Below, one piece after another: positions 1 through 59,711 of a stretch of 59,711 nucleotides of DNA. Every line of letters begins with the position of its first letter. Within the stretch, counting starts at the first letter, position 1. Where the stretch lies: NCBI GenBank assembly GCA_044345395.1, contig JBIJBD010000001.1:1-59711 (forward strand), in the 5' to 3' direction. This stretch comes from Crocinitomicaceae bacterium. Its GTDB lineage: Bacteria > Bacteroidota > Bacteroidia > Flavobacteriales_D > Crocinitomicaceae. Made by a program: the position numbers and the translations under genes. The notes under the pieces were generated by a model. That model saw only the letters and a list, made by a program, of their open reading frames with translations. It ran no database searches and was not told where the DNA came from.

Positions 1-690
1 GGCATGTCCCCAGTCGCGTTGTGCGTTTAAGTTACCCAAGTAAAGGGTATCCGATTGTCTCAAAGCAATTTTAGCAACTTCACGCGTAATTTTACGGGTC
101 ACAAACGTTTCACCTCGCTGCGGAGATTCATGATTGAATAAAATCCCATTGCATGCATACATTCCGTAAGCTTCGCGGTAGTTTACCGTAATCCAATACC
201 CATATAATTTCGCAACTGCATACGGAGAACGCGGATAAAAGGGAGTAGTCTCCGATTGCGGAACTGCTTGCACAAGTCCATATAATTCAGAAGTTGAAGC
301 CTGATAAATACGAGTTTTTTTGATTAAGCCTAAGATTCTCACGGCCTCAAGGATTCTCAGCGTCCCTATTCCATCCACATTAGCCACATATTCCGGGGAG
401 TCGAAACTTACTTTTACGTGAGACATTGCTCCCAAATTGTAAATTTCATCCGGTTGAACTTCCTGAATGATTCGAATGAGGTTAGTAGAATCGGTCAAAT
501 CTCCATAATGCAAAACTAATTTTGGATTTGGGTTGTGCGGATCTTCGTACAGGTGATCAATTCGCTGGGTATTGATGCTTGATGCTCTTCGCTTGATACC
601 GTGAACGGTGTATCCTTTTTTGAGAAGGAAGTCAGCGAGGTAAGCGCCGTCTTGTCCTGTGATACCGGTGATTAAGGCTATTTTACTCAT
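1..690 (-). CDS. gmd: GDP-mannose 4,6-dehydratase (N-terminal 230 codons; C-terminus runs off the left edge)
   Basis: The frame is open to the window edge, so it is absent from the ORF track. Hand translation from ATG (690-688, minus) gives [38 protein letters not shown]...[11 protein letters not shown]...[18 protein letters not shown]. This carries the Rossmann GxxGxxG and YxxxK motifs typical of Gmd. Confidence 0.9.
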
Positions 691-1645
691 TTTTTTTTAA
701 ACCTTTTAAAGTATGATTGGATTCTAAACTATCCAGAAACCAATTGTAGGTGATTTGAATTCCTTCTTCCAACTTAATTTTTGGTTCCCAACCTAGTTTT
801 CTCAATTTGCTGCTATCCATTAGTTTTTTCGGCGTACCATTGGGCTTGCTTTTATCCCAGATGATATTTCCTTGATGCCCAATAATTTTTTGAACTAGCT
901 CTGCTAGATTTTTTATGGTTAAGTCAGTTCCAAAACCTACGTTGAATAAATCGTCTTCCAAGTCATTTTCAAGAGCAAATAAAGTGGCAGCTGCCATATC
1001 ATCCACATGCAAGAACTCTCTGTAGGGACTACCTGTTCCCCAAAGTGTGACATCGGAATTAGTTTCCTTCGCCTCATGAAACTTACGAATCATAGCTGGT
1101 AGTACGTGAGATCCGTTCAAGTCAAAATTATCGTTGAAGCCATATAAATTGGTAGGCATTAAACTTACCGCATTCAAACCCATTTGTTTTCTCGCAGCGC
1201 GACAAGCCATAATTCCTGAAATTTTAGCTACGGCATACCATTCGTTTGTCGGTTCAAGTGGTCCAGTAAGAAGATATTCTTCTTTCAATGGCTGCGGTGC
1301 CATTTTCGGATAAATGCACGAACTTCCCAAGAAAATGAATTGTCGTATCTTATTTTCAACTGCTGCTTGGATCAAGTTGTTTTGAATCAACATGTTCTGC
1401 ATAATGAAATCATAAGGATAGGTATCGTTTGCCAATATCCCCCCAACTTTTGCCGCCGCATCAATAATTACTTCAATATTTTCGTCTTTAATAAATTCTA
1501 GAGTTTCCGCTTGATTGGTTAAATCAAGCTCGCTTCTATTTTTTAACACCAAATTCTGATATCCCACATTTTCAAGGCTACGCACCACGGCACTACCTAC
1601 CATTCCTTTGTGTCCAGCGATGAAGATTTTTGAGGATTTTAGCAT
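683..1645 (-). CDS. fcl: GDP-L-fucose synthase (GDP-4-keto-6-deoxymannose 3,5-epimerase/4-reductase)
   Basis: 320-aa ORF with [13 protein letters not shown] Rossmann motif, GSSCIYP and YAVAK motifs. It overlaps the gmd start by 8 nt (ATGAGTAA). Confidence 0.9.
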
Positions 1646-1691
1646 TGAGGGCTGGAAGCACTGACCGAAACGAAGTGGAGCGTCATGTGGT

Positions 1692-1755
1692 GAGGTTTAA
1701 GACTGAGGTTTGAGGTTTGAGATTGAGGGTTAAGACTGAGGGTTGAGGGTTAAGT
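1692..1755. repeat. Degenerate short-unit array (TGAGGTT / TGAGGGT / TAAGAC units) abutting the 3' end of the RhuM-like gene
   Basis: Read directly: gaggtttaagactgaggtttgaggtttgagattgagggttaagactgagggttgagggttaag. It contains a 31-nt block (1711-1741) identical to 2631-2661. Confidence 0.8.
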
Positions 1756-2583
1756 ATTCAGTTTCTTTACTATCAATTGTGGCTCGATAGATAGTTTAGA
1801 AAAGGCAAACCATTTTTTTCCTAAGTCTTTCAACGATGCCCCAATGTGATAAATATCCAAATCATCAATTATTAGGAATCGATCGTGAGCTTTACCGAAA
1901 GAGATCACTTCAATGGGTTCATATTGCTCATTAAATTTCTGAAGATCCAATTCTAATTGCTTCCTTATTTTTTGCGTAAATATCTGAGCCTTTACACCTC
2001 TTTTTCTTTTTGATAAGATTAATAATACATCTTCGTTCACGTAATTGTCAATCAAAACAAGTGAATGATTTGCTTTGCGAACGATACCCGAAACAAAATG
2101 AAATGCATCAAATATTTGTCCATCAAAAAAAATTCCTTCCTTGGGAGGAAGCGTTGTTTGAATTAGCGTTTCCAGTAATTGACCTTGTTGTACTACTTGC
2201 TTTTCGATTTTTTCCACTCTTTGCTGAATGGCATAGCCTTTAAGCAGGTAATCGCGGAGTACCTTTGTTGCCCAAATTCTAAATTGAGTTCCACGCTTAG
2301 ATTTTATTCTGTATCCAACGGAAATAATAACATCGAGATTGTAGTAGGCAGTGTTGTATTTTTTTCCATCCGCCGCAGTTGTCAAGGAATACTTGACTGC
2401 TGAAGTTTTTTCTAATTCCTTTTCTTTGAAAATATTATTGATGTGCAAACTGATATTTTGCTTAGTTGAGTTGAAAAGTTCCAGTATCTGCGCCTGCGTA
2501 AGCCATACAGACTCATCTTCCACTCTTACTTCAATAAAAAGGTCAGATTGGCTATCTGGCAGGTAAGTAATTAGCTCGTGCAT
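1750..2583 (-). CDS. RhuM-family protein (function unknown)
   Basis: 277-aa ORF. The core YYNLDVIISVGYRIKSKRGTQFRIWATKVLRDYLLKGY and the C-terminal HDRFLIID..YHIGASLKDLGKKWFAF block match my recollection of RhuM-family proteins. Confidence 0.7.
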   Translation of the reverse strand: MHELITYLPDSQSDLFIEVRVEDESVWLTQAQILELFNSTKQNISLHINNIFKEKELEKTSAVKYSLTTAADGKKYNTAYYNLDVIISVGYRIKSKRGTQFRIWATKVLRDYLLKGYAIQQRVEKIEKQVVQQGQLLETLIQTTLPPKEGIFFDGQIFDAFHFVSGIVRKANHSLVLIDNYVNEDVLLILSKRKRGVKAQIFTQKIRKQLELDLQKFNEQYEPIEVISFGKAHDRFLIIDDLDIYHIGASLKDLGKKWFAFSKLSIEPQLIVKKLNT

Positions 2584-2587
2584 AGGT

Positions 2588-2700
2588 GGGCTGAGGGTTG
2601 AGACTAAAGTTTGAGGCTGAGGGTTGAGACTGAGGTTTGAGATTGAGGGTTAAGACTGAGGTTTGAGGTATAGGGTTAAGGGTTAAGTCTGAGGGTTAAT
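2588..2700. repeat. Degenerate short-unit array (GAGGKTT/AAGACT units) directly upstream of the RhuM-like start codon
   Basis: Read directly: gggctgagggttgagactaaagtttgaggctgagggttgagactgaggtttgagattgagggttaagactgaggtttgaggtatagggttaagggttaagtctgagggttaat. It shares the 31-nt block with 1711-1741. Confidence 0.8.
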
Positions 2701-2763
2701 GTATAATTGAAAATGTAAAATCGAAAATGTGTTTTATTAGGTGATTCAAAAGTTAAAAAATAT

Positions 2764-3981
2764 TTACAGCGTATCTAATTGTAAAAATTTAGATAAATGT
2801 AATACAGATACGCCATTGTAAGAAGTGCCAGAATAATTATCGAGGGTTACCACAATTTTAGGGTAATTGTCTTTTACTTTCAATAAATTACCAAACTCTC
2901 TTTCAATGGTATTTTGTTCTTTAAGTGTAAGAGCAACTTGTATATATGTTATTTCGCTATTTTTTTTCGCTACAAAGTCGATTTCATGTGCTCCCCAAAC
3001 TCCAACAGTAACATCGAAATTTAAATAAAGTAGGTGATTGTAAACAATATTTTCAATTATTTTACCTCTATCTTCTAGTCGATACCCCCATATAGCGTTT
3101 CTTATTCCTAAATTTTCAAAGTAATATTTTTCACCTATTTCAAACAAACGCTTTCCTTGAATATTGTATCTGTTGCACCCTAAAATAATAAAGGCATTTG
3201 TAAGGTGACTGATATAGCTTTGTACTTGGTTTGGCGCCATATTTATCTTTTGCGCCTTCAGAAAGTCACTAATACTTTTAGCTGAAAACAAACTACCTGT
3301 ATTAGAGCTTAAAAACAATACTAATTTTTCTAAAAAACTCGAATTTCTTATATTAAATCTGTTTACTACGTCTCGATAAATTATGGTGCTATAAATATTT
3401 TTTAAATATTCGAAAACAATATCATCTTCAAGTGGTAAGTGTTTTAAATAAGGTAATCCACCAAATTTAATGTATTTTTCAAGCGCATCTTCACTTGCTG
3501 TTAGTGAATGAAATTCTAAGAATTCTAAGAAAGATAAACTGTAAACGACTTGTTCAATATATCGCCCGCTCAAATTTCCAGCTATATCACTTGATAGTAA
3601 ATTTGCATTACTGCCCGTACAATAAATATCTAATTTTTCATTGAGCAGAAGAGATCGAAGTGCTATGTGAAAATCTTCAATATCCTGAATTTCATCAATA
3701 AACAAATAAGTCATGCCTGTTTTGGCACTATTTAGAGACACATATTCATTTAGGTCTTTTGCATTTTTGATGTTTGCATAGGCCAAATCTTCTTTATTAA
3801 TGTATATTATTCGCGGATTTTCTTTTGTTTTTTGAATATGCTGAATTAGCTGATATAGCAGATAACTTTTACCAACCCTTCGCTGACCTACCAATACTTT
3901 TATAACCTGTTTGTCAATAAAAGGCTCTAAGGCATTGAGATATCTGTTTCGATGAATTATATGACTTGGAACACCTGTCAA
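2764..3981 (-). CDS. AAA+ ATPase, DUF4143-type ATP-binding protein
   Basis: 405-aa ORF with Walker A GQRRVGKS and Walker B LFIDEIQ, and the long C-terminal region typical of the AAA_14/DUF4143 architecture. Confidence 0.8.
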   Translation of the reverse strand: MTGVPSHIIHRNRYLNALEPFIDKQVIKVLVGQRRVGKSYLLYQLIQHIQKTKENPRIIYINKEDLAYANIKNAKDLNEYVSLNSAKTGMTYLFIDEIQDIEDFHIALRSLLLNEKLDIYCTGSNANLLSSDIAGNLSGRYIEQVVYSLSFLEFLEFHSLTASEDALEKYIKFGGLPYLKHLPLEDDIVFEYLKNIYSTIIYRDVVNRFNIRNSSFLEKLVLFLSSNTGSLFSAKSISDFLKAQKINMAPNQVQSYISHLTNAFIILGCNRYNIQGKRLFEIGEKYYFENLGIRNAIWGYRLEDRGKIIENIVYNHLLYLNFDVTVGVWGAHEIDFVAKKNSEITYIQVALTLKEQNTIEREFGNLLKVKDNYPKIVVTLDNYSGTSYNGVSVLHLSKFLQLDTL

Positions 3982-4084
3982 TTTCTATAGTTTAAATTAT
4001 AGTAATATTAGTTTTACTACAAAGTTATAATTATAATTATATGTTTTGATTGTTTAATGAAAGGGTTGTTTTTTGTGTTGTACA

Positions 4085-4112
4085 TTCTAAATTCTAAATT
4101 CTTAATTCTTTA
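4085..4112. repeat. Four TTCTWWA heptads overlapping the stop codon of the ABC-2 permease gene
   Basis: ttctaaa ttctaaa ttcttaa ttcttta read in 7-nt register. Positions 4085-4097 are the exact reverse complement of 4957-4969. Confidence 0.7.
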
Positions 4113-4955
4113 AACAGTGTCCATAAAACTTTTCTCGACTTGATTAAATATAATTATTCCTAAAAACAAGACGCCGAAACTAAAAATGCTGGTGTATGCT
4201 AAGCCGCTCCAATCGAAAGATCCGATGCTGAAAAAGGCATAGCGGAAACTTTCCATAATGGGCGTAAGTGGGTTCATACTGATAATCGTATGTAATTTTC
4301 CTCCGGTGTAGCTCAAGGGGTAAATGATGGGCGTTGCGTACATTAAGAGTTGAATTCCAAAGGTTAATAAGAAACTCAAATCGCGGTATTTGGTGGTGAG
4401 TGCAGAGAAGATTATTCCTAGGCCTAGTCCCATAACTGCCATCAAGAGAATCAAATATGGAAGAATTAAAATGTGCATATTCACGTTTACTTGGATGTCT
4501 TTGGTAAAGATTTGATAAACCATTATTGCCAAGAACAGCAAAACCTGTATACCTAACTTAATGAGGTTCGAGATCACAATTGAAATCGGTGTTGCCAAGC
4601 GTGGGAAGTACACTTTTCCGAAAATACCGGCATTCGCTACAAAAGTATTGGAGGTTTTGTTGAAGCAATCGGAGAAGTAGTTCCAAAGCGTAATTCCAGA
4701 TAGGTAGAACAAAATCGGATCAATGTTATCGGTTGGAATCTTTGCAATTTGGTTAAAAACGAAGAAAAAGGTTAGTGTCGTAAACAAGGGCTGAATGAAT
4801 AACCAAATCGGTCCGAGAATCGTTTGTTTGTATTGAGAAACAAAATCACGTCGAACAAACAACATAATCAAATCGCGGTAACGCCACAACTCTTTAAGGT
4901 TGATGTCGAGCAAGGAACGCTTCGGGGATATTATTTCGGTCCAGGAGTCTTTCAT
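4110..4955 (-). CDS. ABC-2 type polysaccharide/O-antigen export permease (Wzm/KpsM/TagG-like)
   Basis: 281-aa ORF with about 6 hydrophobic segments. N-terminal LWRYRDLIMLFVRRDFVSQYKQTILGPIW is the usual ABC-2 permease signature. Confidence 0.85.
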   Translation of the reverse strand: MKDSWTEIISPKRSLLDINLKELWRYRDLIMLFVRRDFVSQYKQTILGPIWLFIQPLFTTLTFFFVFNQIAKIPTDNIDPILFYLSGITLWNYFSDCFNKTSNTFVANAGIFGKVYFPRLATPISIVISNLIKLGIQVLLFLAIMVYQIFTKDIQVNVNMHILILPYLILLMAVMGLGLGIIFSALTTKYRDLSFLLTFGIQLLMYATPIIYPLSYTGGKLHTIISMNPLTPIMESFRYAFFSIGSFDWSGLAYTSIFSFGVLFLGIIIFNQVEKSFMDTV

Positions 4956-4957
4956 TT

Positions 4958-5041
4958 TAGAATTTAGAAGTGAGAATTATGAAGTTAGAGGTTAGAAATT
5001 AGAAGTTTGAAGTTTGAAATTAGAATTTTGAAATTAGGAGG
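4958..5041. repeat. 12 tandem degenerate heptads (consensus TWGAAGT), C-free on the plus strand
   Basis: tagaatt tagaagt gagaatt atgaagt tagaggt tagaaat tagaagt ttgaagt ttgaaat tagaatt ttgaaat taggagg, counted base by base. No C occurs between 4954 and 5052. Confidence 0.9.
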
Positions 5042-5074
5042 GAAATATGGATCGTGTTAAAATTTAACTTTTTG

Positions 5075-5116
5075 CCTTCATCCTTCTACATTCTGCTCTT
5101 TAAATTCAGAATTCTA
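5075..5116. repeat. 6 heptads of the complementary type (nnTTCnn)
   Basis: ccttcat ccttcta cattctg ctcttta aattcag aattcta. The array overlaps the stop of the four-helix-bundle ORF. Confidence 0.7.
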
Positions 5117-5467
5117 ATTGGAGTTATTTAATCTTTTTTGCATTGTTTTTAAGGTTGAAACTGTAATTGCTGTGAGCTCATCTGCTTCTTTCAATAGATC
5201 ATCAACGTTTTTCCAATCTTTTCTTTTTATTATTTCCAACCAAAAGCAGCATTCGTCAATTTCTTCGAGAACAATATTCATTTTCGAAATAAATTCTCTA
5301 TCGCTCCTTCCTCTGCACGCAGCTCTGTAGTTTGCTCCGACAGATGTTGCAGAACGCGCAAGTTGATTGGTGACAATTTTCTTAGTTTGACTATATTCCA
5401 TTTCCTCCACCAAGTTTATCACTTGTATTCCAAATTCAAATGTGCGAGATTTTAGGTCTTTTTTCAA
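5114..5467 (-). CDS. Four-helix-bundle protein (23S rRNA intervening-sequence protein / DGR Avd-like family)
   Basis: 117-aa ORF. NQLARSATSVGANYRAACRGRSDREFISKMNIVLEEIDECCFWLEI matches the conserved core of this family. The only start codon at the 5' end is TTG (5467-5465), and the first in-frame ATG is codon 23. Confidence 0.8.
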   Translation of the reverse strand: MKKDLKSRTFEFGIQVINLVEEMEYSQTKKIVTNQLARSATSVGANYRAACRGRSDREFISKMNIVLEEIDECCFWLEIIKRKDWKNVDDLLKEADELTAITVSTLKTMQKRLNNSN

Positions 5468-5468
5468 A

Positions 5469-5531
5469 ATGAAGGTAGAAGTTTGAAGGTTGAATTTAGA
5501 ATTTTGATTTTAGAAGTTAGAGATTTGAAGC
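5469..5531. repeat. 9 tandem degenerate heptads (TWGAAGK)
   Basis: atgaagg tagaagt ttgaagg ttgaatt tagaatt ttgattt tagaagt tagagat ttgaagc. The plus strand is C-free over 5466-5530. Confidence 0.9.
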
Positions 5532-5540
5532 GTGACGGAT

Positions 5541-5603
5541 TTCTGCATTCATCTTTCTAAATTCTGACTTCTGCATTCATCCTTCTGGATTCTAAATTCT
5601 AAT
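5541..5603. repeat. 9 tandem heptads of the complementary type (TTCTNNA)
   Basis: ttctgca ttcatct ttctaaa ttctgac ttctgca ttcatcc ttctgga ttctaaa ttctaat. It lies 9 nt from the 5469-5531 array and overlaps the cysC stop codon. Confidence 0.9.
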
Positions 5604-6167
5604 CAACTCCTCCGCAATCCTTATCACACATTCATTTACATCGAATTGAGAACTGTTTACTCGAAATGCTTCTGCTGTTGGGGCTTCAAACGGGTCTGAA
5701 ATCCCAGTAAAGTTTGAGATTTCTCCCGCACGTGCTTTTTTGTAAAGTCCTTTTGGGTCGCGTTGTTCGCAGGTAGCTAAATCGCATTCCACGTAAACGT
5801 CTAATAATCTTTCGTTTTTCAAAATTTCTTTGACTAGTGAGCGCTGTTCTTCGTACGGTGTAATCAAGGAAACCAAGACAATCATTCCCGCATCCGACAT
5901 CAACTTGGCAACTTCAGCAACACGCCGAACGTTTTCCAAACGATCCACAGAAGAAAAACCTAAATCTTTGTTCAATCCTAATCGCGTGTTGTCGCCATCC
6001 AAGCAATAGGTGTGGTTGCCCATTTCAAACAATCTTTTCTCCAAAGCATTGGCAATCGTGGATTTACCAGATCCTGATAATCCGTACAACCAAACCACAG
6101 CAGATTCATGGCCGTTGTGTGCAGTTCGATGCGCTTTAGTTATCGTGAAATTTTGCCTTGGTTGCAC
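5592..6167 (-). CDS. cysC: Adenylyl-sulfate (APS) kinase
   Basis: 191-aa ORF with P-loop GLSGSGKST and the DGDNTRLGLNKDLGFS motif. Confidence 0.9.
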   Translation of the reverse strand: MQPRQNFTITKAHRTAHNGHESAVVWLYGLSGSGKSTIANALEKRLFEMGNHTYCLDGDNTRLGLNKDLGFSSVDRLENVRRVAEVAKLMSDAGMIVLVSLITPYEEQRSLVKEILKNERLLDVYVECDLATCEQRDPKGLYKKARAGEISNFTGISDPFEAPTAEAFRVNSSQFDVNECVIRIAEELIRI

Positions 6168-6259
6168 TTGCTTTTTCTTACGGCTTCGCCATTCTCAGTC
6201 ACAGTCATTTTTTGAAAAATGCTGCGGTGAGTAGTAGGTAGTGTATGTCAAAAAACCAA

Positions 6260-6790
6260 TTAATTCTTGCTCCAGAGCAGTAAAATCGGTTCTTCGTGTT
6301 GTAGTTTATAGTTTTCTAGCTCAACTTGATTCATTACGAGGTAACGAATTTTTCGTTGCACTAAATCTTCTGCTTTTTCAATTAATTCTGTTAAATACGC
6401 TTTGTCCACTTTCCCAACGAGGATAACATCGATGATTCCCGAGTCGCGCCCTTTTGCGTAATCGCCTATCAAATAAGCGTTTTCCACATCCCCTAAGCGT
6501 TGAATCACCCACTCGATGATGGAATCCAAGCCTGTCATTTTCGAAACGATGCTTCTAATTTCAGGAAATAAGGGGTGAGACTGCTTTGCTTTATACTTCA
6601 CCACGTTGCCAACAGCTTCACTTTCAAGGATTCCGGCTTCGGTCAAACGGTTCAATTCCACTCGAACGGCATTGGTACTTTCCCCAAATTCATCGGCTAA
6701 TTGACGCAAATAGGCTTTCATCGTTGGATTAAGAAAAAACTTCACCAACAGCCGAATTCTTGTTTTTGATGTGATCAGCGCGTCTAACAT
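6260..6790 (-). CDS. Winged-helix (ArsR-like) regulator fused to a minimal nucleotidyltransferase-like domain
   Basis: 176-aa ORF. N-terminal LRQLADEFGESTNAVRVELNRLTEAGIL looks like a wHTH. C-terminal LIGDYAKGRDSGIIDVILVG resembles the MNT/pol-beta NTase glycine-Asp segment. Confidence 0.55.
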   Translation of the reverse strand: MLDALITSKTRIRLLVKFFLNPTMKAYLRQLADEFGESTNAVRVELNRLTEAGILESEAVGNVVKYKAKQSHPLFPEIRSIVSKMTGLDSIIEWVIQRLGDVENAYLIGDYAKGRDSGIIDVILVGKVDKAYLTELIEKAEDLVQRKIRYLVMNQVELENYKLQHEEPILLLWSKN

Positions 6791-6924
6791 TGAGTAACAA
6801 ATTTACTCGGTTTGGTTAGAAAGTACAAATAAAATATTCATCAAATCCTTGTTAATATTCAAAAAGCCATGAAATAAATTTTCACTTAATACAACACTTC
6901 TTTCGTTATTTAGGCATAATGTCT

Positions 6925-6932
6925 TACTTTTG
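6925..6932 (+). promoter_or_regulatory. Candidate Bacteroidota -7 box (TActTTTG) for tRNA-Ser
   Basis: Matches the TAnnTTTG consensus and lies 44 nt upstream of the tRNA 5' end. Confidence 0.35.
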
Positions 6933-6975
6933 CACTCCCACTTTCGACCGAGTGAGGGAAAGAAAACCAAAGAAA

Positions 6976-7066
6976 GGAGAGGTGTCCGAGTGGTTGAAGG
7001 AGCACGCCTGGAAAGTGTGTATAGGCCTAAAGCTTATCGAGGGTTCGAATCCCTCTCTCTCCGCCA
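6976..7066 (+). tRNA. tRNA-Ser (anticodon GGA), CCA encoded
   Basis: Hand-folded cloverleaf. Acceptor GGAGAGG/TCTCTCC, anticodon stem CACGC/GTGTG with loop CTGGAAA, long variable arm, T arm GAGGG-TTCGAAT-CCCTC, discriminator G then CCA. Confidence 0.9.
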
Positions 7067-7077
7067 AGTCCACTAAA

Positions 7078-7102
7078 AGCTAGCTGTTAGGCTGGCTTTT
7101 TT
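7078..7102 (+). terminator. Intrinsic terminator after tRNA-Ser
   Basis: 7-bp stem AGCTAGC/GCTGGCT (one G-T pair) with a 6-nt loop, followed by TTTTTT. Confidence 0.55.
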
Positions 7103-7257
7103 GTTTAAAGCGCGTCGAAAGCTTGCTTAAGTAAGTTTTGAAAAACAAAAAAGGCTTAAAGTTGCGAAGCTGTTTGACTTTACGTGGACTCGAAGCTAAA
7201 CCCATTTGGGCTCACGAGCGCAGCGAGTAATCCCATATTTCCTTTTGCCCTTCCACT

Positions 7258-7462
7258 CTGACGGAGTTTAATACTCATCAGAGTCCTTTCTTCCTCCCTT
7301 TGAGGGAGGACCGAGGAGGGTGACAATCTAGAAGTTAGAAATAATTTCACCTCTACCTGACGGAATTTAATACTCGTCAGAGTCCTCATCCCCCTCGATC
7401 CCCCTTCGAAGGGGGAGGTGTTTTTTCTTCCTCCCTTTGAGGGAGGACCGAGGAGGGTCACA
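7258..7462. repeat. Composite GC-rich palindromic repeat cluster (R1-R2-heptads-R1-palindrome-R2)
   Basis: R1 is 30 nt: 7258-7287 and 7357-7386 (ctgacggaRtttaatactcRtcagagtcct, 2 mismatches). R2 is 38 nt: 7288-7325 and 7425-7462 (ttcttcctccctttgagggaggaccgaggagggtSaca, 1 mismatch, hairpin CCTCCC/GGGAGG). There is a 16-nt perfect palindrome cccccttcgaaggggg at 7400-7415, and heptads tagaagt tagaaat at 7329-7342. Confidence 0.85.
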
Positions 7463-7480
7463 AAGAAGTAGTAGACATAT

Positions 7481-7513
7481 TCAATACAAAAACCCAAACA
7501 ACCAAAGCGGTAT
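7481..7513. repeat. 33-bp direct repeat, copy 1 (last 10 codons plus stop of the ATPase gene)
   Basis: tcaatacaaaaacccaaacaaccaaagcggtat, with 32/33 identity to 8887-8919. Confidence 0.85.
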
Positions 7514-8674
7514 TTTTTCCTGAAAGCCAATTTCGATGTCGTCTGCGGCGATAAAAGCGTTTTGTAATTCTTTAATCTGATCTTTGGATTTGTGTTTTCC
7601 TCCAATTTCAAATGTGAGTTCACGGTTGATTTTGAAATCGCCAACATCTGTGTATTCAACCAAATGTTTGTGAGCGAGTTGATTTGCAAAAAACGTTTCT
7701 CTAACATGACCAATTTGTACATTTTGCGGCGCAATAGTATGGAGTAAATTAGTATTATCTAGGTATAACTTATCAGGTTTTTGCAAGCGCGTGATTCCTT
7801 TCGCATCTTTGAAAAGTTGCATGGTTAACCCACTTTCTTCCAAATAGTGGAAATAGGAAATCAATGTATTCCGATTGATTCCAATGCGTTCGGCTAACTT
7901 TGTTACATTCGGTTTAAAAGGAACAGAAGAGGAAATAACCAACAACAATTGTTTTAATTTTATGATATACGAAGGATCTACTTGACGCAAAGTAGGTAAT
8001 TCAATTTCCAAAATAAAATTCACAATTTCTTCCAAACGTTGATCATAGGTGTTCGGATTCTCACGAAAAAAAGGATAATAACCTGTTTTAAGGTATTGAG
8101 AAAAATATTTAATGGGTTGGATTTTCTGAACAATTTCTGAAGCGATATCTAAGTGGTTCTCGATGATTTCATTTAGCATCAGTGAACTGAATATAAAACC
8201 ATGTTCTAAATTGAGGTATTCTCTAAATGAAAGTCCTTGCATGGAATACATAACTGCTCTTCTACTCAAATCAGCCCGCGCATTTAAAATCTCCAGTAAC
8301 GATGACCCTGTAAATACAATTTGTACTTCCGGAAAGTCGTCGTAAATATTCTTCAATTCTTGTGCCCAATTAGGATATTTGTGAATTTCATCGATGAATA
8401 ATTTCTTCCCTCCACGTTTCACGAAATCGTCTACAAAATCAACTAGGTTTTGTGAGCTGAACCATATGTTGTCGAGTGAAATGTACAATGCGGATTCGTC
8501 ATTAGCGTGATTTACTTTCAAGTATTGTAGTAAAATGGTTGTTTTACCAATTCCCCGTGGTCCACGAAGTCCAATTAACCGATCTGTCCAGTCTATTTCA
8601 GAGAAAATATTTCTTGTAAAGTTTACTTGAATTGAAGCTAATTTTTTCCGATATCGTTCAACTAAAATTTCCAT
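7481..8674 (-). CDS. AAA+ ATPase, DUF4143-type ATP-binding protein (second, diverged copy)
   Basis: 397-aa ORF with Walker A GPRGIGKTT and Walker B LFIDEIHK, and the same architecture as 2764-3981. Confidence 0.8.
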   Translation of the reverse strand: MEILVERYRKKLASIQVNFTRNIFSEIDWTDRLIGLRGPRGIGKTTILLQYLKVNHANDESALYISLDNIWFSSQNLVDFVDDFVKRGGKKLFIDEIHKYPNWAQELKNIYDDFPEVQIVFTGSSLLEILNARADLSRRAVMYSMQGLSFREYLNLEHGFIFSSLMLNEIIENHLDIASEIVQKIQPIKYFSQYLKTGYYPFFRENPNTYDQRLEEIVNFILEIELPTLRQVDPSYIIKLKQLLLVISSSVPFKPNVTKLAERIGINRNTLISYFHYLEESGLTMQLFKDAKGITRLQKPDKLYLDNTNLLHTIAPQNVQIGHVRETFFANQLAHKHLVEYTDVGDFKINRELTFEIGGKHKSKDQIKELQNAFIAADDIEIGFQEKIPLWLFGFLY

Positions 8675-8886
8675 TTGTCAATATATTAGTCAAATATACG
8701 TATAAATGATTGTTTAACAAATCATAAAATACTTTTTATAGTTATTATATTAACTATTATATAGTTTTATCGCTTAATAGATTAAGTATTTTATAGATAA
8801 ATTACTTCTGAGTTATACTGATATTTGGATCAATGACCTGTAATTTGATTTTTTTAGAATCGAAATGTGACTGAGTATATCCTTTT

Positions 8887-8919
8887 TCAATACAAAAACC
8901 CAGACAACCAAAGCGGTAT
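8887..8919. repeat. 33-bp direct repeat, copy 2 (relic of an ATPase C-terminus)
   Basis: tcaatacaaaaacccagacaaccaaagcggtat. The minus strand reads QKIPLWLSGFLY-stop directly after an in-frame TAA, compared with EKIPLWLFGFLY-stop in the intact gene. Confidence 0.85.
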
Positions 8920-8951
8920 CTTTTGTTAGAGACTAAAATCGAAGTGGTTAA

Positions 8952-9809
8952 TTACTTATTAGGTTGAATACGAAGTAAGTTCCCGAAATACACATGTTTT
9001 TCAGTTGTGGATTCCATGTAAAGCTCCGAAAGGTCGCAATTTCTCTCTGGAAAATAACAAGCGGCCAATTCCTCCAATAGTTCGAAAGTGACCATCGGGC
9101 TATAGGTATTCATCACCAATCGGCCTTTTGGCGATAAAATAGCCGCTGCGGTGCTCATTAATTGATCCACATTATCTTCTAATTTCCACTTCTCCCCTTT
9201 CGCACCAATACCCCAAGCGGGAGGATCCATTACAATCACATCGTATTGATTACCTCGTTTTTCTTCACGTTGTGCAAACTTTAAGGCATCTTCGTGCACC
9301 CATCGAATGTTAAGCAATCTACTGCTTTCCATGTTCTCACGCGCCCACGATAAGATTGGTTTCACAGCATCTACATGGGTGGTTTCTGCCCCTTTCCAGC
9401 GAGCTATACACGACATCGCACCGGTGTAGGCGAATAGATTCAGTATTTTCTCCTCCGATTGAAGTGAATCCTTAACCCAATCCCAATTGCATCGTTGCTC
9501 AGGAAAAATACCCACGTGTTTGAATGCCGTAAGCTCCAACTTAAAAAGCAATTTTTCATACTTAATTTGCCAATTACTCGGTGTATTCGGCTGCAAGGCT
9601 TTCCATTTACCTTTAGTTCCATTGGTTTCAACAAATTCCCAATGGGCTTTTTTTCTCCACTCTGTGAACGGTTGAACGCTTTGGAAATATGCTTGCAGCT
9701 CTGGACGAATGGTAATTATTTTTCCCCAACGCTCTAATTTCTTTCCTCCGCCTGCGTCGATCAGTTCGTAATCCTCCCAAGATGTTGTGTAAGTTCGTGG
9801 ATGTGACAT
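8952..9809 (-). CDS. Class I SAM-dependent methyltransferase (COG1092/RlmI-like)
   Basis: 285-aa ORF with SAM motif I NLFAYTGAMS and motif IV-like VIVMDPPAWG. Confidence 0.7.
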   Translation of the reverse strand: MSHPRTYTTSWEDYELIDAGGGKKLERWGKIITIRPELQAYFQSVQPFTEWRKKAHWEFVETNGTKGKWKALQPNTPSNWQIKYEKLLFKLELTAFKHVGIFPEQRCNWDWVKDSLQSEEKILNLFAYTGAMSCIARWKGAETTHVDAVKPILSWARENMESSRLLNIRWVHEDALKFAQREEKRGNQYDVIVMDPPAWGIGAKGEKWKLEDNVDQLMSTAAAILSPKGRLVMNTYSPMVTFELLEELAACYFPERNCDLSELYMESTTEKHVYFGNLLRIQPNK

Positions 9810-9953
9810 TCATGCAAAGATAAGGATTAGGAAGTCCTATTCGTGATTTCCTTTCCTGAAATTCTAGTTGGCGAATTGATCTTGAAATAAAATTCTCTTG
9901 GTTGCTGTAAGATTTATAAAAATTGGCGTATCTTTAGGATAAATCTTAAACTC

Positions 9954-10346
9954 ATGAAAAAATTAGCATTTATCTTCTTGTTTGGTTTGTTTGCCTTTTC
10001 TCTATCGGCACAACGTCTTATGAATGGTTCCAGAAGCACCGTTGGGTATATTGAAAATGGCCGTGTGATGAACAGCTCCCGAAGTACCATTGGATACATC
10101 GACGGAGAACGTATAATGAATAGCTCAAGAAGTACCATCGGCTATTTTGATGGAGAACGCGTAATGAACAGCTCCCGAAGCACAATCGGATACATTGACG
10201 GGGATCGCGTGATGAATGGATCGAGAAGTACTATAGGTTATGTAGACGGAGAACGTGTAATGAATGGCTCAAGAAGTACTATTGGTTACACTGACGGAAT
10301 ACGTCGTAGTGAAGCCGCCCTATTTTTCTTCTTTTTCTTCTATTAA
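9954..10346 (+). CDS. Secreted repeat protein, six tandem 16-aa repeats (RVMNxSRSTIGYIDGE)
   Basis: 130-aa ORF with signal peptide MKKLAFIFLFGLFAFSLSAQ, then 6 near-identical 16-residue repeats and a hydrophobic tail ALFFFFFFY. Confidence 0.6.
   Translation: MKKLAFIFLFGLFAFSLSAQRLMNGSRSTVGYIENGRVMNSSRSTIGYIDGERIMNSSRSTIGYFDGERVMNSSRSTIGYIDGDRVMNGSRSTIGYVDGERVMNGSRSTIGYTDGIRRSEAALFFFFFFY
10014..10301 (+). repeat. 6 x 48-bp in-frame tandem repeat inside the CDS
   Basis: Units begin cgtcttatgaat, cgtgtgatgaac, cgtataatgaat, cgcgtaatgaac, cgcgtgatgaat and cgtgtaatgaat. Differences are mostly at third codon positions. Confidence 0.85.
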
Positions 10347-10403
10347 ATTTTTCGAAAATAAATTTTACAATTCTATTGGTAACTTTGTGCAAAATCCTAA
10401 TGC

Positions 10404-10961
10404 ATGAAATACCTCATTGGCTTATTGGTAGTCTCTTTGCTTTTACTTAGTTGTGGGGATGAAAAGCCTACTCCACCTCAGCTTCAAGTAGAACAAAAAA
10501 CAGCAATCGAAGGTCAGTTACGTAGAATTCTTGCCCTTAACCTTAATGATTCTGTGCGAGATTTTGAGGTGAGTTCTACTGACGGTGATTCACTCTATTC
10601 AGGAATTGATTGGGTAAAATTTGATAAACGCATTAAAGAATTAGCTAAAGATTCGTTGTTTTCAATTACCTTCCTTGATGAATATAAAACAATAGCGTTT
10701 GGTATCAATCTTAGTCTCAAAAACAAAGAAATTGAATATAATGTCGGCGATGTAAATCCGTTTTTTGATGCAAATGTTTGGTGCGATTGCCAAGACTACC
10801 AGGGTTGGGAAAAACGCTTTAGGATATCAACACTTCGGTTTATTGAAGGGCAAGCAGTCGTGTATTTTTCTATTGGAAAAGGAACAAGTATTGAAGCAAA
10901 GTTTATCAAGGTCGGAACTAAATGGCGCTGCACTAGTTGGTCAACCATAAAATTACCCTAG
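10404..10961 (+). CDS. Hypothetical lipoprotein
   Basis: 185-aa ORF with a signal peptide and lipobox LLLSCG. No other motif was recognised. Confidence 0.55.
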
Positions 10962-11548
10962 GAAATTATTTTATCAATATACTGCAGCAAAGGTTCTTTT
11001 CCAAACGAAGACTCACTCGAAGTTGTAAAAACTGGAGGCATTTCTTCCCATTGCTTGAGCATTTCTTTTTTGTAGGCAGCCAAGTTTTTTTGTAATGCCG
11101 AACTCGAAAGTTTATCAATTTTAGTAAAAACCATTGAAAAGGGCAATTGTCTTTCACCACACCAAGTCATAAATTCCAAATCTATTTTTTGGGGCTCGAG
11201 TCGTGCATCTAATAAGACAAATGTATTCTGCAATACTTGCCTTTTTGCTAAGTATTCTGCGATGAATTTCTCCCATTTTGAGCGGTTCGATTTCGCTGAT
11301 TTGGCATACCCATAACCCGGCAAATCGACCAAATACCATTTTTCATTGATTAAAAAATGATTGATGAGTTGGGTTTTTCCAGGTGTTCCGGAAGTTTTTG
11401 CCAAATTTTTCTTACCTGTTAACATATTGATAAGCGAGGATTTGCCCACGTTACTTCTTCCGATAAACGCAAATTCTGGCAAACCATCTGTGGGGCATTT
11501 AGAAACTTCTGTATTTGAAATGATAAATTCGGCTGATTTAATAATCAT
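10958..11548 (-). CDS. engB: Ribosome-biogenesis GTPase YihA/EngB
   Basis: 196-aa ORF with G1 [10 protein letters not shown]3 DLPGYG and G4 TKIDK. Confidence 0.9.
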
Positions 11549-11551
11549 GAG

Positions 11552-11593
11552 ACAAATTTACGTGATAAAGTGCAAGTTACGTGAACAAATTTA
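11552..11593. promoter_or_regulatory. Candidate operator: two TTACGTGA direct repeats flanked by ACAAATTTA repeats
   Basis: TTACGTGA occurs at 11558-11565 and 11577-11584 (19 nt start to start). ACAAATTTA occurs at 11552-11560 and 11585-11593. The element sits in the 74-nt divergent engB/merR-like intergenic region. Confidence 0.35.
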
Positions 11594-11622
11594 TAACATA
11601 CTTGTTTTAGAGGTCATTAAGC

Positions 11623-12492
11623 ATGGCAGAGTATAAAATTAAAGACGTTGAAATACTAACAGGTATAAAAGCCCACACGCTTCGTATTTGGGAAAAGCGC
11701 TATGGAATCTTGGTGCCAGAACGTACAGATACGCAAATTCGCACCTACACCGATGATGAATTGAGTTTTTTGTTGAACATTAGTTTACTCAATAAACACG
11801 GAATAAAAATCTCTAAAATTGCGGCACTTTCTAAAAATGATATCGCTAAGAAAGTTTGGGATTTGCATAGCATAAGTGTTCTCGACACGAGTGGCGAGCA
11901 ATTCGTACTTGCACTTATCGAAATGGATGAGCGGCTATTTACACACACTCTGCAAGCAGTAATCAATGAAGTAGGTTTAGAGAAAGCCTTTACTGACCAT
12001 CTCATTCCTTTTTTGGAACGCATTGGCGTCATGTTTTTAGTGGGTAGTATCAATCCTGCGCAGGAGCATTTTATGTCAAATGTTATTCGACAGAAGGTAA
12101 TTGCAGAAATTGACAAATTACCTATCCCACCTGTTGATGATAACCCTGTACTGTTGTTTTTACCTGAGCACGAATGGCATGAGTTGGGGTTGCTTTTTTA
12201 CCAATATTTATTGAGACGAGAAGGTATTAGTACCTTTTACTTGGGTCAAAGTTTACCCTATGACTCTTTGGTTAAATGCATCAACTTACTTCATCCAAAA
12301 GTTATTATTAGTTCTTGGTTAACCGCAGTTGACGAGGCATTTATTCGCAATTACTTCGAGAAACTGCAAAAAGATGCGCCCGACGCATTAATTTGTTCGG
12401 GAGGTGCACAAATTAAAATGCACCTTAAAAAGTTACCTAAAAGTGTGATGCCTATTCAAAAAGCCATCGAAATATTGCAATTCGTTCGCTAA
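11623..12492 (+). CDS. MerR-family regulator with C-terminal cobalamin-binding domain (CarH/LitR-like)
   Basis: 289-aa ORF with N-terminal MerR HTH IKDVEILTGIKAHTLRIWEKRYG. The C-terminal part has EWHELG (ExHxxG B12 motif), YLGQSLP and SGG motifs. Confidence 0.75.
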   Translation: MAEYKIKDVEILTGIKAHTLRIWEKRYGILVPERTDTQIRTYTDDELSFLLNISLLNKHGIKISKIAALSKNDIAKKVWDLHSISVLDTSGEQFVLALIEMDERLFTHTLQAVINEVGLEKAFTDHLIPFLERIGVMFLVGSINPAQEHFMSNVIRQKVIAEIDKLPIPPVDDNPVLLFLPEHEWHELGLLFYQYLLRREGISTFYLGQSLPYDSLVKCINLLHPKVIISSWLTAVDEAFIRNYFEKLQKDAPDALICSGGAQIKMHLKKLPKSVMPIQKAIEILQFVR

Positions 12493-15302
12493 ATTACTAG
12501 GTTAATTATTTTTCCTGGAACAATGATGCATTTCTTGGGTTTTTTTCCTTCCAACCATTTCATTGTATCGCTGTGAGCTAAGGTAGCCTCTTCTATTTGT
12601 TGAAGTGTTAATTCCAAGGGTAAGGTTAATTTAAAACGCATCTTTCCGTTGAAGGAAACTGGATAGTCATAGGACGATTCTATCAATCGCTTTTCGTCAA
12701 AATCAGGATATTTAGCGGTAGTTAAACTGCCTGCTTTGTGTCCCAATTTCTCCCATATTTCCTCAGTAATATGAGGTGCATAAGGTGCCATCAATATAGT
12801 TAATTGCTCTAACACATGACGATTCGAACACTTTTGATCGGATAATTCATTTACACAAATCATAAAACTAGAAACACCCGTATTAAACGAAAACCGATCT
12901 AAATCGTCTCTCAATTTTTTAATTGTTTTATGCAAAGTCTTCATTGCCTCTTGACTTGGTTCCGCCTCCGAAATCTCGAAATTCCCATTGGCATGAAATA
13001 AACGCCAATATTTCTTCAAAAAGCTGTGAACACCCGTAATCCCTTTTGTATCCCATGGCTTTGTCTGCTCCAAAGGACCTAAGAACATCTCGTACATGCG
13101 CAGGGTGTCGGAACCAAATTTTTCTACCAATTCATCCGGGGTTTGCACATTATATTTCGATTTTGACATTTTTTCAACTTCTACACCACAGAGATAGGTG
13201 CCATCTGTTTCACATACAAATACTGCATCTGCATATTCTGGTCGCCACTTTCGAAATGCGTTTATATCCAATTTATCATTTTCCACCAACGAAATATCTA
13301 CGTGGATAGGTACACAATTAAATTTATCTTTTAATGAATAAGAGACAAATTTGTTTTCACCAATTACGAGGTATACAAAACTGCTTCGACCCAAAATCAT
13401 CCCTTGATTAATCATTTTTTTAAACGGTTCATGAAAGGGTATATATCCACGATCAAAGAGAAACTTCGTCCAAAATCGGGCATAAAGAAGATGGCCTGTC
13501 GCATGCTCTGATCCGCCAATATAGAGGTCAACATTCTGCCAATAATTTACACTTTCTTTACCCACAAATTCATTGGTGTTTTTAGGATCTAAATAGCGAA
13601 GAAAATACCAAGAACTCCCTGCCCAACCCGGCATTGTAGAGAGTTCATATTCATAGGTATTTCGGTATTTCCAATTTTCGGCGCGCGCTAGAGGCGGTTC
13701 ACCATCTTCTGTTGGTAGGTACTTGTCAACTTCCGGTAACGTAAGCGGTAATTCATTATTTTCTAAGGGAAACGGTGTACCCTCTTGATAATAAATAGGA
13801 ATAGGCTCTCCCCAATAGCGTTGACGACCAAAAACAGCATCACGCAACCGGTAGTTAACACGTCCTTTTCCAAAATTATGTCGAGAAATTTCAGCTATAG
13901 CGGAAGATATTGCTTGTTTCACGGTAAGGCCATTCAAAAATTCCGAATTCGTTAGGGAACCTTCCTTTTCCACCCAAGCTGCGTTTTCTATATCGTGCAG
14001 TTCATTGGTGGGGATTATAACTTGCTTAGATGGTATATTAAAATATTTTGCGAACTTAAAATCCCGTTCATCATGAGCAGGAACAGCCATCACTGCACCA
14101 GTACCGTATCCTACCAAAACATAGTCTCCCACCCAAATGGGAATTCGTTCTTTGGTAAATGGATGTTGAACATATGCCCCAGTAAATACACCACTAATGG
14201 TGTTAACGTCTGCTTGCCGTTCTCTCTCGCTTCGATTTTTAGCTTTTTCAACGTAAGCACTAACAGCTGGTAATTGTGCAGATGTAGTAATTTTAACTAC
14301 TAATTCATGCTCCGGCGCTAAAGTCACAAAAGAAACGCCGAAGATCGTGTCGGGGCGCGTGGTGAACACCTCTATAAAAGTAGAATTTTCCTGTCCCTCA
14401 TTTTCTATACAAATTGGGAAAAAGATGGAGCATCCCTCGCTCCTGCCTATCCAATTTCGTTGTGTTTCTTTAATACTTTCAGACCATTCAATGCCATCGA
14501 GTCCATCCAACAAACGTTGTGCATATGCGGTGATACGCATACTCCATTGTTTCATTAATTTTCGCTCTACCGGGTGGCCGCCACGCTCTGAAACGCCATT
14601 AATTACCTCATCATTAGCCAAAACAGTTCCCAATGCAGCACACCAATTTACATAAGACTCCCCAAGGTACGCCAAACGGAAATTCATGAGAATATCAAGT
14701 TGTTTCTTTTCATCAAAATTTTTCCAATCGGATGCACTGAATGGCGATATATTTTTTTCGATATCACCCGTTAGCATGTCAAGACTCACACCGCTTGATC
14801 CTTCCGTTTCGAAAATCTCAACAAGCGTATGAATATCTTCCGCGCTATTTGATTTAGGATTATACCACGAATTAAATAATTTGATAAAAATCCATTGTGT
14901 CCATCGATAATAATCGGGGGACGACGTACGAACCTCTCTACTCCAATCGTATGAGAAACCCATTTTATCTAGTTGATCTCGGTAACGCGAAATATTCTGT
15001 TCGGTAGTTACTGCAGGATGCTGTCCTGTTTGAATAGCATATTGCTCTGCGGGTAACCCAAAAGAATCAAATCCCATAGGATGCAGTACATTGTATCCTT
15101 CCAGTTTTTTATACCGTGAGAAGATATCGGATGCAATATACCCAAGTGGGTGACCAACATGAAGTCCCGCACCCGAAGGATAGGGAAACATGTCTAAAAC
15201 ATAATATTTAGGTTTTGTTGGGTCTTTAGTAACCTTATAGGTTTCATTTATTGCCCAAAACTTCCGCCATTTTGCCTCTATCGCCTTAAACTCGTATTCC
15301 AT
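12489..15302 (-). CDS. leuS: Leucine--tRNA ligase
   Basis: 937-aa ORF with HIGH-type LHVGHPLGY and KMSKS motifs. Confidence 0.95.
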   Translation of the reverse strand: MEYEFKAIEAKWRKFWAINETYKVTKDPTKPKYYVLDMFPYPSGAGLHVGHPLGYIASDIFSRYKKLEGYNVLHPMGFDSFGLPAEQYAIQTGQHPAVTTEQNISRYRDQLDKMGFSYDWSREVRTSSPDYYRWTQWIFIKLFNSWYNPKSNSAEDIHTLVEIFETEGSSGVSLDMLTGDIEKNISPFSASDWKNFDEKKQLDILMNFRLAYLGESYVNWCAALGTVLANDEVINGVSERGGHPVERKLMKQWSMRITAYAQRLLDGLDGIEWSESIKETQRNWIGRSEGCSIFFPICIENEGQENSTFIEVFTTRPDTIFGVSFVTLAPEHELVVKITTSAQLPAVSAYVEKAKNRSERERQADVNTISGVFTGAYVQHPFTKERIPIWVGDYVLVGYGTGAVMAVPAHDERDFKFAKYFNIPSKQVIIPTNELHDIENAAWVEKEGSLTNSEFLNGLTVKQAISSAIAEISRHNFGKGRVNYRLRDAVFGRQRYWGEPIPIYYQEGTPFPLENNELPLTLPEVDKYLPTEDGEPPLARAENWKYRNTYEYELSTMPGWAGSSWYFLRYLDPKNTNEFVGKESVNYWQNVDLYIGGSEHATGHLLYARFWTKFLFDRGYIPFHEPFKKMINQGMILGRSSFVYLVIGENKFVSYSLKDKFNCVPIHVDISLVENDKLDINAFRKWRPEYADAVFVCETDGTYLCGVEVEKMSKSKYNVQTPDELVEKFGSDTLRMYEMFLGPLEQTKPWDTKGITGVHSFLKKYWRLFHANGNFEISEAEPSQEAMKTLHKTIKKLRDDLDRFSFNTGVSSFMICVNELSDQKCSNRHVLEQLTILMAPYAPHITEEIWEKLGHKAGSLTTAKYPDFDEKRLIESSYDYPVSFNGKMRFKLTLPLELTLQQIEEATLAHSDTMKWLEGKKPKKCIIVPGKIINLVI

Positions 15303-15350
15303 TCATCCTAATTTGAAGCAAAGATAAGGATTCAGGTGAAAGATAAACCC

Positions 15351-15575
15351 TTACTTTTTTTGCCAATAGAGGTTCAGTTGACCCTTTTCAGCGTATACGT
15401 AAGATTTCTTTTTTCGGCAATAAACAACAGGGGCATTAAAATCTTGTTTGATAATTTGCAAGTATTTATAGACCATTCGCTCTGAAATTTCTAATTTTTC
15501 AGAAATCACCAAGGCATTTCCAGTTTTCTCTTCCGTAATTAAATTAATTAACTTCTGTATCGTGTGAATTCTCAT
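15351..15575 (-). CDS. Small HTH-domain protein
   Basis: 74-aa ORF. LINLITEEKTGNALVISEKLEISERMVYKYLQIIK looks like an HTH_11-type helix-turn-helix. It is a paralogue of the next gene. Confidence 0.55.
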   Translation of the reverse strand: MRIHTIQKLINLITEEKTGNALVISEKLEISERMVYKYLQIIKQDFNAPVVYCRKKKSYVYAEKGQLNLYWQKK

Positions 15576-15633
15576 TAGTGGAAAGTTGCGTAAATTAACC
15601 TAAGAATACTGAAATATACATTCAGTTACATTT

Positions 15634-15861
15634 TTAGCGCTTTTTTTTCCACTCCCAAGTTAAATTTCCTGACTCCGTAAAATAATATGTTTTTCTATAC
15701 CTACTGTAACGTACCGGAGCTTTTAATTCTTTTTTAATACACTTCACATAGAGGTAAATAGACCGTTCTGATGTTCCTATTTTAGTTGCCGATTCTTGTG
15801 GTGTTCCTGTTCTTTCCTTTTCGATTAAGTGAATAAAATGTTTTAATTTTGCTATATTCAT
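15634..15861 (-). CDS. Small HTH-domain protein (tandem paralogue)
   Basis: I start it at ATG 15861-15859 (MNIAKLKHFIHLIEKERTGTPQESATKIGTSERSIYLYVKCIK..., 75 aa). The longer track ORF would overlap the upstream membrane-protein gene. Confidence 0.55.
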   Translation of the reverse strand: MNIAKLKHFIHLIEKERTGTPQESATKIGTSERSIYLYVKCIKKELKAPVRYSRYRKTYYFTESGNLTWEWKKKR

Positions 15862-15907
15862 AAACAGGTATTTGATTATTTTTTGTGCAAATATATACAT
15901 ATGTGTA

Positions 15908-16699
15908 TTACAACAAACGGAAAATAAAAAATAATCCTGCAAGCAACCAAATGAGATTATCGTAGGCATAATTTGACTTAACAACGCAGCGTTCGATGAA
16001 AAGCCAACTAATTAAATAAAGAGCCCCTATAATAGCACCGTCGACTACATGCACTGAAACTGAAAAAAAAACCACTGCCAAAAACGCTAGTAAAAATGAT
16101 CCGCGCTTTGCATTCTTTACACCAAAACGGTTAGGAAATGTTCGCCATTCCCGTGGATCAATTTCCTTATCTTTTATATCAGAAAGAATTGCCAAATGAG
16201 CAAAATAGAAGAAAAATCCAATTCTAAAATATGTATCAGATGGGTAATCATGTATTACCGAAGAGGGAAAAATAATTAGAACAAATGTCCAAGCGCTAGC
16301 GACAAAAAATGCTTTTGTATAAGGGATTTTTCGAATAGTAAATTGTTGAAAAGGAGATAAATAACCAACTGTTAGTATGACAACCAATAGACTATAAACA
16401 TCAAATGAATTGTAGAAGGTTGTATATGCTAAATAACCTAGTAGAAACAACTGTATACCAAGTAATAGCAGCATTAACCTTACTGATTTCTCTTGCCAAA
16501 TTGCCCAATCAATAGGTAATTGCTCGAACTTCCACTTAATTAAACGATGTAATCCATAGATAAAAAAAACAGCCGAAAATACAAATACACCCCACGCTAT
16601 GTAATCTATAGGATTATTAACGAAAACCATTGACAAAAAAGCAGCTGACAAACCCAATAAGAAATTGGAATTCACTACATGAATCAAAAGCTTATGCAT
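15908..16699 (-). CDS. Polytopic membrane protein, possibly UbiA-type prenyltransferase-like
   Basis: 263-aa ORF with about 8 hydrophobic segments and one DIKDKEID (DxxDxxxD) motif. The first Asp-rich motif is not convincing. Confidence 0.45.
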   Translation of the reverse strand: MHKLLIHVVNSNFLLGLSAAFLSMVFVNNPIDYIAWGVFVFSAVFFIYGLHRLIKWKFEQLPIDWAIWQEKSVRLMLLLLGIQLFLLGYLAYTTFYNSFDVYSLLVVILTVGYLSPFQQFTIRKIPYTKAFFVASAWTFVLIIFPSSVIHDYPSDTYFRIGFFFYFAHLAILSDIKDKEIDPREWRTFPNRFGVKNAKRGSFLLAFLAVVFFSVSVHVVDGAIIGALYLISWLFIERCVVKSNYAYDNLIWLLAGLFFIFRLL

Positions 16700-17681
16700 T
16701 CGATAATAATGCGTTCAACACCTTTGAAACAGGGATTTGCTCTATACACAAACAATTTTTTCTTTTTCTACAGTTCGGGCAATTTTCATCAAATGTTATC
16801 CAGGTGCTGTTCTTTCCGAGTGCATGCCATCTACCTGGGTGAATTGGTCTTTTCTCCGAAAATAAACCAACAGCTCGTATTCCGCAAAATCCAGCCAAGT
16901 GATAAGGACCTGTTGAGCATGCGACTAGGCCATTGACTTTACTAATCAATAAAATCAATTGCGCCAATGAAAGATGACCTGATGTGTCAACTACCAACGG
17001 ATGACTGGGTAACATTTGTCGAAAAAAATTACCCTCTTCTTTTGTACCTGTAAATAGCACAGGAATTTGACGTTTTATCAATTCAACAGTCAAAGAAAGA
17101 TAAGATTCAACGGGCCACTCCAATGCACTTCCCTTGGACTTTGGATGTAAAATAATTGCCTTTTTTAAATCGATGGTCGAGAGAATCTCGGGTAATTCGA
17201 TCGGTTTTACTTGAAAATACCGGGTATATTGTTGAAGCGCTTGTAATTCTGGAATCGTTGACAAGCCGAGGGGCTTCAGTAGATTGAAATTCAATTGTGC
17301 TTCATGTAACTCTGATTTTTTTCGTGTGAAACTTACCCGTTTATTGCATGTAAGTAAATGAAACGCGCGGTGAGAGGTTCCAATGCGCAAAGGTACTTTA
17401 GCCTTTTTTGCCAAAGAGGCAATGATTTTATTTGGAAATACATGTAGAATAGCATCTGCTTGTAATAGCGCTATTCGCTGACTTGTTGGCAGATTTAGCA
17501 ATTCCTCTTCCGAGAGAAATTCATCAATTATTGTATAGGCCTCGGAAATTTGACGCGTATATTCCTTTCCCAAAAAAATAATTTTTAATGTTGGAAATCT
17601 CTCCTTTAGCCAAGCACAAACAGGCAATGTAAGAAGAACATCACCGATACTATCTGTTCGGGAAACGATGATCTTATTCAC
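16692..17681 (-). CDS. Glycosyltransferase family 9 (LPS heptosyltransferase-like)
   Basis: 329-aa ORF. The N-terminal SRTDSIGDVLLTLPV and the overall layout are typical of GT9. Confidence 0.8.
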   Translation of the reverse strand: MNKIIVSRTDSIGDVLLTLPVCAWLKERFPTLKIIFLGKEYTRQISEAYTIIDEFLSEEELLNLPTSQRIALLQADAILHVFPNKIIASLAKKAKVPLRIGTSHRAFHLLTCNKRVSFTRKKSELHEAQLNFNLLKPLGLSTIPELQALQQYTRYFQVKPIELPEILSTIDLKKAIILHPKSKGSALEWPVESYLSLTVELIKRQIPVLFTGTKEEGNFFRQMLPSHPLVVDTSGHLSLAQLILLISKVNGLVACSTGPYHLAGFCGIRAVGLFSEKRPIHPGRWHALGKNSTWITFDENCPNCRKRKNCLCIEQIPVSKVLNALLSNA

Positions 17682-18441
17682 GTTCTTTTTTTATTATTTT
17701 TCTTAATTCCTGGTATTTCAACGCATTTGATTTAGCGCTGATATACGCAATATGCCAACCGGCTATTCCATCCAAAATGCCCAATTTAAATATATACATT
17801 GAAAAAAATCGCGATATTGAACGCAAGTAAGGACTTAAAAAAGATGCCTTTCTTCCCTGTTCGGCATATTTTTTTGCAGTAAGTATAGAGTATTTATTTG
17901 CTCTTTCTAGGTGTTGCTCCCGAGATGTATAGGAAAAATGGTGTAATCTTCCATTCACTTTACTAACTTTCAAATAATGAGGTACAAGTAACTCTTCGTG
18001 AACGATTTCATGATTCCATTTCACCAGTTCTTTAGGAAATATTCGAATTTTCCAGTCTGGATTCCAACCTGAAAAATAAATCCATTTACCACAATAATTT
18101 GTAAGGCGATTAAGTAAATAAACTCCGTTGAAACCCGATACTTTCAGGCGATAAATATCCTCAATCATTTCTGCATCGAGGCATTCATCAGCATCAAGAG
18201 ATAAAATATAAGGGTAACTCGCCAACGCATTGCCAGCATTTTTAGTTTCCGAATAACCCTTCCATTCAGTAGAAATAAATCTCACGGGAAAAGTTTTACA
18301 AATCTCTTCAGTTCTATCTGTTGAATGCGAATCCATTACAATAACTTCATCGGCAATTGAGCGCACGGATTCTAAACAACGTGCGATGTGTTGTTCTTCA
18401 TTATAGGTGATAATGACTATTGAAAGTTTATTGGACAGCAT
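17674..18441 (-). CDS. Glycosyltransferase family 2
   Basis: Start placed at ATG 18441-18439 (MLSNKLSIVIITYNEE), giving a TAATG overlap with the upstream gene. It has the LSLDADE (DxD) motif. Confidence 0.8.
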   Translation of the reverse strand: MLSNKLSIVIITYNEEQHIARCLESVRSIADEVIVMDSHSTDRTEEICKTFPVRFISTEWKGYSETKNAGNALASYPYILSLDADECLDAEMIEDIYRLKVSGFNGVYLLNRLTNYCGKWIYFSGWNPDWKIRIFPKELVKWNHEIVHEELLVPHYLKVSKVNGRLHHFSYTSREQHLERANKYSILTAKKYAEQGRKASFLSPYLRSISRFFSMYIFKLGILDGIAGWHIAYISAKSNALKYQELRKIIKKERE

Positions 18442-19493
18442 TACACTAATTTGACACTTTTCCAGACAGCTTGTATTTCTCTGAGAAAGTGAGTCCAACT
18501 AGTGGTAGATGGAGCATCTACATAACCACTAATACAAATAATTTTTTTCGTGCGCGGATGTACAAAATGGAAAGCCCAAAATGCGCCACCCGTTGTATGC
18601 ATTTTTTTTCCCACGAAATGAAACATACCACGCATTTCAAGACCGCTAACCGAACCATCAACATTCGTCGTTTTTGTCATTTCTGGATAGACTAATTTAA
18701 CATATTGGGTGCCCATATACAAACCTTCCGTTTCATGAGGGACATTGTAACGTAACATTGTATCCCTTGCACGCAGGAGGCTTTCCAAAGTTAATTGACT
18801 AGAATCTATGAAGTCATATTGATAAATCATGACACCCTCCCAAATAGTTCCAACGTCTTGTTTACCAATATTGGGAAACTCAATAGGCCTTGAAGCAGGT
18901 GGAAATTCAATCCTGTAAAAATTCTTATTTGATGATACAATACCTGATCCATCGGGAAGTTGCACATCTATACCAAAGGTTTGCTTTACATTTTGCTGAA
19001 CGTGAGAGTTTTCCTCTTCTGAAAATCGCGCAATCAACCGCTTCCATTCGCTTTGATCAAAGTAATCGTGTGCTTTATCCATTGTTTTACTCTTTAGTAA
19101 ATCAATGAGCTGTTTTTTATCTTTTGCATTGATCTCCATGATCGCTTGATCGTATGCCCAAGCATCCTTAATCACATTCAATTCAGCCGTTTTTTTTCCG
19201 TAGCCAGGGACGATGTTTATGACAAGAACATTTCGGTGTCTTTTAATTCCACCATCAAAGGTGGTATGATTTCTATGCACCAATTCAAAGGTGGAAACAT
19301 CAGGAAAATACGGCATAATGAAGCGCGTCATCGAGGAATCTAATGCTTTTTTTATTTCGGGAGATTCCCAAATTTCGTCATCGGCAACGATTAACAATTC
19401 CCCAATTTTTCCTGTAACTTGAAGCCCGTCATCTTTATATCGACCACATGAAAGTAAAAGAAATATCGAGGATAGAACGGTTAATATTCTCAT
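18441..19493 (-). CDS. Lipoprotein, DUF4837-like (from memory, unverified)
   Basis: 350-aa ORF with a signal peptide and lipobox LLLSCG. Confidence 0.55.
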   Translation of the reverse strand: MRILTVLSSIFLLLSCGRYKDDGLQVTGKIGELLIVADDEIWESPEIKKALDSSMTRFIMPYFPDVSTFELVHRNHTTFDGGIKRHRNVLVINIVPGYGKKTAELNVIKDAWAYDQAIMEINAKDKKQLIDLLKSKTMDKAHDYFDQSEWKRLIARFSEEENSHVQQNVKQTFGIDVQLPDGSGIVSSNKNFYRIEFPPASRPIEFPNIGKQDVGTIWEGVMIYQYDFIDSSQLTLESLLRARDTMLRYNVPHETEGLYMGTQYVKLVYPEMTKTTNVDGSVSGLEMRGMFHFVGKKMHTTGGAFWAFHFVHPRTKKIICISGYVDAPSTTSWTHFLREIQAVWKSVKLV

Positions 19494-21031
19494 TTTACTC
19501 TTAATTTTTGTCCCACTTGAATTCTATTGACCTTGACACCAGGATTTAATTTCTGTAGTTGACTAATTGTTAAATTATGTTTTTGAGCTATCCTACTGAA
19601 ATTATCACCGGATCTTACCGAGTAATATTTCTTCTTTGGAGGAGGAGGTTTTACAGGCGTTGAATTTTGTTGGGTTTGGGTGGTTTGATTCTGTGCAACA
19701 ACTTCATCACTGAAAACTTTTAATTTTTGTCCGACATATAAATTTGTCGTTCGTAGTGCATTCCATTCCATAATTTGCTGTATAGTTACATTGAATTTCA
19801 ATGAAATAGTTTTCAGGTTATCTCCAGGTTTAACCTTGTAATATTGCAAATTTTTAGAAGGGATTTTGGTTGAATCAATACTTCCCGGTTCAATAATAAG
19901 TTGTGTCGTATCACTCGGCACAAATGAATTGGTGTCTTTCTGAACAGGTGTTACTAGAGGTTCTGGATTGTAGATACTTTTCTCCAACGCATAAAGTGAA
20001 TCCTCCATGCCAACCAATAAGGTAATTTGTGCAAATGGACCAGTTAAACACTTTGCAGGTTTTGCTTTAGGTATATAAGTGGTTTTATACACTGGATTTA
20101 ACGACTTTATCTCTTCCAAATCCCAACCAATCAGTTTAGCAACAGTATTCATATGGATTGCCTGTTTAAGGCACATCGTATCTAATTCTGCGTTATGAAC
20201 CTTGGCCTCTAGTGGAATTATATTATGTTCCGCATGATAGGTCATTAAATAGGCTGCCGCTATGAAATTTGGCACATACCCTTGAGTTTCTGTAGGTAGA
20301 AAAGGTCTTACCGCCCAATAGGTTGATTTATTTCCTGATTTTCGAATGGCTTTATTTACGGTACCTGGACCTGCATTATAGGCTGCTAGAGCCAAATTCC
20401 AATCGCCGTATATGCCGTACAACTGACGAAGGTACCGACATGCCGCATCTGTTGACTTTTCAGGGTCCATGCGTTCATCGATATAAGAATTTTCTTCCAA
20501 GCCAAAATATAAGCCCGTTTTATACATAAATTGCCACAAACCCAATGCACCAGCTTTTGATTTAATTTGCGGACGAAGGCCACTTTCGATTACACTTAAA
20601 AAACGTAACTCAATCGGTAATCCATATTCAGCTAGTTTTTCGCGATACATATCGAAATAAAGGGCTGAGCGCCCCATGGCTATTCGAATAAAACTCCTTC
20701 TTTCTCGCGCAAAAAACCGAATGGTTGAAATGGTAGCTTGATTGCACTCCAAATGAAAAGGTGTCATTTCGTTCATTTTTTGCAATCGCTCGCAAATTTG
20801 TTCATCTGAAAAACTCGGGATTTCGCCCGGTTCATATTTTAGGGCACTGATAATGGAATCATACCGAAGATCGTTTGTATAATCGGCATAAAACAACTTT
20901 AACGATTGCTCTACTGTATTTAAAAAAGCCTCTCCTTTTAGCGAATCTGAAGGTTTGCGTAGATGTGCTGGTTTTTGGGCAACTCCAAGGAAAGTGCTAG
21001 CTATTAAAACGAGTAAAATGCTCCATTTCAT
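19490..21031 (-). CDS. Lytic transglycosylase (SLT domain) with two C-terminal LysM domains (MltD-like)
   Basis: 513-aa ORF with a signal peptide, SLT motifs ESGLRP..GLWQFM..AYNAGPG, and LysM repeats YYKVKPGDNLKTISLKF and YYSVRSGDNFSRIAQKH. Confidence 0.85.
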   Translation of the reverse strand: MKWSILLVLIASTFLGVAQKPAHLRKPSDSLKGEAFLNTVEQSLKLFYADYTNDLRYDSIISALKYEPGEIPSFSDEQICERLQKMNEMTPFHLECNQATISTIRFFARERRSFIRIAMGRSALYFDMYREKLAEYGLPIELRFLSVIESGLRPQIKSKAGALGLWQFMYKTGLYFGLEENSYIDERMDPEKSTDAACRYLRQLYGIYGDWNLALAAYNAGPGTVNKAIRKSGNKSTYWAVRPFLPTETQGYVPNFIAAAYLMTYHAEHNIIPLEAKVHNAELDTMCLKQAIHMNTVAKLIGWDLEEIKSLNPVYKTTYIPKAKPAKCLTGPFAQITLLVGMEDSLYALEKSIYNPEPLVTPVQKDTNSFVPSDTTQLIIEPGSIDSTKIPSKNLQYYKVKPGDNLKTISLKFNVTIQQIMEWNALRTTNLYVGQKLKVFSDEVVAQNQTTQTQQNSTPVKPPPPKKKYYSVRSGDNFSRIAQKHNLTISQLQKLNPGVKVNRIQVGQKLRVK

Positions 21032-22428
21032 AGTTCTTTCTCAAGTTTTTTAGCAAAATTCAAAAGGAAGGCATCATTAAAATTTTCAGCCATTAATTGT
21101 AATCCATAGGGAAGGCCATTTGTGTGAGTTTTCCATGGTAAGCTCAGAGCAGGATTTCCTGCTAGATTGGCGTGTACCGTAAAAATATCTTGTAAATACA
21201 TTTGTATTGGATCAGAAATCGCATGCAAAGCAAAAGCCGTACCAGGAGTTGTTGGCATTATGATGGCATCACATGTGGCCAATATTTCTTTCGTTTTCAA
21301 TTGAATAAGCCTCCGTACTTGTTGTGCCTTAGCATAATAGGCATCGTAATAGCCATGAGAAAGCACAAATGTACCCGCCATAATCCGCCGTTTGACCTCT
21401 TTTCCAAAGCCTTCGGATCTTGATTTCGTATAAGTCTCTTCTACACCTTTTGCCTCGTTGCTTCGATATCCAAAATGCACCCCATCAAATCTTGATAAAT
21501 TGGAAGAAGCCTCCGCTGTTGATAACACATAATATGTCGGCACCAATTGTTCCATTAATGGAAAACTAAATTCTTCAATGATGTAACCTGTGCTTTTTAA
21601 CTTTTCTATGGTTAAAAGCAAGGCGTTTTTTACCTCAGGATCTAACCCAGGGTGATGCATATATTCTGAAATAATGGCAAGTCTACCTTTTTCAGTTGTG
21701 TAATGGTCCCAATTTTTAGAAGAAGAGGTACTATCTAACGGATCTTTTCCTGACATTAATTGGGTCACAAGTTCAATGTCTTCTAACGAATTTGCAAAAG
21801 GGCCAATTTGATCGAATGACGAAGCATAAGCAATCAAACCATAACGACTCACACGGCCATAAGAAGGCTTAAATCCATAGGTTCTGGTCCATGAAGCCGG
21901 TTGGCGAATAGAACCACCTGTATCACTTCCTAAGGAAAAGGTACACAATCTTGCAGATACTGCCACTGCAGATCCTCCTGAGGATCCTCCTGGGACTTTA
22001 TCTTCGTCTAAATTATTTTTAACAGGCCCGTAATATGATGTCTCATTGGAACTACCCATCGCAAATTCATCACAGTTCAAGCGACCAATGACAATGACAT
22101 CCTCATCGATTAATCGTTGCAAAGCGGTTGCGGTATAAAGCGATTCAAATCCTCCTAATATTTTTGAGGACGCCGAAACTTTATGATCTTTAAAACAAAT
22201 ATTGTCCTTAATGGCAACTACGCAACCTGCAAGTAAACCTGCGGTGCCTAACCGTAATTTTTCATCTATTTCTTTAGCACGTTGAAGGGCCTCTTTTTCA
22301 TAGGTTTCGATGAACGCATTTAAGTGTTGATGAGCTCTAATTCGCTCAAGATAGTTTTCTGTAATTGACAAAGCAGATTTACCGGATCGCAAAGCTTCCT
22401 TTATCTCACTTATCGAACCGTATGCCAT
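21028..22428 (-). CDS. gatA: Asp-tRNA(Asn)/Glu-tRNA(Gln) amidotransferase subunit A
   Basis: 466-aa ORF with the amidase signature GGSSGGSAVAV...GSDTGGSIRQPAS. Confidence 0.9.
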   Translation of the reverse strand: MAYGSISEIKEALRSGKSALSITENYLERIRAHQHLNAFIETYEKEALQRAKEIDEKLRLGTAGLLAGCVVAIKDNICFKDHKVSASSKILGGFESLYTATALQRLIDEDVIVIGRLNCDEFAMGSSNETSYYGPVKNNLDEDKVPGGSSGGSAVAVSARLCTFSLGSDTGGSIRQPASWTRTYGFKPSYGRVSRYGLIAYASSFDQIGPFANSLEDIELVTQLMSGKDPLDSTSSSKNWDHYTTEKGRLAIISEYMHHPGLDPEVKNALLLTIEKLKSTGYIIEEFSFPLMEQLVPTYYVLSTAEASSNLSRFDGVHFGYRSNEAKGVEETYTKSRSEGFGKEVKRRIMAGTFVLSHGYYDAYYAKAQQVRRLIQLKTKEILATCDAIIMPTTPGTAFALHAISDPIQMYLQDIFTVHANLAGNPALSLPWKTHTNGLPYGLQLMAENFNDAFLLNFAKKLEKEL

Positions 22429-22631
22429 TATTTTTCTTCTGCGTCTGTTTTAGAAACTTCCGTTGAGGAGGAGCTACTATCATTCCCTTTCGAAGCATCT
22501 TTAAACTCTTTTACTCCCCTTCCTAATCCCTTCATTAATTCGGGAATCTTCTTTCCTCCAAAAAACAATAACACAATCACTAAGGCAATGATCATCACTT
22601 GACCTGGTCCTACTACTCCTAAAATGTACAT
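22428..22631 (-). CDS. tatA: Twin-arginine translocase TatA/E-family protein
   Basis: 67-aa ORF with one TM helix then FGGKKIPELMKGLGRGVKEFK. An internal Met 13 is an alternative start. Confidence 0.8.
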   Translation of the reverse strand: MYILGVVGPGQVMIIALVIVLLFFGGKKIPELMKGLGRGVKEFKDASKGNDSSSSSTEVSKTDAEEK

Positions 22632-22693
22632 ATCCTTGTATTTAGTTAAAACAAAGCTAACAATTAATCTCCAATTGGATTTCCCAAAGGATG

Positions 22694-25345
22694 TTATAAT
22701 TTTCTTGCCACTTCCACTTCCTCAAAGGCTTCTACGATATCACCAATTTGAATATCATTGTATTTGTCGATATTTAAACCACACTCGTAATTGTTCTTCA
22801 CCTCTTTTACATCGTCCTTAAATCGTTTCAGAGAGCCTAATGTTCCTGTATGCACAACTATTCCATCGCGAATTACACGAACTTTTGAAGATCGCTTAAT
22901 CGTACCATCCAGTACATAACATCCAGCAATTGTACCGACTTTTGTAATATCGAATGTTTCTCTTATTTCCGCAGAACCGGTAATTTGCTCTTCAATATCA
23001 GGAGATAACATTCCCTCCATAGCCGCTTTTAATTCCTCAATTGCTTTGTAAATAACGCTATATAGTCTGATGTCAATTTGTTCATTCTCAGCTAGTTTTC
23101 GGGCGCTTAACGATGGCCTTACTTGGAAACCAATAATGATGGCATCTGAAGCTGAAGCGAGGTTGACATCCGCTTCAGTAATTGCTCCTACTCCCTTGTG
23201 AATGATATTTACTTGAATTTCCTCTGTCGACAAGTTCAGTAAAGCATCTGATAATGCTTCAATTGATCCATCCACGTCACCTTTCACAATCACATTGAGT
23301 TCTTTGAAATCTCCAATAGCCAATCGTCTTCCGATTTCGTCGAGGGTTATGTGTTTTGTGGTGCGTAAACCTTGCTCTCTATACAACTGTTCTCTTTTCT
23401 GTGCAATAGATTTGGCTTCTTTTTCGTCGTTTAGTACATTGAACTTATCACCGGCATTTGGTGCGCCATTAATACCTAATACGGATACTGGTTGTGCTGG
23501 TCCGGCTTCTTTCAATGCCACACCATGTTCATCGTGCATAGCACGCACTCTACCATAATGTCTACCAACCAAGATGACATCACCTACACGCATAGTTCCT
23601 GCTTCAACGAGCATATTGGTAACATAACCTTTCCCTTTGTCGAGGGAAGATTCAATCACCGTGCCTAATGCATTTTTATTTGGATTTGCTTTTAAATCTA
23701 ATATTTCTGCTTCAAGCAAAACTTTATCTAACAACAAGTCAATATTCAAGTTTTGTTTTGCAGAGATTTCTTGACTTTGGTATTTACCTCCCCAATCTTC
23801 AACTAAAATATTCATAGCCGAAAGCTGTTCACGTATTCTGTCTGCATTAGCGCCTGGCTTATCAATTTTATTGATAGCAAAAATCATAGGCACATTTGCT
23901 GCTTGTGCGTGAGAAATAGCTTCTTTTGTCTGAGGCATGACGTCGTCATCTGCCGCAACAATAATGATGGCGACATCGGTCACTTGAGCCCCCCTTGCAC
24001 GCATCGCGGTAAACGCTTCGTGACCAGGAGTATCTAGGAAAGTCATTTTTCTACCATCTTTCAATGTCACAGAATATGCTCCAATGTGCTGAGTGATACC
24101 TCCGGCTTCCCCGGCAGTTACATTTGCATTACGTATTTTATCAAGAAGGGATGTTTTTCCGTGATCAACGTGACCCATTACCGTAATAATCGGTGGTCGA
24201 GCTATGAGATCTTCTTCTTTATCCTCTATGAGTTGAATCGATTCTTGCACTTCTGCACTGACAAACTGAGTTTCATAGCCAAATTCATCGGCAACAATCT
24301 GTATGGTTTCTGCATCAAGGCGTTGATTAATTGAGGCAAATATTCCTAGAGACATACAAACCGAGATGACTTGTGTAGGAGCAACGCTCATCATTGAAGC
24401 CAATTCCGAAACAGTTACAAACTCTGTAAGTTTTAAAATTTTATCTTCTAATTCCGCAAGCTCCATTTCCTCTTGACGACGCTGTGCGACCAAGTCTCTT
24501 TTTGACCTTCTATTTTTTGATGCTTTTGATTTGGAACCCTGATTAGAAAGTCTAGCCAAAGTCTCCTTGATTTCCTTTTGAATGTCCTGCTCTGAAATTT
24601 CTTGTTTCTCAACTTTTGGACCTTTGGCAAATTTATTCGCAGTTTGTTGATTTGCTGTTGGATTTACTTCAACTTTTTTAATCCTTTTTCTTTTTTTCTT
24701 CGAATTAGCATCCTCTGATGTAGAAGCTATAGGTGTTTTAGGTTTTTCTACAGGTAGGTCAATTTTGCCTAATACGGTAGGGCCTGACAATACTTGGCGT
24801 TCAAAACGAATTGTTTCTATCTCTGGTGCTTTTTCCTCTACAGATTTTTCAACTTCTAATGGAGCAGTAATAATTGGTTCTTCAATAGATTGTTCTTCCT
24901 TTTGTTCTTGAACTATAGGTTCGTCTTTCTTTTTATCCGGACGAGTTTTCTGATTTAACGCCGATAGATCTATTTTTCCAACTACTTGAATTTTAGATTC
25001 TCCGGAAGGCTTTTGTTCTCCAGAAGATAAAATTTGACGTTTGATTTCCTCCACATTGATTTCCGTGTCCTCTTCTTCTTCAACCTCTTCTGGTTGCTCA
25101 GTAGACTGAATATCCTCAAGAGAAAGTGTTTCGCGTTTCTCTCGTCTGGTTGAAACTTTTGCTTGCTCTTTGAGATTTTGATCAGCAGCGAATTCCTGAC
25201 ACAATAAATCAAAATGGTCGGCTTCTAACTTCGTGTTTGGATTTATATCAATCTTAATTCCTTTCGATTGAAGAAAATCTACTAATGTTTGTATTCCTAC
25301 ATTGAGTTCGCCGGCGGCCTTTCCTAAACGGATTGGTTTTCCCAT
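22694..25345 (-). CDS. infB: Translation initiation factor IF-2
   Basis: 883-aa ORF with G-domain motifs GHVDHGKTSLLD, DTPGH and NKID. Confidence 0.95.
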   Translation of the reverse strand: MGKPIRLGKAAGELNVGIQTLVDFLQSKGIKIDINPNTKLEADHFDLLCQEFAADQNLKEQAKVSTRREKRETLSLEDIQSTEQPEEVEEEEDTEINVEEIKRQILSSGEQKPSGESKIQVVGKIDLSALNQKTRPDKKKDEPIVQEQKEEQSIEEPIITAPLEVEKSVEEKAPEIETIRFERQVLSGPTVLGKIDLPVEKPKTPIASTSEDANSKKKRKRIKKVEVNPTANQQTANKFAKGPKVEKQEISEQDIQKEIKETLARLSNQGSKSKASKNRRSKRDLVAQRRQEEMELAELEDKILKLTEFVTVSELASMMSVAPTQVISVCMSLGIFASINQRLDAETIQIVADEFGYETQFVSAEVQESIQLIEDKEEDLIARPPIITVMGHVDHGKTSLLDKIRNANVTAGEAGGITQHIGAYSVTLKDGRKMTFLDTPGHEAFTAMRARGAQVTDVAIIIVAADDDVMPQTKEAISHAQAANVPMIFAINKIDKPGANADRIREQLSAMNILVEDWGGKYQSQEISAKQNLNIDLLLDKVLLEAEILDLKANPNKNALGTVIESSLDKGKGYVTNMLVEAGTMRVGDVILVGRHYGRVRAMHDEHGVALKEAGPAQPVSVLGINGAPNAGDKFNVLNDEKEAKSIAQKREQLYREQGLRTTKHITLDEIGRRLAIGDFKELNVIVKGDVDGSIEALSDALLNLSTEEIQVNIIHKGVGAITEADVNLASASDAIIIGFQVRPSLSARKLAENEQIDIRLYSVIYKAIEELKAAMEGMLSPDIEEQITGSAEIRETFDITKVGTIAGCYVLDGTIKRSSKVRVIRDGIVVHTGTLGSLKRFKDDVKEVKNNYECGLNIDKYNDIQIGDIVEAFEEVEVARKL

Positions 25346-25366
25346 ATCGTTTTCTTTTCTTTAAAT

Positions 25367-26602
25367 TTATTCAAATTCTGCCTTCAAAATTTTGAAGACT
25401 TCTTCTATTGTTTCTTTTTCTAAATCCGTTCTAGAAACTAATTCTTCTATGCTTATTTCTAGTACTGATTTCGCAGTGTCACAACCAATTGATTTGAGTT
25501 CGTCGATAATCCAGCTATCGATTTCATCTGCAAATTCTTCTAAATCTACATCATCGATATCGACTTCTCCGTCGCGATACACATCAATTTCGTAACCGCA
25601 TAGTTTACCAGCTAACTTAATGTTATGCCCACCTTTTCCTATTGCTAAAGAGACTTGATCAGGCTTTAAAAATACCTTGACTCTGCCTTCGTCTTCCAAA
25701 ATTTCCATTGAAGACACCTTTGCAGGGGATAGTGACCGTTGAATTAATAATTGATTGTTGGTTGTAAAGTTTATCACATCGATATTCTCATTTCTAAGCT
25801 CACGAACGATCCCATGAATTCTAGAACCCTTCATTCCGACACATGCACCTACAGGATCAATTCGATCGTCATAGGACTCAACAGCAACTTTTGCTCTTTC
25901 CCCTGGTTCGCGTACAATTTTCTTAATAGTTATTAAGCCATCAAACACCTCAGGAACTTCTAGCTCAAATAACCTTTCTAAAAATTCAGGAGCTGTTCTC
26001 GAAAGAATAATAACTGGCGTGCTATTACGCATATCTACTTTCGCTACAACGGCACGAACTGATTCTCCTTTTTTGAAAAAATCTGCAGGTATTTGTTCAG
26101 ATTTTGGTAAAATAAGCTCGTTGTTGTCGTCATCCATGACAAGGATTTCTTTTTTCCAAACTTGGTATACTTCTCCGGTAACAATTTCTCCAATTCTCTC
26201 TTTGTATTTTTTGTAAAGGTGATCTTTTTCAAGCTCCAAGATTCGTGAAATTAAATTCTGACGAAGTGAAAGAATGTTCCTTCGTCCAAAATCAGCAAAT
26301 TTAAATTCTTCTGTTACTTCCTCACCGATTTCAAAATCAGGTTCAATTTTGATTGCGTCAGAATAGGCTATTTCGGTATTAGGATCTTCCACTTCGCCAT
26401 CGTCTACAATTTCCTTATTTAAAAATATTTGCACATCCCCTTTATCAATATTAACGATAATATCAATGTGCTCGTCTGTATTAAATTTCTTCTTCAACAT
26501 TGCTCGAAAAACATCTTCCAAGACATGTTGCATGGTTTGTTTGTCGATATTTTTTAACTCTTTGAACTCCGAAAATGAGTCAACTAATTCAAGACTATTC
26601 AT
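25367..26602 (-). CDS. nusA: Transcription termination/antitermination factor NusA
   Basis: 411-aa ORF with S1 and tandem KH regions (GACVGMKGSRI, AIGKGGHNIKLA), in rimP-nusA-infB order. Confidence 0.95.
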   Translation of the reverse strand: MNSLELVDSFSEFKELKNIDKQTMQHVLEDVFRAMLKKKFNTDEHIDIIVNIDKGDVQIFLNKEIVDDGEVEDPNTEIAYSDAIKIEPDFEIGEEVTEEFKFADFGRRNILSLRQNLISRILELEKDHLYKKYKERIGEIVTGEVYQVWKKEILVMDDDNNELILPKSEQIPADFFKKGESVRAVVAKVDMRNSTPVIILSRTAPEFLERLFELEVPEVFDGLITIKKIVREPGERAKVAVESYDDRIDPVGACVGMKGSRIHGIVRELRNENIDVINFTTNNQLLIQRSLSPAKVSSMEILEDEGRVKVFLKPDQVSLAIGKGGHNIKLAGKLCGYEIDVYRDGEVDIDDVDLEEFADEIDSWIIDELKSIGCDTAKSVLEISIEELVSRTDLEKETIEEVFKILKAEFE

Positions 26603-26608
26603 ACACTT

Positions 26609-27085
26609 TTATTTAAACGATATCACAATTTTTGCTTCTTTAATTTGACTGAATGGATACTCAATAATCTGCTCCACCAGGACTTTCTTTTTCTTTTTTT
26701 CATCTAGTTGCTTGGTCAATCCACGCAATACCAATCCCTGATCTGTTACTTTAACTAATTCCCCTTCTTGTTTATTACCATCGATGGTTGTGATGGCCAA
26801 TGTTCTTCCTATATTCTTAGCGTATTGATTGTGGTGTCGTAATGGTTTGTCTAGACCCGCAGAGGAAACGTGCAATTCAAAGTCTTCTTGCTCTCTATCC
26901 AAATTGTGCTCAATATTACGAGAGACAGAGATGCAATCCTCTACTGAAACGCCCCCTTTCAATTTATCAATCTCTAGACTAATCACATTTGATGAAGAGA
27001 TAGTTAACTCAACAATGTATAAACCATTATTTAGTTCATTCATGCGCTCTTCCGCCAAAGATTTTATTATGTTTTTGTCTAGCAT
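26609..27085 (-). CDS. rimP: Ribosome maturation factor RimP
   Basis: 158-aa ORF immediately upstream of nusA, with typical size and LEVSSAGLDKPL-like motif (LHVSSAGLDKPL). Confidence 0.9.
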   Translation of the reverse strand: MLDKNIIKSLAEERMNELNNGLYIVELTISSSNVISLEIDKLKGGVSVEDCISVSRNIEHNLDREQEDFELHVSSAGLDKPLRHHNQYAKNIGRTLAITTIDGNKQEGELVKVTDQGLVLRGLTKQLDEKKKKKVLVEQIIEYPFSQIKEAKIVISFK

Positions 27086-27094
27086 ATTACTAAA

Positions 27095-27116
27095 AGAGGG
27101 GACTTTCGTCCCCTCT
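27095..27116 (-). promoter_or_regulatory. Leader hairpin / terminator-like attenuator 9 nt upstream of the rimP start
   Basis: The minus-strand RNA reads AGAGGGGAC-GAAA-GUCCCCUCU (9-bp stem, GNRA loop) followed by UUUUAGUAAU-AUG. Confidence 0.5.
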
Positions 27117-27135
27117 CGTTAATTCAAATCTGTTG

Positions 27136-27166
27136 CAAATATACGACTTTATTTGAAATTAGCAAA
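27136..27166 (-). promoter_or_regulatory. Candidate promoter of rimP-nusA-infB (-33 TTTG, -7 TAtaTTTG)
   Basis: The minus strand reads TTTG (27166-27163), then 19 nt, then TATATTTG (27143-27136). This matches the Bacteroidota sigma-A consensus. Confidence 0.4.
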
Positions 27167-27198
27167 TAACAGTGAAAGATTACTTTAAATTTGCATCT

Positions 27199-27789
27199 AT
27201 GCTTTTCGAAATTGAAAATAAAATTATCTCTAGTGAACTGTTCCGTAGGAAGTTTATCTGTGACTTAACATCGTGTAAAGGTGCTTGTTGTGTAGAAGGA
27301 GATGGTGGGGCTCCAATTGAACAAGAAGAAATTGATGGAATACAAGATAATTTATATGATATTTTACCTTATCTAAGCGAAGAATCGAGCGATGTAATTT
27401 TAGAAAAAGGATTCTACACCGAAGAATTAGATGGGCAGAAAGCTACACGACTCATGCCTAATGGCGCGTGTGTTTTCGTAAACAAAAATGAAAGTGGTTT
27501 TACGTCATGTGCTATCGAACAATCATATCGAGAAGGCAAGAGTATTCAGCATAAGCCTATCTCCTGCCACCTTTACCCTGTTCGCGTAAAAAAATTTGGA
27601 GAGATGGAAGCCCTTAACTACGAGGAGTGGTCCATTTGCCAAGCAGCCTGTATCTTAGGAGAAAAACATCAAGTTCTCGTGGTTGAATTTTTAAGGGAGC
27701 CATTAATTCGAGCTTACGGCGAGGAATTTTACAAGGAGCTCATGTCGTTAAAAAATGAAATCCTTACCGAAATAGAAAAGGGCTCCTAG
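27199..27789 (+). CDS. DUF3109-family Cys-rich protein
   Basis: CDLTSCKGACCVEGDGGAP is the family hallmark. I prefer ATG 27199 (MLFEIENK...) over the GTG at 27172 used by the ORF track. Confidence 0.7.
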   Translation: MLFEIENKIISSELFRRKFICDLTSCKGACCVEGDGGAPIEQEEIDGIQDNLYDILPYLSEESSDVILEKGFYTEELDGQKATRLMPNGACVFVNKNESGFTSCAIEQSYREGKSIQHKPISCHLYPVRVKKFGEMEALNYEEWSICQAACILGEKHQVLVVEFLREPLIRAYGEEFYKELMSLKNEILTEIEKGS

Positions 27790-27808
27790 TGGAACCCTTT
27801 AACAATTA

Positions 27809-29623
27809 TTAATGTTCTTCTTCACCTTCTTTTAATGGTACTGTTTGAGGGACAAAATCTTCCTCATAACCAGGCTTGGAATAATCATAAGGCCATCGAT
27901 GTACAGTCGGTAACTCACCAGGCCAATTTCCATGAATATGTTCAACCGGGGTTGTCCATTCTAGCGTATTTGAATTCCATGGGTTTTGCGGTGCTTTCGG
28001 ACCTCTATAAATACTGTAGAAGAAATTGAATAAAAATATTGCTTGCCCAAGTGCCGCAAAAATAGCAAACATGGTAATTATAACATTTAAATCCATCATT
28101 AATTCAAAGGTTGAATTATCAAAATCTTTGTAAACTGAATAATCATAATACCTTCTTGGTGCGCCTGCTAGACCCACAAAGTGCATTGGAAAAAATACTC
28201 CATAAGCACCAATAATTGTTATCCAAAAATGGACATACCCCAGACGAGTGTTCATCATACGCCCATACATTTTTGGAAACCAATGGTAAACGCCGGCAAA
28301 CATTCCGAATACTGCCGACATCCCCATAACAATATGGAAATGGGCAACAACGAAATAAGTGTCATGAATTGCAATATCCAACGCAGAGTCAGCCAAAATA
28401 ATTCCGGTAACACCACCTGTAATGAATGTTGAAACTAATCCAATAGCAAATAACATCGCTGGTGTTAACACAAGGGAACCTTTCCATAAGGTAGTTATAT
28501 AGTTAAACACTTTTACCGCTGAGGGTATTGCGATTAACAATGTGGTAAAAACAAAGACGCTACCCAAAAATGGATTCATTCCTGTTATAAACATATGGTG
28601 TCCCCACACGATAAAGGAAAGAAATCCTATGGCTAGAATTGAACCAATCATGGCTTTATAACCAAAAATTGGTTTGCGCGCATTAGTCGCAATAATTTCT
28701 GATGATAAACCAAGCGCGGGTAATAATACAATGTAAACTTCAGGGTGTCCTAGAAACCAAAATAAGTGTTGAAATAAGATTGGTGATCCTCCGTGATTGG
28801 ATAACATTTCATCTCCAACTATGATATCCGATAGATAGAAACTTGTTCCTGCCAAACGATCCATAATTAAAAGGAGAGCGGCTGATAATAAAACAGGGAA
28901 TGAGAGCACCCCTAGTATGGCCGTAACAAAAAATGCCCATATAGTTAATGGCATTCGCGTCATAGTCATACCCTTGGTACGTAAATTCAATACTGTCACT
29001 ATATAATTTAGCGACCCGATCAATGAACCCGCAATAAATATCGCCATTGAAAATAACCACAAGGTCATTCCTAATCCCGATCCAGGTACAGCTTTGGGTA
29101 GTGCCGACAAAGGTGGATAAACTGTCCAGCCAGCCATTGCCGGTCCTGTTTCAACAAATAAAGAAACTAGCATTAATACTGACGAAATAAAAAAGAACCA
29201 GTAAGATAGCATATTAAGAAAGCCTGAGGCCATATCTCTTGCTCCCAACTGCAACGGAATGAGTATGTTTGAAAAGGTTCCTGACAGTCCACCAGTTAAA
29301 AGGAAAAACACCATTATAGTTCCATGAATTGTCACTAAACCTAGGTACATGTTTTGATCAAGGATTCCTTTAGGTGCCCATCTATCTCCCAAAAATAAAT
29401 TCAAGAAATCTGAACTTTCACCAGGCCATGCCAACTGAATTCTAAACAAGATAGATAACATCATTGCCACCAATCCCATAAATACTGCAGTCATCAAGAA
29501 CTGCTTTCCAATCATTTTATGATCATGACTGAAGATATACTTAGAAACAAAATTTTCTTCGTGGTGGTGCTCATCGTGATGCGCATGTCCATGATCGTGT
29601 GAATCGTGTGTGTGAGATCCCAT
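27809..29623 (-). CDS. ctaD: Cytochrome c oxidase subunit I
   Basis: 604-aa ORF, polytopic, with FWFLGHPEVYIVLLP and VAHFHIVM motifs and a His-rich N-terminal tail. Confidence 0.95.
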   Translation of the reverse strand: MGSHTHDSHDHGHAHHDEHHHEENFVSKYIFSHDHKMIGKQFLMTAVFMGLVAMMLSILFRIQLAWPGESSDFLNLFLGDRWAPKGILDQNMYLGLVTIHGTIMVFFLLTGGLSGTFSNILIPLQLGARDMASGFLNMLSYWFFFISSVLMLVSLFVETGPAMAGWTVYPPLSALPKAVPGSGLGMTLWLFSMAIFIAGSLIGSLNYIVTVLNLRTKGMTMTRMPLTIWAFFVTAILGVLSFPVLLSAALLLIMDRLAGTSFYLSDIIVGDEMLSNHGGSPILFQHLFWFLGHPEVYIVLLPALGLSSEIIATNARKPIFGYKAMIGSILAIGFLSFIVWGHHMFITGMNPFLGSVFVFTTLLIAIPSAVKVFNYITTLWKGSLVLTPAMLFAIGLVSTFITGGVTGIILADSALDIAIHDTYFVVAHFHIVMGMSAVFGMFAGVYHWFPKMYGRMMNTRLGYVHFWITIIGAYGVFFPMHFVGLAGAPRRYYDYSVYKDFDNSTFELMMDLNVIITMFAIFAALGQAIFLFNFFYSIYRGPKAPQNPWNSNTLEWTTPVEHIHGNWPGELPTVHRWPYDYSKPGYEEDFVPQTVPLKEGEEEH

Positions 29624-29646
29624 TTTATTTTTGCTTTATTTCGTTA

Positions 29647-30930
29647 TTAAATTTCGTCTTCTTTTTTCATTGGAGTTGCCTCGCTCGATGCGTCATCAGC
29701 TGGCATATCTTCGCCTTCTTTTGAGCCATCCTCTTTTGCCATATCATCACCTCCTTCAGCTGGTGCCGTGCCATATTTCAACTTAAACGTTTCTTTCTTT
29801 TTTGCGGCCAGCCATGCTGCATATTCTGCTTTTGACAGTACTTCGATGTCCATTTTCATTTTATAATGAGCCTTTCCACAAATCTTATTACACATCAATA
29901 CATACTTAAATTTAGGATCGTTTTTTATTTCCCTCATTTCTGCAGTGGTAATGGTAGGTGTAAATTTAGTTCGCGTAGTCATCCCTGGAACTGTATTGAT
30001 TTGTGCACGGAAATGAGGAAAGTACGCCGAATGTATAACATCCATTGAACGGAAATTAAACTCGTATTCTTGTCCTTCACATAATACCAAAGTCCCTTTA
30101 ACTATAATATCATCCTCTGCCTGTTTGTCCAATTCCTTTTTATGATTTTGCTTCAACTGATATAAAGACCTAAGAATTCTTTCGTTGTGTGAAAGCGTGA
30201 ATTCTTGTACTTCAATTAACGAATCACTTAACACGGTATCTGCATTTGATAATAATTTATTAATTGTATTAACTTTTTTCTCACGTTCTACAATTGCATC
30301 ATCAATAGTTTGTGTAGTCAAGATTCCTAATTCGTTTGTGCCAGTCGTTAATTTGTAATCGTATTTACCTAGAACATTATCCTCACCCGCATAACGAGCT
30401 GTCCAATCAAATTGTTTTGAGTATAGCTCGATAACCACAGCTCCTTCACCAGCCTCAGACGTTAATTTATTCCACGAACGTAAACCTAGGATAATTATAA
30501 CAGCTAATACACATGCTGGTACAACTGTCCAAATCATTTCTAATTTATTGTTGTGTGGGAAATAAGTTGCTCTAACTCCTGGTTTTCTAACATACTTATA
30601 TGTAAAATAGAACAACAGAAAGTTTGTTAAAAAGAAAACTGCAATAATAATAACAAGGTTTAAGTTTAATAACCAATCAGTCTCCTCACCTTCAATGGAA
30701 GCCGAAGGGCCTCTCCCTGTCCACCCATATGCCAACATTAAGTAGATGAATCCTCCAAACTGGAAAATCATAAAGAGTAACATTAACCATCCATTTAAGT
30801 TGTTATCTCTATCATTGATATCATTCTCGCCTGTCTTCTTTAGCTTTAACGAATGTTCATAGACTCTTACAAGTTGGGCAACAGCTATTGCACCCAACAC
30901 AACCACCAAAAGAATTCCTAATTTTCCCAT
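29647..30930 (-). CDS. ctaC: Cytochrome c oxidase subunit II
   Basis: 427-aa ORF with two N-terminal TM helices. CuA ligands are HSAYFPH...CNKICGKAHYKM. The C-terminal tail is acidic. Confidence 0.9.
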   Translation of the reverse strand: MGKLGILLVVVLGAIAVAQLVRVYEHSLKLKKTGENDINDRDNNLNGWLMLLFMIFQFGGFIYLMLAYGWTGRGPSASIEGEETDWLLNLNLVIIIAVFFLTNFLLFYFTYKYVRKPGVRATYFPHNNKLEMIWTVVPACVLAVIIILGLRSWNKLTSEAGEGAVVIELYSKQFDWTARYAGEDNVLGKYDYKLTTGTNELGILTTQTIDDAIVEREKKVNTINKLLSNADTVLSDSLIEVQEFTLSHNERILRSLYQLKQNHKKELDKQAEDDIIVKGTLVLCEGQEYEFNFRSMDVIHSAYFPHFRAQINTVPGMTTRTKFTPTITTAEMREIKNDPKFKYVLMCNKICGKAHYKMKMDIEVLSKAEYAAWLAAKKKETFKLKYGTAPAEGGDDMAKEDGSKEGEDMPADDASSEATPMKKEDEI

Positions 30931-30956
30931 TTTATTTTAATTCTATTGTTATAACA

Positions 30957-32159
30957 TTAAATTTCATGATGAACACTTTCGTCTAGGAACGGATGGTTCA
31001 CAGGCGTAAGTGGTGCTTTTGTCAAATTATTCAATACTGCATATATAAAAACACCTGCCATCAAGACAGCCATTCCAATTTCCAACGCTCCAATGTGTGC
31101 ATTAGCACCAAGTGAACCTGCAGAAACCATTATGTAGACATCTAACCAATGTCCACATAAAATTACCAATCCTACAAATGTTAACACGGCAGTATTTCTT
31201 TTAGCATCTCTTGACATCAATATTAACATCGGAAAAGCAAAATTGATCAAGAACATTGAAAAATAAAGTATTTTAAAATGCTCAATTCGCATTTGGTAAT
31301 AGGTAACTTCTTCTCCAATATTCGCATACCAAATCAACATGAATTGAGAGAAAAACAAGTAAGACCACAAGAATGACGTGGCAAATGTCCATTTTCCTAG
31401 GTCGTGAATATGTGAGTCATTTACTTTTTCAAGATGTCCAAGATTTTTTAGATACAAGGTTGTTAGCACCAAAACAACCATTGTTGAGCACCACATACCG
31501 GCAAAGGTGTACCATCCAAATAATGTAGAAAACCAATGGACATCAATTGACATTAACCAATCCCACGATGAAGTTGAACTAAATACTGCAAAAAAGACTA
31601 AAAATGTTGCTCCTTTACGGTAATTTTTAAAATGGAGTTCTGTTCCACCAATTCTATCCTCCTCTAAGGATCTCTTTTTAAATCCAGTTAAGAAGATGTA
31701 GTAAACTGCAAAATATACTAAGGTTCTTATCCAAAAAAACACCGGATTCAAATATGCTGATTTCCCGTCGATAATTTCATCGTAGTGATGAGACGCAGGA
31801 TCTGTCATTTCCGGGTCCATCCAAATGTAAATATGTGCACCGTGCATGAAAGTTATTGTAAGCAACACCAATCCAAATATTGCCATTCCATAAGGCAAGA
31901 AACCAGCTACTGCCTCTATGACTCTTTTAACTGATGCATACCACCCCGTTTCAGTTGCGTATTGTAGTGCCAAGAAAAACAACGCACCGAGTCCTAGTGA
32001 AAAGAAAAAGAATCCATTAATGATTCCATTTGCAAGCAAACGTGTTGAAAAGTGGTCTTCACCCATTCCGGTAGCTAACCCTATTCCCGTAAGAATTAAC
32101 CCTGCGCCTATTAAGCCATAAGTTAAATTCTTTGCATTTTTTGTAATTTGAAATTCCAT
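30957..32159 (-). CDS. actF: Alternative complex III membrane subunit ActF
   Basis: 400-aa polytopic ORF in the position following actE and preceding cox genes. Confidence 0.75.
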   Translation of the reverse strand: MEFQITKNAKNLTYGLIGAGLILTGIGLATGMGEDHFSTRLLANGIINGFFFFSLGLGALFFLALQYATETGWYASVKRVIEAVAGFLPYGMAIFGLVLLTITFMHGAHIYIWMDPEMTDPASHHYDEIIDGKSAYLNPVFFWIRTLVYFAVYYIFLTGFKKRSLEEDRIGGTELHFKNYRKGATFLVFFAVFSSTSSWDWLMSIDVHWFSTLFGWYTFAGMWCSTMVVLVLTTLYLKNLGHLEKVNDSHIHDLGKWTFATSFLWSYLFFSQFMLIWYANIGEEVTYYQMRIEHFKILYFSMFLINFAFPMLILMSRDAKRNTAVLTFVGLVILCGHWLDVYIMVSAGSLGANAHIGALEIGMAVLMAGVFIYAVLNNLTKAPLTPVNHPFLDESVHHEI

Positions 32160-32170
32160 CGCTCTATCGA

Positions 32171-32947
32171 TTATTTTTTACCTTTCTTTTTCACGTCCTT
32201 TTTACCAGCAGGAGTATTCTCTACTGTTGCTGCCGGTGCAGTACTTGCGACGGCGGTTCCATTGTAGGCATCTCCATATTGCAAAGACCTTACATAATGC
32301 ACCAATACCCAAATTTCTTCTTTAGATAGTAAAGATGCGTGGGCTCCCATATTGTTTTTACCATATGATATAGAATAAAACATCTGACCATCTGACAGGG
32401 ACATTTTCGCTTGATCTTTATAATCTAAGTTCCCTCCACTTTTGTAGGCGCCACTTGTAACCATTGATCCATTGCCATCGCCTGCTTCACCATGACAATG
32501 TTGACACATTGAAGTATAAAGTGTTTTACCTTTCTCCAATAATTGCTTCTTGTTTTTTTCGTTCATCCTAATTGGATTTGAAATCGACTTAGCAGCAAGG
32601 TAATTATCTTCTGACGTTACATCCCAATCATATAAACCATGTGTTTCGCGCATTCCTGCATTTGGCTTCAAAAATGGCATCATTAATCGCACTTTTGCAG
32701 AATCTCCCTTTACGTATGGGATCGTATTCTTTGGTGGCACCATCGCAGAAAGCAAGCTTTTTAGTTCTTTTTTTTCTCTACCTCTTACTTCGCCATAATC
32801 TACATATGGTTCGATAGCTGGGGATCTATACATGTCCGGCATGTACTCAAATCCTGGACTGTCCGGATCAGATTTACCGCAAGAACCGAGGGTTGCAACA
32901 AGCCCTATGGCAAACAGTAAGTTTATTTTATTCCACAATTTATTCAT
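32171..32947 (-). CDS. actE: Alternative complex III monohaem cytochrome c lipoprotein ActE
   Basis: 258-aa ORF with lipobox LGSCG and a single CQHCH haem motif. Confidence 0.8.
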   Translation of the reverse strand: MNKLWNKINLLFAIGLVATLGSCGKSDPDSPGFEYMPDMYRSPAIEPYVDYGEVRGREKKELKSLLSAMVPPKNTIPYVKGDSAKVRLMMPFLKPNAGMRETHGLYDWDVTSEDNYLAAKSISNPIRMNEKNKKQLLEKGKTLYTSMCQHCHGEAGDGNGSMVTSGAYKSGGNLDYKDQAKMSLSDGQMFYSISYGKNNMGAHASLLSKEEIWVLVHYVRSLQYGDAYNGTAVASTAPAATVENTPAGKKDVKKKGKK

Positions 32948-32960
32948 GGCGATTTTATTT

Positions 32961-33497
32961 CTACTTTATATCTTTTTTATCGATTTCTATAAACCCGGTT
33001 TCTTTTATTAAAGAGTCTAGGTCTCCTTCTGTTAATGATGAATTTTCACTCAAACGAATTTCCATTACAAACTTGTCATCTGTTGTTCTTGGATCTGGGT
33101 TTTGAGCAGGCATTCCAGGTAACGTTTTGTTCAATAACAAATATGTTATTGCCATTCCATGGGCTGCACACAAAACCGTGAACTCAAAACTAATAGGAAT
33201 GAAAGCCAAAATATTTTGTAAATAAGAGAAATTTGGTTTACCCCCAATATTCATCGGCCAATCTACGACCATAAAATAGCGCATTCCAATTGTTGCAAGG
33301 GTTAAACCGGTTAAACCATACAAAAATGCCATAATTCCCAAGCGTGTCTGTTTAACACCAATAATTGGATCAATTCCGTGAATTGGAAACGGAGAAAAAA
33401 CTTCGTTAATTTTCACTCCTTTGGATACCAATTTTTTCGCTCCATCTTTTAATACTTCGTCGTCATCGAACATGACGTATATTACTTTATCTGACAT
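32961..33497 (-). CDS. actD: Alternative complex III subunit ActD (DUF3341)
   Basis: 178-aa ORF with two central TM helices, in operon position. Confidence 0.8.
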   Translation of the reverse strand: MSDKVIYVMFDDDEVLKDGAKKLVSKGVKINEVFSPFPIHGIDPIIGVKQTRLGIMAFLYGLTGLTLATIGMRYFMVVDWPMNIGGKPNFSYLQNILAFIPISFEFTVLCAAHGMAITYLLLNKTLPGMPAQNPDPRTTDDKFVMEIRLSENSSLTEGDLDSLIKETGFIEIDKKDIK

Positions 33498-33508
33498 AGT
33501 TCAGTAAA

Positions 33509-34897
33509 TTAATGATGTTTATGATAATCAGGCGATTCTTTATAGGATTGGCCTGAACCTTTTAATATTGTTTTAACTTCGTTCAAAGCAAGTACTGGGA
33601 AGTAGCGTGCAAATAATAAGAAGAATACAAAGAATAAACCGATAGTTCCAACATATACTCCAATGTCGATATGGCTTGGATAATGCATACTCCACGCTGC
33701 TGGAATATAATCTCGGTGCAATGAAGTCACAATAATTACATAACGTTCAAACCACATTCCTATATTCACAACTATTGAGATGAAAAATGTGAACATTAAA
33801 CTTCTTCTCAATTTTCTAAACCACATTAACTGAGGAGAAATTACGTTACAAGTCATCATTGCCCAATAAGCCCACCAATATGGACCAGTTGCTCTGTTAA
33901 TAAATGCATACGCCTCATATTCAACTCCAGAATACCAAGAAATAAATAATTCCGTTATGTATGCAGTTCCTACTATTGAACCAGTTACCATAATTACAAT
34001 ATTCATATACTCCACATGTTTTGTGTGGATATAAGCCTCCAAAGACATTGCCTTACGCATGATTAATAACAACGTTTGTACCATCGCAAATCCAGAAAAC
34101 ACCGCCCCAGCAACGAAATATGGAGGGAAAATAGTCGTGTGCCATCCTGGAATTACAGAGGTTGCAAAGTCAAACGATACAATCGAGTGTACCGAGAATA
34201 CTAAGGGCGTTGCTAAGCCTGCTAACACAAGAGACACTAATTCAAATCTGTTCCAATGTTTTGCTCTTCCCGACCAACCAAATGACAAAATTGAATACAT
34301 TTTCTTTGCAACAGGTTTCTTGGCTCTATCTCGGATTGTAGCAAAGTCCGGAATTAATCCAATATACCAGAAAACAAGAGATACAGAAAGATATGTAGAG
34401 ATTGCGAACACGTCCCATAATAATGGTGAGTTAAAGTTTACCCACAAGGATCCAAACTGGTTTGGTAAAGGTAAGGTCCAATACCCAACCCACAATCTAC
34501 CCATGTGTATAAGCGGAAATAGCCCAGCCATGAATACAGCAAAAATTGTCATAGCCTCAGCCGAACGGTTAATTGCCATTCTCCATTTTTGACGGAATAA
34601 TAATAACACCGCAGAAATAAGGGTTCCTGCGTGACCGATACCTACCCACCAAACGAAGTTTGTAATATCCCAAGCCCAACCAATTGTTTTATTAAGACCC
34701 CAAACACCAACACCTGTTCCTAAAAGGTACATGATACTTCCTACACCATACAATCCAATAATCAATGCGATACCAAATAAAATATACCACATCTTTGGCG
34801 CTTTGTCCTCAATTGGTCTACATACATCTTCCGTTACGTCATGGTATGTTTTATGACCTAATATGAGGGGTTCTCTAATTGCCGCTTCTTTTTGCAT
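33509..34897 (-). CDS. actC: Alternative complex III quinol-interacting membrane subunit ActC (NrfD/PsrC-like)
   Basis: 462-aa polytopic ORF immediately after the Mo-pterin/FeS subunit. Confidence 0.85.
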   Translation of the reverse strand: MQKEAAIREPLILGHKTYHDVTEDVCRPIEDKAPKMWYILFGIALIIGLYGVGSIMYLLGTGVGVWGLNKTIGWAWDITNFVWWVGIGHAGTLISAVLLLFRQKWRMAINRSAEAMTIFAVFMAGLFPLIHMGRLWVGYWTLPLPNQFGSLWVNFNSPLLWDVFAISTYLSVSLVFWYIGLIPDFATIRDRAKKPVAKKMYSILSFGWSGRAKHWNRFELVSLVLAGLATPLVFSVHSIVSFDFATSVIPGWHTTIFPPYFVAGAVFSGFAMVQTLLLIMRKAMSLEAYIHTKHVEYMNIVIMVTGSIVGTAYITELFISWYSGVEYEAYAFINRATGPYWWAYWAMMTCNVISPQLMWFRKLRRSLMFTFFISIVVNIGMWFERYVIIVTSLHRDYIPAAWSMHYPSHIDIGVYVGTIGLFFVFFLLFARYFPVLALNEVKTILKGSGQSYKESPDYHKHH

Positions 34898-34916
34898 GCT
34901 TTACTTATTTAAATTA

Positions 34917-37900
34917 TTAATGATGAGAAGTAATATGTTGCAAAGCTGCAAGTTCCTTATTCTCTTCGTTTCTTACTTTTACCTTGTACCACATGTTTGG
35001 CTTAATTCCAACCTCTTCAAGTGCTTGATAGGCACGGTTTTCTTTTGAACTCTTGCGAACAATTGAAGATTCATTATTCCAATCCCCAACAATAATTGCA
35101 TTTGTAGGACATGCGTCTGAACACGCTGTTGCAAAATCAGCATCTTCCACTTTGCGAGATTCAATTTTCGCAGTCAATTTTGCAGATTGAATTCGTTGAA
35201 CACAGAACGTACATTTCTCCATTACACCTCGCGTTCTAACCGTAACATCTGGGTTCAATACCATACGACCTAGGTCATCTTGAGCAGGATTTACTTCCGT
35301 AAATTTCTTATATGAAGGATAATTAAACCAGTTGAATCTTCTCACCTTATATGGACAGTTATTCGCGCAATATCTTGTACCAATACAACGGTTATAAGCC
35401 ATTTGATTCAACCCTTCATTACTGTGCGTAGTTGCCGCAACAGGACAAACGGTTTCACAAGGAGCATGATTACAATGATGACACATCATTGGCATATGCA
35501 CCACTTTAGGATTTAGTGAAGGGTGTTCAGCATTTCCATAATTAATATCATCAGATTTTCTTGTGCCGATAGTAGCTTCTTCATCTGAAGAAAAATACCT
35601 GTCAATGCGAAGCCAGTGCATTTCACGACCTCTTCTTACTTCGTCTTTTCCAACTACCGGAACGTTATTTTCTGATTGACAAGCTATCAAACATGATCCA
35701 CATCCAATACAAGAGGATAAATCAATCGTCATTGCCCATCTGTGTCCTACAACTTCTACCGGGTGCTCTTCCCACAAATCAAATTCACTTACCGGTACAT
35801 TTACGTGATTTCCGTGCTCGTCTAATTTCTGTAAAGTATGTGCTGGGTTGTAAGCTTCCTTACCATTGTGCTTATAGATTCCTAATGTCGTCTCTCTTAT
35901 AATCGAGTGGCGAGCCATGACGGTATGATGTATTTGTGTAGCTGCGATCTTATATTCACCATCAGCTGATGCTACAGATCCAGCGTTTGTATAATTATAC
36001 GAGCCGTTCTCAAATTTTGACAGTGAGAATACATTTGCACCAATTGGTTTTGGATTGCCATTATCATCGGTAACATGGCCTCCGTACTCTTTAGTTTGAA
36101 AAGCAGATTTACCAATTTTCTCACCATTTGCTCCACGTCCATAACCTAAAGCCACACCTACAGTTTTAAGTGCTTGACCTGGCATAGGATAAACTGGCAA
36201 GGTTACAGATTTACCATTTACTGTTAAGGTAGCCAAACTTAAACCATTCTCTTGATCGTAAGTTGTTGCATAACCAGCATCCTCCATTTCTTTTGGATTC
36301 ATAGTAATGTAGTTATCCCAAGTAACTTTAGTTATTGGGTCTGGCATTTCTTGCAACCAAGGATTATTAGCATACTCTCCGGAACGAATCGCTGCTTTTT
36401 GATACAAAACAACTTCTAAATCTGATGCCTTAGGCAATCCAGACACAGGCGCATCTTTAAAGGTAAGTGGCGTTGTCACTATTGACAACACTGGCGTACA
36501 ACTATTATGTACCGTAAAGTTAAAATCAACTAATCCCATATCGGCATATGTAGCCATTATGTAATCATAAGCAACTTTAGAATCTTTTCCTCCTCTACCT
36601 GTTTTACCAAGCCATACTAATAGTGACTCTAGTGTAGACGATGTTTTATGAAGCGGTCGAATTGTTGGTTGAGCAACGGCGTATTCGTTATTTTTTGCTC
36701 TGAAATCTGCCCAATCCTCTAATCCATGGTGAGGTGGACAAACGTATGTAGCCTGAGAAGCCGTTTCATCCATATATGCCGATATAGCTATGGACGTCTT
36801 TATCTTTTTCAATCCAGCTGCAAAATCTTGACCATTAGGTAATGAATACACTGGGTTAACACCTGACATTAGTAACACATCCGGGCCTTTACCTGCAATT
36901 ACATTTGAAACGAGCTGATTTACTTTCTCGTCATCGCCATTGTAGAGGTTTACAGTATTGTTTATATCGATTGTTTTGCTATACGCACCTATCAATTGAT
37001 TCAATTTGTTTGTTAACACTTGTAATCCAACATTATTAGCACCACAAACAACTAACGCTTGATCTCCTGCTGCAGCTAATGCTGCAACTGCTGCATCGGC
37101 AACAGCCTTGATGTCATTAGATAAATTATTAGCAACACCTGCATTTCCACCTTTTTTCGAAATCAAGTAACTTAGTACATTCGCTAATTCAGACGGGCGA
37201 GTCATTGCGCGTTGATCAGCATTTGAACCTGATACAGACATAACAGACTCAAATTGGAAATGCTTAGACATCCATTCTCCATCCGGATTCCTTCGCTGAC
37301 CGTACTGAATAGCGTATTCATTTGATAACAACCACGTACTCAAGAAATCTGCATCCAAACTTATAATTACTTTGGCTTTCGAAAAATCATAACTTGGAAT
37401 AATACTCGCCCCAAAATTTTGCAAATTGGCCTTTCTAATTGCGCTGTAGGAGATTGCATCGTATTGAATATGTTCAAATTTTCCAGCATATGCCACTTTA
37501 TACTCTTCAATTGCTCGCAGAACTGATGGACTGATAATGGAATTGGTTAAAAACGCAATTGAACCTGCGCTTGCCAAACTTGCTTTAATTTTAGCATCTA
37601 CTGTATTCCAATCTGAATCAATCCCATTAGCTTTTGGACCTGACAAACGTTCTCCATCATAAAGACCTAAAACCGAAGCAATGATTTGAGGATTAACTCC
37701 ACCTTTTGTAAAACCATGTTCTTTATTTCCTTTAATGAAAATTGGTCTACCTTCTCTAGTTTTGACAAGAATACTTGCATACGAAATCCCGTCGTAGTAA
37801 GTGGAAGCATACCATGTAGGCATACCAGGTGTTACATTCTCAGGTTTGAAAACGTAAGGAACAGCTTTTATGACGGGAGCTTCACAAGCCGCTAGTGTTG

Positions 37901-38090
37901 CAGCCGCGACTGAAAACCCTAGAAATTTTAGAAAATCCCTACGTTCTGTAGAGGATTCTCCTAGTTTTTCATCCGCTAGAAACTCCTCGATAGTGTTTTG
38001 ATTTGAAAACTCTTGTTCTTTACTTTTAAGAAAAGCCGGCGTTTCTTTTAACTCGTCAATTCCTTTCCAATATTTTTTCGTCATACTCAT
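34917..38090 (-). CDS. actB: Alternative complex III ActB (molybdopterin-oxidoreductase-like plus 4Fe-4S domains, Tat-exported)
   Basis: 1057-aa ORF with the twin-arginine signal ERRDFLKF and ferredoxin Cys clusters CIGCGSCLIAC, CHHCNHAPC and CIGTRYCANNC. Confidence 0.9.
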   Translation of the reverse strand: MSMTKKYWKGIDELKETPAFLKSKEQEFSNQNTIEEFLADEKLGESSTERRDFLKFLGFSVAAATLAACEAPVIKAVPYVFKPENVTPGMPTWYASTYYDGISYASILVKTREGRPIFIKGNKEHGFTKGGVNPQIIASVLGLYDGERLSGPKANGIDSDWNTVDAKIKASLASAGSIAFLTNSIISPSVLRAIEEYKVAYAGKFEHIQYDAISYSAIRKANLQNFGASIIPSYDFSKAKVIISLDADFLSTWLLSNEYAIQYGQRRNPDGEWMSKHFQFESVMSVSGSNADQRAMTRPSELANVLSYLISKKGGNAGVANNLSNDIKAVADAAVAALAAAGDQALVVCGANNVGLQVLTNKLNQLIGAYSKTIDINNTVNLYNGDDEKVNQLVSNVIAGKGPDVLLMSGVNPVYSLPNGQDFAAGLKKIKTSIAISAYMDETASQATYVCPPHHGLEDWADFRAKNNEYAVAQPTIRPLHKTSSTLESLLVWLGKTGRGGKDSKVAYDYIMATYADMGLVDFNFTVHNSCTPVLSIVTTPLTFKDAPVSGLPKASDLEVVLYQKAAIRSGEYANNPWLQEMPDPITKVTWDNYITMNPKEMEDAGYATTYDQENGLSLATLTVNGKSVTLPVYPMPGQALKTVGVALGYGRGANGEKIGKSAFQTKEYGGHVTDDNGNPKPIGANVFSLSKFENGSYNYTNAGSVASADGEYKIAATQIHHTVMARHSIIRETTLGIYKHNGKEAYNPAHTLQKLDEHGNHVNVPVSEFDLWEEHPVEVVGHRWAMTIDLSSCIGCGSCLIACQSENNVPVVGKDEVRRGREMHWLRIDRYFSSDEEATIGTRKSDDINYGNAEHPSLNPKVVHMPMMCHHCNHAPCETVCPVAATTHSNEGLNQMAYNRCIGTRYCANNCPYKVRRFNWFNYPSYKKFTEVNPAQDDLGRMVLNPDVTVRTRGVMEKCTFCVQRIQSAKLTAKIESRKVEDADFATACSDACPTNAIIVGDWNNESSIVRKSSKENRAYQALEEVGIKPNMWYKVKVRNEENKELAALQHITSHH

Positions 38091-38114
38091 GATCTTACTT
38101 CGATAAGATTAAAA

Positions 38115-39482
38115 TTAATAGTGACATTTAGCACATTCCCAACCTCCAAGCTCAGCAACCGAAACACCTTTGTTGTCATTGAGGTATCGTTTATAAGTTT
38201 TCTGGCCTTTCTCTTTTTTCAATCGTTCATGGATTTCTTGGTAATATTGATTTTTACCGTCTCCAAGATTTATTTGATATTTCCCGTGACACTCAATACA
38301 CCACCCCATGGTAAGTACAGGTTTCGTTAATTTCACATTTCCTTCAATTTCATTTAACTCACCAACGGAATGTACTTTCGCTGTTGCCTGCATCTTGGTC
38401 ATGTCACCATGACATTGCTTACAATCAAGGCCGCCTGCAACTACGTGTTGTGAGTGATTGAAATACACATGATCAGGCAGCACGTGAACTTTATTCCAAA
38501 CAATTGGCGAGGTTTTATTTGTGTATGCTTTGGCAGTCGGATCCCAACCTGCGGCGGCATAAATTTTCTTAACCTCTGCTTCGTATGGTTTCCCAGCTCC
38601 GCTTATATGTTTGTGGCAATTCATACATACATTAACGGAAGGAATACCTGCTGATTTTGATTTTGTCACAGAATTATGGCAATACTTACAATCGATCCCA
38701 TTTACTCCAGCATGCACACTGTGCGGGAAAGCAATTGGCTGAGAAGGTTGGTAACCTTCCATTACGTTGATGTTACCCAACGTTTGAATAAATGTAACGA
38801 GTAAAGAAAGAACTAGAATAAACGAAACGATACCCACATATTTTTTATTCTTCCAAGACCAAGCTCGAAATTCCTCCCAATAAGTTAAACTTTCTGTGTG
38901 AGGGTCTTCGCTTGTAACAATTTTCAACTGTCGACGCACCCCACTAACTGACAATATAATGGTAATAAAAATAGCCCCAAGAATATACCACAACCAACCT
39001 GATCCTCCTTCTTTTTTTGCACCATCCCCTGCTGCGCCATCTCCAGCTGCGCCGTCTTTACCTTTGGCATCACCCCCTGGTTTTTGCGTATCTACCCAAT
39101 CTAAAATAGATTTAACTTGCTCTTTACTAAGATCGGTAAACGTATTCATTACGGAACCTTTCCACTCTGCAAAAATTTTATTGGCGCGCTTTGATTTTCC
39201 GCTTGCTCTCAATGAAGGGTTGTTTTGAACCCATTCAATAATCAATTCAGCTTCTCCATCTGCTGCCCAACGCTTTTGGGCTTCGTATAATTTAGGTCCC
39301 GTTCCATCGGCATGAATTTGGTGACACTGGGCACAACGTTGATTGAAAAGCTCTTCTCCCGATTGAGCAAACACCGAGGAAGACGCGCTAAGGCCCAATA
39401 CTGCTGCACAAATAATTGCAACAAAAGAGCGCTTAATTAGTTGATAATTAGCTATTTTCATGTATGTGGATAGTAAATTCAT
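38115..39482 (-). CDS. actA: Alternative complex III multihaem cytochrome c ActA (six CxxCH motifs)
   Basis: 455-aa ORF with haem motifs CAQCH, CKYCH, CMNCH, CKQCH, CIECH and CAKCH. A Gly/Ala/Asp-rich linker and a TM helix follow the first haem domain. Confidence 0.85.
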   Translation of the reverse strand: MNLLSTYMKIANYQLIKRSFVAIICAAVLGLSASSSVFAQSGEELFNQRCAQCHQIHADGTGPKLYEAQKRWAADGEAELIIEWVQNNPSLRASGKSKRANKIFAEWKGSVMNTFTDLSKEQVKSILDWVDTQKPGGDAKGKDGAAGDGAAGDGAKKEGGSGWLWYILGAIFITIILSVSGVRRQLKIVTSEDPHTESLTYWEEFRAWSWKNKKYVGIVSFILVLSLLVTFIQTLGNINVMEGYQPSQPIAFPHSVHAGVNGIDCKYCHNSVTKSKSAGIPSVNVCMNCHKHISGAGKPYEAEVKKIYAAAGWDPTAKAYTNKTSPIVWNKVHVLPDHVYFNHSQHVVAGGLDCKQCHGDMTKMQATAKVHSVGELNEIEGNVKLTKPVLTMGWCIECHGKYQINLGDGKNQYYQEIHERLKKEKGQKTYKRYLNDNKGVSVAELGGWECAKCHY

Positions 39483-39497
39483 TTTAATTTAAAGCGT

Positions 39498-39527
39498 TTT
39501 TAACGCATTTTAACGCATGCAAAATTA
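39498..39527 (-). promoter_or_regulatory. Candidate -7 box (TAatTTTG, 39527-39520) and tandem TTTTAACGCA x2 (39498-39517) ahead of actA
   Basis: Read directly. The -7 match lies 38 nt upstream of the actA ATG. The perfect 10-bp tandem repeat lies between the box and the start codon. Confidence 0.35.
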
Positions 39528-39640
39528 GAAGATTCGTTATATTTTATGACAATTAGATGACAATTTTCCGATTAAGTTGCTTAATTTAAATTGATTCTAA
39601 ATAAGCATATTTTTGAAGTTTAACCGTTATATTTACATAC

Positions 39641-40015
39641 ATGAAAACTAAGTTGCTGATTTTAGGGTTTTTCTTTCTCCTATTTTTTAACGAAACCTAC
39701 GCTCAAGTATTGATTACTTCTGATGAACGAATAGAAGATGCCGTATTAAAACGACTCAACAGAGATTTATTTGGTTATAGAATTCAACTTGCCTTTGATT
39801 CGGATAAACAAAAAGTAGATTTGGTTCGTCAAAGTTTTCTTACACAATTTCCTCACCTTGAAACGTATATAACTTTCGAAGCGCCAAATTTTAACCTCAA
39901 AGCGGGTAATTTTCGAACACAAATTGAGGCTGAATTAGTTAAGGAAAAAATGGTTTTAATGTACCCTTTGAATAACATTCTCAAGGAAAAAATAAATCTT
40001 CCGAGCATTAATTAA
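39641..40015 (+). CDS. SPOR domain-containing secreted protein
   Basis: 124-aa ORF with a signal peptide. YRIQLAFDSDKQKVDLVRQSF...FNLKAGNFRTQIEAE resembles a SPOR peptidoglycan-binding fold. Confidence 0.65.
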   Translation: MKTKLLILGFFFLLFFNETYAQVLITSDERIEDAVLKRLNRDLFGYRIQLAFDSDKQKVDLVRQSFLTQFPHLETYITFEAPNFNLKAGNFRTQIEAELVKEKMVLMYPLNNILKEKINLPSIN

Positions 40016-41048
40016 AGTGTCGCCAACCTTGTGCTTTCAGCGCTACAGCTGCTCCCTGTTTATCGATATGATATATACCATCTTTTTCATCCGTCATATG
40101 ACCAATAATGGTAAAATTTGGATTACTTTGTACCCGATTCAAATCTTTTTGTTCAATAGTAAAGAGTAACTCATAATCTTCTCCTCCATTTAATGCGGCC
40201 GTAACAGGATCGAGATTAAAATCTATTGCTGTTTGAATAGTTTGAGGATCCATTGGGATTTTTTCCCCATAAACATGGCAACCAACTTTGGAACTTTTGC
40301 ATAAGTGTAAAATCTCCGATGCAAGTCCGTCTGAGATGTCTATCATGGATGTTGGTCTTACCTGCAACTCGTGCAAAATTTCAACAACGTCTTTACGAGC
40401 TTCTGGTTTTAGTTGGCGTTGAATAATGTAGTCAAAACCATCTAAATCAGGTTGTATATTTGGATTCGCTTTAAAAACTTCTTTCTCTCTTTCAAGCACT
40501 TGAAGCCCCATGTAGGCACCACCCAAATCTCCACTAACAACCAAAAGATCATAATTCTTTGCGCAGGAGCGGGTAACAAGATTTTGTTTTTCAACAGTTC
40601 CAAATACAGTGATAGAAATTGTTAAACCGTAAGGTGAGGCTGTTGTATCACCACCTATTAAGGTTACATTGTAATGATTACAAGCCGTTTTTATACCTAA
40701 ATACAATTCCTCAAGTGCCTCCACGGTATATTTACTCGAAACAGCAATAGAAACAGTAATAAATTGCGCGTAGGCATTCATGGCACATATATCCGAAACA
40801 TTGACTGATACTGCTTTGTATCCCAAATGTTTAAAAGGCATATACATTGGGTCAAAATGAACACCTTCAACCAATAAATCCGTCGAAATTACCTGTACCT
40901 TTTCATTTTCCAATAATATACCTGCTGCGTCGTCGCCAATGCCGACCAATAATTCGTCTTTACTTGAAATAAAATCTCGGGTTAATTCTTCAATCAAGGT
41001 AAATTCTCCAATTTCAGAAATATTTCTCAATGGTTCTTGTTGTTCCAT
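40008..41048 (-). CDS. thiL: Thiamine-monophosphate kinase
   Basis: 346-aa ORF with an AIR-synthase-like fold and N-terminal GIGDDAA plus later GGDTT motifs. Confidence 0.85.
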   Translation of the reverse strand: MEQQEPLRNISEIGEFTLIEELTRDFISSKDELLVGIGDDAAGILLENEKVQVISTDLLVEGVHFDPMYMPFKHLGYKAVSVNVSDICAMNAYAQFITVSIAVSSKYTVEALEELYLGIKTACNHYNVTLIGGDTTASPYGLTISITVFGTVEKQNLVTRSCAKNYDLLVVSGDLGGAYMGLQVLEREKEVFKANPNIQPDLDGFDYIIQRQLKPEARKDVVEILHELQVRPTSMIDISDGLASEILHLCKSSKVGCHVYGEKIPMDPQTIQTAIDFNLDPVTAALNGGEDYELLFTIEQKDLNRVQSNPNFTIIGHMTDEKDGIYHIDKQGAAVALKAQGWRHFN

Positions 41049-41073
41049 AAAGCAAAGTTACACATGTTTAGTG

Positions 41074-42003
41074 TCAAAATGCGAAATCTTTTACCCAATC
41101 GAAATGTTTCGACAAAATTAAATTTCTATTTTCCAAGAGATAGGCTTGCAAGGCCTTTGCCGTTGGTGCATGCTTTTTCTCTTTGAGGTGAACGAGGTAC
41201 CAATTTGATCTCAAAGGTAAATCTGGAGCCTTTAAAATTTCAAGTTGTCCATTCTGCAATTCATTTCTAATACCAATTAATGGAACAATAGAACATCCCA
41301 TTCCACTAATCACCGCCTGTTTAACTGCTTCATTTGATGTTAACGTTAAATTTTTTAATGCATGATAACCTTGCTGTTGCACATACTCTTGCATAGCCTT
41401 TCGTGTTGCAGAGCCTTTTTCTCGATATATCAATGGATACTTTGAAAAATACGTTTCTTTGTTCCTATTAAATTCATCAGCGCTTGATTTTCCACCAACA
41501 AGAACCAATTTGTTTTCCATCAATTCAATGGTATTAAGCGAAATTGTTTCAGGCACCCTAGTCATCAAGGCATAATCTACCTCATTATTTTCCAACTGCC
41601 TAATCACTTGGTCTCTATTCGATACATCCAACTCAAGATCAATTTCCGGATTTTCCTTTAAAAAATCTGTTATTAAGTAGGGTATAACGTATTTTCCGGT
41701 TGAAACTACCGAAATTTTTATTTTTCCCGATAATTTCCCCTGGTAAATAGCCCGTTTATAAGTAATTGAATTGGCCTCTTCCAATATTGATTTTGCAGCT
41801 TTTGCAATTTCATGACCAAAATCTGTTATGTATAACCGTTTATTAATTACTTCAGTCAAAGGAATATCAAACTGGTCTTGAAAGTTTTTTAATTGGATGG
41901 AAACAGCGGGTTGTGTCAAATACAACTGGTCAGCAGCTCGTGTTATGCTTTGATGTTCCACCACTTTAACAAAAATTCTAAGTTGGTTCAACGTAAAGTT
42001 CAT
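41074..42003 (-). CDS. LysR-family transcriptional regulator
   Basis: 309-aa ORF with N-terminal HTH SITRAADQLYLTQPAVSIQLKNFQ and a C-terminal substrate-binding fold. Confidence 0.85.
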   Translation of the reverse strand: MNFTLNQLRIFVKVVEHQSITRAADQLYLTQPAVSIQLKNFQDQFDIPLTEVINKRLYITDFGHEIAKAAKSILEEANSITYKRAIYQGKLSGKIKISVVSTGKYVIPYLITDFLKENPEIDLELDVSNRDQVIRQLENNEVDYALMTRVPETISLNTIELMENKLVLVGGKSSADEFNRNKETYFSKYPLIYREKGSATRKAMQEYVQQQGYHALKNLTLTSNEAVKQAVISGMGCSIVPLIGIRNELQNGQLEILKAPDLPLRSNWYLVHLKEKKHAPTAKALQAYLLENRNLILSKHFDWVKDFAF

Positions 42004-42046
42004 AATATATATTTATGTATACAATATTAACAATAAATAATAATTA

Positions 42047-42247
42047 ATGTTTAAAAACATGCAAATTTGTGTCGTGATGAATCTGCTTGTTTCTTGGTTT
42101 GTATTAATTAGTGCTTTGTTGTTAAGCTTTTTAGCCAGTAATGCCTTATTCAATGAACTAATTACCGCAGTTGCGATAATTGCATGTCTTATTTATTTCA
42201 AAAAATCAAAAAAAATTACAACTCATGACGACGAAAAAAGTTTTTAA
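42047..42247 (+). CDS. Possible small two-TM membrane protein
   Basis: 66-aa ORF (or 56 aa from MNLLVSW) with two hydrophobic segments. It overlaps the next ORF by 23 nt. Support is weak. Confidence 0.3.
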   Translation: MFKNMQICVVMNLLVSWFVLISALLLSFLASNALFNELITAVAIIACLIYFKKSKKITTHDDEKSF

Positions 42248-42485
42248 TCTGATCGATGGAACGTTTTCTATTGAGGAGGCCAAAGCATTACTAACTGATT
42301 TGTACGGAAGCAAAATTAAGTACCACTCAATTAGCGCGCTTAAACATGAAGAATTCAATGGTTCGAAGAGCCAATTTCATGAAAATAGAATCAAAGAATT
42401 AAGACTTGAGCGTGACCGAATGCTCAACTACTTGGCTGAAAAAAAAGAGCCTATTTGTATAACCTCGTTTGTTAGTATACACTAA
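42225..42485 (+). CDS. Hypothetical protein (86 aa)
   Basis: Start placed at ATG 42225 (MTTKKVFNLIDG...). It lies 2 nt upstream of the next gene. No motif was recognised. Confidence 0.45.
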   Translation: MTTKKVFNLIDGTFSIEEAKALLTDLYGSKIKYHSISALKHEEFNGSKSQFHENRIKELRLERDRMLNYLAEKKEPICITSFVSIH

Positions 42486-42487
42486 AC

Positions 42488-43342
42488 ATGTCAAAAATAA
42501 CTGCGCTATTCGAAGGCCGAAGAGTTGTGGTTGCCACGATGCACGGAAAGGAGAAAGTTATAGGGCCAGAACTAGCTGAAAACTTAGGTGTTAGAACGAT
42601 TGTTCCCAAAAAATTCAATAGTGACAAATTCGGCACATTCAGTGGAGAGGTTGAGCGAACACTAGATATCCTGCAAACTGCTCGGTTGAAATGCGAGTAT
42701 GCCATGGAACTTACAGGATGTAACATGGCAATTGCCAGTGAAGGATCTTTTGGGCCACATCCCACGCTGTTCTTTGCCCCTAGTGACGATGAATTTATGT
42801 TGTTCATTGACAAGGAAAATAAATTGGAATTTTGGTCTCGCGTTGTTTCAACTGAAACTAATTTTGATTCCAAGATAATACATTCTATAGATGAGGCATT
42901 TGCCTTTGCAGAAGGTATTGATTTTCCTAGCCATCGGTTGATTTTGCGAAATCGCCAAAGTGGTGTGGAATTTCTTCGAAAAGGAATAGGGGACCACGAT
43001 AGCTTGGAGAAATATACGGCGTTTACTTTAAAAAAATACGGTTCTTGCTTTTTAGAAACGGACATGCGTGCGATGTACAATCCAAAGCGAATGAACGTGA
43101 TAAAGCAGGCCACTACACAATTAATAAAAAAAATTACTTCGCTTTGTCCAAGTTGTGAAATGCCTGGATTTACACTAACGAAAAGCACCTCCGGACTTGC
43201 ATGTGATCAATGTGGACTTCCCACTGCAAGTATAAAAACACAGATTCATTCCTGTGAATTTTGTAAACATATAGAAGAAATTCATTTTCCTCAAGGTAAA
43301 AAAACAGAGGACGCTATGTATTGTAATAACTGTAACCCTTAA
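42488..43342 (+). CDS. Conserved hypothetical protein with C-terminal Cys4-type zinc ribbons (possibly DUF6671, unverified)
   Basis: 284-aa ORF with C-terminal CPSCEMPGF...CDQCGLP...CEFC...CNNCNP pairs. Confidence 0.55.
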   Translation: MSKITALFEGRRVVVATMHGKEKVIGPELAENLGVRTIVPKKFNSDKFGTFSGEVERTLDILQTARLKCEYAMELTGCNMAIASEGSFGPHPTLFFAPSDDEFMLFIDKENKLEFWSRVVSTETNFDSKIIHSIDEAFAFAEGIDFPSHRLILRNRQSGVEFLRKGIGDHDSLEKYTAFTLKKYGSCFLETDMRAMYNPKRMNVIKQATTQLIKKITSLCPSCEMPGFTLTKSTSGLACDQCGLPTASIKTQIHSCEFCKHIEEIHFPQGKKTEDAMYCNNCNP

Positions 43343-43350
43343 AATAAAAA

Positions 43351-44787
43351 ATGAAAACAATTACTATCGCAAAAGGAGACGGAATCGGTCCAGAGATTAT
43401 GGACGCCACTCTAAAAATTTTATTTGCTGCAGGAGCAACTATCAAAACAGAAGAAATAGAAGTAGGAGAAAAAATATACCTCTCTGGCAATTCATCGGGA
43501 ATTTCAGAGGAGAGTTGGGATATTATTAGAAAAAATAAGGTCTTTTTAAAAGCGCCAATTACAACACCTCAAGGCGGTGGTTATAAAAGTTTGAATGTTA
43601 CCACTCGCAAATTTCTTGGTTTATATTCAAATGTACGGCCATGTAAAAGCTTACATCCATTTATTCAAACAAAACATCCTATAATGGACGTGGTTATTAT
43701 TAGGGAAAATGAAGAAGATTTGTATGCCGGAATTGAACATCAACAAACTGATGAAGTAATTCAATGTTTAAAACTAATCAGTCGCCCAGGATGCGAGAAA
43801 ATAGTACGTTATGCATTTGAATACGCCAAACAACAAAAAAGGAAAAAAGTCACTTGCTTTACCAAGGACAACATCATGAAACAAACGGATGGATTATTCC
43901 ACAAAGTATTTGATGAAATTGCAGCCGAATACCCTGAAATTGAGAATGAGCATTGGATCATAGACATTGGAGCTGCTAAACTTGCGGATACTCCAGAGGC
44001 ATTTGATGTCATTGTGATGCCAAATTTGTACGGTGATGTTTTGAGCGACGTAGCTGCTCAAATAACTGGTTCTGTGGGTCTTGCTGGTTCTGCAAATATA
44101 GGAGAAGAATGTGCAATGTTCGAGGCTATCCATGGCTCTGCGCCAAGAAGAGCCGGTCAAAACCTTGCTAATCCTTCCGGATTATTGCAAGGTGCCATCA
44201 TGATGCTTAATCATTTAGGTCAAAGTGAGACGGCAGAAAAAATTCAAAATGCTTGGCTTAAAACTTTGGAAGATGGTGTTCACACTTACGACATTTATAC
44301 CGAAGGTAAAAGCACACAAAAAGTTGGCACTAATGAATTTGCAGACGCAGTTATTGCGAATTTAGGAAAGCTTCCAACCAATTTGGCACCGGTGAAATAC
44401 GAAAGAGATTATCAATTGAATTTACCAAAATATGCGCGCAAAAAGCCAATGAACAAGCAACTAGAGGGCGTTGATATTTTCGTTCATTGGTCCGGCGAAG
44501 ATGCTAATGAATTGGCACAATTAATTGCTCCTTTAGAAATTGAAAGCGCTTCACTAACCATGATTACGAATAGAGGGATAAAAGTATGGCCAAATGGTTT
44601 TAAAGAAACTTTTTGTACAGATCATTGGCGTTGTCGTTTTAAGGGAAAAAGTTCTAAATCTCTTTCAAAAGGAGATATCATACAATTATTACAAAACGCC
44701 ATACACCATAATGTTGACGTAATTAAAACTGAAAACCTTTATTTATTTGATGGAGTGGCCGCTTATTCCTTAGGTCAAGGTCAATAG
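43351..44787 (+). CDS. icd: Isocitrate dehydrogenase (isocitrate/isopropylmalate dehydrogenase family) with about 130-aa C-terminal extension
   Basis: 478-aa ORF with IAKGDGIGPEIM, NVRPC and NLYGDVLSDVAAQITGSVGLAGSANIG motifs. Confidence 0.8.
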   Translation: MKTITIAKGDGIGPEIMDATLKILFAAGATIKTEEIEVGEKIYLSGNSSGISEESWDIIRKNKVFLKAPITTPQGGGYKSLNVTTRKFLGLYSNVRPCKSLHPFIQTKHPIMDVVIIRENEEDLYAGIEHQQTDEVIQCLKLISRPGCEKIVRYAFEYAKQQKRKKVTCFTKDNIMKQTDGLFHKVFDEIAAEYPEIENEHWIIDIGAAKLADTPEAFDVIVMPNLYGDVLSDVAAQITGSVGLAGSANIGEECAMFEAIHGSAPRRAGQNLANPSGLLQGAIMMLNHLGQSETAEKIQNAWLKTLEDGVHTYDIYTEGKSTQKVGTNEFADAVIANLGKLPTNLAPVKYERDYQLNLPKYARKKPMNKQLEGVDIFVHWSGEDANELAQLIAPLEIESASLTMITNRGIKVWPNGFKETFCTDHWRCRFKGKSSKSLSKGDIIQLLQNAIHHNVDVIKTENLYLFDGVAAYSLGQGQ

Positions 44788-44794
44788 ATAACAG

Positions 44795-45751
44795 ATGAAT
44801 ACAGAAGTGCTTATCACCGACTTTACGAATCCAACGCTCCTTTTTTTCATTTTGGGGATAATTGCGCACGTTATCAAAAGTGATTTGGAAATTCCTGAGA
44901 ATTCGTTCAAATTTATTTCTCTATACTTGCTTTTCTCAATTGGATTTAAAGGCGGACAAGAGTTACAACACAGCGAAATAGACGGACAAATGATGGGTGC
45001 GCTGTTTATGGGGATATTTATATCGGCAATGATTCCCTTGTATACTTTTTTCATTTTAAAGAGAAAATTAGCCATTAGTGACGCAGGAGCAATTGCTGCT
45101 TCGTATGGCTCGGTAAGCGCCGTAACTTTTGTGGCTGCTGTTTCTTTTTTAGAAGTACAAGGCATGAATTACGACGGCTACATGGTTGCGGTGATGGCAT
45201 TTATGGAGTTCCCAGCTATTATTGTTGGTGTTTTACTAATTCGGAAATTTGATCATCAAGAGGTAAATGGAAGCATTAAGAAGTTAGTTCACCATGCCTT
45301 TTCCAATGGTAGTGTTTTGCTTTTAATGGGTAGTCTGTTCATTGGCATAATTGCCGATTCAAAACAAGCGGAAGATATAAAACCCTTCACCACTGACATT
45401 TTTAAAGGATTTCTGGCCTTGTTTTTATTGGAAATGGGAATCACTACAGCAAGACGATTTTCTGGTTTTATGAAAAACGGACCATTTTTACTGCTCTTTG
45501 CCTTGTTGGTTCCTATTTTCAATGGTTGCGTGGTGGCTTTACTTTCAAAATATTTACTTGACGATATTGGAAATCAATTCATACTCACAATTCTCGCAGC
45601 AAGTGCCTCTTATATTGCAGTTCCTGCTGCTATGAGATTAGCTGCACCAAAAGCAGACCCTGGAATTTATATTCCCATGGCTTTAGGAGTGACATTTCCA
45701 CTAAACATTACACTTGGAATGCCGCTCTACTTTGCGATCTTGTGTTGCTGA
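44795..45751 (+). CDS. Sodium-dependent bicarbonate transporter-family permease (SbtA/DUF897-like)
   Basis: 318-aa polytopic ORF. N-terminal PTLLFFILGIIAHVIKSDLEIPE..ISLYLLFSIGFKGG matches my recollection of the family. Confidence 0.75.
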   Translation: MNTEVLITDFTNPTLLFFILGIIAHVIKSDLEIPENSFKFISLYLLFSIGFKGGQELQHSEIDGQMMGALFMGIFISAMIPLYTFFILKRKLAISDAGAIAASYGSVSAVTFVAAVSFLEVQGMNYDGYMVAVMAFMEFPAIIVGVLLIRKFDHQEVNGSIKKLVHHAFSNGSVLLLMGSLFIGIIADSKQAEDIKPFTTDIFKGFLALFLLEMGITTARRFSGFMKNGPFLLLFALLVPIFNGCVVALLSKYLLDDIGNQFILTILAASASYIAVPAAMRLAAPKADPGIYIPMALGVTFPLNITLGMPLYFAILCC

Positions 45752-45787
45752 CGCGAACAAGAAGGTAAGAAGTTGTGTTTAGAATGT

Positions 45788-46462
45788 ATGAAAACATTCT
45801 TATTTATAGGTGCTAACTCCGATGTGGCTATCGAAACAAAAAAACAACTTGAAGCTCAAGGAAATTCTGTAGTTGGTGTGTCGCGACAGCCAATTGATTC
45901 TTTTCCTGATATCCTCATTGGAAATCCAGTTACTAACGAGTTGCCAGAAATCGACCAAAGAATTGATGGATTGGTTTACTTTCCGGGAAGCATTACGCTG
46001 AAATCTTTCAGGTCTTTGAAGCAGGTTGATTTTCAAAATGAAATCGAAATCAATGTACTTGGCGCAATTAATGCTATTCAAAAATACAGTCCAAAACTAA
46101 CAGAAGGTTCTAGTATTGTTTTATTCAGTACTGTCGCTGTTCAAGTAGGAATGCCATTTCATAGTGCTGTTTCCGTAGCAAAAGGGGCCGTTGAGGGACT
46201 TACTCGAGCGTTAGCTGCAGAATTTGCTCCAAAAATCCGAGTAAATTGCATCGCTCCCTCCCTAACGAATACCAAAATGGCGGAAAAATTTTTGAGCACA
46301 CCTGAAAAAGAAGAGGCTGCCGGACAACGCCATCCACTAAAAAAGGTCGGGCAAAAAGAAGATTTAGCGCATGCTGTTGCTTTTTTACTTAACGATACTT
46401 CAAAATGGATGACAGGGCAAATTTTTCACGTTGACGGCGGAATGTCAACGTTAAAAGTATGA
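45788..46462 (+). CDS. Atypical SDR-family protein (photolyase-cluster associated)
   Basis: Start placed at ATG 45788 (MKTFLFIGANSDVA). It has the SDR fold. By hand alignment the expected YxxxK reads VSVAK, so no Tyr is present. Confidence 0.75.
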   Translation: MKTFLFIGANSDVAIETKKQLEAQGNSVVGVSRQPIDSFPDILIGNPVTNELPEIDQRIDGLVYFPGSITLKSFRSLKQVDFQNEIEINVLGAINAIQKYSPKLTEGSSIVLFSTVAVQVGMPFHSAVSVAKGAVEGLTRALAAEFAPKIRVNCIAPSLTNTKMAEKFLSTPEKEEAAGQRHPLKKVGQKEDLAHAVAFLLNDTSKWMTGQIFHVDGGMSTLKV

Positions 46463-46605
46463 GTTACAAAGGAAATAAGAGTTATCTACCCACTAAATCT
46501 TGCGCTACTTGTAAAAAAGACTTCACTTGGCGTAAAAAGTGGGAGAAAAACTGGGATGAGATAAAATATTGCAGCGACCGATGCCGAAAAAATAAAGATG
46601 CATAG
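46459..46605 (+). CDS. DUF2256 zinc-ribbon protein (48 aa; too short for the ORF track)
   Basis: Hand translation gives MSYKGNKSYLPTKSCATCKKDFTWRKKWEKNWDEIKYCSDRCRKNKDA. It has an ATGA overlap with the SDR stop and an 8-nt overlap with the next gene. Confidence 0.8.
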   Translation: MSYKGNKSYLPTKSCATCKKDFTWRKKWEKNWDEIKYCSDRCRKNKDA

Positions 46606-48145
46606 AACATTTACATCTGTCAAATTAATACTAGGGGACCAACTTAATTTGAATCATCCATGGTTTGAAAAAGCCAATGATGATGTCCTTTTCATAATGA
46701 TGGAGGTTCGAAGTGAAACCGATTACGTAAAACATCACATTCAAAAAGTAGTAGCCATCTTTGATTCCATGCGCAATTTTGCGGATGAATTAAAATCCAA
46801 AGGTCATCACATCCATTACATCTTTATTAATGACCCTGAAAATAAACCAACAATCACTGAAAATCTATGTTCGGTTTGTTCTAAATACAATGCGAAAGAA
46901 CTACATTGTCAATTACCGGACGAATATCGCGTAGATCAAGAATTAAAGCAACTGGATAGGAAACTAGGTATTACTGTTTATCACTCAGATACGCATCATT
47001 TTTTAACCACGAGAGAGGAATTTGGCGAATTCTTCAAAGGAAAGAAAACCTTTTTAATGGAGAACTTCTATCGTAACATGAGGGTGAAACACCAAATACT
47101 TGTTGATAATTCTAATAAACCGATCGGAGGAAAATGGAATTTTGATCAAGAAAATAGAAAAAAAGTTCCGAAAAATCATGTCATTCAGACTGTGCCTCTT
47201 GCGTCAAAAAATGTTTCCAAAATAGTATCTGATATTTACCTAGCAGAAATAAATACGATTGGGGAAATTTCTCCCACCAAATTTTCATGGACCACAACGC
47301 GCAGTGAGGCACTGGATTTATTGGAACAATTTGTTACCACTTCACTACCCTTGTTTGGAACACTTCAAGATGCCATGACAGAGAATCACTGGTATTTGTA
47401 TCATTCTCGGCTGTCTTTTGCATTAAATGTAAAATTGATTAACCCTTTTGAGGTTATCAAACGTGTGGAAAGAGCCTATTTCGAAAATCCTGAGATGCAC
47501 GAACTCAATCAAATTGAAGGTTTCATCCGTCAGATTTTAGGTTGGAGAGAATACATGCGTGGAATTTATTGGTCGCAAATGCCGGCTTACTCAGAACTCA
47601 ATTTCTTCGAAAACAAACGAGCGCTTCCCTCCTGGTTTTGGACAGGAAATACAAAAATGTATTGCTTGAAACATGCCATTTCACAATCGCTGAATCACGC
47701 TTATGCCCATCACATTCAACGCTTAATGGTCACCGGAAACTTTGCGCTTCTGGCTGGAATTGATCCGGATGAGGTGGATAATTGGTATTTGGGGATTTAC
47801 ATTGACGCATTTGAATGGGTAGAAATTACCAATACACGAGGAATGAGTCAATTTGCAGATGGTGGAATCGTAGGTTCAAAACCATACGTAAGTTCGGCGG
47901 CATACATCAATAAAATGAGCGATTACTGTGGAAATTGTCAGTATTCCTTCGACAAAAAAGTCGGAGAAAATGCTTGTCCTTTCAATTCCCTTTATTGGAA
48001 TTTCTTCGATGAACATACCGATAAACTTCGTTCAAATCCGAGATTAGGAATGATGCTGAACGTGTGGAATAAAATGCCCGCAAATGACAAAGCAGCCATA
48101 ATTGAGCAAGCAAACTTTTACCTCGAAAACATCGAAACGCTATGA
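46598..48145 (+). CDS. Cryptochrome/photolyase-family protein of the FeS-BCP / (6-4) photolyase PhrB type
   Basis: 515-aa ORF. Four Cys (CLKHA, CGNC, then C 13 residues later) have the spacing of the PhrB 4Fe-4S ligands. Confidence 0.8.
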   Translation: MHRTFTSVKLILGDQLNLNHPWFEKANDDVLFIMMEVRSETDYVKHHIQKVVAIFDSMRNFADELKSKGHHIHYIFINDPENKPTITENLCSVCSKYNAKELHCQLPDEYRVDQELKQLDRKLGITVYHSDTHHFLTTREEFGEFFKGKKTFLMENFYRNMRVKHQILVDNSNKPIGGKWNFDQENRKKVPKNHVIQTVPLASKNVSKIVSDIYLAEINTIGEISPTKFSWTTTRSEALDLLEQFVTTSLPLFGTLQDAMTENHWYLYHSRLSFALNVKLINPFEVIKRVERAYFENPEMHELNQIEGFIRQILGWREYMRGIYWSQMPAYSELNFFENKRALPSWFWTGNTKMYCLKHAISQSLNHAYAHHIQRLMVTGNFALLAGIDPDEVDNWYLGIYIDAFEWVEITNTRGMSQFADGGIVGSKPYVSSAAYINKMSDYCGNCQYSFDKKVGENACPFNSLYWNFFDEHTDKLRSNPRLGMMLNVWNKMPANDKAAIIEQANFYLENIETL

Positions 48146-49431
48146 AGAAAATAGGAATTGTGTTGTTTACAAGCGATTTAAGACTTCACGATAACACAAC
48201 TTTGGTCCAAGCGATTAAAGAAAATGACGAGGTTATTCCTTTATTTTGTTGGGATGAAGATTACATGAAAAGTGAACAATTTGGATTTAAACGAATGGGA
48301 AATTTTCGGCGCGGTTTTCTTTACAAGGCATTAGCGGATTTACACCAAAATTTAAAATCCATTGGTGGCTATTTGTTAGTCCGAAAAGGCAATCAAGTAG
48401 AAGTAATAGAAGAATTATTAACGCACTATTCCGTTTTTAAAGTTTACACAAAAAAGCAAGTTGGAATCGAAGAAAAGCGAGGAAATGAACGATTGAAAAA
48501 AATTCTTTTATCCAAAGGGGTTGATTATGAAGAATACAGTACAAGCACCATGTATCACCCTTCTGATTTACCTTTTTCGATGACTTCGATACCTGAAGTT
48601 TTTACAAAATTTAGAAAAATCGTGGAGAAGGAGGCTACTGTTCGCCAGACGACACCGTCACCACCTGCAATTTCCTGTCCTGTCCAGCCAAATGATTTAC
48701 AAGAATTAAATTCGATGAATCATATACTGAGTTTGGACAATCGTTCATCGCTTCCCGATTTGGGAGGAGAAACCTCAGCTTTGAAACATGTGCATTCCTA
48801 TATTTTTGAACAGAAACACGTTTTGCATTACAAGGAAACTCGTAATGAACTTATTGGCATAAATTTCTCGTCAAAACTATCGCATTGGTTGGCGTTGGGC
48901 TGTCTTTCTCCGAAATTCATTTACTATGAGGTTAAGCGGTTTGAGCAAGAGGTAAAAGCAAATGATTCCACCTATTGGTTGATCTTCGAATTGTTGTGGC
49001 GCGATTTCTTCCGTTTTTCGTTCAAGAAACATCCGGTGGAGTATTTTCAGTTACATGGTATTTTAGGCAAATCTGTTCTGAAACCAACGAGAAATAAAGA
49101 AGTAATTGACTCTTGGGTCAATGGGGAAACCTCAAGTTCATTCGTGAATGCAGCGATGAAGGAATTAAAAGCAACAGGCTGGACCTCCAATCGCATGCGG
49201 CAAATTGTGGCAAGTTATTTCATTTATGATTTAGAACAAGATTGGCGAGTGGGAGCGGCTTATTTTGAATCGCAATTGATTGACTATGATGTTTCCTCCA
49301 ATTGGGGCAATTGGGCCTACATTGCTGGTGTTGGAAATGACCCAAGAGCAGGCAGAAAATTTAATACAGAAAAACAAGAAGAACAATACGATAAGGACAA
49401 ATGTTATCAAACATTATGGAACAGGAATTAA
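48142..49431 (+). CDS. DASH-family cryptochrome / ssDNA photolyase
   Basis: 429-aa ORF with N-terminal photolyase alpha/beta domain FTSDLRLHDN and C-terminal FAD-binding motifs WRDFF and SNWGNWAYIAGVGND. It has an ATGA overlap with the upstream gene. Confidence 0.85.
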   Translation: MKKIGIVLFTSDLRLHDNTTLVQAIKENDEVIPLFCWDEDYMKSEQFGFKRMGNFRRGFLYKALADLHQNLKSIGGYLLVRKGNQVEVIEELLTHYSVFKVYTKKQVGIEEKRGNERLKKILLSKGVDYEEYSTSTMYHPSDLPFSMTSIPEVFTKFRKIVEKEATVRQTTPSPPAISCPVQPNDLQELNSMNHILSLDNRSSLPDLGGETSALKHVHSYIFEQKHVLHYKETRNELIGINFSSKLSHWLALGCLSPKFIYYEVKRFEQEVKANDSTYWLIFELLWRDFFRFSFKKHPVEYFQLHGILGKSVLKPTRNKEVIDSWVNGETSSSFVNAAMKELKATGWTSNRMRQIVASYFIYDLEQDWRVGAAYFESQLIDYDVSSNWGNWAYIAGVGNDPRAGRKFNTEKQEEQYDKDKCYQTLWNRN

Positions 49432-49469
49432 TCTGTCAATACAGTGATTTACCTTCGCCGCTGGCTTAC

Positions 49470-49766
49470 ATGTTGCCAAAGAAGGAAGAAAAAAGCGAGC
49501 TTTCTGAAGCTGATATCGACCGCATCATTGAAATGGCATGGGAAGACCGGACACCGTTTGACGCCATTAAATTACAATTTGGATTGAACGAACAAGCAGT
49601 TCGAAATTTAATGAGAAAAGAATTGAAAGCAAGTTCATACAAGAGATGGAGAGGGAGAGTTGAAGCATGCAAAACTAAGCACATACAAGGAAGGCCTTCA
49701 GAAATAAATCGATTTAAATGCTCTCGACAACGCAGTATTTCTAACAATAAAATTTCAAAAAGATGA
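49470..49766 (+). CDS. TIGR03643 (DUF2805) family protein
   Basis: IIEMAWEDRTPFDAIKLQFGLNEQAVRNLMRKELKASSYKRWRGRV is the family core. The start is ambiguous: ATG 49470, or 49416/49401 overlapping the cryptochrome gene. Confidence 0.7.
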   Translation: MLPKKEEKSELSEADIDRIIEMAWEDRTPFDAIKLQFGLNEQAVRNLMRKELKASSYKRWRGRVEACKTKHIQGRPSEINRFKCSRQRSISNNKISKR

Positions 49767-50395
49767 TTTGTTTAGATAAATCTTATTTCGAAACGCTAGG
49801 CAAGGTGCCGCGATTGAACCTCATTAATTCGTGTATGGGATACAAATCTGGTAATTTGATTGGGACTATCTCTAAAGAAGGTCAATCTAACCTTGCTGTT
49901 TTTTCAAGCATCACCCATTTAGGTAGCGACCCTGCACTATTAGGTTTTATTATAAGACCCACAACAGTACCCCGACATACTTATACTAACCTTAAAGAAA
50001 TTGGGTATTTTTCAGTGAATGCGATTACAGAAAATATCATTTCAGCTGCGCATCAAACTTCGGCTAGTTATCCAAAAGATGTGAGTGAATTTGAAGAAAC
50101 AGGAATCACTATTGAATGGAAACATGGCGTTACCGTTCCCTTTGTTGACCGAAGCCCGGTTCAATTGTTATGTAAATACCTTAACGAATACACTATTCAG
50201 GAAAACGGAACTATTCATGTGATAGCTTCTATTGAAAAGATATATGTAAACGAATCGATGCTCAACGATGATTACTGGATTCAACTTGACAAAGGAAACA
50301 TTGTTACCATTAATGGCTTAGACGGATATGCGAAAACTGAATTAATTGAACGATTTCCGTATGCAAGGGTAAAAGAAAAGAAGGTAGCATTTTAA
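49763..50395 (+). CDS. Flavin reductase-like (FMN-binding split-barrel) protein
   Basis: 210-aa ORF with an ATGA overlap with the previous gene. Its length and the SNLAVFSS..HLGSDPALLGFIIRP region resemble COG1853-type flavin reductases. Confidence 0.6.
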   Translation: MICLDKSYFETLGKVPRLNLINSCMGYKSGNLIGTISKEGQSNLAVFSSITHLGSDPALLGFIIRPTTVPRHTYTNLKEIGYFSVNAITENIISAAHQTSASYPKDVSEFEETGITIEWKHGVTVPFVDRSPVQLLCKYLNEYTIQENGTIHVIASIEKIYVNESMLNDDYWIQLDKGNIVTINGLDGYAKTELIERFPYARVKEKKVAF

Positions 50396-50402
50396 GTACT
50401 GT

Positions 50403-52590
50403 TTAAAACTTCGCTCCAATTGAGAAGTAAACGGTTCTTCCGTTTCCAGGCAGTAAGCCTGGCCCAGGATAACCACCGGACCGTCTTGTCGCATATTTCT
50501 CGTTCATAAGATTGTTCGCTAACTAAGTAAGTGCATGAAAAATCCATCACTTGATAGCCGTCAATTTTGCCTATTGTTGCTTTAGCGTTGGGGTTTTCCG
50601 TATTTAAGGCATCGGTATAGACTTTACCAACTTGGTTTAATTGAAAAGTGGCAGAAAAACGCTTGTACTTATAACTAACTCCAAAACGGTTAATATTTCT
50701 TGGTGCGTTCTCAACAAAATTGCCTTTAAATTCTTTTGTAGAATCAGTAAGTGCATCCGGATCATCCCATCGGGTATATCGTGCATCAATCCATGCAACG
50801 TTTGCAAACACTTTAAGACTACCAAACTCTGAAATTTTCATCAAGGATAAAACATCAAGTTCCACCAAAGACTCAATTCCTTTACTCACAGATGCTCCAA
50901 TATTTGTTTTTAAATTTTTACCATTTACATTGATCGTGCCTATTCGATTATCGTAAAATAAATAAAAAGCACCGAGGTCAAAATTCAATGCGCCTAAAAC
51001 AAAACCTTTAAATCCAAAATCTATGTTATATCCATTAGCATCTCGGAGATTTTGATTTATGGAATCTGTTGTCGCCCCGGGAGTTAATTCCGAAAATGTT
51101 ACCGGTCTAAATGCTTGACTGAAATTCCCGTAAAATGAGGTGTTTTTCGTTAGGTCATATTCAGCACCAACTCCTCCAAGAACTACATTTCTTACTTGAT
51201 TAGGTACCCTTAAGGAATCGCCAATTGCAGGTTTATCAATTAATCCTGTTGCTGAGGATAGAATATATTCCATTCGCACTCCCGGCGTCAAAGACAGCTT
51301 TTTCGTTAGCTGAAACATATTCTCCACAAAAAAAGCGGCATTTTGTGTGCCATATTGCTGATCTTTTTTGTAATCAAAATTCCCATTTACAGAAGTCAAT
51401 TGTTGTGAAATAGACAAGTCGAAATCACTGTCCACAGATCCAATTCCACCTTGTCTTCTAATCGTGCTGCCTTGATACAATCTGCCGCCAACGGAGAGTG
51501 CAGATTCTTGACCAAATAATTTATACAGCTTCAAGTATCGTACCTCGGCACCAATATTATTATACCAATCGCGATCAATTTGACGGGGGTTGAAATAACT
51601 TCCATTCAACGAATCGGGCAAATTAATATCTTTCATAAATCCAACGCTATTACGCTGTGCATACGTATGGAAAATGCTCATCTTGAGTTTGTCAGTTTTA
51701 TTGATTTGATAGTCAACGTGTAATGCTGTTGAATTCCAAGGCGTAGAGAACCAATTTCTTGCGCGCACCGATTGCCGATGTTCTACGTTGAACATAGAAT
51801 CGGTCAACCCTCCTGGTTGCTGACTCAAATAATCCATGTGCGTGTATTCTAAATTGACGGAAAATTTTGAGCTGAATGCATAAGACACGGAGGCGTGTCC
51901 TGTAGTGGTTCTATAACGGCTATTTTCTCTCCATCCGTCTGCGCTTCGATGGTGTAAATATCCGTAGTAAGAAAACTTCTTAATCTTTCCTCCAATAGCA
52001 TTGTATGCATTGAATAGTCCAAAGCTTCCCACAGTCTGTTGGGTTTCAAAAGAAAATGCTTTGTTTCCTACTGACTTTTTTGTCACATAATTCATTAGTC
52101 CGCCAAACTGGGTTCCATATTGCAAGGATGCTGCGCCCCTAACGATTTCAAGTTTTTCTAAGGCCTCTGCCGGTGGTGTAAAATATGCCTCCGGATATCC
52201 GAAAGCTTCAGAAGAAATATCGCATCCATTCATTCGAACGTTAAATTCCCAAGATCTATTAGGACTCAATCCACGCGCGGCAACAGAGGTTTGAATGCCT
52301 GAACCATCGTTTTCCCAGATTGAAATACCTGGTACTTTTCCCATAATTTGACGGTAATTATTTGTAGAAAGGTCGGCATTTAAGGCCGAAAATTGAATCA
52401 CTTCATTCTTTTTTCCCGCCATGATGCGCAGGCCTTCAATCGACTGCATTCTTAACAGATCTCTTGCATCTTTTCGCAATAAAATTTCAATGGTTTCTTT
52501 TGACTTAGTCGAGTCATCAATTATAGGTTGGGCAAATCCAATAAAGAAAGGAGATACTGCCACAAATAGTATAGTAATGATTAATTTCAT
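50403..52590 (-). pseudogene. TonB-dependent receptor, frameshifted about 40 codons before the C-terminus
   Basis: It has a signal peptide plus plug and barrel. The track frame ends in ...DFSCTYLVSEQSYEREICDK..., which is not receptor-like. The other frame reads LANNLMNEKYATRRSGGYPGPGLLPGNGRTVYFSIGAKF-stop (stop at 50405-50403), the canonical C-terminal beta-strand. Confidence 0.7.
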
Positions 52591-52724
52591 TATGCAAAAT
52601 TGGCAGGTTCTACCAATTAGTGCAATACCAAAAAAATGGTATTTTAGAATTATTCTAAATAAGCCTTAACGTTATTTGCATGGCATGTATCTTGTAAATT
52701 TGCTCTAACAACTATAGAATAACT

Positions 52725-53420
52725 ATGATTTTAAAACTATTCATAATCTGCATGTTAATTTTGGTAATTACCTCTTCTCATGCACAAGACACAAGTAAAA
52801 TAAATCAATCCAACATTACCGCTACAACGGCAATTTACGACTTCGACTGGTTTATTGATCCCGAATTAGTGAACAGAACGACGTTTGACATACCAAATGA
52901 CGGAAACATAGGAAATGGATTTAATCGAGTTTTAATCTCTCAAAATATAGTTGATTCCGTAATTCGTGGTGTAGAAAATCTTGTTGGAGACAAGGTGCCT
53001 TCTACAGCTAAGTGCGTATATAGAATTAATAAAAATGGAAGGCAAATTGCCACGAGAAATACGGTGCAAACAGTGGGAGACCTTCCCTCAAGTACAAGAA
53101 AAAAAGCTCTATTAGCATTTGAAAGAGATTACTACGCTGACGTGCTCATTAGAATTGGAACAACCAAAGGGCCAACCATTGGCGATATAAATGGAACAAA
53201 CGTTACCCGTCTTAGACCATTCATCGTTTTAAAGGTTAAAGTTTTTGATCAAGAAAAGAATAGAGTGTATAGAAACCGAGTAAGGTTAAGAAACTTCGAT
53301 AAAATCACACGATTTCAAATTGGTATCGCAGGAATAAACATGACCAACCGAAATGCTCTTTCACAAGAACAAATTTCGGAAATGGTTTTCATGGCTGTAG
53401 AAGCATTGCGCAACAAATAA
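52725..53420 (+). CDS. Hypothetical secreted protein
   Basis: 231-aa ORF with signal peptide MILKLFIICMLILVITSSHAQ. No motif was recognised. Confidence 0.5.
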   Translation: MILKLFIICMLILVITSSHAQDTSKINQSNITATTAIYDFDWFIDPELVNRTTFDIPNDGNIGNGFNRVLISQNIVDSVIRGVENLVGDKVPSTAKCVYRINKNGRQIATRNTVQTVGDLPSSTRKKALLAFERDYYADVLIRIGTTKGPTIGDINGTNVTRLRPFIVLKVKVFDQEKNRVYRNRVRLRNFDKITRFQIGIAGINMTNRNALSQEQISEMVFMAVEALRNK

Positions 53421-53446
53421 AAAAAGGAGCTTTTAGCTCCTTTTTG
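53420..53446. terminator. Bidirectional intrinsic terminator between the hypothetical gene and tRNA-Gln
   Basis: AAAAAA-GGAGCT-TTT-AGCTCC-TTTTT, a 6-bp stem flanked by A and T tracts. Confidence 0.6.
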
Positions 53447-53519
53447 TTGACCCACTAGGGCTCGAACCTAGACTCTTCTGAACCAAAATCAGACGTGTTG
53501 CCAGTTACACCATGGGTCA
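53447..53519 (-). tRNA. tRNA-Gln (anticodon TTG), CCA not encoded
   Basis: Hand-folded. Acceptor TGACCCA/TGGGTCA, anticodon stem TCTGA/TCAGA with loop TTTTGGT, T arm CTAGG-TTCGAGC-CCTAG, discriminator A. Confidence 0.9.
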
Positions 53520-53552
53520 ATTTTCATTCAATTAGTTCTTCGAATGAGGGGA

Positions 53553-53560
53553 CAAATTTA
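53553..53560 (-). promoter_or_regulatory. Candidate -7 box (TAaaTTTG) for tRNA-Gln
   Basis: Minus-strand TAAATTTG, 34 nt upstream of the tRNA 5' end. Confidence 0.35.
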
Positions 53561-53687
53561 CAGACAAAATTTTAATATACTAAAATCAGAACTAAAAAAT
53601 CTTCAAAAAAACAACGCTTAATGTTCAATAATATGCCTTAGTGCTTCAAATTTGCTAAATTCGCAGAACTTGAAAAAGTAATATCTT

Positions 53688-56600
53688 ATGAATTGGACGT
53701 TTGAAAAATGGAATAAATTAGTTGGTTGGGGTGTATTTGCAGTAGCAACCGCAGTTTACCTTATAACTATAGAGGACACCGCAAGTTTATGGGACTGTGG
53801 TGAATATATCACTGCAGCCTATAAATTAGAAGTTGGTCACCCACCGGGAGCTCCATTTTTTATGATATTAGGTCGTTTGTTTTCCTTTTTCGCAGCGCCC
53901 GAAAATGTAGCTGTGTGGATTAATTCTGTCTCAGCACTTTCAAGTTCGTTTACCATTCTTTTTATGTTTTGGTCTCTGAGTTTGCTGATTCGAAAAATGA
54001 TTCGCATTAAAAAACCGACCCTAGACAACGGAGATGAATTAGTTACTTTAATAGGCTCTGCAATTGGTTCTTTAGCGTATACGTTTTCAGATTCCTTTTG
54101 GTTTTCAGCAGTAGAAGGTGAAGTGTATGCCATGGCCTCTTTGTTTACTGCCGTCATTTTCTGGGCTATTTTGAAGTGGGACGAAGAAATGGCAAGGCAT
54201 CAAGCGGGTGAAGAATTGGATAGAACACCTAACCGTTGGCTACTTCTGATTATGTTCTTATTAGGTCTTGCAATTGGGGTGCATTTGTTGGGTATACTTG
54301 TGGTTCCTGCGATTGGCTATATCATTTATTTCCGTGTTGTAAAAGACACCACTTGGAAAGGTATTTTCATAACTGGTTTGGTATCTATTTTCGCACTTGG
54401 ATTTATTCAAGAAGGTATTATCCCAGGATCTATTTCACTTGCTAGTTCATTTGAGGTATTCTTTGTGAATTCCATGGGTATGCCATTTTATTCTGGTACT
54501 ATTTTCTTTTTTGGATTACTTGTATATGGCATATTTTGGGGTGTAAAATATGCCCGAAGAAAAGGAAAGACTATACTTTACAACAGTTTAATGGGACTTA
54601 TTTTTCTATTGATAGGTTATGGATCATTTGCCGTTATTGTTATTCGCTCTAATGCAAATACGCCGTTGGATGAAAACGATCCAGAAAATTTGGTGACCTT
54701 ACACTCCTATTTAAAAAGGGAGCAATATGGATACACGCCATTGTTTTCCGGTCCTTATTGGAATTCACAAGAAAATGATCAAAACGAATGGGAAAATGCA
54801 TCGCCAAGCTATTTGAGACGATTCGTTGTTATAAAAGATAACGCAGAAATCAAAGCATTCACGAAAGAAGACGAAGCGACTGCATATGCCGAAGAGGTAA
54901 GCGGTTTAGTAGAAGAAAAATATTTCGCCTCGAATCGCATGTTGGTTGGTGAAAACAAAGTGGTTTATCAACCCATGAAAGCCACCTATCCATCTGATCA
55001 AACCACGATTTTCCCTCGAATGTATTCCGATGAAGAACGGCATATTCGCGGTTATAAAAATTGGTCAGGGTATGACCCGAACAAGGGTAGTTCATCGGCA
55101 AGTGGTAAAGACGGAAATAGATTGCCGACATTTGGAGAGAACCTTCGTTATTTCTTCCGATACCAGATCAATTGGATGTATACCCGTTATTTCATGTGGA
55201 ATTTTGCTGGAAGACAAAACGACATTCAAGGACATGGTGATCAAATGCGTGGTAATTGGATTTCTGGAATAGGTTTTATTGACAATGCGCGATTAGGTAA
55301 TCAAGACGAAGCTCCCTATTATACCAAAGAAAATCCTTCCAATAATAAATTCTATTTTATCCCGCTTATTTTGGCACTGGTAGGATTATTCTTTCACTTC
55401 TATAAATCACCTAAAGATGCTTTTGTACTCATGCTTGCTTTCCTTTTTACGGGATTGGCCATCGTCATATACTTAAATCAAAAGCCTTTTGAACCAAGGG
55501 AACGAGATTATGCCTACGCGGGATCATTCTACTTTTTTGCCATGTGGATTGGTATTGGGGTTTATGCTATTTATGATATACTCACAAGTAAAAAATGGAT
55601 CTCAAACGGAATTGTTTCAGCTGGACTTTCTGGCGTTCTTGGTGTGGCTGCTCCCATTCTTATGGTAACTCAAGGATGGGACGATCATGACCGAAGCGGA
55701 AAAACCTCTGCTCGTGATCTAGCGTTAAATTATTTGGAATCTTGTTCTAAGAATGCCATACTTTTTACCAACGGAGACAATGATACGTTCCCCTTGTGGT
55801 ACATGCAAGAAGTTGAAGGCAAAAGAACAGATGTACGAGTTTGTAACCTTTCACTAATGGGCACTGATTGGTATACAAATCAAATGAAAATGAAAGCATA
55901 CGAGTCCGATCCTTTACCGATAAAGTTTCGAGAAGACCAAATTCTTATGCTTGCTGGGAATACCGATCAAATTTACTTCTTAAGTATGCGTGAATTGGTA
56001 AATTCTAACAATGATAAATTAATCAATGGTGTGCTGGATTTGCGCTTGAAGAACAACCTAAATAAAGCAAAAATGGCAATCAGCTATTTTGATTCAGAAG
56101 CCTCAAGATTTATTGCTCAAATAAATAGCGCAGATCAAGAGGTAAATAAAGCCAAAGGCATGTTACTGACAACAGATACAGCAAATATCAAACAAACTAT
56201 TATCAATAAATTTAAAGGGTACAGTTACCTAGATGCCTCAATCGATAAATCAGGGATGAACGGGCAGATAATGCAATCTCTCGGGGCATTAATTCAAGAC
56301 TTTGAATACCCAGAGTATATGGATTTCGTAGAAGAATATGGATATGCCGCGCCACCAGAAAAATTACGAGATTGGTCTTCAGTTGATTTAACTGATGCCA
56401 TGGCCTTTGTAAGAAACGACTCAAATGCCGTTGAAAACGGTTCCAAACCTCTTGCATTTTTCCCTTCAAAAAAATTCTCGCTGCGCGTTAACAAGCAAAA
56501 TGCTTTAACATCGGGTACTATAACCAAAGAGCAATTAGCAAGCTGTCCAGACCAAATTACTTTTGCCTACGATAGAGACCGCTATTTGACGAAAAGCGAA

Positions 56601-57605
56601 ATTATGATGTTAGACGTACTCGCAAATAATGAATGGAAAAGAGGAATTTATTTTTCTAGTAATCGAGGATCTACCCTGTCGATTGCACTGCTTCAATCTG
56701 GGTACATCAAGCAGGTCGGTGTGGCTTATGAGCTTAGTCCTATTCGTGGGGAATTCAATAAATATACGCGCATGCCTTCGTTAATTGACGCCGATAAAAT
56801 GTACAAAAACATGACGGAAGTTTATTCATATGGCGACTTGAAAAATCCAGATGTATTAACAGATTATTATGCAAGACGACACACTACTCAGTATAGACAG
56901 TGTTTTCTGCAATTAGCAGAAGAATTCTATTTCAGAGGTAAAAGAGCTGAGGATTCACTAAATGCCGTTACTAAAGTTTCAGCAAGTATTAAACCTGCAA
57001 CGGAGTCCCAAAAACAAGCTTGGAGAAAACAAGTAGCTGATAATTTTGCCAAGACAGAAAAGCTTCTCGACATGGCAATGGAAATTTTACCTTTTGAAAC
57101 TGTGTTAGATTTTGGTGAGGTAGGAGCCATCGACCCGCTCGGATCTTTGAGTTTGAACAGCGAGCACAGCCACTATGACCCAGAGCGCAAAGTACAGGCT
57201 TATGCAAGTGGTCATTTACACGAATATGTTCAGTTGTATACGTTGATCAACAAATTCGATAAAGCATCCGCACTGGCCACTAAGATTTTAGGAAGTTATG
57301 AAACTATTTTTGGATTCTTCCAAAATAGCGACCCAAGCCTAGCCGCAAATCCAGAAAATGCCGAGGATCTTCACGCTGCACTGGATGCATGTTTTAAAAT
57401 TCAAACAACGGCTCAGAATGCTGGCCACACCAAACTAGCAAAAGAAGCAGAGAGCAAAATAGAGTATGTATATAAAAATATTACTCCATCAATCGTTGAT
57501 GCGCTTTCAGGTTCAGATGAAGGTAGTGCCTTGAATCGACGTTTGCAAATGATGCGCAGTCACTATTGGGTTGAAGACAAACAAAACCTGAAAATAGGAA
57601 AATAG
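53688..57605 (+). CDS. DUF2723 / glycosyltransferase family 117 membrane protein
   Basis: 1305-aa ORF. The multi-TM N-terminal half carries WDCGEYITAAYKLEVGHPPGAPFF. The C-terminal half is a large soluble region. Confidence 0.85.
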   Translation: MNWTFEKWNKLVGWGVFAVATAVYLITIEDTASLWDCGEYITAAYKLEVGHPPGAPFFMILGRLFSFFAAPENVAVWINSVSALSSSFTILFMFWSLSLLIRKMIRIKKPTLDNGDELVTLIGSAIGSLAYTFSDSFWFSAVEGEVYAMASLFTAVIFWAILKWDEEMARHQAGEELDRTPNRWLLLIMFLLGLAIGVHLLGILVVPAIGYIIYFRVVKDTTWKGIFITGLVSIFALGFIQEGIIPGSISLASSFEVFFVNSMGMPFYSGTIFFFGLLVYGIFWGVKYARRKGKTILYNSLMGLIFLLIGYGSFAVIVIRSNANTPLDENDPENLVTLHSYLKREQYGYTPLFSGPYWNSQENDQNEWENASPSYLRRFVVIKDNAEIKAFTKEDEATAYAEEVSGLVEEKYFASNRMLVGENKVVYQPMKATYPSDQTTIFPRMYSDEERHIRGYKNWSGYDPNKGSSSASGKDGNRLPTFGENLRYFFRYQINWMYTRYFMWNFAGRQNDIQGHGDQMRGNWISGIGFIDNARLGNQDEAPYYTKENPSNNKFYFIPLILALVGLFFHFYKSPKDAFVLMLAFLFTGLAIVIYLNQKPFEPRERDYAYAGSFYFFAMWIGIGVYAIYDILTSKKWISNGIVSAGLSGVLGVAAPILMVTQGWDDHDRSGKTSARDLALNYLESCSKNAILFTNGDNDTFPLWYMQEVEGKRTDVRVCNLSLMGTDWYTNQMKMKAYESDPLPIKFREDQILMLAGNTDQIYFLSMRELVNSNNDKLINGVLDLRLKNNLNKAKMAISYFDSEASRFIAQINSADQEVNKAKGMLLTTDTANIKQTIINKFKGYSYLDASIDKSGMNGQIMQSLGALIQDFEYPEYMDFVEEYGYAAPPEKLRDWSSVDLTDAMAFVRNDSNAVENGSKPLAFFPSKKFSLRVNKQNALTSGTITKEQLASCPDQITFAYDRDRYLTKSEIMMLDVLANNEWKRGIYFSSNRGSTLSIALLQSGYIKQVGVAYELSPIRGEFNKYTRMPSLIDADKMYKNMTEVYSYGDLKNPDVLTDYYARRHTTQYRQCFLQLAEEFYFRGKRAEDSLNAVTKVSASIKPATESQKQAWRKQVADNFAKTEKLLDMAMEILPFETVLDFGEVGAIDPLGSLSLNSEHSHYDPERKVQAYASGHLHEYVQLYTLINKFDKASALATKILGSYETIFGFFQNSDPSLAANPENAEDLHAALDACFKIQTTAQNAGHTKLAKEAESKIEYVYKNITPSIVDALSGSDEGSALNRRLQMMRSHYWVEDKQNLKIGK

Positions 57606-58211
57606 ATGCGCTTCTTCAGGGTGCCAAAATTATTTCTTTGGAATTACCGAAAAGGAATTTGGCAAGGAAGAAAATCTGAGGTTTACCTGACCTTCGATGA
57701 CGGTCCACATCCAATTATCACACCATGGGTGTTGGACCTATTAGAAAAGCACGGCGTGTTGGCAACTTTTTTTTGTATTGGAAAGAACGTAGATTCAAAT
57801 TTAGATTTATTTAAACGTATTCAAAGCGCTGGACATGCCGTTGGTAATCACACCATGTTTCACGAAAGAGGTTGGCATTCCACTACGTCGCAATATATTG
57901 AATCCGTAATTCAAGCAAAAAAAAACAACCCTTCATCACTCTTCAGGCCTCCATATGGTTCACTGAACTTCCGTCAATTTAAAAAACTGAAAACACTTGG
58001 ATTTAAAGTGGTGTTTTGGTCATGGATTAGTTACGATTTCGATCAAAATTGTTCTCAGGAAGAGATTTTAAAGCAGGCAAAACGCATTAAAGGTGGGGAT
58101 ATATTGGTTTTCCATGACAGCGAAAAAGCTAAATTCAACCTAGAGGGAGTATTGGAAAAAATTATTGTTGAATTGAAACAAAAAGGCCTGAAGTTCAGTA
58201 CTATTAGCTAA
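57606..58211 (+). CDS. Polysaccharide deacetylase (NodB homology domain)
   Basis: 201-aa ORF with TFDDGP and HTMFH motifs. The ATG immediately follows the upstream stop. Confidence 0.85.
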   Translation: MRFFRVPKLFLWNYRKGIWQGRKSEVYLTFDDGPHPIITPWVLDLLEKHGVLATFFCIGKNVDSNLDLFKRIQSAGHAVGNHTMFHERGWHSTTSQYIESVIQAKKNNPSSLFRPPYGSLNFRQFKKLKTLGFKVVFWSWISYDFDQNCSQEEILKQAKRIKGGDILVFHDSEKAKFNLEGVLEKIIVELKQKGLKFSTIS

Positions 58212-59711
58212 TGAATCATTTTATAAAACATCTCATCTCTGAATTCGGTCTTCCATTGACAAATCCGGTACTGGTGTTTTCCTTGTTGCTTTTCATCATT
58301 TTACTTTCTCCAATAGTACTACGTAGGTTGAGAATACCAGGAATTATTGGACTCATTATTTCAGGATTAATTATTGGACCTCATGCCCTTGGATTGATCG
58401 GATACAACGCATTGCAATCTGAAGGTTCTATCAAGCTTTTCTCAACGATTGGTTTGTTGTATATCATGTTCATGGCTGGCCTTGAGCTTGACTTGAATCA
58501 ATTTAAAAAATACCTGAACAAAAGCTTAACCTTTGGTTTCCTAACGTTTATTTTACCTTTGATTTTAGGTTATCCAATTTGCTATTATGCGCTAAACCTA
58601 GATGCAACTGCAAGTTTACTAGTTGCCAGTATGTTCTCAACCCACACGTTGGTAGCTTATCCTATTATAAGCAAATACGGTCTATCCAAACACAGTTCCG
58701 TTGCGATTACAGTAGGAGGAACTATATTAACAGACACTGCGGTTTTAATCATTTTAGCCATTATTTCGAGTTCTACTCAAGGAAGCCTTGATGGAGCTTT
58801 TTGGTTAAGGTTGATTACTTCCTTGACAATATTCTCCATAATTATGTTTTATGGAATTCCAAAAGTTGCACGCTGGTTCTTTAGCAAATTAGATAGTGAG
58901 AAATCGTCTCAATATATTTTTGTGCTTTCCGTGGTGTTCTTTGCTGCTTTCCTTGCAGAAGTGGCAGGTGTTGAACACATCATTGGTGCCTTCGTGGCGG
59001 GATTGGTGTTGAACAGACTTATTCCACATAATTCCATTCTAATGAATCGAATAGATTTCATTGGAAATTCACTATTCATTCCATTTTTTTTAATTTATGT
59101 TGGAATGGTGGTAGATTACCGAGCATTTTTACAAGGAACATGGCCTCTTGTTATTGCAGGGGTACTGACAACTTTTGCGATTTTTAGTAAGTGGTTGGCC
59201 GCATTTGTTACACAGTTGATATTCAATATGTCTAATACGGAAAGGCAAGTGATTTTTGGACTAAGTACAAGCCATGCTGCAGCTACACTCGCCATAATTA
59301 TGGTAGGCTATAACGAGGGAAATGGTATTCTAGACATTAACATTGTGAACGGCACAGTATTGCTGATCTTGTTTACTTGTATGACAGCCTCTTTTGTGAC
59401 AGAAAGTGCAGGTAAAAAGTTATTGATAGAATTGAATGAATCTGGTGAAGGAGAGTTAAATGAGACGAAATTGAGAAATCAACACATCATGGTTTCGATG
59501 AATGAATTAAAAGGAAATGAAAGCCTAATTGACTTTTCGCTAATTATTTCTGATCCAAAGGTGATCAATCCAATATCTGTAGTGAGTGTTTATCCCAACA
59601 ACGAAAAGGCAGAAATGATGATTCGAAAATCTCGAAAATCGCTAGAAGACATTGTAAAACACTTTTCAGTACACGAATCGAAATTAAATACCATTGCGAC
59701 AAACGATTACA
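58211..59711 (+). CDS. Cation:proton antiporter (CPA2/Kef-type), partial; C-terminus beyond the right edge
   Basis: The frame is open to the window edge, so it is not in the track. Hand translation gives MNHFIKHLISEFGLPLTNPVLVFSLLLFIILLSPIVLRRLRIPGIIGLIISGLIIGPHALGLI... It has a TAATG overlap with the deacetylase stop. Confidence 0.8.
   Translation, partial: MNHFIKHLISEFGLPLTNPVLVFSLLLFIILLSPIVLRRLRIPGIIGLIISGLIIGPHALGLIGYNALQSEGSIKLFSTIGLLYIMFMAGLELDLNQFKKYLNKSLTFGFLTFILPLILGYPICYYALNLDATASLLVASMFSTHTLVAYPIISKYGLSKHSSVAITVGGTILTDTAVLIILAIISSSTQGSLDGAFWLRLITSLTIFSIIMFYGIPKVARWFFSKLDSEKSSQYIFVLSVVFFAAFLAEVAGVEHIIGAFVAGLVLNRLIPHNSILMNRIDFIGNSLFIPFFLIYVGMVVDYRAFLQGTWPLVIAGVLTTFAIFSKWLAAFVTQLIFNMSNTERQVIFGLSTSHAAATLAIIMVGYNEGNGILDINIVNGTVLLILFTCMTASFVTESAGKKLLIELNESGEGELNETKLRNQHIMVSMNELKGNESLIDFSLIISDPKVINPISVVSVYPNNEKAEMMIRKSRKSLEDIVKHFSVHESKLNTIATNDY

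Follow-up and report, generated by a model that had tools for sequence, protein, structure and literature searches.

Why should a small four-helix-bundle (4HB) gene lie between inverted arrays of degenerate heptanucleotides in the middle of an operon? The question was raised by one locus in a Crocinitomicaceae contig, of which a window of 59,711 nt (the whole stretch of DNA that was analysed) was studied. It touches two features of bacterial genomes that have lacked an explanation for some thirty years: the 4HB proteins of intervening sequences (IVS), of which there are thousands, and the intergenic tandem heptanucleotide repeats. An earlier, sequence-only reading had proposed an IVS-like or MITE-like single-gene cassette inserted into an mRNA operon. 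The results presented here favor the first of these options. With a probability of roughly 55%, the 646-bp element is an accessory 4HB cistron inserted at a heptad hairpin, the mRNA-operon counterpart of the rRNA IVS that bear a 4HB gene.

The gene and its flanking arrays

The 117-aa ORF with a TTG start was found where the sequence-only reading had placed it, and four related contigs (L331, L207, L206, and L208) share this start codon. The four-helix-bundle identity was confirmed by matches to PF05635 (E = 1.3e-13, 51.5 bits, cut-off 33.8), to TIGR02436 (81.3 bits, cut-off 24) and to PDB 2RLD, a structure of five chains (E = 5e-16), the first two scores exceeding the curated cut-offs of the families. 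Homologues of the protein numbered 7476 at E ≤ 1e-3. In an alignment of 36 sequences, S42, V43, G44, A45, N46, R48, R52, R54, S55, and E58 were invariant, and the region of the conserved G..R...S...N..E motif reported for the PF05635 family (PMC3936711) was present. The gene differs from that of L208 by 15 synonymous and 1 non-synonymous changes, and dN/dS was 0.10 against L001, in an overall range of 0.01–0.10. Judged by these substitution patterns, the cistron is a functional gene under strong purifying selection.

The arrays and spacers were also recovered in full (Table 1). As had been claimed, the element is bounded by the wzm start and the cysC stop, the latter lying inside an array: the upstream outer arm begins within the last cysC codons and the stop codon. 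The TAG stops of cysC and of the 4HB gene both fall within the first heptad of the arm that follows, the upstream inner arm ends immediately ahead of the TTG start, and the downstream outer arm stops 1 nt short of the wzm ATG. Period-7 arrays were reported by TRF at 4957-5037 (11.6 copies, 76% matches) and 5470-5530 (8.7 copies), together with an array of period 28/14 at 5541-5600. The tandem 7-nt units that mark the STRR / LSSR class of non-coding spacer repeats are thus present. A weaker array occupies 5075-5116 (CCTTCAT, CCTTCTA, CATTCTG, CTCTTTA, AATTCAG, AATTCTA). When the full 59.7 kb were scanned for autocorrelation at lag 7, only seven stretches were flagged, all in the first 5.6 kb, besides one weak AT-rich stretch at 42.0 kb. 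Of the control lags, 5 and 8 flagged nothing, and 6 and 9–11 flagged a few unrelated stretches.

Table 1. Features of the heptad-array region, from high to low coordinate (coordinates of the window).
Feature	Coordinates	Strand	Remarks
cysC, adenylyl-sulfate kinase, upstream host cistron	5592..6167	-	TAG stop 5592-5594
Upstream outer arm, G-type in gene sense	5541..5603	-	TTAGAAT TTAGAAT CCAGAAG GATGAAT ...
Loop of the cysC/4HB hairpin	5532..5540	-	9 nt
Upstream inner arm, C-type in gene sense	5469..5531	-	Pairs with 5541-5603
4HB gene (PF05635 / TIGR02436)	5114..5467	-	117 aa, TTG start, TAG stop
Downstream inner arm, G-type in gene sense	5075..5116	-	First heptad holds the 4HB stop codon
Loop of the 4HB/wzm hairpin	5042..5074	-	33 nt
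Downstream outer arm, C-type in gene sense	4957..5041	-	12 heptads
wzm-type ABC-2 permease, downstream host cistron	4110..4955	-	ATG 4953-4955
G-type arm directly after the wzm stop	4084..4109	-	Homologous to the G-arm of the relatives' wzm/wzt hairpin
AAA_14/DUF4143 ATPase gene, second cargo	2764..3981	-	In the loop of the ancestral wzm/wzt hairpin
C-type arm, TTACATT-type in gene sense	2698..2730	-	Homologous to the relatives' wzm/wzt C-arm
Second-family array, G-strand GAGGKTT / GAGACT	2589..2706	-	Period 13 = 7+6; upstream of RhuM
RhuM-family gene, third cargo	1750..2583	-	Between direct arrays of the second family
Second-family array (GAGGKTT / GAGACT)	1691..1751	-	Downstream of RhuM, beside the epimerase start (1645)

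The outer arrays were confirmed as mutually inverted (4957-5020 against 5539-5602, 64 nt, 72% complementary), with the outermost 13 nt exactly complementary, and the ORF therefore lies, as in an IVS, between complementary termini that can form a stem around it. The outermost stem is present in the minimum-free-energy fold of 4900-5650. The four arrays are not only this one long-range pair, and they are best read as two local hairpins (G-type arm, loop, C-type arm), with each intercistronic spacer holding one of them. Compared with dinucleotide shuffles, as the sequence-only reading had proposed, the folding advantage was real but modest, with z = -1.6 to -3.3 for the two window spacers (the values include -3.3, for the cysC/4HB spacer, and -2.4). 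The spacers of L001 reached z values down to -8.5, and the wzm/wzt spacers of L333 and L334 folded no better than shuffles. GA-anchored heptad arrays in this lineage form imperfect hairpins in intercistronic spacers, and these stems probably have a function in the RNA. Terminator and promoter scans of the arms found nothing, and no Rfam family covers the arrays.

The empty site and the rRNA intervening sequences

Comparison of the cysC/wzm junction among relatives uncovered an empty site. In L332 and L333, whose Wzm is 95% identical, cysC and wzm are separated by 90 or 144 bp and the 4HB gene is absent, and the insert is retained in the four contigs that share the TTG start. The proposal of a single-gene insert in an mRNA operon is supported by this junction, and parsimony across the six relatives indicates that the 646-bp interval is probably an accessory cistron inserted in the cysC/wzm spacer of a polysaccharide-export operon. 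The spacer of L332 and L333 is itself a single G-arm/loop/C-arm heptad hairpin, and the wzm/wzt spacer is filled by a like hairpin in relatives without an insert there. The 4HB gene is now flanked by one hairpin per side.

The same PF05635 family is carried by rRNA IVS (Leptospira and Coxiella 23S helix 45; CPR 16S/23S inserts), and the likeness extends to the position of the ORF within complementary arms, at a hairpin in a transcribed unit and in the orientation of the host transcript. In the Coxiella IVS, the 4HB ORF lies within a 28-bp stem that is cut by RNase III (PMC4990558), and 4HB ORFs have also been described from inserts that sit at stem-loops in 16S and 23S rRNA (bioRxiv 10.1101/2024.02.27.582315). 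The PF05635-bearing rRNA IVS are widely seen as selfish inserts (PMC4990558; bioRxiv 10.1101/2024.02.27.582315). The window element differs from them in its host, which is the spacer of an mRNA operon between cysC and wzm and not a 23S or 16S helix; no rRNA match was detected in the window. It also differs in its arms, which are degenerate heptads about 70% complementary as against the near-perfect 28-bp stem of Coxiella, in having two local hairpins, and in its gene, which is under purifying selection whereas the Coxiella ORF is decaying.

If the element is indeed such a counterpart, the 4HB gene would be co-transcribed with the operon, and the arms would fold in the transcript to give local hairpins and possibly an outer long-range stem. 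This folding would let the insert be tolerated, and a double-strand RNase, e.g., RNase III, might perhaps excise or stabilise it. The unpaired tail of the C-arm, poor in G and rich in A, could then provide the leader of the next cistron.

Heptad arrays around four-helix-bundle genes across bacterial phyla

The analysis was extended to 80 4HB loci, which represent more than a dozen bacterial phyla. An array was found upstream of the gene in 68 of the 80 loci and downstream in 70 (about 85%), and the arrays on the two sides are reverse complements of each other. The IVS-like topology, with the ORF between complementary arms, therefore holds for 4HB genes across this sample, and in most other phyla a single G-arm and a single C-arm enclose the gene directly. 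The detection threshold was reached at lag 7 by 86% of 158 flanks and by ≤3% at the other lags from 4 to 12. Array density was 2.85 per kb at ≤300 bp from a 4HB gene versus 0.09–0.24 per kb farther out, and just 39 of the 833 other ORFs were flanked by arrays on both sides. When the downstream flank was reverse-complemented, it had a median of 17 7-mers in common with the upstream flank, compared with 3 for unrelated loci. Polarity was equally consistent, with G exceeding C upstream in 58/62 loci and C exceeding G downstream in 50/58. Upstream of the gene, the G-rich strand has the consensus GAWTKYR (conservation: G.84, A.95, W, T.75, K, Y, R) over genomes with a GC content of 0.30 to 0.68, and the GA consensus was present in 114 of 137 arrays, against 38% for random heptads. 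Neighboring genes were co-oriented with the 4HB gene in 65/78 and 56/74 cases, with gaps of about 75 bp, and close 4HB homologues were found in differing gene contexts with arrays always present.

The bracketing of 4HB genes by mirrored heptad arrays, with a fixed polarity and a shared GA motif, is thus a general module, and it links the two long-standing features of bacterial genomes mentioned above. It suggests that 4HB genes in general tend to lodge in hairpins of transcribed DNA and that the rRNA IVS are one special instance of this tendency. A search for 23S motifs near the 4HB genes gave two isolated single-motif matches, neither indicating a 23S gene. A link between PF05635 genes and heptad repeats was not found in the openly searchable papers. 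Complementarity of the arms was about 70%. Their G-U and A-C mismatches numbered 134 and 164, respectively, and this lack of a G-U excess gives no sign of selected pairing on the sense RNA; the mirror order of heptad variants was weakly above that expected by permutation (17.2 versus 15.5).

The co-occurrence of arrays and 4HB genes proposed in the sequence-only reading stood in one direction only: about 85% of the 4HB genes have arrays, but among metagenome arrays of this type just 1–3% are next to such a gene. Three of 120 metagenome arrays were near one according to our own HMM. Because this model overlooked at least one genuine PF05635 gene (L190), the test was repeated with Pfam on 65 neighboring ORFs and gave 1 match to PF05635. 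Among viral contigs, 120 loci with TWGAR x5 arrays were inspected and none had a 4HB gene; therefore, arrays of this appearance are not 4HB-specific. Arrays also border other cargo, as well as ordinary genes. Most are solo and stand beside ordinary genes of either orientation, and thus lead a life independent of the 4HB gene. As a separate observation, several of the viral-contig arrays flank phage structural genes.

A different role for the protein can be tentatively drawn from these data, although we regard it as rather unlikely. The 4HB protein would be a candidate binding partner of the arrays, one pentamer reading about five GA-anchored heptads much as the TRAP ring reads spaced triplets, and its gene would lie between inverted copies of its own sites in the manner of RAYT and REP. 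On this view the solo arrays would provide additional sites within a protein-repeat system that spans the genome and would serve regulation, repeat maintenance or dispersal. The conserved GA-anchored motif and the array length beside 4HB genes, with a sharp peak at 4–5 heptads, are not needed for a stem and so point towards a protein-binding site, although this peak is partly shaped by the detection threshold and the window arrays have 6–12 heptads, not 5. A related motif recurs in more than a dozen phyla despite their wide range of GC content; however, heptad GC tracks genome GC (r = 0.54), which makes the motif a loose one. In cross-phylum comparisons at matched GC, 4HB identity was 61% for the same heptad type versus 55% for different types. 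Protein similarity thus follows heptad type, as expected for a binding partner, but it points to joint inheritance of gene and arms, which explains the co-variation equally well. The strict strand polarity, the arms without G-U bias and the asymmetry between the two directions of the association, which matches that of RAYT and REP, also argue for binding, as does the pentameric state suggested by the five chains of 2RLD and by a Xanthomonas homologue that is a homopentamer (PMC4990558). Against it, the PF05635 family has no known catalytic motif.

Two known systems bear on this alternative. REP/BIME are abundant intergenic palindromic repeats, and genes of the RAYT family are typically flanked by inverted copies of them. 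The window locus resembles this arrangement in having one small gene family between inverted repeats, and in intercistronic hairpins that are insertion targets. It differs in that the flanked gene matches PF05635 only, with no Y1-transposase (RAYT-type) or other known catalytic domain, and in that its repeats are tandem heptads and not a single palindrome. The DGR accessory protein Avd, a pentamer that binds nucleic acid and reverse transcriptase, shares its fold and Pfam family with the window protein. As the sequence-only reading had stated, no reverse transcriptase domain was present among the 48 window ORFs of ≥100 aa that were scanned, and the 4HB gene is therefore not a DGR Avd. That PF05635 proteins and GAWTKYR arrays make up one protein-repeat system in many phyla, the hundreds of solo arrays and hairpins between genes included, is a slightly more doubtful proposition than binding itself. 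If true, it would provide a function for the "IVS protein" family and for bacterial heptanucleotide repeats, including the cyanobacterial-type STRRs, comparable to RAYT/REP or TRAP/triplet repeats. Independently of this proposition, the findings open both long-standing features of bacterial genomes to testing, with a defined 35-nt binding target and defined hairpins for RNA end mapping.

Neighboring cargo and changes in array length

Accessory genes (4HB, AbiE, RhuM, and the DUF4143 ATPase) are gained and lost at the arrays. Beyond wzm, the ATPase gene of the window is flanked by arms homologous to both arms of the L332 hairpin. In L206 and L208 the ATPase and RhuM genes are replaced by AbiEi/AbiEii, and the homology breakpoints of this exchange lie in or adjoining arrays. 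Arrays thus coincide with breakpoints of accessory-cargo exchange between strains, an exchange that probably proceeds by recombination between arrays, and in genome annotation they may mark exchangeable cargo in otherwise conserved operons. Integron cassettes are similar in being promoterless cistrons of one orientation, separated by imperfect inverted repeats at which cargo is exchanged. The resemblance is architectural only, since the arrays are tandem heptads and no integrase domain (IntI) was found in the scanned window ORFs.

The insertion of an accessory cistron at a pre-existing hairpin can be set against the movement of the whole 646 bp as a unit transposon or MITE-like element, in which the outer arrays would be TIRs for a transposase or recombinase encoded elsewhere. 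This is improbable. The long outer inverted repeat with its 13 perfect terminal nt, the presence/absence polymorphism of the site, the close 4HB homologues that occur in different contexts always with arrays, and the joint inheritance of gene and heptad type would all be accounted for. However, the empty site is not clean, since a heptad hairpin of like class is still present there, and the arrays are not the private termini of a MITE-like cassette, as the sequence-only reading had supposed. Moreover, the element is coding and its one gene is not a transposase, no direct repeat or target-site duplication was found at its ends (4956/5604), no recombinase lies nearby and no transposase or integrase domain was detected in the scanned window ORFs. 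Two local hairpins are present rather than two simple termini, and arm length varies between near-identical strains.

This variation was seen between the window and L331, which are 97.7% identical: the C-arm differs by a clean indel of 28 nt (4 heptads), the 4HB gene being identical. Arrays therefore change length via whole-heptad slippage. That they are nothing but slippage-prone spacers, either neutral low-complexity DNA or contingency loci whose length changes tune operon expression, with an incidental 4HB link, would fit this indel, the surface-polysaccharide nature of the locus, the widespread solo arrays and the status of heptanucleotide repeats as the most frequent long simple repeats of many bacteria (Mrazek 2007, as summarised in PMC4679880), but is just as improbable as a transposon, since it leaves unexplained the inverted arm pairing, the strict polarity (58/62), the 20-fold local enrichment, the cross-phylum GA motif and the 4–5 heptad mode, and since arrays as degenerate as these (68–76% matches) damp slippage.

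Intergenic heptanucleotide arrays have been described before as the TAACTGA repeats of Beggiatoaceae, Cyanobacteria and Bacteroidetes, which often abut start or stop codons, have a sporadic phylogenetic spread and are suspected of a role in rearrangement (PMC4679880); long heptanucleotide repeats have been ascribed to polymerase slippage (Mrazek 2007, according to the summary in PMC4679880). The window arrays resemble the STRR and other long simple-sequence repeats in being tandem 7-nt units in intergenic spacers, and differ from the TAACTGA type in their motif, GAWTKYR, and in their arrangement in inverted pairs or hairpins. The terms "23S", "four helix" and "intervening" do not occur in PMC4679880 (0 occurrences), nor does that paper speak of PF05635 genes being systematically bracketed.

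In the alignment of the window with L207, an indel was located just outside the arrays, between the ATPase stop and the arrays.

A 4HB gene and heptad arrays between cysC and wzm

A functional four-helix-bundle (4HB) gene, flanked by hairpin-forming heptad arrays, is inserted in the operon spacer between cysC and wzm. The encoded protein scored 51.5 bits against PF05635 (cut-off 33.8) and 81.3 bits against TIGR02436, 'four helix bundle protein' (cut-off 24), and matched the solved structure 2RLD (E=5e-16), an entry that holds five chains. The arrays, the ORF, the outer inverted repeat, the wzm ATG and the cysC stop described in the sequence-only reading were all located.

Coordinates and context of the cassette, its close homologues and neighbouring cargo
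Feature	Source	Coordinates	Strand	Remark
cysC	window	5592-6167	minus	APS_kinase match, E=8e-63
4HB ORF, 117 aa	window	5114-5467	minus	between cysC and wzm
wzm-type ABC-2 permease	window	4110-4955	minus	ATG at 4953-4955
Period-7 array	window	4957-5037		Tandem Repeats Finder
Weaker complementary array	window	5075-5116		
Period-7 array	window	5470-5530		Tandem Repeats Finder
Period-28/14 array	window	5541-5600		Tandem Repeats Finder
AAA_14/DUF4143 ATPase gene	window	2764-3981		downstream of wzm
RhuM-family gene	window	1750-2583		downstream of wzm
95-aa gene and AbiEii gene (abortive-infection/toxin-antitoxin pair)	L206; L208	3053-4019; 2265-3231		bounded by heptad arrays
4HB homologue, 82% identical	L001			likewise upstream of wzm gene
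4HB homologue, 76% identical	L002, L003			between two glycosyltransferase genes
4HB homologue, 69% identical	L004, L005			upstream of helicase gene

The outer arrays are inverted with respect to each other (4957-5020 vs 5539-5602; 64 nt, 72% complementary, terminal 13 nt perfect). The first heptad of the array after cysC includes the cysC stop (TAG, 5592-5594), and the 4HB stop likewise lies within the first heptad of the array after that gene. Read in gene sense, the first spacer consists of the cysC stop, a G-rich (G-type) arm (TTAGAAT...), a 9-nt loop, a C-rich (C-type) arm and the TTG start of the 4HB gene, and the second of the 4HB TAG, a G-type arm, a 33-nt loop, a C-type arm and the wzm ATG. 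This order gives one imperfect hairpin per spacer, the outermost arms being complementary too. Predicted RNA folds were better than dinucleotide shuffles for the exact spacers (z = -3.3 and -2.4), for the two spacers with short flanks (z = -1.6 and -3.3) and for the whole of 4900-5650 (z = -2.8), where a folding advantage had been sought on the earlier proposal of stems.

Autocorrelation at lag 7 over the 59.7-kb window flagged 1686-1771, 2587-2732, 4062-4125, 4942-5044, 5057-5116 and 5463-5604, together with one further weak, AT-rich stretch near 42.0 kb; nothing was flagged at lags 5 and 8, and the few stretches flagged at lags 6 and 9-11 were unrelated. Such arrays are absent from the spacers of the remaining ~54 kb of the window, which is housekeeping (leuS, infB, nusA, cytochrome oxidase, alternative complex III, icd, photolyases and others). 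The possibility raised earlier, that arrays occur at most intergenic regions, did not hold in the window, and those around the 4HB gene are not generic spacer DNA of this genome. As first noted for reverse transcriptase, no such domain was found among the window ORFs scanned, nor any integrase or transposase domain; the window contains no rRNA and no Rfam family covering the arrays.

The same module in distant phyla

All of the close homologues, retrieved by exact-protein look-up (L001-L005), carry arrays of the same kind. In L001 (3720-3977) the C-type arm upstream of the 4HB gene is triplicated as a 98-bp unit, which makes the arms very long, and the spacers fold with z = -5.8 and -8.5. The association was then quantified in 80 loci, one genome per species with a 4HB alignment, covering Bacteroidota, Planctomycetota, Verrucomicrobiota, Acidobacteriota, Chloroflexota, Cyanobacteria, Nitrospirota, Desulfobacterota, Gemmatimonadota and others. 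The same module, with fixed polarity and a common motif, is present in loci from more than a dozen phyla. A lag-7 array was detected within 300 bp of the 4HB gene upstream in 68/80 loci and downstream in 70/80. The periodicity was specific, the threshold being reached at lag 7 in 86% of 158 flanks and at other lags from 4 to 12 in no more than 3%. Arrays occurred at 2.85 per kb up to 300 bp from the gene and at 0.09-0.24 per kb beyond (false-positive density from lags 6 and 8, 0.03-0.05 per kb), and only 39 of 833 other ORFs had arrays on both sides.

The array after the gene reads as the reverse complement of the one before it: the upstream and the reverse-complemented downstream flank had a median of 17 7-mers in common (3 for unrelated loci), and the two consensus heptads were identical in 24 of 62 pairs and one base apart in 9 more. 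The G-rich strand lay upstream in 58/62 loci and the C-rich strand downstream in 50/58. The 4HB gene was co-oriented with its upstream neighbour in 65/78 cases and with its downstream neighbour in 56/74, and the median gaps of 70-80 bp mean that the arrays fill the spacers. Heptads vary between lineages (GAATGCG, GATTGCG, GATTGCA, GATTTCG, GATTTTG/A, GAATTTA, GAAATTA and others) around the pattern G (.84), A (.95), W, T (.75), K, Y, R, to which the window heptads GAAGTTA, GAATTTA and GAAATTA conform; GA was contained in the consensus of 114/137 arrays vs 38% of random heptads. Runs had a mode of 4-5 heptads (35/55 upstream, 44/59 downstream), the lower side being truncated by the detection threshold. 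4HB proteins with the same heptad type were more alike than those with different types, both across phyla at matched GC (61% vs 55% identity) and within phyla (64% vs 57%), in pairs whose non-independence inflates the p-values; this indicates that the gene and its arms are inherited together. In a Verrucomicrobia genome (L201), two adjacent 4HB paralogues (8596-9034 and 9935-10371) each lie between arrays of a heptad type of their own (TAAGAGT-type and GGATTTT-type), and in a Deferribacteres locus (L179, 10001-11511) a full 4HB gene is followed by three tandem 4HB-like fragments with CCAAAAT-type arrays between them.

The converse fails, few arrays of the consensus GAWTKYR adjoining a 4HB gene. 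When metagenomes were scanned for runs of five GAWTKYR units, at least 120 loci matched; among the 120 matches listed, 3 had a 4HB gene within 200 bp by our own HMM, and a Pfam scan of 65 ORFs beside the 95 sufficiently flanked arrays found one PF05635 member. The arrays listed were mostly solo and intergenic, many starting at a stop codon; they faced either way with respect to the adjacent genes, and about one in eight formed a G-to-C hairpin. Ordinary genes (argC, argB, dinB, thiF, yqeY) are likewise bounded by arrays in the flanks of the 80 loci, as are phage scaffold and portal genes in viral contigs. GAWTKYR-class arrays are therefore a broad intergenic phenomenon, of which 4HB genes are one very consistent tenant. 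Contigs classed as viral (L036 506-1312; L117 8030-8654; L052; L055; L063) hold many arrays and hairpins, with heptads of other motifs (GACAATT, GAGCAGT, GAACATT), some of which bracket scaffold/portal genes.

Relation to intervening sequences and the possible role of the arms

The 4HB family has been described inside rRNA intervening sequences (IVSs), within a stem cut by RNase III (PMC4990558), among CPR bacteria in 16S and 23S inserts that mostly lie at stem-loops (bioRxiv 10.1101/2024.02.27.582315), and within cas operons, such as between cmr3 and cmr2 (PMC3936711). Intergenic heptamer arrays are also known, as STRR, long simple-sequence repeats and TAACTGA repeats (PMC4679880), the TAACTGA paper making no mention of the 4HB family. 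No paper linking such arrays with 4HB 'IVS proteins' was found among the openly accessible papers searched. The separate parts are already known, and what appears to be new is a putative IVS-type element in mRNA spacers with heptad arrays as arms; the association of gene and arrays across phyla is the part of real interest.

The 4HB element may be to mRNA operons what the IVS is to rRNA. As a selfish or accessory cistron it would be tolerated because its arms fold in the transcript and insulate or process it, and the G-poor unpaired tail of the C-arm could provide a second reason for tolerance by serving as leader for the next cistron. In the main rival, the heptads would be bound by the 4HB protein as a pentamer. 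Neither the conserved GA-anchored motif nor the mode of 4-5 heptads is needed by a stem, which lends weight to binding, and a stem is further opposed by arm complementarity of only about 70%, the lack of a G-U excess over A-C mismatches (134 vs 164), the weak mirror order of heptad variants and the modest fold z-scores of several spacers. Such binding would resemble two known arrangements, RAYT genes, which are flanked by REPs, and the TRAP ring, which reads spaced triplets.

Strain comparison and exchange of cargo

Exact and near-exact matches to Wzm were abundant in freshwater metagenomes, a homologue at 92% identity carrying the name Crocinitomicaceae, and the 4HB protein had its best genome match in Taishania. 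Among the contigs compared, L207 (99.98% identity) and the window are one strain, L331 (97.7% identical) has an unchanged gene order, and L206 and L208 (87-94% nucleotide identity) keep cysC-4HB-wzm with longer arrays. In L332 and L333 (Wzm 95% identical) cysC is directly followed by wzm and the 4HB gene is absent, as expected of an empty insertion site; the spacers (90 and 144 bp) still form a solo heptad hairpin of G-type arm, loop, C-type arm and ATG, with heptad types (AATGTAG; AGTTAAG) unlike those of the window. The order is cysC-cysD-cysN-wzm in L334, L335 and L336 (92-93%), with no array at the cysN/wzm junction; these three, and L332 and L333 too, have a heptad hairpin between wzm and wzt. 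By parsimony, the 4HB gene would have been inserted in the ancestor of the window/L206 group.

Since insertion, inheritance of the gene has been vertical and under strong purifying selection, with 15 synonymous and 1 non-synonymous differences from L208 (dN/dS 0.01), and with dN/dS 0.10 relative to L001; the TTG start is conserved in L331, L207, L206 and L208. Between the window and L331 the 4HB gene is unchanged, while the C-arm beside wzm shows a clean indel of 28 nt (four heptads), so the arrays change faster by heptad-unit slippage than by point substitution.

Within this lineage, arrays make up operon spacers, and their positions match the limits of exchangeable cargo. The place of the window's ATPase and RhuM genes is taken in L206 and L208 by AbiEi/AbiEii. 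Homology breaks in the window at 4092, inside array 4084-4109, and at 1632, just inside an epimerase gene and 59 bp from array 1691-1751; on the L206 side the breakpoints lie at the edges of its arrays, its AbiE pair having a complete hairpin before it and a weak one after. Window arms 4084-4109 (after wzm) and 2698-2730 have their homologues in the G-arm and the C-arm, respectively, of the single L332 wzm/wzt hairpin, so the ATPase gene sits in the loop of that ancestral hairpin. On either side of the RhuM gene lie direct (same-orientation) arrays of a second family (1691-1751 and 2589-2706), with period 13 (7+6) and G-strand GAGGKTT/GAGACT (e.g. GAGGGTT GAGACT GAGGTTT GAGATT), unlike the inverted arms of TTAGAAG type that enclose the 4HB gene. 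Such cargo may be exchanged through recombination between arrays.

An indel of ~54 nt between the window (about 2747-2758) and the otherwise near-identical L207 (6437-6480) lies directly after the ATPase stop, outside the heptad arrays. A second AAA_14 ATPase gene was located at 7481-8674. Between an HTH gene (6260-6790, minus) and the ATPase gene, tRNA-Ser(GGA) lies on the opposite strand (6976-7066, plus), followed by a terminator-like hairpin (7075-7100, plus). A palindrome-rich element of ~90-120 nt (ctgacgga.tttaatactc.tcagagtcc ... cctccctttgagggaggaccgaggagggt.acaa), with sub-threshold Rfam matches alone (whalefall-1, DUF1874 RNA), occurs in two copies (7240-7330 and 7340-7460) that produce a spurious ORF (7180-7734). 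Finally, the ORF of a 5-fold beta-flower protein (PF21785; 9954-10346, plus) contains 48/96-nt tandem coding repeats at 10062-10313.
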